A DNA stretch of 63,553 nt, filler included, from Perkinsus olseni (taxonomy: Eukaryota), in the NCBI GenBank assembly GCA_013115125.1. It is 29 parts of 29 records of this genome, joined end to end, with 100 filler letters (N's around TTAATTAATTAA, not from the genome) between each part and the next. Parts side by side here need not be neighbours in the genome. Positions count along the whole stretch, not along the records: positions 46,404 to 48,482 come from JABANN010001657.1; 28 more parts are not named here. One strand, 5' to 3'. Every line of letters starts with the position of its first letter. Position 1 is the stretch's first letter. A model generated the notes under the pieces. The model was given only the letters and a program-made list of their open reading frames with translations. It searched no databases and had not been told where the DNA came from. Shown here piece by piece: positions 1 through 63,553 of this stretch. The position numbers were made by a program, and so were the translations under genes.

Positions 1-634
1 TAAGACTATCAAATGTGAACAATAGTATCGCTCGCCCAAGATAACACAACTATGCGCCGAGAGACGCATCAGTCTCTGTTTCAGACTCCTTGTCGACTCT
101 CCTCCTCGCTGGGTCTAGCTTCGTCCTGTTGGGTTTGCCCCTGTGGACTCTTCCTGGCGTTTGGTCAATCGCTGCATTTAGTGACGCTTGACTTCAGCTG
201 CACTTCAGCTTGAATAGTATCACTACAACTACAGCTACTTCCACCATAACTACTACTCGGGGGTTCTCTACTGGGCCTCTTGTTCCCCTCTTCTTCATTT
301 CTTTTATTTTTCTTTTCAAAAGATCGGCCTCTTTTCTTTTCTTCTCTTTTCTTTTCGAACACTAAGCACGTAGCACTAGAGTCATCATTGTAGGTTATAC
401 AACAACAGCGGTCACTATGAAAAAATATATCAACATTTGCTGGGGGTAAATGGTACAGGTTGCTTCGTGAATTGGCAGCACAAAAGGGTTCCACATTAGA
501 CGGATTATACGACACTGGCCGGATGAAGAGCGGCTCAGAAGTATTATACAAATGGGACGAAAATAGTTGAGCATTAGCGGTAGTGTTACGGGCATATTTT
601 ACAAGAGCAGATTCTCCGGAGCGTGGTCCGCCAA

Positions 635-1500
635 TTACTGAAAACCCTGCTGGGCTACATTCGTACGCGCACCGACGATGCTCGCAATTTGGTCGAGTCT
701 GGTCGATAGGGCCAGGAATTTGCTGTCCATCTGCTCGGGGCTCCTATTACTTCTCTGGTTGAAAGGTCTCCACCATCTGACTCCACACCCGTGGTTCCTC
801 AGAACAGGTCCGCAAGAGTTGACGAAATCTTTAGCAACCTCTGGGGTAGTAAAGGAGACCACTATAGGGCGCACTCTACTCGGGTTTTCCGAATCATATT
901 TACCCATTCTTCTCGCCGTTCTCAGTACATCGTCCTTGGGGTTGAGTTTAATGCTATGCAATACCGAGAGAAGCTGCTCTTTAACCGAAGGACGACTGCG
1001 TACAGACTCAGGCAGCCCCTGGGGGTCAAAGATTCGCTGCGTCGGTGGGATAGTGCCATCCTTCTCGTCTGGTTCCGGAATACCGTATACCACGACCCGC
1101 GCGTTGGTTCTGAAATCGAAGGGTCTCGCTCCTGAATAGCCAGTACCGTTAGATCTTTCATCAGTGCCATATTCTGTCGAGCCGGTTACCGTCGGGCTCA
1201 TTACCACTTCACACACGGGATCAGCGCTTTGCTGGGGTAGGCTCCTTGACGAAACGGCAAGCGGCTTGGCTTGTACTGCCTCTGCGATCGAGCGAAGCAT
1301 GACTGTGAGTCGATCTTGCTGTCCAAACTTCCGACCCGCGATTCCATTGCTTTCACTTCATTGGTCACAGCAATCAGACCCTGCTCCATGGTATTCACTC
1401 TCTGACCAACTTTGGTCAAATAATCGGTGATGCTGGTCTCGGTGCCATCTGTCTCCTTAGATATAACTCTATCTTGCTTGCTTGCGAGAGCAGCCGTCAC
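635..1500 (-). CDS. LINE ORF1-like protein (coiled coil plus RRM-like domain), split across two frames
   Basis: Heptad-like segment (VGQRVNTMEQGLIAVTNEVKAMESRVGSLDSKID) in 1201..1500. Then VVVYGIPE...ARRMGK...RVRPIVVSF in 635..1300, the motif pattern of L1/CR1-type ORF1 RRMs. Frame change near 1300. Confidence 0.55.
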
Positions 1501-1506
1501 AAGCCG

Positions 1507-2141
1507 TCACATCGCGAGAATAAGGGGTACCATAGAAGTTTGATAGTCTTGCTTCACGTCATCATACTCTACGCGTGACGCACCAACGAAGAACAGTTGA
1601 GCCGCACAACCGCGAATTGAGCTCTGCTGCCCATCGCAGTACAGGGTTATGCCCTGAGTCTCCCCAGCGCAGCGCTGCAAAAAGTAGGCTGACTGCAAAC
1701 ATAGAGTGCTTGACACAGGCACCGCGAAAGCTGACTTGTCGACGTAGTGATCCAGGCTGATAATAAATGGGCGAAGATGCGACCCAGCATCCAGAGCACT
1801 CATCGCCTTATCCCACTCCAGCAGATCCCATTTGAAGGGCTCGAGGTCTTTGATGAAAGCACCAACTGTTTCGAGGCACTGTTTCCGCAGAGACTTGGCA
1901 TAGCTCCTCTTTAAGTTGCTGATTGCCTCTTTCACTCGCTTTCGTTGGTTGATAGCATCGGCTGACTCTGGCACTGCACCACCGCAATCTTTAAGAAAAA
2001 ACTTGTTATACAGCATAGTGGCCGTGGTGGAGGGATTGACCTCGATGCATTTCAACATAGCCATACGGACCTTCGGTGGGAATTTGACATATTTCGCCTC
2101 TTTGCTATCTTCCCTAGCAATATCGCCATGACACTCGCGAT
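1507..2141 (-). mobile_element. Mutator/MULE-like transposase fragment (start of DDE domain)
   Basis: ITLYCDGQQSSIRGCAAQLFFVG...MVPLILAM matches the pattern around the first catalytic Asp of MULE transposases. The ORF stops before the rest of the domain. Confidence 0.45.
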
Positions 2142-2385
2142 NNNNNNNNNNNNNNNNNNNNNNNNNNNNNNNNNNNNNNNNNNNNTTAATTAATTAANNN
2201 NNNNNNNNNNNNNNNNNNNNNNNNNNNNNNNNNNNNNNNNNTAGCGCGCGCCCGGGGCCCCTCCCCCTGCGCGCGGAGGGATTTGAGCGGCAGGAAAGGC
2301 CATCCACCTAGTCGACGACCGCTTCGGCAATGGTCCCGAGCATGCTCGGTGCACAATCCCGTGCCGCGATAGGAACGAGTCGGAG

Positions 2386-4265
2386 ATGGTGGAGTATTTC
2401 GTTCGTGAAGTTCTTGAACAGACGGGCGCTGCTAACCCGCAGAAGACAACGATTCTTCTCCGCGTGCAGATGTCAGAGCAAGGAGGTGGCCTCCAGATGT
2501 CAAGCGGCATCAATATACTTGGGGCCTTTGCTTCGAAGAAGGTGCGCGAGAATGAGATTCCGGTTATATCATCTAATTCTGAAGTTGTGGTGCAGCATAG
2601 CGCTCCTCCCTCTCCATCATCTGATGCCGACGACGCGGGCAATGCTGTTGGTCTCGACTCCGCCCCGGAAGAGGACGACCAGGTCTCGCTTGGCAAGCGA
2701 GTGGTTTACAGGCGTCGGCCATACTGGAATATTGGTTCCGTAGAGCTCTCCCTGAAGGAACAGTATGAAACCGCCTGCCGAGAACGCGAGGCGAAGCACA
2801 AGCGCAAGAGTAGAGCTTCCACAAGCTCACGCAGGTCATCTGTTCCATCATCCCGGATGGTCAAGCTACCCGGACTTATGCAGGAGGCCATCTTCGTGAT
2901 TGAGCGCACTGTAAAGCCCCCAGAAGGATCTAGGAAGCTTCTCGAGAGTAGTACTAGGCGAGCTTTCAGAGACCGCTACTACCGTGCTGATGAGCAAAAG
3001 GCTGTGATCGTGGCCGAGAAAGTTGATGCGTTGTCTAAAAAAACCTCCGATCTCTCGGTTGAGACTCTGACGGACATGTTTACTACAGCAGGTCTGCAGA
3101 AAAATGGAACAGCCATAATTATGGCTCCGGGAAGTAAGCAAGATTATATTCGTTGGACTAATTTGAATATCTTTTTTTGATTACGAGCTGTGCGTAGCGA
3201 CTCACTGCTCCGACTTCAGGTTGCAATTGCAACTCCATCCTGTCAGCCATCGGTTGCATCGGTGCCAAAGTTGTCCTGCCTTTGAAGCTGAGTAGCTTAG
3301 CCGACTACCCGCAACTACACGACAAACTTTTCGCCAGCATCCGCCAAGGTAGGTGTTACTCCCTCTCTTGATCCCAGCGTGCTCCCGGCTAAAGGTATCC
3401 GGGACAGAGATTTCACGCCGTGCCAGAAGATGCCCATTCGCCCGGTTAGCGAAACTCTCAGCTACGTGCTGGGAGCTAAGCGTCAGCAGATCCGACTCCG
3501 TGAAGATCGGGAAATGACTGCCGAGGAGGAGGCCAACTTTGAATGCAACGTTCTGGATGTTAGCAGAATCATCGTGAGGACAGCACTATTGGCATCACCG
3601 GTACCTTCTTCCGGCTTTTTCAGGCTCCAATAAACTACGTTACGGAATACCACTTCCCAGTGTGGCGAGAGGATCCTCTGGAAGCTGTAATTCTATGGGG
3701 GGAGCTTCCGCCTCCTCAGCAGACTTCTTAACTGCATGTCGATTTAGGTGAATGCGAAGCTCAGAAACATCACCACTGATGATTCTGTCCGTACCAGCAC
3801 CATTGATTTGTTCAGGCAGAATGTCGAGTGCGGAAAACGTGGCCAGGGCACTTGGTTGCAGTGCAGGGGGGCCTTTGAAGTTGGACAGGAAATATTTAGG
3901 TGAATCAATACTGCCGGCAGGGGCAGTTAAGCGAATCACTTGTATATTTTAGGTTTGACGGTATCACTCACTGTTGCACTCGGACCTCCAGTGTCGTAGA
4001 ACTGATTGCAGCCAAGTGCGGTCTGCAGATTGCTGAAGTCTGCAACCCTCTACCCGGTGCCATCGAGCCTACTGCTTCCGAAGATCCCTCTGACGAGCCG
4101 CGAAGAGTAACGAGCTTCAAAACACGCGAGGGATTTCCGCCAGACTCGTGGAACATCGTTGAAGTGAAGTTCTTTATGCCTACCAAGAGCAGTGAGCCAG
4201 ACTGGGTCCGAGCTACCGAATCTCTTGGAGGCCCGCAGGACTCCGGTAAGACCACTGCGAACTAG
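2386..4265 (+). CDS. Multi-exon hypothetical protein
   Basis: 264-codon first ORF ending just after a GTAAG donor near 3134, followed by further ORF pieces separated by short GT..AG segments (about 3220-3350, 3395-3600, 3953-4265). No family recognised. Confidence 0.35.
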
Positions 4266-4476
4266 GCACACACACGCAGCAAAGCCGCTAGCCGTGCGAT
4301 GTTGAGTCTGGCTTCATTGTGTTGCGATGGAGGTCGTATTAGGCGGCGATAGATTTAGCCAACCACGTGAACCAGCNNNNNNNNNNNNNNNNNNNNNNNN
4401 NNNNNNNNNNNNNNNNNNNNTTAATTAATTAANNNNNNNNNNNNNNNNNNNNNNNNNNNNNNNNNNNNNNNNNNNN

Positions 4477-4961
4477 TGAATAGCAACTTGTCCATTCGAC
4501 TCGTTCATGTATGCGACGACTTGGCGCGTTGAGTTGAGATAGTGAAGGACTACCTGAACCCCGATTGGTGGGCCGCCTGTAGAAGTGGAATTCCGGCTTT
4601 TCTCTGCGTGCACTGCAGCTTTGCCGCATTGCATGCAGTAGTAGTAGTGCTTGAAACCGTACTTCTTTGTGTAGTTTCGCCTAAGTGGGTTCAAAACTCC
4701 ACAATTCAACAAGGCCAGAAGAATGTGGACAGCTTACCTTTGGACGCAGAATTTCAAGCCCTGATTTATCCATGCTTCTGCCTCGTCTTCGTCGTCGAAT
4801 TCCATTATCTTTACCCACTTCAACCCGGGGCCTCTATGTCGGGCCCTACTGCCGTCAACTGAGCTTCCCGAGTCGGTATCATCCTCGTCCTCGCTTTCCT
4901 CTGCAGAAACTCTTTGAGCTTCCAGCACATTATGAATGAGCGGAAAGCCTTCAAACATCAC
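4477..4961 (-). CDS. FAR1/MULE-like DNA-binding domain exons, truncated by contig end
   Basis: MEFDDEDEAEAWINQGLKFCVQR joins in frame to RNYTKKYGFKHYYYCMQCGK through a 57-nt GTAAG..AG intron (4737-4681). The pattern resembles FAR1/WRKY-GCM1-type N-terminal domains. Confidence 0.4.
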
Positions 4962-5219
4962 GCTGTCTCCTCTCGAAGCTCCAGAGGATGCCCCATTCTC
5001 GCAATCGGCTTCAGCAGCCTATGCGTCGAGAGATGACATGGTACTGATAAAGCTTCTCATTACCTCTCTCGGGCCTTGAGGGTGTATCTCATGTTCCGGC
5101 TGGATTACAAATGTGGATATTGCGTCGAGATCTGTGTCGGTTAAAGAGTGTAAAAACCTGAGCATAATGACGCATGAATGCGAAATGAAGAGCATTCAGC
5201 GACTCGCTGACAGCGAGGC

Positions 5220-6398
5220 TTACTCAAGCGTTTCCTGAGGAATGTCCTCTTCTGGCAGATCGCGTTGGTCTGCTTTGCGGGCTACAATCCCCGATGGAGC
5301 CGACGGATTACCACTCGGCGGAGCAGGCCTCCACGGATGAGAGTAGAGACCGGTAGTAGCAGGAGCGGACGGAGAGGGATGACTGCTTGAGGCCGAGGAA
5401 GTGATATTGGCGTGACCATTACCACTCGGCGGAGCAGGCCTAGGAGGAANNNNNNNNNNNNNNNNNNNNNNNNNNNNNNNNNNNNNNNNNNNNNNNNNNN
5501 NNNNNNNNNNNNNNNNNNNNNNNNNNNNNNNNNNNNNNNNNNNNNCATGAGAGTAGAGACCGGTAGTAGCAGGAGCGGACGGAGTGGGATGACTGCTTGA
5601 GCCCGAGGAAGTGATATTGGCGTGACCATTACCACTCGGCGGAGCAGGCCTAGGAGGATGAGAGTAGAGACCGGTAGTAGCAGGAGCGGACGGAGTGGGA
5701 TGACTGCTTGAGGCCGAGGAAGTGATATTGGCATGAGCGTGGGTGTCACCGGCCGCAGTGTGGAACAACCGTCCCAGGTCTGCGAGGCTCACAGGCCTAT
5801 CAGACGTCCCCGGTCGAGGCTTCGCCAGATCAGCCATCGTGTATCCTTTGAGAGTAGTTCTACGGCGAGCCGGCGCAGTAGCTGTTTGGACAAACGATGA
5901 CGCTGCATATGGGTCCTCGAGGTGAGTCGCACGAGTGGATGGTATATCTGATCTGCCGCCAAGTGAGGTACTCGCAGCAACTGCCTCGAACTTGTTCAAA
6001 ATGAAGTCTGTTACCGGAGAACTACATCCATCGTCAACGGCTACCACGGCTCCGTTGGACTTCGGCTGAGTTTTCTGAGTCCCAATTCCGGCCCTACCTT
6101 TGGCCTTCGCCTTCGCCTTAGCTTTGGACTTACTCTTGGCTTTTGCCTTTGCCTTGGCCTTACCCTTAGCTTTCGCTTTCGCTTTGGGCTTGGGTTTGGG
6201 CTTGGGTTTGGCCTTGGCCTTGGCTTTCGGCTTAGACGCAGTTCGGGCACCCCACGCTGCTGTGGTAACATCAGAAACGTCGTCGAATTCGTTGTCAGAG
6301 AGTATTTCGGTCCCGTTATCACTTATGCGACGAGCACCTTGAGGGGCGGGGCTGCTCCCAGAAGAGTAACGGCGCGCTGACATGACCTCAAGTTTCAC
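5220..6398 (-). CDS. Low-complexity protein exon with Lys/Ala/Pro-rich tract and 37-aa tandem repeats
   Basis: Long ORF with KPKAKAKAKPKPKPKPKAKAKAKGKAKAK tract (about 6100-6230) and repeated ANITSSASSSHPTPSAPATTGLYSHPPRPAPPSGNGH units. It spans an internal N gap. Confidence 0.5.
   Translation of the reverse strand: MKLEVMSARRYSSGSSPAPQGARRISDNGTEILSDNEFDDVSDVTTAAWGARTASKPKAKAKAKPKPKPKPKAKAKAKGKAKAKAKAKSKSKAKAKAKAKGRAGIGTQKTQPKSNGAVVAVDDGCSSPVTDFILNKFEAVAASTSLGGRSDIPSTRATHLEDPYAASSFVQTATAPARRRTTLKGYTMADLAKPRPGTSDRPVSLADLGRLFHTAAGDTHAHANITSSASSSHPTPSAPATTGLYSHPPRPAPPSGNGHANITSSGSSSHPTPSAPATTGLYSHXXXXXXXXXXXXXXXXXXXXXXXXXXXXXXXXXPPRPAPPSGNGHANITSSASSSHPSPSAPATTGLYSHPWRPAPPSGNPSAPSGIVARKADQRDLPEEDIPQETLE
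5307..5732. repeat. 111-bp coding minisatellite, at least 3 copies, interrupted by an assembly gap (5450-5545)
   Basis: GTGATATTGGC anchor at 5401, 5611 and 5722. The 5611-5722 spacing is 111 bp and copies are near-identical. Confidence 0.9.
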
Positions 6399-6707
6399 TG
6401 AGATTGAAATTCGGCTTACGATTCGGCCAATGAAATGAGTATTCGATGTACTCGTTACTCAACGAAGGGGACTATCACGGATGGCTCCACGGAGGCAAGC
6501 CCCCACCGAAGCACTCATCGGGTCTGAATCACCCTCGCGATGCGTATGTACTGATCATGCCGTGAAATTGTCGTAGTCCGTGGTGGCACCTTTCACAAGG
6601 ATGGTCGNNNNNNNNNNNNNNNNNNNNNNNNNNNNNNNNNNNNNNNNNNNNTTAATTAATTAANNNNNNNNNNNNNNNNNNNNNNNNNNNNNNNNNNNNN
6701 NNNNNNN

Positions 6708-7760
6708 GTAGCACATGAAAGGGAACACACGACGAAACTTACGGAATACAGCTTGGGTCCAGTGGAAATAGCATACGGTTATGGACGATAACGGAAGCAC
6801 AGTCCTAATCGCTGATAGTAGGGCGGGCTCCATATCACTCATAGTACTGGCAACACGCGAAGGGCCACCGATTTTCGGAACAATGCGCTGTAAGATCTTA
6901 ATATAAGTTAATACACTGCGGTTTGGAGCAACACAGTAAAATATTGGAAGAAACCTACCACAGGGATGCTGCACTAATAGAGTTACTTGCTCCGCGAAAC
7001 GCAGTGGACAGACGGAAAATGTGGCGTCAAGACAAATATGTAGTACGTTGTTATTGGAAAGTAAACGTTGGAGAGTGCACTGGTCCCAGAAAATCAAAAC
7101 TCGCTCATCGTCTGTGCTGCCAGAATCCCACAGCAACATGTCGACCGCTTTGCCGCCTACCTTTGTAGAACAGAACTCCGGCGGGAGCGCGAAGCCCGTG
7201 AGACTCCGTGGGGGATTGGGCAGCCCAAGAGCTCGCCGCTTTTCCTTGTTCAACTTCTGGTAAATCCCGCTCTTGCTTGGCAGCTGCTGCAGCTGGGCGT
7301 CACTACATTCTGGAACTACATCTCGGAAAGCGTCCCAAGCCGGTTGATTGACGCGGAGTTCCTGAGCCTTGCGGCACATCTTGTCGAGAAGAATCTTGCC
7401 CAAGCCAGTTGCAGTGCATGTATGCTTTTCCGCCGGTGTAGCCTCGACCCATAAGTCGTCCACTGGCCCATGTAGATCGCCCACGACTTTTGCACGACCG
7501 CCGCAACCGCGACCCTTTTTGTAGCCCACACATCGCCAGTAGGAAGTATTCTCCGGTCGACGCGAAGGATTATTGAGACTATAGGCATGAGAGCCACACA
7601 CAAGATACCGACCACGTGCATGGTCGACCAAGCAGACCTCCTCCAGCCCTGAACCATCGCGCGATTCGCGCCCAGTCGCATCACGTAATTGATGCGGATT
7701 TTGCGAAGCTGACGGTTGTGAACCCTGAGTGTTGACGTCAAGTGCGTCATGAGCTAACAT
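6708..7760 (-). mobile_element. MULE (Mutator-like) transposase with FLYWCH-type zinc finger, 3'-truncated by contig end
   Basis: YLVCGSHAY...SYWRCVGYKKGRGCGGRAKV...HTC (FLYWCH-like). ICLDATFSVCP...LPIFYC...MSDMEPALLSAIRTVLP...VCYFHWTQAVFRK gives the MULE D...D and CxxH motifs. Confidence 0.9.
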
Positions 7761-7956
7761 TCGGCCAAAGGTGAAAGCTGAGGTGTAGCCAAGAGCTGCC
7801 TATCTCGGTAACTCGAATCGCGGGAAAGTGGAGTGCCAGGATCACGCTAAGATGCAAAGGTGCTGCAATCATTGCTGCGCGCTGAGGTGCTTCAATGTCG
7901 GGTGACTGCCGAAGCGGCAGTGCCGATGACGCAGTGGTTGTTCTTGCATCCACGCA

Positions 7957-8442
7957 ATGATGACCTCCGACGAAGATATTGATACCTGGATGACTATGTT
8001 GTCCCGCGTAAGTGAGTTTGTCTCACGATGCCCTCCTCTCCGTGTGGCCGAGGTCGAATGCCTATGGCACAATGGGTACCCTGCGCGGAGAAGAGGGGTG
8101 AACGCGCAGCCTGTTTATGTCGACAACTACTTCGGTCTGCTGCTGCAAGATAACGAGTCTGCTCCTGGGGACTCGGAAGTGTATTACCTCGACCCCGTTC
8201 ACGGAGGCAGCTACATTCCGCCGAAGGTGTTGGAGATAGTAAGGCAGTTGTATCCACGCTACACTACAGTGACCGCAGTACCATGCCAGCAAGAGAACGC
8301 CGAGGAGCAGAACTGTGGGTTGCTCGTCCTAGCTTGGGCAACTGAGGCTGCACTGAATACCCCCCGAGACGGTTTGTCGAGCATATGGTACTTCGTCAGT
8401 ACGACGAAGAGAGACTACGTCGTCATGCAGCTCGCTGCGTAA
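7957..8442 (+). CDS. Ulp1/C48-like cysteine peptidase domain, divergent from the MULE transposase
   Basis: SDEDIDTWM...QPVYVDNYFGLLL...VYYLDP...PCQQENAEEQNCGLLVLAWA follows the Ulp1 motif order. The catalytic His position reads Tyr (TAC). Confidence 0.6.
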   Translation: MMTSDEDIDTWMTMLSRVSEFVSRCPPLRVAEVECLWHNGYPARRRGVNAQPVYVDNYFGLLLQDNESAPGDSEVYYLDPVHGGSYIPPKVLEIVRQLYPRYTTVTAVPCQQENAEEQNCGLLVLAWATEAALNTPRDGLSSIWYFVSTTKRDYVVMQLAA

Positions 8443-9189
8443 GGAACGGTATGCCGGAGATCTTTCCCCGAAGGTGAATACAAGTTTAGAGAGATTTCAG
8501 AAGTCTTGAATTCGATTGAAGTATTGACTGGCTCGATAATGATCCGCTCTCGTATAGCCCGATGTGTAGCATAAGAGCGCATTGTGGTATGTGTTTCCGT
8601 CCGTCCGTGCTGTGATGCGTTGATGTTTAGAGAGAGGTCGCGCGGAGGGGTAGTGTGGAGCCGTGTGTCCTGAATGCGCCTGTGCGTATGATGGGGTTAG
8701 AAAAAGCAGCAAGTGGGTTTTTTTTTGAGTGGAAACGGAATTATACACGTCTGACGTCTGCAAGTGGGTTTAAGACCGTGATTGAAATGAGACCCGGGCA
8801 TTTAAAGGAATTTAGGGCGAGCGAGGTTTTTTTTNNNNNNNNNNNNNNNNNNNNNNNNNNNNNNNNNNNNNNNNNNNNTTAATTAATTAANNNNNNNNNN
8901 NNNNNNNNNNNNNNNNNNNNNNNNNNNNNNNNNNATGCCGCATTGGAGTCTGTAGAATCGGCAGGAATGCGGAATGATTCGGTTCATTTGCTCAGTTCCT
9001 CATTCAGGAACTTCGTACTGAACTTCGTACTTCGTGGACTGCGTAGCGTGAGAAACTTCGAACCAATCGGCGCAGTCCACAAGTTGAGCACCTCCAATAT
9101 CTCATGATAAAGAGAGTGAATAATCGTGTAGATATCCTTATCGTCGTCAACGGTTTCGGACTGAATTCACACCCGAGGTGCCAGCTCAC

Positions 9190-9344
9190 CTCTGATCGAA
9201 CTCGCCGGGGTCGGTGTCCTTGCCGAAGGAGAAATGATCGCGGTTCTGCTTGATCCAGCCTTCGGTGCAATTATCGACACTAGGCTGCCAGCTCAGCGGC
9301 AGCGCATGAGCAACACCGAGAAGAACAACGAGTGACGAGAGCAT
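9190..9344 (-). CDS. First exon of a secreted serine peptidase S28 (prolylcarboxypeptidase-like)
   Basis: Signal peptide MLSSLVVLLGVAHA, then WIKQNRDHFSF...EFDQR, matching the S28 QxxDHF...FxQR N-terminus. A GTGAG donor follows at 9189. No clear downstream exon. Confidence 0.55.
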
Positions 9345-10328
9345 GGGTTGGAAGCTGTGGCGTTGAATCACGATTATGGGGTCAATACTGCACTGATACG
9401 CCACAGCAGCCGTCCCATGTACACCCTTCCACTTTCATAGCGCAACTCTCCAAGCTCGTAAAGGATAAGCAAAAATGGAGAATATTTAAGATCATCTTGG
9501 AGGGGTGTATTCCGGCAAGTGACAGGCCGGGTTCCCCGCCTTGTTAAATCGGGTTACGCAACAGCTAGGTATGGGCCAAGTTTAAGATTGAGATCAACTA
9601 CTATCGCATGGCAGATCACTTGAGGCTAGCAGTAGACAACGTCACTGTGCATTGCATGGCGAGTCGTTGCCGACACGACAACAGCTCCCGATGCTCCTCA
9701 GTGGTCGCCTCTTCTTATGTGGGAAAATTTCGCCCTAACGTGGTTGCCCAGCGAGGGAATTGCCAAAAATTCTCGTAATGCATTTCCCTTGCTGGCTCAG
9801 CTCGGCTAGGCTTAGTGAAGTGCTTTTTCGAGTGGCGACGGAATTATACCGGTCTGCCATTATACTAATAACAAGTGAAAGCTTATCAACCTCAACCAGC
9901 CAAACGTCATTGGTGACGTGTTAGAAGCGCCAAGCCCGCGGCGGACCACGATGACGGCCATCGTGGTTATCATGGTCATCGGATGACCATCCCAGTCTTC
10001 GCAGAGACACAACGAGTTTTCAAGGACAAAGCAGCGTCAAATAAGAGACGCTTGCTATGTATTGCCTTCAATAAGCGTCAGTAACGTCGCGCACCAGTGG
10101 TTTCGATCAGTCACCCCTCACTATATTCAGGGAACTACACGCAACTCACAGGAAACTTAGAAGCTCACGACACTCCGTTTAGGAGTGTTAATGTGAAATA
10201 AAGTTAGGGCTCTTGTGAAAGGGAGTGTTCAAGCTGCGACGATGGGCAGCTGTGAAGGGTCAACAACAAAGGGGCAGAGCCTTACACCTGGCGGTGTAGA
10301 GACTAGCAAAGAGTCGAAGTTTTCGGCC

Positions 10329-11000
10329 TTAGTTTTCAGGAACACCATCGGGGAACACGAATGAAGGGTTCGAGAGACACTCTCTGATACTGGTGATATT
10401 ATAGTCAGCAGGGAGAATCTCGTTGCCCAGGATGGTGTCGGGGAAATCCAAGTTGTTCATTCGGCCAAGGCAATAGATGGCGTAAACAACAAACCAGAAG
10501 CGGTTGTTCTTGTCGTCGCGCATGAGACGAATAAGCTCGGCCTCGTCGAGGTGGCTTTCGGGGAAGTCGTGCTTTGGCCAAATCCCGCGGACCATTTCGA
10601 GATTTTTCCTCTGAGTGGTTGGGTTCACCTGGAACTGGACATACTTGTTGCTTGTTCGCTCGTCGACGGCGGCAAGGGCTATCATCATGCCAATGTCTTG
10701 CAGGCTGTTGGCGAAGAACACAGCGTCCCTGTTACCAAACGTCTTGACGACCTCACCACCGCTCTTTAGCGATGGGAGGAAGTAGTCGAACAACGCACCG
10801 ACGAAGATGGCGGTCCACTGCAGGCCGGACTTGTGTAGTAGCTCGAGCTTTCCCTTCTTGTCGTCGAAGAGCTCGGCCAGGCCCCAGGGAATGGCTCCTG
10901 TGTGAACGCCAAACTCGTCGGGGCAAAAGCGCGTGACGATGCCACTTTTGACGGCAGCAATAATGATGTGCTCTTCGACCGCTCTGATGGCGGCGTGTTG
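10329..11000 (-). CDS. NmrA-like / isoflavone reductase-like protein, 3' part
   Basis: IIIAAVKSGIVTRFCPDEFG...LFDDKK...SGLQWTAIFVGALFDY...SLQDIG...DERTSNK. The Rossmann N-terminus is off-contig. Confidence 0.8.
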   Translation of the reverse strand, partial: QHAAIRAVEEHIIIAAVKSGIVTRFCPDEFGVHTGAIPWGLAELFDDKKGKLELLHKSGLQWTAIFVGALFDYFLPSLKSGGEVVKTFGNRDAVFFANSLQDIGMMIALAAVDERTSNKYVQFQVNPTTQRKNLEMVRGIWPKHDFPESHLDEAELIRLMRDDKNNRFWFVVYAIYCLGRMNNLDFPDTILGNEILPADYNITSIRECLSNPSFVFPDGVPEN

Positions 11001-11161
11001 TCGTGTCGGCTGTCGCTCGCCACGCAATGTATTGTGATATTGTCTACTGCTAGGCTTAAGTNNNNNNNNNNNNNNNNNNNNNNNNNNNNNNNNNNNNNNN
11101 NNNNNTTAATTAATTAANNNNNNNNNNNNNNNNNNNNNNNNNNNNNNNNNNNNNNNNNNNN

Positions 11162-13286
11162 GTGATGAGGCGCAATTTGCTTCAGAGTCTGTTGCAAACG
11201 CAACTGCATGCTGATGGTGATGATTGGGATGCTTTGGTACCCCACCAGAGTGTTGAGTACCTGCGGGAGTTCAAGAACGCTTTCAGTGATGGCCACAATC
11301 AGGACTACTCAGTCTTTCGCCGCGTCATACAATGGGCACCTCTCCACGTATTTGTGGATTCGTCTACGTACAGTTATGGTTATATAGCTGGTCAGTATTT
11401 GGAAGAGGTGGCCCTTGGTATGGATGCAGCGGATGTCTCCGAATTGCGTAAGATCTTGAAGTCTATCAAAGGCCCTCTACAACCCCGCTATGACTTCTCG
11501 GGTAAGCTATTCATACCTCTGTGGTTCGAACATGCGCTATTCTCTCGTATTGGCCACTTAACTGCCCACATTAACACCAAGGAATTGATTGCGGCTACTT
11601 CAGCTTTGGTTTCGGCCGTTCTAGTAATTCGCGGTCATCATGATGCTCCAATTGAGCTTTATACTGATAACTCGACCTGTTGTAAAATGCTGAAGCACTG
11701 GAAGCCGACTCCTTTGGGTAATAATGTGATTGATGCCTCCCAAAGTCTTCTACAGGAGCGATTGCTTAATGCGGTGGCTGTTAGTGTCCCGGACCCAGTC
11801 CTCAAAAATGTGAGGTATAGTTTGGTCCCGGGAAGTGTCAACATAGCGGATGGCCTTACGAGAGATGCCCTCACGGAGTCTCTGATGCTGGCCTTATCAA
11901 CATCTTCATCGGTGAAAACGGAGCGTCAGCAACAAGTCCGCTCTGCGCAAGGTCACCCTAAAGCCATGTTGGCTAGATCTCCAACTGACAGTGGTTGTGA
12001 CGAAGACGTACGTTCACCAGAAGACCTTGTCCTTACCTCTCACCCCGGCATTCTAGGGTGTAGTCTGGTCTCTGATTGGTTTGTGATGTCTTGGAGGAAA
12101 CTCCGAATCCTCCGAGCCTGGTGCCGTGTAGCACGCCAAGCTCGAGGTAAGCCCACTACTGATGGTCAGTTTCCTAATCTTACCTTTAAAGGCTGGCTGA
12201 CTGAGAAACAGTCCGAGCTTGAAATTGCTGTCTCGGATAATCGTTTCTTATGTATCAATGGCCTATGGTATCAGGTTACCTTGTACTCTCCTAGCGGCGA
12301 CCTTGTGCCACAACTAATACTGCCTTTCTCGCACGACTTGAAAGACCTACTTCGAGGATTGGTATGGCATGTCCATGAATGCACTGCTCATGCCTGTGCT
12401 GGTATTGTGCACACCTTGATCAAGTCCTACTGCACCTGGCAAGGGCAGAAGAAGTTTGTGCACGGTTTGCTCAAAGCTTGTGACACGTGCCAGCGTGTCG
12501 CTAGGGATCGCATCCAACATTACTGCGGTGTCCGAGAGCTCATAACTATCCCCTGGTATAGGGTTGGGTTGGATGTCTTTGGCCCCATCTATCGAGCTAA
12601 GGCTTATGAACGTTTGGGTAAGCCACCTTTTAACTATATTTTGACGTATACCTGTCTTTACTCCGGGAAGACGGTTATACGCCCTCTTCACACTCGTAGT
12701 GGTCGCGAGATAGCCCAGGTACATCGTGAGGTTACGGCCGATTTCGGAGTAATACCTATTATCTCGGTTGATTGTGGTAGCGAGTTCCTCTCGAAAGAGT
12801 TCCTCTCGGTCACGGTGGAAGATGGCTCCCGTGTGGTTTATGATGCTCCAAACAGTCCTTGGAGTCGAGCTCCCTTAGAGAGACGGCATGCTACCATCTC
12901 TAAATTATTAAGGGTCTTGGCAGCTACTAAGAAGACGGAACTGTGGCACACGCACCTCTATAAGGCGACGCGAGCCCTAAACCAGTCTTCGCTGCTACGT
13001 GACGGCCGTATGTTATCACCGGATATGCTGTTCTTCGCTTATAAGCCCCCCGTGTCTTCCCCGTTGTGGATGGTTTCTGCCGATCAGCAGGCGAGATTAG
13101 TTGATCTCCGAGAGCAGCTTCGTTTACGTTTGGTCTGGGATGGGGAATGGATGTCTAATCGGGAAAGTGATCGTCTTCTGGTAGACACCCGTGGAAAAGT
13201 CCCCCGTGATATCCCAGTGGTGAACGACTTTGTCTTGGTATGGTCAGACCCTTCTGGTGACAAGTTTCGTCAGGCTTGGAGAGGCC
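11162..13286 (+). mobile_element. LTR retrotransposon pol fragment (RNase H plus integrase), BEL/Pao-like
   Basis: Contig-spanning ORF. RNase H: HVFVDSS, KELIAA, LYTDNS, VPGSVNIADGLTR. HHCC: HECTAH...CDTC. Integrase core: VGLDVFGP, YILTYTC, SVDCGSEF, LERRH. Confidence 0.9.
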
Positions 13287-13386
13287 NNNNNNNNNNNNNN
13301 NNNNNNNNNNNNNNNNNNNNNNNNNNNNNNTTAATTAATTAANNNNNNNNNNNNNNNNNNNNNNNNNNNNNNNNNNNNNNNNNNNN

Positions 13387-14621
13387 AAGGTCAGCAGCAT
13401 TCAACCTCTCCTGTTTGAGTAGCCCCTCAGGCTGTTGAGGATAACTACGACGACTATGATGGATTCGTCATCCTCCACGGCACTGATACCATGTCCTACA
13501 CCTCGAGCGCTCTGTCATTCATGTTCTCCAACTTGGCCAAGAGTGTCATCATCACCGGATCCATCCTCCCCTTCGATGAGCCCCACAGCGACGCTCGCCG
13601 TAACATCATCGTCTCCGTCCTCCTCGCTGGTGAGGTTGCCCCTCTCATGACGTCTCCTCGATAGGACCTGCCAGGTTTGTACAACGTACCGGAAGTATCG
13701 ATATTCTTCGGTACTCATCTCCTCCGTGGAAGCCGCTCGGTGAAGGTAAGACGGCACTGTGCTCCGCGTATCCGTATCAGCTCAGCCACGGCACTCGCCA
13801 TACCACACTTCTACGTGATCAGTGTTGACTAGCTCCCTTCAGGTTGACAGTGGTGCCATTGAAGCATTCGAGTCGCCCAAGTTCCCCGCCCTCGCTTCCA
13901 TGAACGTCGGAGTCAATTTCTTGGATACCTCCCTTCCCGCTCCGACTGGTCCCTTTGAGGTTCAGAAGGAGATGGAAAGCTCCCTTCTCGTCATGCGCAT
14001 GGTGAGCAGCACACAACAACCTCTCGGCTTTCCGTGAGCGTAAATCGGCGAGGTGGAGCTCTGTCATCCTCCTCTCGAGTGATTGGTTTCTTCCTGTCAG
14101 TCGCCCGGTTTTGCCAACCTTGAGTCGTTGGCTCTCAGCGATGTGAAAGGTGTGGTACTCCTACTCTACGGAACCGGCAACGCGGCTTCCAATCAACCTC
14201 ATTTCACCAATTGGCTCCTCAAGTAAGTCCGTGTCACATAGTGTCACCATATCTTCATTTCCATCAGGCTCAAGGAGCAAGGAATCCCTGTTATCGCAGT
14301 GTCACAGGTTGTCCGCGGAACCGTCGCCTTGGCCGACTATGCCGTAGGTGCTCAGCTTCTGTCTCTCGGCCTCATCAGTGCCGGCGATATGACCGCCGAA
14401 GCCGCTATCGCCAAGCTCAGCTACCTCCTAGCAAGAGGCTACACTCAGGAGGAAATTGCCAACACCTTCGAGAAGTCGCTGAGGGGCGAGCTCACTGAGG
14501 TCAGTTCCTCTCCTGCCCGTCCCTGGAGAATCTTGCGTTGTGTGCGACCTGTCTCCTTTTTCAGAATAACATCGCTGCCGATGATCCGTTCCGTGACTTG
14601 TCTTTCGATGTCTCTGAGTGA
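13387..14621 (+). CDS. Type I (cytoplasmic) L-asparaginase, multi-exon, 5'-truncated
   Basis: Spliced reading gives YDGFVILHGTDTMSYTSSALSF, IITGS, SDARRN, LLRGSRSVK/VDSGAIEAFESP, YGTGNA, DMTAEAAIAKLSYLL and SLRGELTE. Introns are short GT-AG. Inferred stop TGA at 14619-14621. Confidence 0.92.
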
Positions 14622-15417
14622 CCATCTGTTGTCTATTTACGTTAATTGTATAAATCTAAGTCGGATCTCAGGATCCACATTACAGGTCTGACTAGGACCC
14701 GTGTTTCTCACTCTCGTTTCTATCTTTGACTCTTGTCTGGCGTAATGCCTCAGTATCAACCTCCGTGTTGATACCACAACATGCGTTAGCAGTATCGCTG
14801 AAGACGCTTGTTAATAATCACCTCTTGCGTTGAAAGTCACAGTGAGGGATGGTAACCCGAACGAATGCCTAGCGTGGCCGAGGCTCAACTGCCAATGCCG
14901 TTGCATCGAGCAACTTCCGTGAGAAGTCCGATACTTCATGACGTGGCCTTACCGAGGGAACTTCGCCTCAATCCAGATTCCGCCTTGTCGCCTATCGACA
15001 ACCGTGGCCCATAAGTGCTCGTTCGAGAGCTACGCGAAAGCAACGATATATTTGCCCTTGTGAGCAAGGATCAGAGGTACGAGAAGTGATGAACCGTACG
15101 AAACATCCGCCAAAACTTGCAGAGGGAAATCCTCATTCGAGCCTCGGGGCGCTAAACGGCGAAGGGAAGGACGCGGGATGGAAAAACTTAAAGTTCTTCT
15201 CGCTTCTCACTCTCTTCTCTCCCGACGAGTGAAGGTCTGCTGTGAAGGTCATGCTGGCGTTACCGTGACGCCGATCCGCCATTGCTCATCGTCAAGCGTC
15301 ACTCCCAGGTTGTTCCTAGCCATTGTTAGCGTAGTCGGAGAGGAGGGTAGTTGCTGTTCTCGATAGGCTCCCTCGGCGTTGGACTACAGCAGTATTTCTT
15401 TCCTGGGTTCTACCTCG

Positions 15418-15505
15418 ATGATGGTACCACGTCTCATGCGCCTGGCAACAGCTGCCTTGTCAATCGCTGGTCTCCTCAGCTACGCCTCTGCTGAGTTCTG
15501 TCAGC
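15418..15505 (+). CDS. N-terminus of a putative secreted protein (truncated)
   Basis: MMVPRLMRLATAALSIAGLLSYASAEFCQ is signal-peptide-like and runs off the contig end. Confidence 0.4.
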
Positions 15506-15745
15506 NNNNNNNNNNNNNNNNNNNNNNNNNNNNNNNNNNNNNNNNNNNNTTAATTAATTAANNNNNNNNNNNNNNNNNNNNNNNNNNNNNNNNNNNNNNN
15601 NNNNNCACCTGGGCGAGCGCGTCACGGACCAATGTTTGCACCACTCTACACTACACAAGTTTCGTGTAGGGTATCATGCAAACCGAGTAGACTACGTTTT
15701 GAGAGCTCTTCTGGAAGTATATTCATTCATAATGAAGCTACTCTG

Positions 15746-17450
15746 ATGCAGCAACGTGTAGGAACAGAGGATATCTTCCAATCACCCTCGGTGGAGCAGT
15801 ACCAAGTCGTCAAGGGCTTGGGAAGGGGATCTTACGGTATCGTTAGCCAGGTGAAGAGCAGGCTTTGGACAACTTAGGTCACATTGGACGCAGCTCAGGT
15901 GCGCCGGCTGTCGGATGATGCGGTCTTCGCCCTCAAGGAGATCGATCTACAAGCTGATTTCTGTGGGCCCCTGGACGTTTGGCATCGATCGTAGCTCTTC
16001 CCATTAGCGATTCTATTGTGAGTGATGCCGATCCGAGTATGGCCGTATCCCTGTTATGGCGATACGCAAATCGCCGATAGAAATCTTCCTCCTCGCTTCG
16101 ACATGAATGGCGGCTGGTAGAAATCGAGGCCGACCTGTCGCTAGGAGCTTGGTAATGGGGACAATCCGTGAGGCGATTTCCAACAGATGCCACCTTGGAG
16201 TCTGACGAGGATATTTCGGTCGAGGCAGGGACCCGGGCCCGGCGAGAGACCGAAATTCTTACGCGTCTGTCGAAGCTTTCGCCGAACATCGTGACGATGG
16301 TCGAAGCTTGGACGTCGGATGATAACCAGAGCCTGAAGATAGGTAAGGGGGCAGCAACGGAGGAGGGTCATGCTTGCCCCTTCACAGTGATGGAGTTTGT
16401 CGATGGAGGAAGCTTACGAGACGTCCTCGACAAGTAGGGGAAAGTTGGGTAGCGTAACCGGACTCAAGCACAGGTATAAAAACAAGGACATTAGATTATC
16501 CAAGAAAACAGCGAGGGAATGGCTCATGCAACTTGGCATGGGACTGGCCGTCATTCACTCCCTCAACGTGAGCCCGGGTGGGAAGCGTGCTATCAGATCA
16601 CGTTCCCACTGAGTTTAGATCATCCACCGAGATATCAAGCCCGACAACCTCTTGCTCACGAGGGACCGAACTCTCTTGAAGATAGCGGACCTAGGCCTTG
16701 CTAAGGTTGAGAGTGTCAAGTAAGCTGAGTGCCGGACGACCGAGTGCAGTCTCCGCACTAGGATTGCTTCTACCCGAGCATCTTTCGTCGGCGCGATCAC
16801 ATACTGCAGTCCAGAGGAACTCCAGGGTACCCCAGTCGACCGCCGCTACTCACGATGGGTCAGCGTGCGCTCAGCAGGCTCTTCTTGCACCCGGCGTTCG
16901 GACATGTACAGCGTCGGCTGCGTCCTGTATGAGATGCTCAGCGGAGCGAAAGCATTCCAGTGAGGTTGGGGCATTCTAGGACCCGGTCAAAGGTCATCGG
17001 CGTCAGAGGCCCTATTGCTACGGTGGCGCGTAGTATAGTTGAAGGCGACTATGACCAACTGCCGCCTCCTCACGGCCCTCTAGATTCCGAGTTGGTTGCT
17101 CTCTGTCAAAGACTAATGCACCTGAAGCAGGTAAGTGGATGGCCACGTGGTCTCGGGTACTAAGTGTCTGGTCAGACCGAGCGACCGTCGGCGGTAGAGC
17201 TCCTTGCGTCCCCTTGCCTCAAAAGACACGTCCGTAAACACTTTCATAGGTTCCCTTGCCTAGTTCTGAGCTCCAGCTTGTTGCCATTTGCTACCGTAGA
17301 TTCCCGGACTTGCGTCTGCGTCTGGCTGAAGATATTTCTGCTGAGTGGACACCCTACCCAGAAGTGGTCGCGAGCTTGTCGACCGCCGCCTACTCAGTCG
17401 ACGGTGAGACCACCTCCACCCCCTTTTCTTAATCTGGGTCATCTTAATCT
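15746..17450 (+). CDS. NEK/NIMA-like Ser/Thr protein kinase, multi-exon
   Basis: [68 protein letters not shown] and RPSAVELL in successive short exons. The 3' end is uncertain. Confidence 0.88.
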
Positions 17451-17824
17451 TATCGGTGATAAGTTATCACGCTGATTGGGCGCCGAATATACGGTTCCCT
17501 AGTAGAGGCTTGCTGATGGTCTATTCAGATGAGCAGTCGAGCGATTCTTGTTCTTTGCCTTCTGCTGAAAAACTCAGCAGCGCGGGTAGGTGTTTCTACC
17601 ACACGGAGGTACTGAGGATCTTTATGGGAGATTGTAGTAGTCGTCCGACCCCCTCAGGTCCTCGCTGACGAGTGGTTCAGTGCTTATGGCGGCCGGATTG
17701 TGGTCAACGGACCGGGGCCGGTACNNNNNNNNNNNNNNNNNNNNNNNNNNNNNNNNNNNNNNNNNNNNTTAATTAATTAANNNNNNNNNNNNNNNNNNNN
17801 NNNNNNNNNNNNNNNNNNNNNNNN

Positions 17825-18087
17825 GCGGGCTCGGTGGTGCCAAGGACCTCGTCACTACCTGGTGGCCTTGGGGTGCTGGTATGTTTGCTACTTCTCTCGG
17901 ACCTAACAAGGCTTGCTTCGTTTTGGGTGCTAAGTCAGCTCCTGGTACCGGCCATATGGTTCTCCGGGGCAAGCTCTCTGCCATCCAGAAGGGTCTTATC
18001 GAATCCACTAAGGTAAACGAGAACAAGCGCGGCATCATCGGCTCTTGGGGCTGGTATTTCGTCCATCACACTCCCTTCATCAACTAG
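17825..18087 (+). CDS. C-terminus of a probable AIF/AMID-like pyridine nucleotide oxidoreductase
   Basis: Open frame from the contig start (WWPWGAGMFATSLGPNKACF...QKGLIESTK) to TAG at 18085-18087. The SLGP motif and C-ending codon bias match the gene at 19602. Confidence 0.55.
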
Positions 18088-19601
18088 TTCTGGTGTTCCT
18101 ATTTTTTCGCTATGGATGTTTCCGTAGCCGAGTTTTTTGCTCGTGCAATTATTTCTCTCTCGAACTGAGCCAAGGGTTGTGTTAAGTTTCTTAGCGAATA
18201 CGAGCAGGTGTTTATTGTATCATTTTCAGTGGACTTCTGCGACAGTCGGAATTCCCCGACGTGCATATGTAAATCAGCAGTGGCGTTCAGCGACCTCCTC
18301 GCGACTCCTAAGCGGCGTCTCGTCGATTTCGTATCGCGCTATCACAAACAACGCGAGCCCATCTTCGCAGTCGCTTTCTGAACACGAGCCATGTCAGCTT
18401 CACCGGTGTCAGGTCTGTACTCGGTTTCAAGCCCTTACCGAAGTATTTGCGTCGTTCAGGTAGCTCATACGGAGTAATCGGACCCACCTCCGCACGATAT
18501 CACGCTGTGAATCCAGAGGATGATGCTTTAATGTCTGGAGCTCAAACATCGTTAGGAACTTATGTGCCCCAACTGACGGTTTCATCGTTGATGAGACAGC
18601 AAGAGTTCCTGTCATCGACCCTTTGACCAAAAGGTGTTCCTGTGATGGGCATGGGAATTTCAGTGCAATACAGCCAGTCACAAGAAAGAATGCAGATATG
18701 AGACCACAATTTTGCATGGCGCACGAGCGCTCAAATTCCCTCGGCCTGGGATGTTAGCAAGCATTTGAAGCACTCAACGAGTTAGAACCCTCGAGAGGCC
18801 GTAGGGGCGTAGAGGTTTGGGCGTGATAGCGTGAATGAGGTTCGATGTAAGGGGGGTGATAGCGAACCGTAGACTGTCGTTCTGCCCCATTCAAGGTAAC
18901 TTTGCGCATGTGCGACCTGGCCGACCGCTGGCTCACAGACCGTGCCTGGCCAACCAGGGCCAAGGACATAGTGAACTAGTTCAGATGAAGGAAGGCGGTA
19001 GCGGGCCTAAGACTCGCGATCCGATCACAGTGGAACGTTAACCAGGAGTCTGCCTGCATTCGCCTTGAGAATCGCCGACGTTGGGGCGGCTGACCATCTC
19101 GCCGTTGAAGTATCAGCACGCCTGTCTCTTTTTTTGTGTGCCGTGAAGGCTGCCCCACTTCCTGCTTTACTCTGTTTGCATCTCGTTTGCACGAGCTAGA
19201 ACACCGTTGTACGTCATGTGGCCTCTCCCACCCAAAGGTATGTACACGAGGGGTCGCTGGACTTCAAAGAATCATTCCTTCGATCGAAGTCGCGAAACGA
19301 CGTTCGTAGGGGGCAAGTGCGCTCGCAGATCTATTAGGGACAAATTAGCTATGCAGCGCGCAGCTGTGCATGCGTGCAGACATTTCTCAGCTGCCTCGCA
19401 GTAGAGTGTCGTGGAATTGCGTGAGATCTCGCATCATGTGATCGGATTTAGAGGGCAATCCTTGGGGGTCAGGGCTTTGTGGGGATTCGAAGAGCAACCG
19501 ATGGTGGTGGTGCTGGGGGGGAGGGGCGTTTTGCGCGGGTGGTGAGGAATAGGAAGGCCTCGATGCGATACGTCTCATGGTTCAGTATTTGTTTGTCGCT
19601 G

Positions 19602-19938
19602 ATGGTCTCTGACAAGCGTCGCGCTTTAGTCATCGGAGGTGGCTTCTCCGGCATGTTCGCCGCCAACGAGCTCAAGGGCCGTTTCGACGTCACCCTTGTT
19701 GATGCCAAGGAGTACTTCGAGTACACCCCCGGTATCCTCCGTGCCTACGTGAAGCCCGGTCACTACGACGCTCTATCATTCACTTACCAGTCGATTCTTG
19801 AGCGCACCATGGGCATTAAGTTCCTCTGGGGTGAGGTCACTCAGCTCGACGGTGAGAAGCAGATCGCTCACGTCAAGCCCATGTTCTCCGATCACGAGGA
19901 GGAGGTCGCCTTCGACTACTGTGTTATCGCCGCCGGTT
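19602..19938 (+). CDS. N-terminus of an AIF/AMID (FSP1)-like FAD/NAD(P)H oxidoreductase
   Basis: RALVIGGGFSG...VTLVDAKEYFEYTPGILRA...FDYCVIAAG. Intronless and truncated by the contig end. Confidence 0.85.
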
Positions 19939-20038
19939 NNNNNNNNNNNNNNNNNNNNNNNNNNNNNNNNNNNNNNNNNNNNTTAATTAATTAANNNNNN
20001 NNNNNNNNNNNNNNNNNNNNNNNNNNNNNNNNNNNNNN

Positions 20039-21565
20039 AAATGTATACAGCTTCAGGCTTTCATGGGGCGGCTGATGTGGGGAGCGCTGAAAAGCACACC
20101 GACATCAGTCACGTACCGAATCAGCGGGCTGAAACCGATTTCCGAATCTGTCCGCATACGCGCTTCCGAGCAATGGCTCCACCGGGACTGGGACATCAGT
20201 AAGGTTGAGACCAAAACCCTCGGCCGCTGGGGCCCCCAGTGGGGGGCGTTGGGCACGGTGGTACGGAACCCAAAAGATATGAATCTAGACGTTTCATATC
20301 CAGCGAACCGTGCGAGGCGACACGGTCCGCTCGCAGTCATAAGTGATGGTCTAGTAGATAACCTCTCTTCTGCTAAAAGGCACATATTCTGCGATGGTAG
20401 TAAAATCGGAGGGTGGGGTCTAGCTGGGCGCACCGGATCGGGCGCCGTCGAGGTGACGCCATCCGGTAGAGAAAATGCGGTAGTGCGGTTCTCGTATACG
20501 AGGTTACCGGATCACGCCACCGTTATGTAAGGCGAGCTTCGAGGGATCGAGGCTGCAGCCAATAGGTTGACTTTTACCCAGGACAACCCCCTGAGGCAGG
20601 CGGTTATCTATAGTGACAGTCAGGCTGCCATACGAGCAGTGACCGATCAATGTAAGCTCGAGAGTACATCGGTAAGGAATGCCCGCAGGGCTGTCGAACG
20701 CGCTGCTGTGTCGTGCGATCTGGTCGTTCAGTGGACAAGAGCTCATACGGGTATCAGCGGTAATGAAATTGCAGACACCCTGGCAAGATTAGGCGGAAAG
20801 AGAAAGGATATAACAGATGTTGGCATTCCAGAATCTTACACTGTCCGTCAGGTCAAAGCGAAGTTCAGAGAAGAAGAAGAATGGCGATGGCGCAAGGCTC
20901 GGCAGCTGACGTACATCAAGAAGACTGGCGTGATGCTCGACCGGCGCCAGTGCAGGCGCCTCCGCGTGGTGGCCGTATCAATGAATGACCGAAGACTGAT
21001 CTCCGAGGCTTTAACGGGACACGGCTGTGTGAGGGCCCACTTATCCAGATTGGATGGTGGGATGCCGGAATACCGCTACTGTGGCAGGAATAGGGAATCT
21101 TCCATACATCTACACCAGTGCTCCCGCTGGCGGAGGTGAAGGGAGGCTTGCCTGGGTAAAGGCGCCCTGGATAATCCATACGATAAGACGCGACTGTTGG
21201 CATCAAACCACAGTGTTCGCACATGGTTGAAGTACATGAGGAAGAATCTTCCTGGAAGATGTGGCCAACACCCCGCCAGCCTTGCGGCGCTAGGGATACC
21301 GGGATATGAAGCATCCTACTGGTGGCAGCTGGGAGGTCTCTGGGGGGGGGCTTCCCACCTATAGCACTCTGTGCGGTGTAATGTACTATCTCTCGGTTGA
21401 AGTCCAACCGTTGAACCGAGTCGGTTCCTACCAGGGCTCAGGCAGCGACTGAGCCCGCAGCTATACCCCTATACTGGCTATCACCCGCCCGGTCGGAAGG
21501 GTGCTGCACAAGAAGAAGAAGAAGAAGAAGAAGAAGAAGAAGAAGAAGAAGAAGAAGAAGAAGAA
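20039..21565 (+). mobile_element. 3' end of a non-LTR retrotransposon with RNase H, degenerate, ending in a (GAA)n tail
   Basis: RNase H motifs IFCDGSK, TVM*GELRGI (premature TAA at 20528-20530), IYSDSQAAI and QWTRAHTGISGNEIADTLA. LTGHG and a degenerate C-terminal zinc knuckle (YRYCG...ESSIHLHQC) follow, then a 3' UTR and microsatellite tail. Confidence 0.88.
21510..21565 (+). repeat. (AAG)n microsatellite, probable element tail
   Basis: Pure AAG run directly after the LINE 3' UTR. Confidence 0.95.
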
Positions 21566-22250
21566 CAGAACGACATACGCGATTATCACATTAACCGTGA
21601 CAACCTCTCAAACCGTACCGTCACAGCACAGTAAGAGATCTGCTCACACGCTATAATCCAATCCCATAACTACTAGTAACTCAATCCAAACCCATTAACC
21701 GATATATGGCTAAGAACTTGGCAATGAACTCCATTGAATGGAGCGTCATCCGTAGCGGTCTGCGAGCGCCCTGGACTTACGGCCCCCTCCTGGACATGAG
21801 TACCATAATGGAGGACGGGTCGAAATCGCACCTTGTCAACCGTCGGTACAGGAAGTCACCATTCACCTACCTTTGATGGACGTGCTGATAACTTCCTTAC
21901 CACTCTAGTAGGAAACGGTATACTAGTGATCAGCCATCCGAAATGGCCCATCCCCATCGTACACTGCAGATATATAAAGGAATTCATTCCACTATATACC
22001 ATCATAAACAGTATTCAACCCTCAGTGACCCATATCATACAATCCAGAGGAAACACTGTCTGAGTGGCCCGACTTGAATATTTCACTCTATAAGTTGACT
22101 TAAGTAACGTAACCCAGCATACCAATATATTCCATGGATATACCATATGCNNNNNNNNNNNNNNNNNNNNNNNNNNNNNNNNNNNNNNNNNNNNTTAATT
22201 AATTAANNNNNNNNNNNNNNNNNNNNNNNNNNNNNNNNNNNNNNNNNNNN

Positions 22251-23961
22251 CGAGCGATTTAATCGTTCGTTGCTCGACATGCTACGCCGGCACATTGGGA
22301 TCCCCGATTGGGTATCTCATCTGCCCGCTCTTCTCTGGGTGTATAATACGTCGATACACTCGGTGACTGGCTTCAGTCCGTACAAGCTACTCTTCGCACG
22401 TGATCCTCCGTCCGACTTTCTGCCCATGACGCTGTCCGCTGCTGATTTGATGTTCGACCCGGCTACTTACGAGGCCTACTCGGAAGCACTACGAGCCTAT
22501 TTGACGGATCAGGTCGACTTGGCTATCACTCAAGCAGCGGGCAATGCTAAAAGGCACTATGATCGCAACAATGCTCCTCAAGGATTCTTTGTTGGCGCCC
22601 GTGTTCTCCTACGACTTATGAAGCATCAGAGGCCTACCAAACTCTCACCTATGTGGGAGCCGAACTGGTTCATCACGCAGATCGTGGGCTCGTCTGATCC
22701 TATCAAGGTTGTCCGCTTGTTCCATCTGTCGTCGAAGCGAGTGAAGGTCTTGAGCGTGGACCATATCAAGGTTGACCCTTTGCAACCTGATAACATTCAG
22801 GAAATCATGCAGAGCTTTCCCGAGCCCCTACGTGATGCTCGTGAACCAATCCCGGTTAGTACCCATGGTTCTGCTGCTGTGTCGTCCGATGGCCTTCGCC
22901 AAGAGCAACCTCATGTTCGATTCGAAGGTCTCTTCGGAGCGGGCACTGCGGGTGTCCGTCCGCTACAGGCTCAGCAATTACCGGTTAATCCTGATGGACT
23001 TATTGGTGGAGAACGTATGGTATATGGTTCGAGTGGTGCTCAGCTACCTCGTTGGCAAGGGCTTGATGCGTTCCGTCCGCGACCCGTGGAATCGTCAGGA
23101 CCTCCGCAAGTCGCCCCAGCTTACGTATCTATACCTAATGACCGTCAAGATGATATCCAACGAGCACGCTCTGGTCCTATTACCGTACCGACTCCGCCAG
23201 TAATGGCTCCTAATGTAGAACGAGCTCCTCCAATTGTGGATCCCGCTGCTGTGTCCGTTCCCTCTGGTGGCACTACTGATTTGAGGTCTGTTTCAAGCCA
23301 ACGACATTCTCAAGCTGCAGACGCCTCCGTGCTCTTGTCTGCGCCACAAGAAGAGTCTCCTGCTACGCCCTCGGGCCCGTCTTTGTCATTGGCTTCCCCG
23401 TCAGTACCGTCCATACCGTCCGTCCCGTCTTTACTGCTTACTTCCCCGGACTTGGCATCTAGGCCAAGTTCACCGGCCCCTGTTCCTGACAATATCAACA
23501 GCGGGCATGTGTCGGAAGCTACACCGTTTACTTCTCCTAATGCATCCATGGTTGATGCTCGTTCTGGCACATCGCCTTCTTCTAGTTCGTCGTCCGTTGC
23601 CACTGAGCAAGACGCCGTCTCTGCTAACTCCGACTTTGACTCTACTACGCCTAATGTATCTTCAGATGCTGGAGAATCTCTTCATGAAGAAGAATTGGCT
23701 GTTCCTGAGGAAGAAGATCCTGTCCTCGAACAAGAAGAAGCCCCGGTTCGCGAGGAAGAAGCGGATATTCCCGCTCCAGTTGTAGAGCCTGCTACGGTAT
23801 CTATGCCACTATCAAGGCCACGATATGCCACTAGATCCCGTACTGGTACCCTGCCCGGTCCTCGCGAACGATTCTCATCTGATACTTACGTCCCACTCGC
23901 CCTACGACGTGCCCGTTCTTCGTCTACCTCTAGTAATGCGCGTAGTCATGTATCGAACTAA
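22251..23961 (+). mobile_element. Ty3/Gypsy-like integrase C-terminal part with long Ser/Pro-rich extension
   Basis: ERFNRSLLDMLR, W...LP...YNTSIHSVTGFSPYKLLFAR, KRHYD...FFVGARVLL...KLSPMW, then about 400 aa of low-complexity tail. Confidence 0.88.
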
Positions 23962-24000
23962 TGCTATGCATGGCCTTAGTTCTGGTAGGGAGGAAAACGG

Positions 24001-24174
24001 TGTGGAATACGAAGCTACGTTATGCGGGCTCCCTCTTTTCCACATCTATCCCCTCACTACCCGGTTAGGAGTACGATAATCCGTTTAGCGGACGTCCTCT
24101 TCTCCTGCCCGTTTCCTGTGACTAAAGTTACTTCTGGTGGTTGGTTTCCGGAGACCATAACGAATTGAACAACA
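24001..24174 (+). repeat. Candidate 3' LTR (174 bp) preceded by a polypurine tract
   Basis: AGGGAGGAAAACGG immediately precedes TGTGG at 24001. The candidate end is CAACA at 24170-24174, a 4/5 inverted match. The right boundary is inferred. Confidence 0.55.
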
Positions 24175-24461
24175 AGTACTGTGCTACGATGTCAAGCAAG
24201 TGCTCACGTCCGATACTGTCTAAGATTAGAAGCTTCTACGTCTATGCAAGTCTACCGTCTGTTGGCCAACGTCTACCTCACTAATGACTACGATTATCCT
24301 GCGCGGTCAATTTCGTGGCGCGTGACGAATTTCGTGGCGCGTGACGCAAATTTGGCTGCGGNNNNNNNNNNNNNNNNNNNNNNNNNNNNNNNNNNNNNNN
24401 NNNNNTTAATTAATTAANNNNNNNNNNNNNNNNNNNNNNNNNNNNNNNNNNNNNNNNNNNN

Positions 24462-24529
<68 letters not shown>
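24462..24529. repeat. (AGT)n microsatellite at contig edge
   Basis: Pure trinucleotide run. Confidence 0.95.
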
Positions 24530-24629
24530 CAATATTGTATGGTATATTATAGAAATTAGTAACATAATGATTACTAGTGAATAATACAGAATCATCATCG
24601 TCATCACCATTATAATGGTATGGGTACAA

Positions 24630-26480
24630 GTAACGGCGCCATGATCATGATGGAGATGATGTCGTACTACTATTGCCAGTGATAACTTCACAAAACTTAT
24701 CAAAGGATATGCCTTCTTTATGGGGGTCAGATATTCCAGCCTGAATATAAGAAAAACAACAATATCAAGTAGAATATGGGATAGGAGATGGGGGGAAGAT
24801 GACAGTGAAATGAGGACATGTGTGGTATTAATATGATGATGATGATGATATTGTTATTATTACATCTTTAAATATACCAACTAGATCTTCATCCGTAACC
24901 GCACTACCATCGGCATTCGATGCCATACCCTCATGTTTTAGTACTTCTTTCAAACCTAATGATAATAATACTAATCACATAACTAACGGAAGCTGCTTCG
25001 ACTGCAAGAGAATGATGATCGTCGTTATGTTGTCGGTAGTGATTGGTATCATCATCATAATCATCAATAATGATGGGGATAGTATTCAATGTATTATCAT
25101 TAGCATGAGCTTCATGAGAATTATTACCTTCGAGAGTGATGAGCCCCTTATGGAAAACATCAAGTCGTTTAAAGACTTCTTGCAATTGGACAGTATCAAA
25201 CTTAATCCTATGCTCACTCATAGCAGCTATGAACTCATTATATCTGTAACAATAATAACGACAGTAATTAACATTATTTAAGAGTATGAGTATTATTTTT
25301 ATCACCCTATGGTTTCCTCTCCTGATCGTCCCAATGACGACATAATCTCTTCAACATCATTAGGATCAACAGGATATCCCAACTAATAACAATAGTCGCC
25401 ATTATTAATACATGATAGTAATGCTGCTTTTACTACTACTACTACTACCTGTTGCATTCCCTGTACTAACTCATTAGCATCAATAAAACCATCACCATCC
25501 CTATCAACCGCCATGAACTTCTTACGCATATCTTGTATTTGGAATTCCGTTAGCTCCTTCGCTAGTAACTATCATAATCACCATCATCATAACATCATCA
25601 TCCCATTCATAGCTTCCCGACGACGACGACGACGACGACGACGACCAAGACGACGGGAAGCACTTACCTGTAATACAGCCTGCTTAAGCTTATTATGAGA
25701 ATGATAATTCTTAAGGCCTTCAAATACAGATACAGTAAGTTGGGATTGATGACCGTGTAATTGGGGTTTTAGAGGGTCCAGGAACCATCTAAAGAAGAAG
25801 AAGAAGGTGAGAGGATGAGGTGGACTTATCATAATAATCGTTGTTGTTGTTGTTGTTGTTGTCGGTGATGTAGTGGATGATGAGTAGTACTTATGTTTCA
25901 ATGCTTCTGCTGCTGATAATCTCCCTTTAGGTGGTGGTAATCTAAATTGTTTATTCAATAATTTCTTACATAAATCCTTGGCATCAGCAGATAATCTATC
26001 CCATAAATGAGGAGGATATTCAACTTCTCCTAACAACAACAACAAGATGATAATAATAATAAGACGAATAACGAAGATAGCGGTAGTGATAGTAGTAGAA
26101 GCAGCAGACATGAGCATCATCATGATGATGATGATGATTATTACGTTTGAGTATCTTGGCCTTAACTGTCTGGTCGTCATCAACATTGGGTATATAAAAC
26201 GGATGTATACCAGTGAGTAACTCGTACTAAAGAAGGATAACAACAACATGAAGAAGAAGAAGATGTATTATGATTATTGGGCTGATGATAATCATTATTA
26301 TTACCAGTATGACGCCAATACTCCATACATCAGTTAATTCATTATAGTCTCCTTGTATCATCTCCGGGGACATAAAATGTGGTGTACCAGCTCTTTGCAT
26401 AACCAACCGTGTTGTATATTCTTTTACAACCTTTTTACCTTTTATACTCGGCATTATCTTTGCTAATGCACCGGATAAAC
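24630..26480 (-). CDS. Calcium-dependent protein kinase (CDPK), multi-exon, partial
   Basis: AGTPHFMSPEM, DVWSIGVIL, LSADAKDLCKKLL, RLSAAEALKH, junction domain (LKNYHSHNKLKQAVLQ), and EF-hands (DRDGDGFIDANEL, YNEFIAAM). Introns are microsatellite-rich. Confidence 0.9.
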
Positions 26481-26500
26481 CTCCTAAAAACCACCAAATG

Positions 26501-26571
<71 letters not shown>
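26501..26571. repeat. (AAC)n microsatellite at contig edge
   Basis: Pure trinucleotide run. Confidence 0.95.
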
Positions 26572-26671
26572 NNNNNNNNNNNNNNNNNNNNNNNNNNNNN
26601 NNNNNNNNNNNNNNNTTAATTAATTAANNNNNNNNNNNNNNNNNNNNNNNNNNNNNNNNNNNNNNNNNNNN

Positions 26672-28392
26672 CAGTACTCACATTTACCGGTAGTGGCCCA
26701 TTCACCAGTGATAGGGGATATACCATTACGAACGTCGGTTAAAGCAGCGCAATCATCAGGGCTATCAGCACAGTAGTCTTCATAGCTCTGGGATGTTGGT
26801 GATAACCCATCTCCATACGGTCGTGGTATGGGGTATCCACGACGGGCTAGGTTAATACCCCTATTGATAGCATCAACCACACCTTCCCGTACTAGTCTAC
26901 CAAATATATTCCACAACTTACGGGAATAATAAACAGAATTGAGATGAGGAGAACCAATCGCCATGTGGACATCTCGGTATGACACCTGATACCGTGCCGG
27001 TAATGTGTGGTCCATCTCACCGAGTTGAACGATAACTCCGCCAGGTTTAATAAGATGGCATCTAGTAAGACCAGTACCAACAGCACTGATGTAGATATTC
27101 ATATCGGAGAATAACCTAATCTGCTCCTCGAAAGTGTAGTCCTTCCAGTTCATGTAGGTCATATCACAACCAAAGAGATCTTTCGATTCATCAGCCAACG
27201 TCTTCAACATTGACCTCTCCTCATCTGAGAATCTTTTATTATCGGTAATAACGCCTCTACAACGTTTATTAATATCATCAATCATAATAGGAGTATTCGG
27301 ATCCAATGCAGTATCCCAATCAAGTATACCATAACCAGCTAATATCCGCTGTCCATACCAAAACAAAGCATTCTCATATGAGTAAGACCCCGGCATGCCC
27401 ATATGCCTCTGCTGGTCACGATGTCCCATCCATCGGCTGCCGACAATGAGCCTGTCAAAAAGGTATAGAGAATCTTCTTTCGTATCCGCCATAGGAGTGA
27501 CGGTCGAGTTGCTGACAGCATCCAATATCGATATATGGTTCCATCCAACCTGAGATATCTCCAGAGCATCATCAGCATAGACGAAAAACTTGACCGGAGT
27601 TGTCAAATACCCAAACCTCACAAGTGTAACCCACATAGGATAAATGCTGTCATACATCAGATGACCAACATTAAAGGGCCACAGAAGATAAAACATCGCC
27701 GAGACGTCATAAACATGAGTCAAGTTCTCGTGCTTACTCTTCGACCATTCACCAACCTTGCTTGGTGTATCCAAATAGATCACATCTGGCTTGAATGGAG
27801 TCCATTCCTTAGCATCACGAGAGCAGCCCCTGGTGAGTTCCCTTATAGCATCCTCAGTGACGGGTATACCAGTATCCTCATGATAGGTGATAGGGGAGTT
27901 GTGGTATTGTAATGCCTTACCATCATACGGTGCCCTCATTATATTACCTCTTAATAACGGATCTGATGGTAATAGGATATAAAATGTATCATTAGTTTTA
28001 TCATAGTATATATTATCAAATGCACATGATCTATTCCGATGCCAACCAACACATTGTATTCTCGACCATTCTACCACGTCACCACCAGGAGGGAATATAT
28101 ACTCGATGAATGATGGCCTACCACTCGTACTATCTGTTAGGTTACGTCTCATTGGAGTAGCAGGCATCAGCTTCATGAACTGAGGTTCAGGATCCTGCAT
28201 ACCCAGCCAGCTAATGTATGACACCAGACGTGTTAAATCGTACTCACTCTGTCGCAGCCACCATACCTGTGCCAGTATCAACCCTAATATGCAGGCAACG
28301 GGTACCAAACTTCGCCCAACTTTCGGAATAGCCATACAGCATCGACTAATAAGACCAGCTGATGGTGCTGAGGGACCTCTAATGGAGGACAT
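26672..28392 (-). CDS. Glycosyltransferase family 61-like type II membrane protein, 3'-truncated
   Basis: Intronless ORF of more than 570 aa with an N-terminal anchor (LVPVACILGLILAQVWWL). Motifs: SCAFDNIYY, NVGHLMYD and TFEEQIRLFSDMNIYISAVGTGLTRCHLIKPGGVIVQL, resembling the GT61 C-terminal motif. Confidence 0.72.
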
Positions 28393-29199
28393 ATGGAACG
28401 AACAACGCCCTCACCCCTGACACAGCCCTGACGGTTACCCACAGTAGCGGCTCTGCAAATTGGTTCAATAACCCTAATCTACACCTCGAGCCAGGAAGTC
28501 TTCTTCCTGGGTCTTGTACTCAAGTCCTTGGGAACCGCGCGGCAGGGCGAGCGAGATCTCCACTAGGATTTTGTACTTCGTGCCTCTGGGATTCTAATAC
28601 CTCTGGGTATATGTTGTAATAAGCTCGCAGAGCAGTCTAGGCTATTTCAGGATCTATGAAGGTCACGCTGTCCTGTCCCCCCGTCGATGTCGTCACGGAG
28701 GGGCTGTGTAGTATGCTCTCTCGAAGGGGCGGGGTTGGTGTAGTTGGGGATGGACTAGAACGCAAGTAGAGTTCTNNNNNNNNNNNNNNNNNNNNNNNNN
28801 NNNNNNNNNNNNNNNNNNNTTAATTAATTAANNNNNNNNNNNNNNNNNNNNNNNNNNNNNNNNNNNNNNNNNNNNAGAAGAAGAAGCTTTAATTCCCATT
28901 ATACTCAATCCTATGTCCATCCCAGGTGTTGTTGAGTCAACCAGTGCGAGTGTTACTACTAACAGCATCCCTTAACTCTTGACGTGCGTAGCGAGGAGAC
29001 GAGGCGCGCCCAGCGTTCCGTCGGAATTGGCCCCTTCACATGGTTTGTTTTCTCGAAGTTTGAGGTTGGCGGTTCTATAATGAAGGCAAATTCACAACGC
29101 AATGACCTGGTTAACGAAATGAAAAAGTCTCAAAAAGAAGTACACGCCACGGGGCGTCCAGAATGCGGTAGGAGAGAGAGTGAGCGATGTTCGCTTGAG

Positions 29200-29850
29200 T
29201 CATGCTGGCACTGAGCCCTTAGCGAGACTAGCCGCAACGTTCACTTCCGGGAGCTTTCCCTCGGTGTCCTGGATCTTCGCTTGAAAAGAGATATCGAACT
29301 TCCAACCTTCGTCCGTCTTGTTCATCGATACTGTCTGCGAGGACGTGACTCTCAGGGAGTGGTCCATAATCGTAACTGAGCCGTATATATAAAAGCCATA
29401 GCGGTTGAGAATCCCTGATATAAGGTAGTTTGGAGTGGTTATCTCCCGAGACGGCGATGGAGCGTCGGGATAAACGATGCGTAGTCGGCCAGGGAATTCA
29501 AAATTGGTAGCCACAATATCTTCTTCGCGGATCTCCCTACTGTTGTAGGAATATGCACCATCGGGAGCCATCAGCGGGTAGAAATAAATACCCTCATGAA
29601 CAAACTTGAAAGAAGCCGAACGTGCACTTTTTATTACGACCTCTCGGATGTCACTGTCGCTGATAGCAAGATTGAGCGCAGCAAATCCGTACTCCCCGGG
29701 CTGGACACGATCCAGGTTGCTCCGGAGATGAATCGTGATGTAATCACCGCTGTAGACCCGGTCGATGGGTCTTCGACCAGTATAGACGCAGGAACCCTCT
29801 AACAGTTCTTCAATGTTGGTTCCTTCAGCGGGACCGATACCAGGGTGTCA
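29200..29850 (-). CDS. Hypothetical protein, probably at least two exons
   Basis: 123-aa ORF preceded by another open stretch that joins in frame if a short GT..AAG intron near 29605-29636 is removed. No family recognised. Confidence 0.3.
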
Positions 29851-32800
29851 GAGCTAATCAATGATCAGCACTGTGTTATGGATGATCTTTCGTGGGCATC
29901 GGTTGTAGGACGGTGTTGACGTGATATAACTCTGTCTCCTTTTACACTTAATGTGTTCGCGTGCAACTAGCGTGCACGCGTGTTTTGCCCGGGCCGGGCA
30001 GTGGCCACTTTTTACTAGTCAACCTTATCGAAAGAGTCTATGGAGAGAGAGTCCTTGATTTTTCTGTGTTGTCTACGTGTAGACAACAAGCTCCGCGCGC
30101 CACCTCGCTCCAGCGAGGAACCTGAGTATGCGTGCAGCCGCTGTATTAGCTTAAGAAGGTCAGTTGAATAGTCAGATTATTAGATATTATCCTAGACCCG
30201 ACCTATACTTATTCAAGTTAGCCTTTTTCTTGAGACCTTAATGGCACTGAGTTCAGTCCAGGGCGGCTTACCCCCAACACAGGGAATGAGCAACCCTTGG
30301 GATATTGGGCGGTGACCGAGATAGGTGGCACTTGCACTTGACGCATAGCTTGACCCTCGTAGATGAAGAGCAAGAAGCAGCAACTTCCTAACCAATAACA
30401 GCAAAGGCTTCTAGAGCTCAGGCTGGTAGCTGGCATGGAAATATGGAATGAAGTAGAGTGGTATCAACTGCCAGGCTTAAAGGTAAACGTGATGGAGATG
30501 GGCCGCTTGTCCAAGCCATTCGGATCCACGCGAAGGCTGTTCATAAAATGGCAGGATGCTGTGAGCTCAACGTAGGGAAGAATCCCAATTCAATCATAAT
30601 ATGTACGGAAGAGGAATTCTGAATCACTAATTAATAGCATTACTCGAAGTTGCACGCAGGCACAGGGACGCATAGAAGTCAGACTGGCTCACAAATTGTT
30701 GGCTGCTTCGAGAGGGAGTCAGCGCCCTGCATTCGGATTGGATTGCATGCCTAAGGGGCCCTATACTAGAGTCCGTCGCAGCAGCCTGGGACTGCTGAGT
30801 GAACCGCAGTGTCTCCGCGATGCCGCTCAATACCGGCTGTATATGAGACAGAGGTCGCAGTGTGTCTACGTCAATGAGGGACAAGTTGGCCAAGGAATCG
30901 CACGTGGCGCGGAATTCGCGTTGGTCGTCAAGCTTCATTGCGTCAAGTTTGAAGGTGCACCGGAACTCACAGTGAGCNNNNNNNNNNNNNNNNNNNNNNN
31001 NNNNNNNNNNNNNNNNNNNNNTTAATTAATTAANNNNNNNNNNNNNNNNNNNNNNNNNNNNNNNNNNNNNNNNNNNNTGGGTAACAGCTAAGATAGCGTA
31101 CGCGGCACAAAAGGCCGGGTAAACACATTCGCAGGACGAACTTTGCGCATAATGGCGGTTCAGGTACGGCCACTCTGGTTTCTCTGTAGCACCGTGTAGA
31201 CAGGGTGGGTAGCAAGGAGGGCAGTAGAATGTATCGAAAGAGGTAAGGTTGGTGGACTCGAAACGAAACAATATTTTACTATAGGTGAGGGATTCGACGC
31301 CGTCAAAAGAGCCTGCTTCGACTCATCAATGTGCCGGGAAGGTTCAAAAGCCACTAAAAGTTACATTGACATGAACTGGAGAAGGTAACCATAATTGAAC
31401 TACATTACACTGCAATAATAAAGTAATACTCCTTGCAACTACGTAGCGAGAGTGTCAGATTTCGCGGCATCGGTCGGAACGCCTTCAATCACTTTCGCCA
31501 GCAGATTTACACGAGCTCCACTTCATCAGACCGACCACACCCTATCAACAACGACCAGCAACGAAGAACATACTGCGAATGTCAGACTTTCAGATACTTA
31601 GCATTCCAACTGCGGGAGCAACGACAGCAGCCAGACTGAGATCCTCAAGAACCGTAAGTTTCACGCTGTAAAAACAAGCGACCACATACAGTGTACCATA
31701 CTCGGTTTTCAGTTCCTGGATAACCACGTAGCGTTCAGAATTTGGCTCGCACAGCACTTCGTGTTTCCCAATCGGAAAGCTCTACTGAGCGGGATCAACG
31801 AAGCAGCCAAATGGCTGCTCGTCTTGAACATTCAGGAACCTCAGCCCTTCAATTTGATGCATCTAAACAATCATAAGGTAGTCTCAGTAAAATTAAAAGT
31901 ACGCCTAACCTTCAGATACGAGCGGTGCGTCAATCGATAAAGACCCCATTCCCGAATCCAGAAGTAACACTGCCAGTAAGAATGAGAAGACCACAACCGA
32001 GACGTCGCGCCTTAAAGGCCATCCCGCATGACTGTCACAGCTGGTTGTTCGCCTATCAAGAGAGAGAGCAGCTTACAAGGTGAACAGACACATACCAACG
32101 TGATTCCCCGCATCAGGTCCCGAACGAGAACCAGGAAAACGCACACGGGGTACTTCCAAGGGGACTACGGGGTACAGTTCCTTCTCTACGCACCACGCAA
32201 TCAACGAATAACTGCGGGAGCAAGGTTGCCAACCATCGAAGTGGCTGAGGCTAGGTGGGCTCAACAACATGGTGTACCTGCACATGGACCTCAACCGCCT
32301 CCTCAACCGCGTGCTCCGCCGCCGCCTCCTCCACAAGCTCCAAGAGATCTTCTCAATCTCTGGAGCATTCCAGGCAATGATACTTTTATTAGGTGTGCAC
32401 TCGAACACAAGAAGGAATACCAACGGCTATCATTCCCTAGACACTGGGGAGAAGGACATGGCCTCGCCGCTATTCTTTTGAAATGAGTGCGCCCGAGTAG
32501 CCTTCCACCGAGCGTGCTCAGGAGCATCCTCAATCGACCTTCTTAATTCATAAGGCGATTCGGGCAGACCCCGAGCCTGCTTTTGAACAATGGAAGGCAA
32601 CTCCCCAACTTTTGATGATGCCTGGGCCAACTGCTCCATTAAGAATTCCTGAAGGAACAGACACAGAGCAAGGCTGCTCATCAAACAGCGTTCACTTTCG
32701 ATTCTGCAGCCAACGTGAAGACTTCACAAGCGTCTTTACTCGCTAGGCTAGTACGGCTACCGTTCTATGAAGAAGGTTCATGGGGCCAAGAAGCGAGAGT

Positions 32801-33276
32801 TGAGGAACACTGGAGACGCATCCCCGTTAACTAAAACACGCTACCGAGACACCCATTAAGTATCACGCATCGGGCAATGGCTCAATTTTACGCACATTAG
32901 AAAGAATCAGGCGTAATACAGGTGCAACCTCACTGGATGCCCTACCCGGGAAGTCAGCACTCCGGACAGTCTCCGTTGGGTCAGCTCCGAAGGAGAGTAA
33001 GCACTGCACCTGAGCAACGGCTACGCTCCGCTACCACTGCCGATGCAGCTGATTCGGAACACGGGGCTGAGCTGGATTGCCCTGATCCACACACTTCCAG
33101 CATGTTGCAGTCGAATTCACACGCCCCCTGAGGAGGTTCTCTCCCTCGGAAGGCTCCTACACTACCATTCAATGGCNNNNNNNNNNNNNNNNNNNNNNNN
33201 NNNNNNNNNNNNNNNNNNNNTTAATTAATTAANNNNNNNNNNNNNNNNNNNNNNNNNNNNNNNNNNNNNNNNNNNN

Positions 33277-35372
33277 TATGAAAGATGTATTTTTCAATGA
33301 TGTTCAATTTCGTTTTCGTACTAAAAATTGTCTACTTCAAAAAAAGAGCCCGTCTTATTGTGAGAATTGTTTACGTTGGTCAACTGTAATGTATCCTTTA
33401 GAATTCAAATCTATAACAAGTAATCTTATAACCTTTCGGAAGTATGCCTTGTTAAGAAAGAAAAGAACGGTAAACGAAATACGAGAATATTGTTTATGTG
33501 AAGCATGTTTCGTGTACATGACTGGTGATGAACGACCGAGAAGTATCTGGAGTGTTGCTTGGCCTACCTTTTTTGCATATACTATTGTCAAGTTAGGCTT
33601 TGAAGAAATATGGTCCTGGATTCCTCTTGAATTGAGGATCGCCTGGCTACCGTCTTTACCTTATTTTCATGCGAATCTCAACCACGTAACGTTGCTTGAT
33701 CCACCTCCGTTTTTTGAGGATCTTACTTCGCGTCGTGTGTCTCTGCTAGGGGCAATCGAAAGAATGAAAGGATCTGAATTACGTGATGCTTTGAATGAGG
33801 AATGTGTAGCGCAAGTTCGGTGTTACTGTGGCGGACAGGAGTTTCTCGAAGATAGCGGTCTGTTATCTGTACAATATGCGCTAGTGCGGCATTATCCACA
33901 TATGCGCGAATCAGGAGTTTTATTGCCACGTACGAAAGCAGATAACGATTTCTTAGGAGCGGCTAGAATTGATTGGCTTCATTCGTGGGTTTTCTTGGAG
34001 GAATGGCGAGTCGGACCGAGTGTGATTGTTGATAATGATAAAGGCTTATGTTTGCTCGTGTGTAAAGATCATAGAAATGGTGGAGTACTAAAACATGTTA
34101 ACGTAGCTTATAACCCGATTCAGCTGAATAAGCCATGTTCAACGGCTGATCGTTTGGGAGGGTTGGTTCTATCGCCTCAAATAATTAAACCTCTAGTGAA
34201 GAAATTTAACGTTAATACGTATGAAGTTCTTCGCGTAACGGGATCATATAATGGAATGAGCTCTTCCATGTTGCATACTAAGCGACGATGGGATATTACG
34301 TCTGATAGATTAGCGGATGCGGAGAGGCTTCAAGTAGTTTGTAGGAGGGATGTAAGGCATCGTTTGAAGCAGTTATTATCATCAGGAGAAATTTCTAGAG
34401 AGATATATTCATCGTTTATGGAAAATGACCCTTCATCCGTCGTGGAGAAAAATAGATTGGATTTTTGTCAAAAATCTGCTACGTTGTTCGATATCGAGAA
34501 TTTGCTTGAATGTCGCAAAGCTTTATATGAGGGGCGTTGTAGGGGGAGGGATATGGTCCAGCGTGTCGTAGAAGACGCGCAAGGTGTGAGAAGAATTTCA
34601 TATAATTTTCCGTGGCCTTCTCGTTTGTTGAATAGCTCTCTCACTGGCTGTGCTCGACCATTGAGTATTGTCAAGAAAAATACACAAAACACTATTGATT
34701 TACGATATACATGGCTGCTTAGTACATTAACGAGTAACATACCATATATATGGTCTTTAATTTCCGATGCAGTGATGGCTTTCGAAACCGAAACCTGGCA
34801 AGGACATCTCTTGAGGTTTGTGTCCAACAAAGCTCTCAGATTAAATGTTACTACAATGGGAAAGGAGAATCCTTATTCTAAGATAATGATGCCACATCAA
34901 CTAGAGTCGATCATAAAGAGTAATCTACCTGAGAATCTGTCAATAGAAGAAAATGTGGCTATGTATCTTTCTAGTATGCATACTGTTCTCCGATATGTTA
35001 TTAGTTCAACTCAATTGAGGGACATCGAGAACTTAATTGCTCCAGATGGATCGTGTAAAATTATTTTAGTATTGCGCTCAGATAAGAATAGACGTAATAG
35101 GAATCGTATCGCCATGAAACTATTTCTCGGGGATCATCTATATAAATTACGTTACGCTGGTTTTACTCGTTCTGTCATACTTTCTGATAATACAATGAGT
35201 TATCATGCGGAATGTTGTATTATACCTTTGCAGTGTTCTCCTGAATTTCTTCATTATTCTTCTGCGACTGCGTATCCAACGACCGTATATACCGTACCTT
35301 CTGAAATTGTCGAACATTGGTCATTTTTGTGTTATGAAGTATCTCATCAACAAGATTTCTTGCAATATAGAG
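33277..35372 (+). CDS. Large intronless Cys-rich hypothetical protein, running off the contig end
   Basis: About 698 uninterrupted codons in visibly AT-rich DNA. Cys/His clusters: CENC, CLCEAC, CYCG, CKDH. Confidence 0.75.
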
Positions 35373-36963
35373 NNNNNNNNNNNNNNNNNNNNNNNNNNNN
35401 NNNNNNNNNNNNNNNNTTAATTAATTAANNNNNNNNNNNNNNNNNNNNNNNNNNNNNNNNNNNNNNNNNNNNTAACATGAGCCTTCCCATATTGACCAGG
35501 AGATCCCCTAGCGTCGCTGTATTCAATGGTCGAGTTTCTTCGTGTTAGTAATACAGGCGATGCAGAATGATTGTATTGGCGCTGCTCCTGTGTAGCTGTG
35601 CGTGTCCACTTTCAGCCACACGGGTCGTCGCAGCCCCGAGACGGGCGCCCGAGTGATGGCCTGGTTGGCTGCGGAGGTCGACTATGACCCGACCATGAGC
35701 GGCAAGCTGTACAGAGATAACCAGGAGTTCGACTGGCAGACCGGCAACCTCCTCTCTACTGGAGAGGTTTATTCGACTCCGGCCGGAGGCAACTTATGAA
35801 CCTTTGCACTTGTGAATTCTCGGTTCAACCAGTTTTTTACTTATCGAAGAGGATTGCCATTGATCATCTCCCGTGGATCTGCTGCTTTTCTCGATTTTGG
35901 CTCTTGTTTTTGAGGGTGGTGAAACGGTTTCTGTACGGTCCTTTCGTGTAGTTGCTGGCCGGAGCTCTTCACTGACATCCTTGAAACTCACTCGCGATAA
36001 GTTTCCTCTCCTTGGGTTCTGCGTCCTCGAGACGTACTCGAGATGTGGCAGATTCGGGTTCTTCACAAATATCGTGGGAACTCGACACCGTGAAATTCTG
36101 AACACTCTGATTGAGCCATCTGCTAGCTTTGACCCGGGCTAGGGTCCCAGAGTTGTGCTCCTCTACACTGCCGCGTCCTCAGCTTGTTTGCATTCACCTC
36201 GTCAATGGCCATGCCGAGTTTTCCATCCACGTTCGCCTCTTGGTGGCTGAACTTCACGACTCCGTTAATAGTGCTGATCTACCCGATTCGAATACACGGT
36301 CCGAGCTACTTCACGCACATAGTGGTGTGCGTCACGCTGTCCGTCGCCGCCGTCATCCTTGCCGCGTCGCCCTTCCTACCGATGCAACTTGTCATTGTGA
36401 TGGCCGTGGTGGCCGGTGATACTCCAAGCTCAGTCAGTTGCAACGACCGACTTGTACAGGTACTTCGACGGTATTCTTTCCCCTCATAGCGGTGATAGCG
36501 TCATCTGCCTGCGCTTCGGGTAAGGGAGCCACGCAGGATCGAGGGCTCCTACTGGGTGTCTCTCAGGCCTCATCACGTATGTCGTCTGGACGTCGGTCTC
36601 TCAGCAGTACACGTATTTTCACCTTGGTGTGGGCGTAGTTGCTCTCTTGACTGCCGCGGCAACTCTGGCGAGTCGTAGGCTGTTCGACAACTGGCAGATG
36701 GTAAGTCAAGAGGGTCCATCCGGGCCGGGGTGAGCGTCTCCCCAGCGAGTCAGTCTAGCGATAAAATACTTGTAAATTAACTTGAACACAAGGACCAGAT
36801 ATTGGAGAGGTTAATCTCAGTCAAGCATAGACAGTTCTATTTATGAACCACTAAATCCTAGCTGAAGACAGTGTCACACTGGACAGCCCCTGGGAATGCA
36901 GCCCTGAGGAGAGTTTCTTGACAACTGTCTTATTGCACTGCATGCCAACGCTACAGAAAGTCC

Positions 36964-37031
36964 CCAACTGAGCACATCGGCAAGAGTCTAACTAATCCAT
37001 TACTGGCGTTGGACTATAAACTCACACACAC
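36964..37031 (+). repeat. Dispersed repeat copy 1 (stem-loop plus (CA)n end)
   Basis: Near-identical to 48583-48655 on an unrelated contig. Confidence 0.85.
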
Positions 37032-37034
37032 TGG

Positions 37035-37222
37035 GTGGCGCACAGGACGGAAATACTCTTCTTTATGCAGTTGTATTGCCCCATCATAGGAGGCTACCTG
37101 ATTGCCTCTGCGGCCGGCTGTCAGTGGTGGGTCTGGGTAACCTCCGCAGGGGGCAGCTTGGTACTTCACCTGAGAAAAAAGTGGCTACTTAGGTTGGAAG
37201 AGGAGGAATGGGCCAAGAATGT
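37035..37222 (+). CDS. Exon of a hypothetical membrane protein
   Basis: Two hydrophobic segments. Further hydrophobic ORF pieces lie upstream at 36184-36700 on the same strand. Confidence 0.3.
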
Positions 37223-37664
37223 GAGATTTTCTGAGGCTACGCTTCGAGATGGGGCGCTTCGGACGGATCTTAGCTCGACCCGTGTTGTCCGCAGATGGAA
37301 GAGAGTGAGCGTTATTGGATTCGGGCAACGGCCGATATTGCAACGGCCCACTCGAGATCACCGCGACAGCAGACTCGCGTGGCGGGATACCGCGAACAGA
37401 AAACGGGTGGGGCGTCTCCAACGATCTCCACTAAAACGCTTCGCTCCGCTTCAGACCGGTCCAAAAGCGAGTTGCAGACTCCCCTGTTGCGTGAATATCG
37501 TGGAAGGGGTTGAGACCGGACTAAGCCAAGACGCTCGAGATCGACTGTGCATTGAACATTTCCCNNNNNNNNNNNNNNNNNNNNNNNNNNNNNNNNNNNN
37601 NNNNNNNNTTAATTAATTAANNNNNNNNNNNNNNNNNNNNNNNNNNNNNNNNNNNNNNNNNNNN

Positions 37665-37857
37665 TACTCTTCGAGTCAAGCATAGGACTACGGATGTTGT
37701 ACTTCACCCTGTCGTTCTCGAGGAACTCGAGCTCAGCACGGATAGACTCGGTTTTGAAGCCTCTCGGAGTATAGAGACCCAGGGGCTTCGCGACGTCGGC
37801 GATGACCACCCCAGAGAGAAGAAACAGCAAAGACGAAGCCGAAGTAAAGCTGACCAT
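37665..37857 (-). CDS. N-terminus of a putative secreted protein
   Basis: MVSFTSASSLLFLLSGVVIA signal-like peptide. The frame stays open to the contig edge. Confidence 0.55.
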
Positions 37858-38614
37858 CGTTGATCAAAAGCTGGAAAGGCCCAATTGCTCTGCATTTGAT
37901 TTCATTACAGCCTGAATATTTGAGGCTTGGTTCAGAGAGTGTCCTAACCTGACTCGAGGGGTGCTGGGGCGAAAAGAAGATTCATAGCGTTTTCTTACAG
38001 CTTAAATCCACTAGCCATACCAATGCACGCGAGTGCAAAGCGCAGTATAAAATCAGATTGAAGTGTTGAAATTGAAGGTTGGAATTACCAATCCTTCCCT
38101 CGCGTTGCTATTTGGATCGTGTGGAGTTGCTACCTCTCCTATTAGCAGTTATCACCGGACTATTCCGGTGGGTTTATTTTCCCTCCTAGGGTACTATTCC
38201 ACCGTCATCGCGTTTCTGTTGATGGATAGGTAAGAACTTCCGATGGCGGCGTGACGTCGTCGAGAGGATTCCCCTGTCCCCGTCCTGCCCCACTAGAAAA
38301 ATGAAACATCTCTGATGGATTGAACCCCATAGTTTGTGGGTAGCAAACATGGAACAAATGTTTAGCAATTTTATTTGTTCTCGCTGTGCTTAGTGGTTGC
38401 TATGGTGCCCGGATGTCAGTAACATCATGTCACACGCTTCCCGCTGCAGTCCAAACATGTGCGCGATTCGCTATGTATATGCGTGGCTACACCGATTGCA
38501 TAATAACGAAGAATACGCATTATAGTAACAGCTGGCTATCGTGTGGGGATGTTGACCAGCACTGCACTCAGTGCTCCCCTGTTCTACTAGACAGAGATGC
38601 CTCACTCTCAGGGT

Positions 38615-39000
38615 AGGTATCATACACATGTGGCTCAAGCAGAAAGAAGGCACTCGAGGCTGCGGCTGTCAGTAGTGAGTCAGCGGCTAAGTTTGTGGCT
38701 CGCAGAGCGGGTGCTGATGACGAAGACGCTCAACGATTGCGTTGCGTGATTTCCTGAGGTAGTTGAGTCCGCAGCAGCATGAAGTCCAACACGAGATCAT
38801 TCTAAGAACTCGAGGACGTCGGAAACCAGATAGAGTACCGTCGAAAGGTGTGTTAAAGGTCTCAGCACAGAGACAGGAAAAGGCCGGACAGATCGTCCTG
38901 TCTCTTGAGGGCATCACCGAGACCGTCAGACTGCAGTGGGTACCGGGGCAATGTGGTGCTGCGGCCAACGAGAGGGCCGACCAGGTAGAATCGTGAGAAA
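38615..39000 (+). pseudogene. Degenerate non-LTR RNase H relic
   Basis: SYTCGS (cf. YTDGS) and VRLQWVPGQCGAAANERAD (cf. WVPGH.G..GNE.AD), with stops and frameshifts between them. Confidence 0.6.
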
Positions 39001-39850
39001 CTCTATGATGGCCTTCACCGGAGCATGGAATCACTGCTCCGCTGGAGGGCATCAAAGAGTTTCTGGATGCTCGTCCTGGGCGCCAGATTAACCAGTTTGA
39101 CTCTCTTCGTCACAAGGTCAGAAGCTGCATTGACGGAGCCGGAGAGCGACAGCACAAGGCTGTAGACACCAGTGCTCATTGGTGTCCGACTATGGGGCTC
39201 GGCGCCCTTTGATCTGAAAGACGTACGGCACGCACTGCTCTACTTATGTATGGACGAGCATTCAATTCGACGGGGGGATCTGAGTTCTCGACAGCACCCT
39301 GTCACGGCATAGTTGCGAACTCAAGATATTCCGTAGCCAAACGAGCACGACTAAATTGTGCTTACGAAGAGTCAAAAGCTATAACACAGAAACGAGTGAA
39401 AAGAGGGAGGAACGGCTCATTAAGATTCAGCTGAGGATAATACACAAGAGCCTAAGACAGGATCTCAATCCTTTCCGAAGATGAAGTCGATAACATCCTG
39501 TACTGATTGCATGACAGCTGAGGGGAAGTCCAATTTGGGGTCTTCTTCTCCATCATCATCACCAACAGCAACCAACTTCCCATCCGAGTAGTTCTCGATG
39601 GGTGCGGCGCATCCGAGGAGTTGGAATAGTTGGGCGTTCTGGCCCCTCTCCGCTAGGAATAGACGGTTGTCTACAGGATTGTAGGTGAACTTGAGGGTCT
39701 CAAGACCGAACCAGTTAATTCTGCGGAGTATAGTGTATAAGTCAGAGTTGNNNNNNNNNNNNNNNNNNNNNNNNNNNNNNNNNNNNNNNNNNNNTTAATT
39801 AATTAANNNNNNNNNNNNNNNNNNNNNNNNNNNNNNNNNNNNNNNNNNNN

Positions 39851-40662
39851 GCACCCAGAACGTCCCGCAGCTTCTTGTTGAACTTCGTCAAAGTGTACGG
39901 GAACCATCTCCCGAAACTCTGCCTCAGCCGTCCCCCATCCGCCTCAGACAGGAGTCTCCTCAGGAATATCAATCTGTGATACGCGCAGATAGTGGGGTCC
40001 GATGCGCATACGCACGGCCTCTCTATCGTGACGGGGGCGCGGATGTTCTTCCGATACGGGAGGTGGATCGAGAAGGTTCTGGCCTCCGTGTCGAATGAGA
40101 TTTGCTCCTCATAGAGAGTGAGGAGCTCCGACCCCACTCGTAGTGCGCAGGTGTAGGCCACAAGGCCCGCGATGGCGAACCTTCCCTCCTCTATGACGGC
40201 CTTGATCTCATACTTCGATCCCGCTCTTGCTACGCTCCATAATTTGTCGACTCGCCTCTGGATCATGGCAACCACCGAGAGGCGTATCCCGAGTTTCTTC
40301 TCCGGGGGCGGAGTCACCAGCTTGAGCACATGCAGCGAGTCCTGGATGGCATCGGTCTTGAGTACGCTGGCCGTAGAGTGGCTAGGCTGCAGAACCTTCG
40401 TGAAGAACCTAAGTCCCGTGAGGTAGTTCTTTGCCGTGGTAGCCCTCCGAAAGGTGATCAGCCAGATGCTAACGACTTCGGACGCGGGAGGGAAGGGAGC
40501 TCGGCCAATTGCGTGGCAGAACTTTGCATAGTTACGAGCGCCGCACAAATAGGTCTTCAGAGTGCTACTGCTTATGCTGGCCAGCTTCCTTCCCGCTGCA
40601 TATTCTTGCAGGAGGTCCTCCAGTAGTTTGGTGCTTGTACCTGAGCCCGCGATCACCAACAC
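39851..40662 (-). CDS. Tyrosine recombinase of a YR retrotransposon, 3'-truncated
   Basis: SAM-like N-terminus (SSSTLKTYLCGARNYAKFC...TAKNYLTGLRFF), first catalytic Arg (ALRVGSELL), Lys (PYRKN) and ICAYHRL. The HxxR and Tyr motifs are off-contig. Confidence 0.82.
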
Positions 40663-41151
40663 AAGACGTTCGGATTTTCTTAGGGCGTTTCTCCTGGGAG
40701 GCCGTCATAGGGCGCCTAGTATCACCCGCGAGAGGCACATTTGGGAGGTTCCACTACCCCCTTGCCTTTCTGGACCTCCCATGCCTACCGCGCTCGCTGC
40801 CCTGCTCGGGCCGTCCGTGGCCAATGGTCCAAGCGGATTCCCGCTCCGTCGCTCCTGCGAGTAGTGCCTAGCACGCTCCTTGCCTGAAGTAATAGCGGTA
40901 TCCCGCATCCGTTTCGACCCGATGGGTCACCCGCGCTCCCGCAGCGTCCGTGGTATTCCCACGCCTTGCTCCATCTATCCCTTGCATCTTGCAAGACGCA
41001 TGCCGGGCTTTTTGCCCGGGATGCTTGCCTCGAGAGCTTCTATGTATCTACGGGTCTGTGTTGGTCAACCTTTGTGCACGGTTTACTGCTACCTGGGTGT
41101 CTGGCTGATTCTCTACCTAGTAATATTACAGGTTGGTGTAGGGCCCTCCGC

Positions 41152-41934
41152 CTAGTGGCCCTCTTGTAATCCCTCGATTGGTGCTTCCACTGCCGCAAGC
41201 CATTTGCGCCAGGGAACATCATATTGCACCGGGGACGCCTGCCATCCCATCGCCTCGCATGCTGTTATCATGTTGCGGCTAGGGAGGTCGGCCCCGTTCT
41301 CTTCTGACGAGACGTGCTCCGTCCAGAGTGTTATGTTGTTGGCCGCTGACATCTTCCATGTCTCTGCCGCAAGGGCATTCATGTCATCTTGTCGGCTGGA
41401 TCCCTTCCTGATGCAGAATTGTGCCGCTGTTGAGTCAATGTAGACTGTGACGATGATGCCCTCCGGGTTCTTGTGCGCCTCTCCGAGCGCCTTCTTGTCC
41501 GCGAGCCAGTGATGAAGGCTGAACGGCACCGCCAGTACTTCCAGTGGCGTGATCTGCGTTTCACGGGGTTCGAGCTTCGTGAACAGCTCGCTAGGCACTT
41601 GCCAGCTCACAAATCTGGTGGCGTTATTAGGTAGTAGTATGACGCTGCCGATGCGGCCTGTCATCGCACCCTGCTGGTTGACGCTGAACTCGGCGTCGGT
41701 GTAAATAGTGGAGGCTTGCTGCTGTTGTCCCAGCGGGATGCACCGCCGTGGGCAGTGCACAAGTGCCCACTGGAACCAATCCAGGGCTCGTGCGATTTCG
41801 TGCTTTTCATCGAACTCGCTCTGATATTTTCGTCGTGCCGCACGGTTGTACAGCGCCCGTAGGAAAGCCCGCCCGTTTTTCCCCCAGAAGGCGGTCCCGG
41901 CGAAACCGAGTTTGCCAGCCAGCTTGCCCGCAAG
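41152..41934 (-). mobile_element. RT connection plus RNase H of a DIRS/Ngaro-type retrotransposon
   Basis: Frame open from the contig edge: LAGKLGFA...GRAFLRALY, IYTDAE, ITPLEVLAV, VYIDSTAA...KGSS, HVSSEENGADLPSR. It lies upstream of the YR ORF on the same strand. Confidence 0.88.
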
Positions 41935-44047
41935 TNNNNNNNNNNNNNNNNNNNNNNNNNNNNNNNNNNNNNNNNNNNNTTAATTAATTAANNNNNNNNN
42001 NNNNNNNNNNNNNNNNNNNNNNNNNNNNNNNNNNNGGTGCTCATCATATCATCTCCTCGCATCGCCAATCGTCGTCTTGTAGTTCCAATATCACCACTTT
42101 GTGATAGGAAGAAAGTCAATCTACCTCAGTCACAATTGGGCTTCATCGACTATCTAGTTAGGGTAGTAGGAGGATAAGCTGTATGACTCTTGTATCAGCA
42201 CATTGTTGACCGTGTCAGCCCTTCATTGATATTCTAACAAGGATAGACGCCTGTCATCTAACCGATATAATAAAAGAGCAGCTTGAGAACAATGCACGTG
42301 TAGGTGACGGTTTTTCGTTGCTCGCATGGTGATGCCTCATGTCTACCAGGGCTGGAAGGCTGAAGAAGACTTGGGTAAAATAGGATTACCACCAGGATGG
42401 AGTTATCGGTCCCCCAGGCCAAGGCTTGCCACTGAGAGTGCGTCAAAAGTGATGGACACTCCAGGGCAAGGCGACGGTCGAGAGGTAGTTGGATATTACT
42501 CTAACCGTCGGGTATTTATCGTCCAACGTGGCGTGTTTAGGAGTCGCTGGGAATTGATGCAGATTAGAGTACCGTAATACTGGTATTCTGTCATCTTTCA
42601 TCTTTCATCACTGCTCATGTTGCTAATAAGTCGTTGCACTACTTTTTCCACTACTGCAGGGCTCGTAAGTCCCACAAAGCCATTTGTTGTTCTTCTGTTG
42701 TATCCTATTTTTCACTTTAGTAATACATTCTTAATAACCTCCAACCACGTCATGTTCATCTACCCCGGTGATTCTGATGGTGTGCATCTACTATGGTCCT
42801 TGTGTTGTCGTATCAGTAAGGGGGTTATCATGAGATAATAATGAGGATGTTGTTGATGCAGTAGCATTACTATGATAGACCTTGATCGTATAACATGGTT
42901 CCAACAGTGGGAGTTCTGGCTTTACTACAGGCTCTTGAGGTACTACATCGACATTGTCGTAATTGCCAGTGTGATATCTGCTTCCCCAGGCCAACAGAGT
43001 TTTTTCGATCTTGGCGTTGGTATCATCTTTTCGTCCCCGACCAGTTATGGCTTGTGATCGGTCTATATAGACTTCTTAAAGGTAGACTACAGTCCATAGG
43101 TAATGTACCATCGCTTGATGATCAGGATTCGTCCATCCTTCAACTGCTGCTGCTTGTAGTGGTGGCCCATTGGATGCTTCCTCGCCTCCCCTCACCAGAA
43201 TGCAGTGGGTATGGGAACTCTGCCGGTAATATATTCCCACTTGGCTATGAAAAGGTCAACAGTGTTATTCGTGGTTTTCGCGGTTTCAGAATAGACCCGA
43301 TAGTGTTCGTAGCGTGGGGACTGACGTTCATCGCCGAGCCTACTAACACGGCTATGCTGTTCCAGAGTGATGATAATGTGGATGACCAGGGTATGAATAG
43401 TAGTACTAGTTTGAGTATTCTCACTCATCACTCTTCAGACGACCTGCATTATAGACATGATGGTGATGATGTGGATATGCATATCGATGTGTCGGCCGGT
43501 GATGCTAGAATAGCCTCGCAGGTGGTGGTCATACTGCTGCTGCTGCTGCTTCCCAATACGTGCGTACTGCTCACTATCTGTTCCAGGAGGAAGCTGAAGA
43601 CGATAATTTTCGAGCTGCTGCTGCTACTACTACTGGTGATGATGATGGTAACGGTTCATCAATTGTATCATTGCCACGGAGTACCATCGCACCATGCAGG
43701 AGGTGTCGACGGAAAGGAGAGTAGTCGCCTACTGCTGCTGCTGCTGCTGCTGACATTTAACGATTCCAGATGATACAGTTGTCACGATACCCTGTCCCTC
43801 TCCTTTTCTTTAGAGACCCAGGATATGTTCTTCTAGCGTGCGGTCACTTCCCCTATTGTCATTCATGCATATCATCGTCAATACACCGTACCGGTGGTTT
43901 CGTATGTACACAATGCCAGCAGTACTGCCTGGGTCATACCACCTCAACTCTCTTCAAGTGGTTGCCTTGGCTATCGTCATTTTCGAACAGCAAACGTGTA
44001 AAGGCTACAGTACCAGTCACACCAGCAAAGGATATTATAAGATTAGC

Positions 44048-44048
<1 letters not shown>

Positions 44049-44119
<71 letters not shown>
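44049..44119. repeat. (AGT)n microsatellite at contig edge
   Basis: Pure trinucleotide run. Confidence 0.95.
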
Positions 44120-44219
44120 NNNNNNNNNNNNNNNNNNNNNNNNNNNNNNNNNNNNNNNNNNNNTTAATTAATTAANNNNNNNNNNNNNNNNNNNNNNNNN
44201 NNNNNNNNNNNNNNNNNNN

Positions 44220-46303
44220 AAAGGCGTAGTGGGAGAGGATGATGCCCGACAGCAGTGAGCTGAGATGATGGCCGATGACGATGGGGATGACACTTCTGCG
44301 GAGGTGACCGGGACGTCGTTAGAGGTCTGAGTCGCAGCACTCTGCAGTGGAGGATATGGAGGAAGGGGAACTTTGTCGGACTTGAGCCGTATACCCAACC
44401 TGCCGAACATGTTGCGGCCGATGATGACCCTCGGGTTGCATAGTGGAACCAACAGGAACACCAGAGTGGCCGTGTTGGCATTATCCTGACACTGATGATC
44501 AGCGAGACGGCAGTTGATGCGCAGAACCGTCTTGGTTTGGACCACAGTGTGGTTGCCGAAAGTGACCTGAGCTGGGCTCACCAATCCGCTGAAGCTGTTG
44601 CCGTCCACGAGACCATTCCGGTGTAGGAAGTCACAGACGCTCTGGTCCATGAGAGATAGATTAGCACCAGTGTCGACGAGAGCAGGGGTCTCGCAGTACT
44701 CAGCATCAGGGTCCTTGCCAATCCGCAAGGTGATAGTAGGATCCTCCGAGACGCCATCCAATAGCGAGGCAACAGTGCTCGAGTTGGCTGCCCTGACATT
44801 AACAGCTGCTGTCCGCACAACCTTGAGGTCCGACTCGTCGGCAGGAGCGGCTGTTGCTGTCGATGTCGGTGTGATGGTCTTCAGACAGATGCCAGCCAGG
44901 TGGTGCCGCCTCTTGCATCGAGCACACACAAAGGCCTTGGAGTTGCACTTGTGGTCAGGCTTCTTGATGCAGCCGCATCGGCGACAGCGCTCGTCCACGC
45001 GGATGATGGAAGAGGAATCAGCTCTGCAGTTGGCCGCGAAATGACCGCTTTGCCCACACCTGAGGCAGGCGTCTTTGCTGAGGCCAAGGTCAGTGGCAGC
45101 AGAGACACAGATGGCGACCACGTCGGCATCAGACAACTGCTTTGGGGATTTCCCAGACTGCTGGGACCTTTGACGACCAGAGTTGCCAGACAGGGTGTTG
45201 TTGACATCCGAGGCGATAGTCTGGGGAATATCATCGCATATGGAGACCAGTGAGTCCTTGTATGTGATGAAGTCCATCGTCTTCAGTGGGTCAACAAGAG
45301 CAGACATGAGGATAGCCCTAGAGTCACGGAGGCCACGATTGAAGCACCGTATGATAGTGGAGTCCTTGAGCACCTCGTCAGGAGATGTGGACTGCTTGAT
45401 GTGCAGAATTTCCTCAAACTTGATGGAGTACTGGAGGACAGACTCTCCCTGACCTTGATGTAGGCCATCGAACTTAGCGTCCAGGGCTTTGAGCGCAAGG
45501 CTGGTTCTAAAGCGCTTGTCCAGGACAGATATGACGGCCATTGCACCCTCGTCGACCATGCTTTGACGGCTGACTTGGCGCTTGATGAATGCTTTGATGG
45601 AACCCTTCAAGCATGAGATGACGGCCTCGGCCAGAACTTTGTTAGGGGCCTCGTCGGCATCGGCAAGTGTCTCGAGAATAGTCACCCGCCATTGCAGATA
45701 GTTGTCGGAGGAGGCGCCCGTGAAGATATGGTCGGCCGAAGGAGGGTCTCCAACAATGCACTTGATCTTCTTCTTCAGCTCATCATATGGGATGGCTGAT
45801 CCCAATGAAGATGTCCCCGACTGTGAAGCCTTTGGACCGTGGCTCGAGGGCAGAGAGCTGTAGGCGGAGAGAGTAGGAGACTCGATGTCGTCGGCGCTAG
45901 GTGTAGAGGAGTGCCGTGATGCAGCCCTCGACGCGCTGACGCTGATAGCGAGTTGTTCTTTAAACTCTTTCCTCCCCACTAACACCCGACCATGGTCCAT
46001 GTTGGCTGCCACATTGGTGATCGTCCAGTCGATGAGTGGGTCGAACCATGATGTGGTAATCTCGTCACCGATGGGGTAAGTGTAGATCATCTCGTCAGTG
46101 AGCCAATCGAATGATGGCCTCCACAGTTCACATAGAGCTGGGGCATCTTCAGCAGCAGTGACGTCGTCACGGAAGACTCCGCTCAGTGAGAGGATGTCTT
46201 GGACGCTGCCACTGAACTCAGATAGAAGTCGGAAGTACGAGGCGCCAGTCTTCTCATAGATGGCGGACTCGATCTCGTGTAGTTGCTTCAACAGGGAGGT
46301 TCT
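44220..46303 (-). mobile_element. LTR retrotransposon gag-protease, BEL/Pao-like
   Basis: Contig-spanning ORF with a capsid-like QGQGESVLQY motif and three zinc knuckles (CLRCGQSGHFAANC, CRRCGCIKKPDHKC, CARCKRRHHLAGIC). Aspartic protease ALVDTGAN...IIGRN is in the same frame. Confidence 0.9.
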
Positions 46304-46403
46304 NNNNNNNNNNNNNNNNNNNNNNNNNNNNNNNNNNNNNNNNNNNNTTAATTAATTAANNNNNNNNNNNNNNNNNNNNNNNNNNNNNNNNNNNNNNNNN
46401 NNN

Positions 46404-47618
46404 TGATGACTCCGTTTTGCTACCCTTGCTCGATCTTATATGTGCATCGAGCTCAGACATAAGGTGCCCCATAGAAAGCTCCAAGCTTTGAGGAGCTTGA
46501 GACGGGCCAAACGACACAGCCGTAAAAAATGCAATGAAATCCTGGATCCTCACTACATTGAGTGCGTAGTTCGATGGGAAGAGAGCAAGGCTAAAATAGG
46601 CATCATGAAGGTCACAGAACAGCACTCTGCGGAAGAGCCGCGTCCTTATCATGATATCTCTGAGTTTACGTTGCTCAAAGTCTTGAAGAACCTTACTACG
46701 GCGTATAGCACGGTTAAGCAAGGAGTAGGTGAAGACTGGACGAGCCTTTTTACCAAAGACAACATACCACTGCGTAATAAGAGGATGCAAGTCAACCACA
46801 TCTAGCAAATTCTCCTTGCAGATACCATTCACTCGGATGAGCTTCTTAGATGAAGACCATCTCTCGAAGTAGGGTAGTGCTTCGGCAGGGAGAGGGTCAT
46901 CCTTGAGCTTACGATGATGATGTAGTTGCCCTTTGATCTCTGCAGTGCTGAAATCTCTAGCACACTGGGGATCGATACCGGTAAAGAACTTCTGCTGACC
47001 GTTCTCGTCAACCCCAATAGTAACAGCGAACTTCTGACCGCGGAAGACATCACAACAATGCTTCCAGCCTTCAGGATAACAGATCCACTCATCACCAGTA
47101 TAAGTAATACTGCAGAGCTTCTGAAAGTCAGCGTAAGAAATAGTACTACTCAAAATATTAGTAAGATCAGATAAAGCGACATCTAAAGCGACATTTGAAG
47201 TGTGATTTATAACAAGCTTACAAGGTTTACTGCTATAGTCAAGTAGTACGTTGTATTTAGAAAGGAAGTCGACTCCCAACAGGGGGTATCGCAACGACAT
47301 ACTGTCAAGAACATAAAAGTTATGCACAAATGTATGGGTTCCATCTGGCACTGAAAACGAAAGTTCTGCAACACAGTCCAAACTCTCAGTACTGGTAACA
47401 GTATTGACAGTACGAGACTGCGTTGCATAACGAAGATTAGGAACCGGAGAGACTAGGCGTAAAAGATGGCTAGGAAAAATAGACAACGATGAACCGGTAT
47501 CGAGTATAGCATCCAATACCAAGGAACCAATCTGGATAGCGATCTTACTACAAGGACCCATTGATAGCTGGAGCATGTCGGGTCTCACATTAAACGCATG
47601 CTCCTGACTTAGTTTCCC
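46404..47618 (-). CDS. LTR retrotransposon pol (protease plus start of RT), in the -1 frame relative to gag
   Basis: AILDTGSSLS...LLGVDFL; KARPVFTYSLLN; FCDLHDAYFSL; SFGPSQAP. Confidence 0.88.
47555..47618 (-). promoter_or_regulatory. Programmed -1 ribosomal frameshift signal (slippery heptamer plus pseudoknot)
   Basis: G GGA AAC (47618-47612) directly before the gag TAA, a 7-nt spacer, stem 1 GGAGCAUG/CAUGCUCC and stem 2 GACCC/GGGUC. Confidence 0.85.
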
Positions 47619-48451
47619 AAGTCCTGATCTTCAAAGTTAACGTCGCCGGCTCCTTCATCAATAGCCAGCATACCATTGGCATCACCAGATCCTATATTCT
47701 GTGGGCAATCCCGAGCAAGATGGCCCGTTTTACCACACGAATAGCATCTATTAAACCAAAAGGGGTCTTTCTGTGGGTATCGTCGACCCTTTCCTTTAGC
47801 TCCATCACCAAAGCCCTTACCACCTTTGCCGTTATAGTTGCCTTTGCCCTTACCCTTTCCACCAAAGTTAGACGGGTAATAACCAGCATAGAAACTCAGC
47901 TCTTGCTTCTGTTGATTGGCGGCTTCTTTACCACGAGTGATAATCTCAGCTCTCTCAACCATTTCATCGAGAGTCTGTAGCTTAAGTACCCTCAGCTTCT
48001 CGGCTACGTCAATATCGATACCACGAAGAAATTGGTTGCGGGCAAGGGCATCAGCAACTTGTGGTACCACAGTACTCCCACCAGTCATCAGCATCCGCTG
48101 AGATAGCTGCTTGAGATCATAGCTGAAATCAAGGAACGACTCATCATCATTCATGACCCTAGAGTTGAAGGCCTCAAAAGGGTCTTGCGTCAAGAGGCTA
48201 TGAATGAGAGAAGCCTTAACCTTATTCAGATCAGTACGATCAGATAACGGAATACGATCATAAGCAACTTGAACCTTGTCCTCAAGAAACAGCGGCACGT
48301 ACTCATAAGCTTTTTCACCCCAATTGTAGAACTTAGCGATCGTCTCAAACTTCTTGAACCAACCTTCCATCTTAGCGATGGTCAGCTTATCACCTGTTAA
48401 CGGGGCGGGTGTGACCTTCAGCTGCATACCAGGGGTAGACTCAGATACCAT
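47609..48451 (-). CDS. LTR retrotransposon gag
   Basis: Complete 280-aa ORF: WFKKFETIAKFYNW, QFLRGI, G/K-rich linker and CCHC knuckle CYSCGKTGHLARDC. Confidence 0.9.
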   Translation of the reverse strand: MVSESTPGMQLKVTPAPLTGDKLTIAKMEGWFKKFETIAKFYNWGEKAYEYVPLFLEDKVQVAYDRIPLSDRTDLNKVKASLIHSLLTQDPFEAFNSRVMNDDESFLDFSYDLKQLSQRMLMTGGSTVVPQVADALARNQFLRGIDIDVAEKLRVLKLQTLDEMVERAEIITRGKEAANQQKQELSFYAGYYPSNFGGKGKGKGNYNGKGGKGFGDGAKGKGRRYPQKDPFWFNRCYSCGKTGHLARDCPQNIGSGDANGMLAIDEGAGDVNFEDQDLGN

Positions 48452-48582
48452 TTTCGTTCAAAGGACTGCTCGAGAATCGGGGNNNNNNNNNNNNNNNNNN
48501 NNNNNNNNNNNNNNNNNNNNNNNNNNTTAATTAATTAANNNNNNNNNNNNNNNNNNNNNNNNNNNNNNNNNNNNNNNNNNNN

Positions 48583-48655
48583 CCAACTGTGCACATCGGC
48601 AAGAGTCTAACTAAGCCGGAACCGGCGTTGGACTATAAACTCACACACACACACA
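48583..48655 (+). repeat. Dispersed repeat copy 2 (stem-loop plus (CA)n end)
   Basis: Near-identical to 36964-37031 and located at the contig start. Confidence 0.85.
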
Positions 48656-49192
48656 TTGCGCGAACCTTTCGATTTCGCGATAGAACTTCGGACGCCGCCC
48701 ACTGGACCTTCGTAGGTTCGTATACTCTCCGGCTTACTAGGCATTGGCCCAGCTAAATAGAGTGCTACCCACACCGTACAGGTCGGTACTGCCCAATCCA
48801 ATGCAAGATTCCGTAGATATATTTCTGCCCAACTCGTAGATATACGCACTAGTGCTTCGTTTTGAATACCCATAGCAACGGCATTCGACCCAATGCGGCG
48901 CATTGGTCCGTGGTTGGCACCCAGAAAGGCAGCCATGCAATGAGACCAAGCTAACGTGTTCAGCACCCTCGCTGGAAGGGGACGGATGTGTTCTAGGTTC
49001 AACGGCGATATCGGCTCTCTCCTAACCTCGCCCGACACAATTGACATGCCACTAGTGGACTCAACAGCGGACATCTGGGACTTTCTTTTTATACAGAGGT
49101 AAAAAGGAAGAATAATTTATACCTAATCAAAATCGATCACTCGGTCGATATCAGGCTAAGGGGACAATAATACACAAGCACATGTTGAAGGC

Positions 49193-49266
49193 AAAATAAC
49201 AGTCGCTCGGATCGAACCCGGGTCGACAGCGGGTTCACCCGACACATCCACCACTGCCCCTAATCA
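49193..49266 (-). ncRNA. tRNA-like / tRNA-derived Pol III unit (pseudo-tRNA or SINE head)
   Basis: A-box-like TAGGGGCAGTGG (49262-49251), central hairpin CGGG-TGAA-CCCG, B box GGTTCGATCC (49218-49209), and TTTT at 49196-49193. No canonical cloverleaf. Confidence 0.5.
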
Positions 49267-49805
49267 GACGATGTGAAATGTGCATGTCCATCAAGCTAAA
49301 GATAACCGGGAGCGCCTGGTATCGTAAAGATGCACCGCAACTTCACAATCGTGTATCACAGCGTCTATCTACAATGATCCTATTTCCTATATCGAAGCAA
49401 TCCGGCTACCGTAGAGGCCTTGCCTACCACGACGAATACAGAACTGTATTTGTGCAGTATGATTTCAGGTTGGGTACGACCTGAGCAGGGGCTGAGAGAA
49501 TGCCGTTAGATGCCATCCTAAAGGTGGAGACAAAAATTCCCGTGAGTGACGGAAGCACCCCCTTACGCCTCCTAGTGTAACGAGTCTCCTGGCCCTTCAT
49601 TTCATTCATGCTTCTCAAACGTAAAGGATGTAAAAACAGGGGGAACTGCACGGTACCGCGCTACCTTTGCTCCTCACGAACCTCGGCGAAAATTGAAAAA
49701 AGCCGGGACTGCCCTGGCAATACATGGTGCACGCGGAATCGCTCATTGCGAAGTGTGCGTGCGTGCAAGATTGCCGCCGCTCGCTTCGTGTTCATTTGCT
49801 ATTGG

Positions 49806-50153
49806 ATGGCTCGCGTCACGAACCTTCTACTGCACCTGTATTGCTTGCTGGTGACTATTGAGTATTGTAACGCCAGTTGCCTGGGGTGGTTCAATACTGA
49901 TGACGATCAGCAGGATGATGAGTCAGAGGAGTATCAGGATATTGTTATTCGAGATCCTGCTGAACCGGGTGATGGCTCATTGAAGGTGGGACCCGGTAGC
50001 CTGATGAATGTACGTCCGGACGAGAAGTACATCTTTGAGTACATGCAGAGTTCTTCGGCTTACGGTGATGACGAGCGAGTGCTCAAACTAAATGTGGCAG
50101 TATCCGAGCTAGATAGGCTCACGTGGCGGAGTAATTTGAGATCACGTCAGTGA
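49806..50153 (+). CDS. Putative secreted hypothetical protein (likely spliced)
   Basis: MARVTNLLLHLYCLLVTIEYCNA signal-like start followed by an acidic tract. Confidence 0.35.
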   Translation: MARVTNLLLHLYCLLVTIEYCNASCLGWFNTDDDQQDDESEEYQDIVIRDPAEPGDGSLKVGPGSLMNVRPDEKYIFEYMQSSSAYGDDERVLKLNVAVSELDRLTWRSNLRSRQ

Positions 50154-50761
50154 TGTAGAGTACTCAAGGCTGCGATAAATTCCTGCTCAAGATGTGGTTA
50201 GTAACAGCCTTTGAAAGGCTGTCTTTCTGATGTTTCAGTCCTGTACCACTGTCGTCAGCCCTATTCTAATCTCGTTATCAAAAACATTTTCCGATCGGCG
50301 TTCTGTGGTTCGCTGCTCCTCAAGCAGAGACTTGCTCAGGCTAGACTTACTGTTACTGTTTTTATACACACCACGGCTACGCATTTTGTAGCTCGAGTTC
50401 AAGTCGGGATAGGTTCAAAGGTTTTTCATACTTCCTCACAGAGCGAGTTTCCTCTCGAGACGTGACTCGGAGTACCCTCGTTAAGTATCCGCATACGGCC
50501 TCAAAGCGGAGCGCTTGAACGCGAGGGCAAGACGCCAGCAACTCGTGGCGCGCACGCCTGAAATTCAGGCCCTGAATGATATCGATTATTTAAACTCCCT
50601 CAGCGGCATTTCAATATTGTGAAGAAGATTCAAACCAACTTGATAACACGACAGTCACATANNNNNNNNNNNNNNNNNNNNNNNNNNNNNNNNNNNNNNN
50701 NNNNNTTAATTAATTAANNNNNNNNNNNNNNNNNNNNNNNNNNNNNNNNNNNNNNNNNNNN

Positions 50762-51023
50762 CCGGATATTCAGCACATTGGACAGGCTCCAATACCGAGT
50801 CGTCACAATCGGTAGCATCACTACCGGGCTGATAACACTTGGAGTCTCCCTTATGGTAGAGACCAAAGCAGAGGCCGTTGTCCTTGCAGTACGACTGATC
50901 ACAGCCAGCGGTCTGGGAGCACATCTTGTTACAGTAGTCACCGGTAGGCATAGTGTCTTCCGATGACGCAGCAGAGGCCCCGAAAACAGTCTCGAGGACG
51001 GCAGCAGCAATAGCAACACGCAT
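50762..51023 (-). CDS. Secreted small Cys-rich protein, 3'-truncated
   Basis: Signal peptide, then an 8-Cys module: CNKMCSQTAGCDQSYCKDNGLCFGLYHKGDSKCYQP...CDDSVLEPVQC. Confidence 0.7.
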
Positions 51024-52932
51024 GAGGGGGAAGGAATGCAAAGAGCAAACTGCAGAATGAAAGTAAACTCGTCAGTACCCTAAATTTTGCTGGCGCTCGA
51101 GTAAGTGGGTGACCGAAAAGCCCGCTAGCGGTCCTCTACGCTAGACTAGCTTGCATAGCCTATAAACAAAGTGCTTCAGAGAAAGCACGCATCTGCAAAC
51201 CGGGCGACAGAGGGCAAAGAGGTCTCCGAAAGCAGGGTGTGGGAAAATCGTTCGCGGATAACTCAATTTGAGCTAGAGGAAGAGGGAGACTCTAACGAGG
51301 AATAGCCGCGCGCATACATATTGCCGTTGGCGAATAGTGATAACATTGTGGTGATCGATGGGCTTCAGAAACAAGTCCACCGCGGTTATGTGGGAGCCAG
51401 CGGGAGTGATCAGCAAGAACCCTCACCGGCGATACACAGGGGGAGAACGGATGCTCCGGCGGCTCATTCAGAGCACATCAGGATGTACGTCTCGGTTCAC
51501 TGCCGAGATAGCGAGGCATGCTTGAAGCGCCAGAGGTGATGATCCGAGTTCGATTTTGTCTGCAGAGACTGTTGTTGTAGAGTATTCCGGAACGTATTAG
51601 CAACGAGTTTTTGCAGTTGTTCGAGTTGTACTGAGTATCTCGCTGATTGTGGGTTGGTAGATAGTGGGACTGTCGGGATTCCGTCTACATTCGCCTGCAC
51701 AGAGCACCACCGTCTCTGCAAACAGAAACGCACCTCCCGTTCGGTCCTCGAACACCCTCCGGGGTTCTATGGCCAACTACAACAACTGACTATAGTTTTC
51801 CGCGCTCATGAAACCTCTGACTGCGGGGACTGGGAGAAAGGGACGGTTATGGCACACCTGAACAGGGCATGTGTCACGTGCCTCTGTTGAGGACGACAGG
51901 CCAAGGAGCAACGCCGGCCCGTCTGCCATTGCACCGGAGTGCTGGGCGTGCGAACACGCAAGCACCCAAACACTGGACTCGTCCAGCCTGGGAACCCTTG
52001 ATGCCAGGGCTACCATGGCTCACCCGCAGACTCGGTTTAGGTTGGGGGTGGGAGGGTTGAATTCCGCCCGGGAAGGCAGCGGGCAGGTCACGCGGAATGT
52101 CGCAGACCCGCTCACGCCGACGTAGCATAGAGAAACTGAGAAGAGAGGCAGTTGGAAGGTGGTCCACGCGTCTCCGCAGGACCACTCCTCGCGACTGCCA
52201 TGCACAGATTACCACTCCAGAAATCAGTGATCGTAACGCAGCTAGAACTAGTGTCATCATCGGAAACGACTAGCTTAAGTAGTGCAGGATTGTGTGACTA
52301 CGTCCCCTGCCGCGATGGTTTCACCCTCAGTAAAGCCTGCGGCCTTCCTTGCACACGAAACCGGCTTAGTTGGCCCCGAGATACGCGACACCTCTAATGA
52401 CACGTTGTCATTGACAGACCTGTAGCAGTGCGCGATTGAACAATAAAGATGAGAAATCCAACGTTAATCTTAATCCCAGTGGAACACTCGTTACAAGCTG
52501 CCCCGCCTTTACTCTCGGTGTGCTCTTGCACGCGAACACATCCATAATCGAATCAACGCGCGCACGAGCTACGTCCTGGCGTGATAGCCGGCCTACTCGT
52601 ATTATACGAGTCGTATAACACAAAACCCTCCATGAAATGAAAAACTCAACTTCCGTCAAATTACTCACATTCGATTTGCAAGGCGGCCATCTCCTGACAT
52701 ATTGGTCCCAGACAGACGACATTCAAAACACTCTTGAGTTCACAGTCAATAATATGAACTAACTAACATCTCGTTATAGTAGTGCTGAAGACATTAACTA
52801 GCTCGACGTAGACACCTTCATCAGTATAGACANNNNNNNNNNNNNNNNNNNNNNNNNNNNNNNNNNNNNNNNNNNNTTAATTAATTAANNNNNNNNNNNN
52901 NNNNNNNNNNNNNNNNNNNNNNNNNNNNNNNN

Positions 52933-54260
52933 ATGGATCGCGATGGGGTTCGGTAGCAACTACGCTCCGAGCGCCCTTGGGCAAGCAGCTTTGACTATCG
53001 TTGAGCACTATCGAGTGCCAAAGCTGGCACTCGCATCACCAGGTCCCTGCCTGTGGCAGACTTTAGGCCCTCGTATCAACGCACACACCGTGCGCTAGGC
53101 CAGGCAGGATGCCTACCCGGTAAGTCTTTATGACTTTGGCACCGGTGAGGGCAGCACGCTCCCACCCTAGGTGCCGCAGTCTGGCCAACGCTTCTGACAC
53201 CTTCAGCCTGATATGGTGTTGAAACGTCAGCCGTTTGTGAATCCAGACCCCAAGCTCCCAAAGTAGATTGACGTCCTGGATCGGCACGTCCTGCGGGGTG
53301 AGTTCTTCACCAATAGTGCGGGGGATAAGAGCTTGGGACTTCTCCGGTTCCCAGCTCAGCCCCGCGTCGTCAGCCCAATCAAGGAGATGCCCCTCGGCTC
53401 GCTTCCACTTGTTGACGAGAGCAGCCTGTGTCCTTTCGGAACGCTGATCGTCGTATCGTCAGCGAAGAGCGTCAGAAGAATCCTCAGGGCTTCTTAAGGC
53501 TCAAAGCAATCCACGAGAGGAAGAGTGCCCAGCAAGTAGAAGAAAGGTCCGCGGAAACTTCCTTGCTGAACCCCACATTGCAACCCGCGCACCCCGTGGT
53601 CGCAACCGTAGTCGGCGCTCACAGCCTGGCCTCCCAGGTAACTTCTAAGTATATCCAGCAGATAGGGAGGAACCTCGTTCTTAGCCAGAGTCATCAAGAT
53701 GTGGCCGTGGCGCACACTGGGGAAGGCGTTCCGGACATCTAGCTGTATGGTAGCAACCGAGAAGTTCTTGCCACGGCGCTAAACCCTCGGCTTTGTTTCC
53801 AGCCGACGGGGTATCGCCCAAACTGGAGGCATCAGATGAACTGAAAAGTCCGGTGTTCCTCGAGCTCCGGCAGCGAGTCCTTGATGATCATCAGTACGTC
53901 ATCAAGCGACATCATTAAATGATGTCGTTGGTGATATCGTCGGACCCTGGAGCTGCACCTCGTCGCAGCTCACCTGCCGCATCCCTCAGCTCCGCGAGCG
54001 ACACTGGAGGGATGGTCTCTTCCTGATCCGGCCAGGCTACCTGGGTCACGTCCCGATCCCTAGTGGGGTCAGAGGGCAGTAGCCGTGAGAGTGGGAAGTC
54101 GGCCTGATTCACACCTGGCGGACAGATGGCCGCCGGAGGAATGCGGGGAGCACCCTGTCTAACACATCAGAAGTAGTGCTGGAGGTCTTTGTATAACCTA
54201 TTCGCCGCTACTCCCTTTGCCTTCTTGGCCTCAGCGTTGAACTTCCGTCGCGCGGCACTA
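52933..54260 (-). pseudogene. Degenerate non-LTR retrotransposon reverse transcriptase
   Basis: PPVSLAELRDA...AAPGSDDITND, LDVRNAFPSVRH, GVQQGSFRGP, LFADD and LGVWIHKRLTFQHHI, spread across several broken frames. Confidence 0.88.
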
Positions 54261-54434
54261 TGTAGTAAATTAAACCGAACCCAAGACACTCGTTATGAGT
54301 AAAGGTCGTAGGCTTTACACGAGCTTAAATAACAATAACATCTGAGTAATGCGCTCTAGCGTCACGCTATATGCAACACAGCAAAAACTTGAAATCGAAG
54401 ACAATTATTGTGTAATACAGGGACAATCTCTACA
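54261..54434 (-). repeat. 3' LTR (174 bp) with TGTAG...CTACA termini, preceded by a G7 polypurine tract
   Basis: Perfect 5-bp inverted ends. The PPT (C7 on the plus strand, 54437-54443) lies between the integrase stop and the LTR. Confidence 0.85.
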
Positions 54435-54453
54435 ATCCCCCCCATAAAACAAA

Positions 54454-54993
54454 CTAGGCGACTCGACGGCGCTTAGTTACAACAGCACGCCTCTCATCTC
54501 TGAGCATATTACTAGTAGTAGTCTCACTCAGCATAGCAGCTTGACGTTTTGGTCTTCCTTGAGAAGGCTGAGCTTGACCCTGAGCTTGTGCTTGACCATC
54601 ATCAGTCACATCACAATCCCGAGAACCAACACCAGAATTATCCTGGGAGCCGTTGTCGGAGGTTTGTCCTTCTACGAACCGAAACCTTTTGCAGTTCCCC
54701 ACATGATGGAACTCAGTACCACGCTCGGTGGTTAATAAAACATGACGGCTCTTGATAGCGGATATACGATAGGGACCACGCCAACAGGGACTCGGCTTAT
54801 AGCTCCTTTGAGTATAGACCATCACCCACATACCACTGCGCAGACCACTATCATATCGCAACACCGGATGGTTCTTTTCCCGTTGGTCAAGCCAATGCTC
54901 CACGAACTTAGCAGTGAGAATCTCGGCTTATCCGGCCGGCAGCTAACACAAGATCATACAACTCGGGATCCGAGATGGTTACCGAATCGTCAG
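54454..54993 (-). mobile_element. LTR retrotransposon integrase C-terminus
   Basis: LRSGMWVMVY...KPSPCWRGPYRI...HVGNCKRF (GPY/F module), followed by a PPT and LTR. Confidence 0.8.
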
Positions 54994-55093
54994 NNNNNNN
55001 NNNNNNNNNNNNNNNNNNNNNNNNNNNNNNNNNNNNNTTAATTAATTAANNNNNNNNNNNNNNNNNNNNNNNNNNNNNNNNNNNNNNNNNNNN

Positions 55094-56057
55094 TCCACAG
55101 TCAGATTTCACATCCATTCCACTTATAGCAGCTTTACCGCTCGAAGACAGGATTCTTTCAACTTGCACCCTCCCCATGAGGTCGAAGAGAGCTACGTCAA
55201 TCGGCATCACGAACACTCTATCAACTGCATGGTTGTTTGCACGAACTCGATGAGGATCTGTGCATTGTCGACAAGGTGGGGTGGCAAGGTACACGACAGC
55301 CGAGTTTTCAGGAACTCTTCATTGGCTGCTAGATTGGACGGTGGGTGGCGACCCGATGGCTTGGATGTGGTTCTTATCGGTGACAGCGGTTACAGAGCTA
55401 CGCCCTACCTGAAGACTCCCATATCTATGGCTGGCGGCAGGGTGTTGATCAACTACAATTCAATGAGAGGCATCGTAGGGCGCGTGTGGTCATTGAGCGG
55501 TGCATCGGTGTTTTGAAGACCCAGTTTCGTTGTTTGAAGGACTTGAGGTTGCGGGGTTCTCGCCGTACTACTGAGGACACCTTGACGTTGACAGCTCAGG
55601 CGATCCGGGCTTGTGCTGCTCTGCGAAACTTTCTCATAGTTCACGTGGCTGATCGAGAAGAAGATATTGATTCTGACATAGCGGAAATGTCAGACTCCGA
55701 GCTTGAGTCAGGTCCTGAGTAATTACGCTATATATTATTAGAATAAGCTGTGCAAGCTTGGTCTTTGTAAGTTATCGTTTCAGTAACGTGCCCGGGGGAG
55801 ATGTCGTGTTTCGCGCACAAGTGCACGAAGGATACTTTTCCGCCGGTAGCTTGATTCTCCGAGCTGGGGGTTGTTTCCCGAGGAAAGACTTGAACATTCA
55901 AGAAACCTACCCTTGCTCGGAAGTTGGAGAAAATGCTCGGAAAATTTACCCGACTACTTTGATGCGCGACAACTCGGAAAATTGCCAGTCGGGTTCGGAA
56001 CCCGGACGATCCCCCTCGGACTCGGAACCCGGAAAGCAAAAGTACTTGAATAGGCCC
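55094..56057 (+). mobile_element. PIF/Harbinger element 3' part (frameshifted transposase, subterminal repeats, TIR), copy A
   Basis: YVNRHHEHSINCMVVC, WGGKVHDSRVF, LIGDSGY, FNERHRRARVVIERCIGVLKTQFRCL and ACAALRNF (DDE_Tnp_4 pattern). Frameshift near 55420-55455. It ends ...GAATAGGCCC followed by CTG. Confidence 0.9.
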
Positions 56058-56189
56058 CTGGTCCGCGCGCTCAGCGAACGGGGACGTAGCTCTCGCCCGA
56101 CTAATTCCTCTCCATGTCGTTCAATAGAAAGGTTCTATAGGTTCTACCGGTGGTTTGACATCATGTATGGTACCTTCCTTACTCTCCTG

Positions 56190-57153
56190 GGGCCTATTCA
56201 AGTACTTTTGCTTTCCGGGTTCCGAGTCCGAGGGGGATCGTCCGGGTTCCGAACCCGACTGGCAATTTTCCGAGTTGTCGCGCATCAAAGTAGTCGGGTA
56301 AATTTTCCGAGCATTTTCTCCAACTTCCGAGCAAGGGTAGGTTTCTTGAATGTTCAAGTCTTTCCTCGGGAAACAACCCCCAGCTCGGAGAATCAAGCTA
56401 CCGGCGGAAAAGTATCCTTCGTGCACTTGTGCGCGAAACACGACATCTCCCCCGGGCACGTTACTGAAACGATAACTTACAAAGACCAAGCTTGCACAGC
56501 TTATTCTAATAATATATAGCGTAATTACTCAGGACCTGACTCAAGCTCGGAGTCTGACATTTCCGCTATGTCAGAATCAATATCTTCTTCTCGATCAGCC
56601 ACGTGAACTATGAGAAAGTTTCGCAGAGCAGCACAAGCCCGGATCGCCTGAGCTGTCAACGTCAAGGTGTCCTCAGTAGTACGGCGAGAACCCCGCAACC
56701 TCAAGTCCTTCAAACAACGAAACTGGGTCTTCAAAACACCGATGCACCGCTCAATGACCACACGCGCCCTACGATGCCTCTCATTGAATTGTAGTTGATC
56801 AACACCCTGCCGCCAGCCATAGATATGGGAGTCTTCAGGTAGGGCGTAGCTCTGTAACCGCTGTCACCGATAAGAACCACATCCAAGCCATCGGGTCGCC
56901 ACCCACCGTCCAATCTAGCAGCCAATGAAGAGTTCCTGAAAACTCGGCTGTCGTGTACCTTGCCACCCCACCTTGTCGACAATGCACAGATCCTCATCGA
57001 GTTCGTGCAAACAACCATGCAGTTGATAGAGTGTTCGTGATGCCGATTGACGTAGCTCTCTTCGACCTCATGGGGAGGGTGCAAGTTGAAAGAATCCTGT
57101 CTTCGAGCGGTAAAGCTGCTATAAGTGGAATGGATGTGAAATCTGACTGTGGA
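56190..57153 (-). mobile_element. PIF/Harbinger element 3' part, copy B (reverse complement of copy A)
   Basis: Mirror-image ORF set identical to copy A. The end GGGCCTATTC is preceded by CTG (CAG on the element strand). Confidence 0.9.
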
Positions 57154-57253
57154 NNNNNNNNNNNNNNNNNNNNNNNNNNNNNNNNNNNNNNNNNNNNTTA
57201 ATTAATTAANNNNNNNNNNNNNNNNNNNNNNNNNNNNNNNNNNNNNNNNNNNN

Positions 57254-57705
57254 GCATCATCAGCTCTATTGTTGCACACGCTCTTGGAAGTGCCAACGCC
57301 TTCTACTACAGTTCAAAGTGCTTCCTAACTCAGTGGGGTAAATGCCTTGATCACGAGTGCCGTACTCTTGGTCCCGGTGTTCTCACTATTCAGCCCGGTG
57401 CCATGAACGATACCAACTTCAGTGTCGCTGCCGGATGCAAGGCGTCTCCTTTGTTTACACTCTTCGACATGCCCTCCGACAAGTGCACCGATGAGGTCGT
57501 TTGGAGGCTTCAGAATGATGATCCTCGTATCGCTACTGGTGTCCACACCATCGGTTTCAAGAATCAGCTCTTGGTTGCCCTTGAGCCCTGGCTTAGTGAT
57601 AGCTTTGCTGCCTGGGTTGGTAGGATGGAGATGCTTCAGCCCAACACTCCTTATCTCCGAAGTATGACTGCCAGGGAGAGCAAGTTGGCCATCAAATCCC
57701 AGTAA
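57254..57705 (+). CDS. C-terminal half of a short-chain dehydrogenase/reductase
   Basis: Open from the contig start: IISSIVAHALGSANAFYYSSKCFL...LDHECRTLGPGVLTIQPG, containing the catalytic Ser, YxxxK and PG motifs. Confidence 0.75.
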
Positions 57706-59026
57706 GCAAATGGATTTGTCCCGTCGGATCATCTGAGTCGTTATAAATTCGTATTTCATTTGTGTATCCATGGGGCATGGCCTTGCACGTGCCGCCCCAT
57801 GAGAACCTGTTTCTCAACTATCATGTCACGTTAAGTGGCTCCTGCTCATTTATCTCTCACACACAATAGTATCTTAAGCTATTATGAACTACTAGAAGTT
57901 GTGTTGTGTTTTCTCGTAGGCGAAGAACATGCTTTTCTCCGGTTGATGCCATCGTGCCTTCTCCGTTAGCAGAGTGATCGCTAATAGGCAGGGTGCAAGT
58001 CAGTGGGCTTCAAGTCCTAGTGTGACCGGATGACCATCCAACCGCACTCCTTTGCTCCCTAGCCGACGCCATTGTGAGGTGAAGTGTGGCCGCAGAACAG
58101 CGATCGCCATGTTAATCACAAGATAAACCGTGCTAGGAGAACACGTAGACTCTGTGTTGCGTTACCCGTGCTGCCGCTTCACCATGTGTGCAAATTGTGA
58201 CTACCGTAACTTTCCCAAAACGGGAGACTTGAAGTTCCACGCAGGTGACCGAGAGCCGGGTACCTTCTCGCCAAACTCGTATTTGTTCTGTTGGCTATGG
58301 ATAGAAGGTCACTACATCTTATGCTAATGTGCGTTCGAATCACTCGCATTCAACGCTCGACCCAGAGTGGCTCGAAGGATGGCTCAGATTTTCCATCGGA
58401 TCCTATTACCTTGTATACGAGACGGGAAGTGGAAAACTGAGATGCGTTTCCGATGTCGTCTTGGCTCGGCTGTCGGCTCGAGGAAATGTATGGTCATGGC
58501 ATAATGGAATGTTCCAAGCCTCTTTAGCGTGCGTATTCCCCTCCCTTATAGAGCACGCTGAAGTTTGCGGCCATAGCCTCAAGACCGGGGTAATCTCTCA
58601 GTTCTGAGTACCATTCCACCACAAGCGAGCTCTTTTTTCACCTCGTACAAAGACAATGCCCGTGTTCAAGCTGGTGGACTTTAGATAGTTGGGAGTGCAT
58701 CCGAACGCGGAGCTTGCACGCAAACGGACAAGGCGAGTTGCTTTTGAGTAGATCGAAGTAACACAAAGAGGAGGGAATACAGATGGCCGAGCCGCGATGG
58801 GCGTTACTAGCGAACACAAAGCCATGAACAATAGTATCACAAGGTGTCCCTCTGATGAAGCTCGGTAGGTTTAGCTCAAGTCTATCACTAGCAGTGGCTT
58901 GTGATGCATCATTCGGGGTTGAAAGTATGATTCGTGGCTTGTAGGTGTGTACTGGGGGTAGCCTGCTTCGTCAACTAGGTTAACTTCTTCATTTCGCATC
59001 AGTTATTGCTCATTTCTATTATAATT

Positions 59027-59288
59027 ATGGCCGAAAAGCAGAGTCTCCCAGTCATCTTTTCTATGGGTGCTTATCCGTTCAACTTCCTCGAGTGGGTTGC
59101 TATGATACTGATAATGCTATTATGCATTCCTATCATTCTCATCGGTTTGTTGTTGACCGTGTTGGTTCACCTTCTACAACGACCGCTCTTCAATATGGGT
59201 TATCCTTATAACCTCAAGCCAGTGAGAGCTTCTCGCGACGAGTATGCTGTTGTTACCGGCGCGTCGAAGGGCATGGGGCGTCAGTTTG
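59027..59288 (+). CDS. N-terminus of a membrane-anchored short-chain dehydrogenase/reductase
   Basis: Long hydrophobic anchor, then YAVVTGASKGMGRQF (TGxxxGxG). Truncated by the contig end. Confidence 0.8.
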
Positions 59289-59466
59289 NNNNNNNNNNNN
59301 NNNNNNNNNNNNNNNNNNNNNNNNNNNNNNNNTTAATTAATTAANNNNNNNNNNNNNNNNNNNNNNNNNNNNNNNNNNNNNNNNNNNNCCCCCAATCGCA
59401 ATAAATTGGAAGAAATGAGGAAAAAACGCGATGTGATATAATTTTGTGGAAGGGTTTACTTTATTA

Positions 59467-61421
59467 CCGCCTTGCTTGGCCCCTGCATCTCATTCGATAG
59501 CATCTTCTCCAGCAGCTTGGCGAAGGTCTCAGCAATAAGTACAGCAACATCACCTGACCATCACCGTCAAATCCCATGGTCAACCTAAGATTCCCAAAGA
59601 TACCATCTTCAGTGTGAGTCAGCCTCATCGAGCACAAGAATGCACATCCGCGGTAGAGGTTACTCATGGCTCGACGGTCGTCCTGGACAGGGCCTGAAAA
59701 TGACAAACAAAACTCGCTTCGCTCCGCCGAAAATCCATCCCCATCACGAACAAACACAGGCGCCGTGCCTCAAGGTTTCACCACCGAAAAGATACTTCAT
59801 AACTATCAACAGTACATTCGACGACCTCAACGCCCAAGGAGCTCAGAGAATTGCTCACCACGATTTTCACGCCCTGAATAAGTATCTTTAAGCTACCCAA
59901 CCACCCCGTGAAATCCATGATTCGACCTAAGGTACTAATTTACTACCTTTCTCGATGAGCTGCTGGATGACCTCTTCGGCAACATCCGTCTTCAACCTTG
60001 GCTGCTCTTTGAGTAACTTGTGTAACAATCTAAAGTTGATGAGAAATCAATCAGACGACAACCCGCCGTCTAGAAAATCTCAGGAGTTCCTGGAAATTTG
60101 GTATCTTAGGTTCACCCTAGTATCGAACATAATTAAAGATACGCTGCTCCAACGCAGCCGGAAGAGTCCGGTATCCCAAAGCGACAAATAATTTTCCGGT
60201 ATCAGCGATCCCGCGTTACGAGTATCTTTGCTCCCCGTGAATCCCTCTGATCGACCTCGGATACTCACCTCTCCGCTTCGGTAGAATCCTTAGTCGTCAG
60301 ACCCGATACCAGCATCGCCCGTAACGCCGATTCTTGTTCACGACGAGCGTGGAGAAGCTGCAAGATAAAGCAAGATAAGCAAGATTCAGTTCGAACCCTA
60401 TTTTGGCGAGAAAGCCAATCCAAAGAGAGCTAATATGGACAGGATGATACGATACGCGAACATGCATATCAACAGACGTACATCATACTGGAAATGAAAA
60501 AAGAAGAATCCAAGGTTGAAGACGGTCAAACACGAATGAAAAGATACCGCGAGGGCTAAACCACTGTCAGTTCCCGATGACCATACTACTATCAACTTGC
60601 CAGTATCACGGCACATCGCAAAAAACCGAGACTGATTCGCACAGTCTCAAGAATCTTGGCAACCTCACAGTACGTCGCAAAATAAAAGATACCAACAGTA
60701 ACTCACACAATCAAAAAATATTTCCCCTACATACCACATTTCCCCCTCCTCACACATGCCCTACTAAATACCCCAACCTCCACCCTAGTCAATCACAAAC
60801 ACCAAAGATACGCCCCCCTATTACATCATGGGCCACTCCCAAGCACTTCCTCCTCAAATGCTGCTGCGACCCATCAGCGCTTCCCGCCACGACAATCTCG
60901 CGATGGAGTACTTGCACGAAGGCCGCCACCACCAGCTGCAGCTCAGATTCGAAATACGCCCGAACCAGGACGAGACGACGATCATGCGGTTTGGACGGGA
61001 GATTTAGCAGCTCGCTCCTTTGCTGGGACCTGCGTTGAGAAATAGCAAGATTGCAAGATTGTGGATCTAGATACTACTACGACGGGAATTTCGAGGCGAG
61101 CAGTGATCTTGAACACTAAAATGATCATAAGAATATTAATTCCACCTCGATAGAAATACATCACGCGCCGTCGACCAGATTGCAATTCCGGAACGAGGAC
61201 ATGCTTCGCCCGTTCTGCACGACCCTAGAACCCAACCCGTTGCGAGTCTTTTTTCCGCGCTCTCACAACTCTTCCGAAAGAAACCCCTCAACCAGCAGAA
61301 CAATATCATCGCTCAGCCAAGCCAATTATTACCAACTTTTCAGTTTGCGATCTTTTGGCAAGAACTCGGTCAACAAGAGCTCCTTGACGGCGTCAACTCC
61401 CACTTGCACCTCCCTCGCCGC
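59467..61421 (-). CDS. CEBPZ: CEBPZ/Mak21 (Noc1)-like ribosome biogenesis protein, internal exons
   Basis: Successive exons DAVKELLLTEFLPKDRKLK, RRLVLVRAYFESELQLVVAAFVQVL...LGVAHD, LLHARREQESALRAMLVSGL, LLHKLLKEQPRLKTDVAEEV and NLYRGCAFLCSMRL. These are collinear with the family sequence as I recall it. Confidence 0.75.
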
Positions 61422-62989
61422 NNNNNNNNNNNNNNNNNNNNNNNNNNNNNNNNNNNNNNNNNNNNTTAATTAATTAANNNNNNNNNNNNNNNNNNNNNNN
61501 NNNNNNNNNNNNNNNNNNNNNTTAGCTAGGAGGATAGTTCTTTGTCTTGCTGTTACCATATCTTATTCAGACTATCACCCAAAGTTAACGCGTCAGTCGT
61601 TCATTTCGGCCTACCGATAAGCCTGCCATCAACGATCACTGTACTTGCCGTCGTTAAATTGAACTGGTGTATAACTCTGATGGTCTGCAAACATTGACTA
61701 CACAGCAGCTAGCATGCAATGGTTCACTTTCATGCTATACATACCAAAAGATGCACACGAAATGATAGCAACAAATACCAATAACGACAACTCGTGATAC
61801 TCAGGATTCGACAACTTGCCAATAGAGGCAATCACCAGAAAATACTCGAGGTTGATTCTTCAAATCGACTCAGTGGCGGCAGTGGTGATGGAGGTTGACG
61901 GTGACGAGCTGCCGCAGCCGTAGACGTACTTCTCGAGCCTTTCTTTGAGCCTCTGGTCGCCTTCGGTCCCTCGGATTAGATCTTCCCTCATGATCTGCGT
62001 GATGGGTATGCCCTCGTCAATGCCAGAGAAGTCGTTGTTAGCCTGACGTTGTTCGGCATGTAACTTGTCAAGTCGTCGCTTCTTGTGTACTGCTTGCAAC
62101 TCGCTGCGAATTCTCGTTATCGACGGCTGCCATTGGGAACAGAATCACGCAAAACATCAGCAATAACAGCGACGAAAGACGTGCGAATAAATCAGAATCA
62201 ACTCACGTCAGAAGCCTCCTTGAAAGGGTCTGGGGAAGATGCCCTTTCATGTCGGCGGACCTCAGCTAGCCTGCTCGCCGCTAGTTTGACAGTCTCCATG
62301 GCCGAACGAGGCGATCCCATCGACTCACTGTGAGGGAAAGTCGAATCTTCGATGGTCGGCGCAGGCATTCAGTAGGGTTCAAACTGTCTTAGCCTTGATT
62401 TCCGGAGGGGTTCAAAATCGATAATGATAGTTGATAATGTTCATGCATTTGCAAGAAAGATTCGAGTCTGCGCGTGCGCGACGCCCGTTTTGTCGCTCTG
62501 CTACGATTATCGGAGAATATGCAGAACTGTTGCTGACGAGTTAACCACACCTTCTGAACACTCGACAACCGCGAGTGGCGGGTTATTGCCTAACACTCAT
62601 CCGCTATCACCATTGTGACGTCACGGCCTGCTGGTGGAAAATACTTTCTCTCACTACGGAATAACGCAACAAGGTGAGAGATATCCGCCCGCTACAGCTA
62701 AGTGTTGAAACATCGCTCGAGCCTCCTGCCCTCAGTGATGTCAATCGTTCAAGATGGAGTCGAACAAAGGGGGTGATATATACATTGACTACGTGACGGC
62801 CATAAAGAAGCGGCTGCGCAAAAAAGGACGTTAATGGTGAGCGTTCGACTAAAGCAGAGCTCTAAGACTGCGATAACTGTATAAAAGACGTTCCAGACTG
62901 TTTGCCCTCAAAGACTCGCTGACAGGTCGATCAGGACAGTGACCACCCCTGAGTTATGTGAACGTAACGCCAGGAAAATGTTTGAGCAC

Positions 62990-63553
62990 TCACCTCTTCT
63001 CTATGGCGTCACACACGGTTTCTTTGAAAGGCTTTTTCCCATAGAAATCAAAAGGAATCCCGTCGATAGTAGACCACGGAGTGTACCCATGAGGAGGCTG
63101 GAGCTCCCCCGTTTCTGGACAAACACGGAATCCACTGCTAGCAAGGGTTCGTGGGGTGAACTTCACGCTCACTTTACCCTTGGCAAATTCTGCTACGATA
63201 TCCCAAGACTCGTCCCCATCCCTGCAGGCATAAACCTCATGAAGCTGCGGAAGACCCTCATTGGCTGAGAAAAAAGATGATCAGGCAACACCTTCGCAAC
63301 GGGCTTACCGGTGGTATTCCACTTATTACTGCCCTTGTGAATATCGACCTCTTCGTTGTAGATGGCCTTGAATGTTTGAAGCTGATTGCCTCCTCCTTTC
63401 TTGATGACACATCCCTGGAAACGGTTTATCGTGCACTCAAGTTCGCCATGCTGGCAACTGTACTGCTTGGTTTCCGGATTGTACCTGTGCCGAGTTTTCC
63501 CCAGGAATGCAGCCAAAGCGTTTTACCCGGCGTTTCCGAAGGGAACGAGCTTC
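62990..63553 (-). CDS. GILT (gamma-interferon-inducible lysosomal thiol reductase)-like protein, partial, multi-exon
   Basis: KLVPFGNA, a short intron, YSCQHGELECTINRFQGC (GILT signature CQHGxxECxxNxxxxC), and later YTPWSTIDG. Confidence 0.85.

What the first reader, a model, noticed from the sequence alone, without database searches (positions are those of the whole stretch)
47555..47618. Complete -1 ribosomal frameshift cassette with H-type pseudoknot between gag and pol
On the minus strand gag ends GAC TTG GGA AAC TAA. G GGA AAC is a canonical X XXY YYZ heptamer in the correct phase, and the -1 frame (KLSQEHAFNVRPDMLQ...) is open into the protease. Seven nt downstream is an 8-bp stem (GGAGCAUG/CAUGCUCC) whose loop GACCC can pair with GGGUC 10 nt after the stem. 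This is the retroviral-type stimulator architecture, here in a protist LTR element. The motifs are seen directly; function is inferred.
Basis: partly seen in the sequence, partly recalled or inferred. Interest (0 to 1): 0.75.

Follow-up and report, generated by a model that had tools for sequence, protein, structure and literature searches.

The report
Frameshift signal in a Perkinsus retrotransposon
A jumping gene of the shellfish parasite Perkinsus carries a textbook signal that makes some ribosomes slip back one base to make its enzymes; the slip site and first RNA stem are conserved, the proposed RNA knot is plausible but not conserved, and the mechanism is already well known elsewhere.

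Summary
The motifs are all present. The gag/pol overlap is only 19 nt and holds G_GGA_AAC in -1 phase (chance about 0.004), then a 7-nt spacer and an 8-bp stem 1. A sister element with saturated third positions (34-35% identity) keeps the heptamer (7/7), the spacer length and both stem-1 arms (16/16). Two Perkinsus marinus Gag proteins also end Gly-Asn. In this genome 14 gag/pol junctions have pol in -1 with an in-phase N_NNA_AAC, 10 of them G_GGA_AAC. Programmed -1 frameshifting is therefore very likely (about 0.88), but no product was observed. Stem 2 is better than described (6 bp, one wedge A; 10/1000 shuffles match it). However, the sister keeps only 3 of its 6 pairs, with no compensatory change. 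The pseudoknot is at most subfamily-specific (about 0.5); the conserved core is a stem-loop. This is a new member of a known kind (PEG10/PNMA3/retroviral type).

The parts
47609..48451 (-). gag ORF, ATG to TAA, 280 aa, with one CCHC zinc knuckle at about 47699-47749
   Evidence: Pfam zf-CCHC E 6.7e-8, over cut-off; homologues 47-85% identical in Perkinsus marinus and P. olseni
46404..47630 (-). pol ORF in the -1 frame, open to the contig end: aspartic protease (DTG at 47501-47493) and the first part of reverse transcriptase
   Evidence: Asp_protease_2 22.2 bits, under cut-off, and 25.7 bits, over cut-off; 242/245 identical to part of a 1,318-aa P. olseni model (P0044) that continues into RT, RNase H and integrase regions
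47612..47630 (-). 19-nt gag/pol overlap, bounded upstream by a TGA in the -1 frame (47633-47631); a -1 shift must occur inside it
47612..47618 (-). slippery heptamer G_GGA_AAC in -1 phase (Gly-Asn, last two gag codons)
   Evidence: 7/7 identical in sister element C497
47605..47611 (-). 7-nt spacer, beginning with the gag stop TAA
   Evidence: length kept, sequence not (2/7) in C497
47597..47604 (-). stem 1, 5' arm
   Evidence: 8/8 identical in C497
47585..47596 (-). loop 1 of the candidate pseudoknot (12 nt)
   Evidence: only 3 of 6 pairs possible at the homologous place in C497
47578..47578 (-). single unpaired A between the stems (wedge-A position of MMTV-type pseudoknots)
   Evidence: G at this place in C497; wedge A described in PMC5009743
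47570..47577 (-). stem 1, 3' arm; holds an ATG in the pol frame (47576-47574)
   Evidence: 8/8 identical in C497
47561..47569 (-). loop 3 of the candidate pseudoknot (9 nt)
47555..47560 (-). candidate stem 2, 3' arm
47606..47623 (-). 7-bp hairpin with a GAAA loop that covers the slip site and most of the spacer; not shared by other junctions
   Evidence: p 0.004 here, Fisher p 0.55 for 10 other junctions

Best explanation
This is the gag-pol programmed -1 ribosomal frameshift signal of a Perkinsus LTR-type retrotransposon (domain order protease, RT, RNase H, integrase). Most ribosomes stop at the TAA right after G_GGA_AAC and release Gag. A minority pause at the structure that starts 7 nt downstream; tRNA-Gly and tRNA-Asn slip one base back, and translation continues in the pol frame to give Gag-Pol. 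Shown: the motifs, the 19-nt overlap, conservation of heptamer and stem 1, and recurrence at 14 junctions. Inferred: slippage, pausing and the product ratio. The conserved stimulator core is the 8-bp stem 1. In this subfamily a 6-bp stem 2 may close it into an H-type pseudoknot with a wedge A (about even odds). In the sister subfamily the same stem is extended into a longer hairpin instead.
For: The heptamer is in phase in a 19-nt overlap, P about 0.004. Sister element C497: Gag 50% and Pol 47% identical, third codon positions 35% and 34%, yet heptamer 7/7 and stem 1 16/16 identical against spacer 2/7 and upstream 12/30; naive P(23/23) 2-5e-7. The stem-1 pattern occurs only at these two junctions in 39.9 Mb. 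P. marinus Gags P0001 (78% identical) and P0038 end in Gly-Asn too. Of 55 protease loci, 32 have a Cys/His knuckle in frame upstream, 9 have pol in -1 with an in-phase heptamer and 14 could not be placed in either group. Of the 11 -1 candidates among the 55, 9 have a heptamer. All 14 end in A_AAC. The best hairpin starts 4-8 nt downstream at 12 of 14 and 10 nt downstream at 2. Another sample (X8) has a contig across the cassette with no indel listed at the junction, so a one-off assembly error is unlikely. G_GGA_AAC is among the most shift-prone eukaryotic heptamers, and spacers of 5-9 nt are typical (PMC5009743 passages). For stem 2: 10/1000 shuffles; the only junction of 14 where a crude pseudoknot energy beats the nested fold (-16.4 against -14.3).
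Against: No trans-frame product, ribosome pause or transcript was observed. Stem 1 never varies, so there is no covariation. Stem 2 is not conserved in C497 (3 of 6 pairs), and the comparison rests on two sequences. The pseudoknot energy is my own rough model with recalled penalty constants, not a pseudoknot-aware program. Single downstream folds are mostly not unusual: z below -2 at 4 of 14 junctions and -0.72 here. Two of the 14 sites (C148, C1438) have non-canonical first triplets in long overlaps, with a 15-17% chance each. Three of the 14 were found with a pattern that contained the heptamer. Public gene models bridge the frame change by predicted introns (P0044, P0048, P0035).
Confidence: 0.88

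Rival explanations
1. Frameshifting is real, but the stimulator is only the stem-loop; stem 2 is a chance complementarity of this copy. This competes with the pseudoknot half of the best explanation, not with -1 slippage; the confidence is conditional on frameshifting.
For: C497 keeps stem 1 exactly but only 3 of 6 stem-2 pairs, and its loop folds into a longer hairpin (-16.6 against -12.6 kcal/mol). In one search, 7 of 10 junctions tested have best stem 2 matched by more than 10% of shuffles. 118/2000 shuffles match stem 2 when geometry is free. Simple stem-loops are known stimulators (PMC5009743 passage).
Against: Stem 2 here is the strongest of those tested (-12.2 kcal/mol stacking; 10/1000, 23/2000 and 0/628 in three controls). 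It sits flush on stem 1 with one unpaired A and a 9-nt loop 3. The hairpin alone is weaker than the sister's, so stem 2 could make up the difference. C3194 has an independent classical geometry (10-bp and 7-bp stems, 36/1000).
Confidence: 0.48
2. Pol is reached by splicing: an intron removes the frame change, as the public gene models assume.
For: P0044 joins Gag to Pol at a place that corresponds to a GT at window 47853 and an AG at 47184-47183. P0048 and P0035 also join the frames. An earlier, unchecked note reports splicing inside another Perkinsus pol (e1-7224196).
Against: The three models use different joins, and each deletes the zinc knuckle and the protease active site, though both are conserved between C725 and C497. 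Splicing would not explain the conserved heptamer, or its presence at 14 junctions. Run X7 (RNA only by guess) has one contig from 46420 to 47623 with no joint (contigs drop rare forms, so this is weak).
Confidence: 0.05
3. Pol starts on its own at the ATG in the 3' arm of stem 1, by reinitiation after the gag stop or on a separate spliced-leader-capped mRNA.
For: The ATG (47576-47574) is in the pol frame, 25 codons before the catalytic Asp, and is kept in C497. Earlier unchecked notes report spliced-leader copies in Perkinsus retrotransposons (e1-7243590).
Against: Four other -1 junctions read (C3194, C377, C3213, C3225) have no Met between the upstream stop and the protease active site. The ATG is part of the conserved stem, which explains its retention. 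The heptamer would be unexplained. Packaging of Pol normally needs the Gag fusion (recalled).
Confidence: 0.04
4. The frame change is a disabling mutation or an assembly error in a dead copy, and the motifs are chance.
For: The contig is short (2,079 bases) and one close in-frame/-1 pair of elements exists in the genome (C3194 against C3231 and C103).
Against: The same arrangement is found in C497 at saturated divergence, the Gag ends in P. marinus agree, and no junction indel is listed in sample X8.
Confidence: 0.01

Closest known systems
PEG10 (Ty3/gypsy-derived mammalian gene) gag-pol -1 frameshift signal
   Same: Same heptamer GGGAAAC followed by a downstream structure, between gag and pol (PMC13622457, passages).
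   Different: PEG10's compact H-type pseudoknot is experimentally required and conserved across mammals. Here stem 2 is not conserved in the sister element, loop 1 is 12 nt, and the host is an alveolate.
MMTV gag-pro / SRV-1 / PNMA3 wedge-A H-type pseudoknots
   Same: Two short stems with one unpaired A at the junction, a few bases 3' of a classical heptamer (PMC5009743 passages).
   Different: Stem 1 is 8 bp and loop 1 is long (a long loop 1 is known from Visna-Maedi virus). The fold is predicted only, and the A is a G in the sister.
-1 gag/pol arrangement of Ty3/gypsy-type LTR retrotransposons
   Same: 28 of 51 animal elements in a 2003 survey had pol in -1, many with classical heptamers (PMC5009743 passage). 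[quoted passage not shown]
   Different: I found no report for Perkinsus or other alveolate nuclear elements. Here all 14 junctions found end in A_AAC.
Perkinsus mitochondrial frameshifting (cox1, cob, cox3)
   Same: Same genus; programmed frameshifting (PMC9550989 passages; PMC2952869 listing).
   Different: That system works on mitochondrial ribosomes at AGG/CCC codons within single genes. This one is a cytoplasmic tandem -1 slip with a 3' structure; no link is implied.

Membership tests
Eukaryotic -1 programmed frameshift signal | X_XXY_YYZ heptamer in phase inside the overlap of two ORFs | tested here: met
   G_GGA_AAC in a 19-nt overlap; P about 0.004
Eukaryotic -1 programmed frameshift signal | Stimulatory structure starting 5-9 nt downstream | tested here: met
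   8-bp stem at 7 nt, predicted; typical range from PMC5009743
Eukaryotic -1 programmed frameshift signal | Signal conserved in relatives while synonymous sites diverge | tested here: met
   heptamer 7/7 and stem 1 16/16 against 34-35% at third positions, one relative; Gly-Asn ends of two P. marinus Gags
Eukaryotic -1 programmed frameshift signal | Trans-frame product made | not testable with these tools
   no proteomic or ribosome data available
H-type pseudoknot stimulator | Loop bases pair with bases 3' of stem 1 in feasible geometry | tested here: met
   6 bp; loops of 12, 1 and 9 nt; 10/1000 shuffles
H-type pseudoknot stimulator | Stem 2 conserved or covarying in relatives | tested here: not met
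   3 of 6 pairs, none compensatory, in C497; best alternative at chance level; only one relative
H-type pseudoknot stimulator | Pseudoknot more stable than nested alternatives | tested here: inconclusive
   -16.4 against -14.3 kcal/mol in a rough own model with recalled constants; no pseudoknot-aware program available
LTR retrotransposon of Ty3/gypsy (Metaviridae) gene order | gag with zinc knuckle, then protease, RT, RNase H, integrase in that order | tested here: met
   CCHC and protease in the window; RNase H domains precomputed for P0039; integrase at the end of P0035 and full order in the related P0010; P0044 is 99% identical over 245 aa and labelled integrase-containing by its source
LTR retrotransposon of Ty3/gypsy (Metaviridae) gene order | Long terminal repeats | tested here: inconclusive
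   none on this 2,079-base contig; in the sister subfamily an identical 149-nt stretch lies upstream of gag (C1671) and downstream of integrase (C454)
LTR retrotransposon of Ty3/gypsy (Metaviridae) gene order | RT groups with Metaviridae rather than Belpaoviridae in a tree with references | not tested
   no reference RTs were available; no BEL/Pao-type Pfam family was hit (family names recalled)

The most novel reading that the evidence does not exclude
Perkinsus retrotransposons have repeatedly switched between in-frame gag-pol and a -1 cassette that always uses A_AAC in the A site (14 of 14 junctions; the label needs at least 2 changes on well-supported branches and about 8 on the best tree). 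They swap the stimulator between hairpin and pseudoknot. In this family the stem-1 arms are kept letter for letter, without one compensatory change at saturated divergence, because a trans-acting factor (for example Gag itself) reads their sequence and regulates the shift.
Probability: 0.12. Interest if true: 0.6.

Novelty: new member of a known kind. Interest (0 to 1): 0.3.

Why it matters
It extends canonical -1 tandem slippage to nuclear retrotransposons of an early-branching relative of dinoflagellates, a genus known so far for a different, mitochondrial frameshifting. It supplies 14 natural cassettes with one A-site codon and varied stimulators, including a sister pair with the same stem 1 with and without stem 2: a ready comparison of hairpin against pseudoknot. 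It also suggests that public Perkinsus gene models bridging gag and pol with introns are probably wrong. The mechanism itself is textbook.

Tried and rejected
Rfam: 1 match, to an unrelated snoRNA model at E 3.1 and outside the cassette. DNA search of the own genome: only the locus itself. Full cassette pattern in metagenome contigs: 0 matches. Gag search in metagenome contigs: 2 loci, matching only the knuckle region; not used. Heptamer plus 5' arm in viral contigs: at least 120 matches of a 15-base pattern; not examined, not used. Search for longer Pol homologues: none at E 0.001 or better. No P. marinus Pol or DNA was found, so stem 2 could not be checked there. Sequencing runs: no RNA holder listed on record. 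In one search, 4 of 21 listed runs were laid, all contigs. The 30-base uncovered stretch 47624-47653 in X7 and the end of an X17 contig at 47612 are not interpretable. For X8, 11 of the 15 substitutions of the contig spanning the cassette were listed, none inside 47555-47618; the table was cut, so this is no proof. Idea that slip sites are generally hidden in a hairpin: rejected (Fisher p 0.12 over all 14; 0.55 for the 10 left after removing this locus and the 3 pattern-found ones). The pattern AGTCGGGAAAC gave 19 places, of which 6 are gag/pol junctions (3 new) and 13 are not; the reversed control gave 13. A first impression that the RT is BEL/Pao-like was not supported by Pfam and was left open. 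Protease tree: 9 of 35 in-frame loci were dropped because no motif pair was found; 7 of 37 inner branches are well supported, so it cannot give the number of origins.

Full report
OBSERVATION. The window is a string of short contigs joined by N linkers; the finding lies on one of 2,079 bases (window 46404-48482, G000:C725). On the minus strand a 280-aa gag ORF with a CCHC knuckle (Pfam E 6.7e-8) ends G_GGA_AAC TAA. The -1 frame opens after a TGA at 47633-47631 and runs through an aspartic protease motif into RT-like sequence to the contig end. The overlap is 19 nt. Stem 2 can be 6 bp, leaving loops of 12, 1 and 9 nt.

IS IT MORE THAN CHANCE. In long ORFs of 49 retroelement loci of this genome, canonical heptamers lie in phase at 20 of 28,010 codon positions and G_GGA_AAC at none; a 19-nt overlap would hold one with P about 0.004. 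The two stem-1 arms within 30 nt of each other occur at 2 places in 39.9 Mb, both gag/pol junctions, against 0 for the reversed control. Stem 2 is matched by 118/2000 shuffles with free geometry, 23/2000 with strict geometry, 0/628 other windows of the contig and 10/1000 downstream shuffles. The nested fold alone is ordinary (z -1.18). Rfam has no match to the cassette.

WHAT THE ELEMENT IS. Six of the seven Gag homologues found are from Perkinsus marinus or P. olseni (47-85% identical); the seventh is a weak plant hit. A sister element's Gag is identical to a P. olseni record. A 1,318-aa P. olseni model is 242/245 identical to the window's Pol and continues through RT, RNase H and integrase regions. 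Related proteins give the order protease, RT, RNase H, integrase, the Ty3/gypsy order. No LTR is on this contig. In the sister subfamily an identical 149-nt stretch lies upstream of gag and downstream of integrase. Placement between Metaviridae and Belpaoviridae was not tested with references.

THE KEY COMPARISON. The only relative with a junction in this genome is C497. Gag is 50% and Pol 47% identical, and third codon positions are at 35% and 34%. The heptamer is 7/7 identical and in phase, the spacer is again 7 nt but 2/7 identical, both stem-1 arms are 8/8 identical, the loop is 3 nt shorter, and the 30 nt upstream are 12/30 identical. At the place of stem 2 the sister can form 3 of 6 pairs (two unchanged, one changed on one side), with no compensatory change. 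Its best stem 2 anywhere is matched by about half of shuffles; its loop instead extends the hairpin (-16.6 against -12.6 kcal/mol). So selection keeps the slip site, the spacer length and stem 1, and not stem 2. Stem 1 does not vary, so its pairing is not shown by covariation, and part of its conservation may come from the Pol residues it encodes.

GENOME SURVEY. I examined 55 protease loci. Of these, 32 have a Cys/His knuckle in frame upstream, 9 have pol in -1 with an in-phase heptamer, and 14 could not be placed in either group. Eleven were -1 candidates; the two without a heptamer are C2858 (no knuckle, overlap covering the protease) and C142 (gap of N). One more junction came from the Gag search, one from 11 further protease loci and three from a pattern search with 19 hits. 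Of the 14, ten are G_GGA_AAC, one C_CCA_AAC, one A_AAA_AAC and two non-canonical (weak; 15-17% by chance each). All end in A_AAC. Their proteases are at most 37% identical to each other where they match, and they are mixed with in-frame elements in a poorly resolved tree (at least 2 changes forced). The best hairpin starts 4-8 nt downstream at 12 of 14. In a rough pseudoknot model (Turner stacking plus recalled penalty constants) the pseudoknot beats the nested fold at 1 of 14 junctions, this one; C3194 is a near tie. These counts are lower bounds of a fragmented assembly.

READS. Four of 21 listed runs were laid, all as contigs. Sample X8 has a contig across the cassette with 15 substitutions and 6 gap letters; the listed gaps lie near 47173-47180, not at the junction. 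Run X7, RNA only by guess, is continuous from 46420 to 47623 without a joint. Expression is not shown.

MECHANISM. Shown: motifs, overlap, conservation, recurrence. Inferred from established knowledge: tandem slippage of tRNA-Gly and tRNA-Asn while the ribosome meets the downstream structure, giving a minority of Gag-Pol and a majority of Gag. I put this at 0.88. Given frameshifting, I put the pseudoknot in this subfamily at about even odds: for it, the strength and geometry of stem 2, the wedge A and the weaker hairpin; against it, the sister. Splicing (0.05) is what three public gene models assume, but they differ from each other and delete the knuckle and the protease active site. Separate initiation at the ATG in stem 1 (0.04) cannot be general, since four other junctions have no Met before the active site.

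COMPARISON WITH WHAT IS KNOWN. From passages of PMC5009743: G_GGA_AAC is among the most shift-prone heptamers; spacers are mostly 5-9 nt; stimulators range from simple stem-loops to H-type pseudoknots; MMTV-type knots have a wedge A; Visna-Maedi virus has a long loop 1; 28 of 51 animal LTR elements have pol in -1. From passages of PMC13622457: PEG10 uses GGGAAAC and an H-type pseudoknot. [quoted passage not shown] From passages of PMC9550989: Perkinsus mitochondria frameshift in all genes, a separate system. Searches for a description of nuclear -1 cassettes in Perkinsus or dinoflagellate retrotransposons (listings and abstract starts only) found none. The library holds open-access papers only, supplements were not read, and repeat databases could not be searched, so such an annotation may exist. 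Earlier notes of this scan: three look-ups returned nothing; one showed 8 of 33 fitting notes on this genome, none on a -1 cassette.

VERDICT. Real, and very probably a working -1 frameshift signal; the pseudoknot is possible but not a family feature. It works like the PEG10/retroviral signal and meets the sequence criteria for that class. Membership among pseudoknot stimulators is not established, because the conservation test was not met. New member of a known kind; interest 0.3.

Noticed in passing
   Followed up: no
window 47606-47623, minus strand: A 7-bp hairpin with a GAAA loop covers the slip site and most of the spacer (p 0.004 against flank shuffles); not shared by the other junctions.
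   Followed up: yes
L010 (G000:C3194) against L011 (C3231) and L006 (C103): Close relatives (protease 44-50% identical, branch support 99/98) differ in gag-pol arrangement: -1 with G_GGA_AAC and a classical-looking pseudoknot in one, in frame in two. The P. chesapeaki model P0009 contains a stretch like the -1 frame right after C3194's heptamer.
   Followed up: partly
L123 (G000:C291): G_GGA_AAC, stop, then an 11-bp GC-rich stem with a possible 8-bp stem 2 in infectious-bronchitis-virus-like geometry; the nested fold wins in the rough model and 119/1000 shuffles match it.
   Followed up: partly
L031, L052, L004, L057 (12 bases upstream of the heptamer): Four of the ten junctions listed have AGTC directly before the heptamer; searching with it found three more. 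Reason unknown.
   Followed up: partly
window 44220-46303, minus strand: A different retroelement fragment on the neighbouring contig has gag (several Cys/His motifs) and protease in one frame.
   Followed up: no
window 54994-57253: A whole contig is a perfect inverted repeat around a 124-base centre; possibly an assembly artefact.
   Followed up: no
window 36964-37031 and 48583-48650: A 68-base repeat, 91% identical, ending in a CA run, on two different contigs.
   Followed up: no
whole window: The window is about 29 short contigs joined by N linkers with TTAATTAATTAA, so neighbouring segments are not genomic neighbours.
   Followed up: yes
P0044, P0048, P0035: Public P. olseni gene models join gag to pol by predicted introns that remove the zinc knuckle and the protease active site.
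   Followed up: partly
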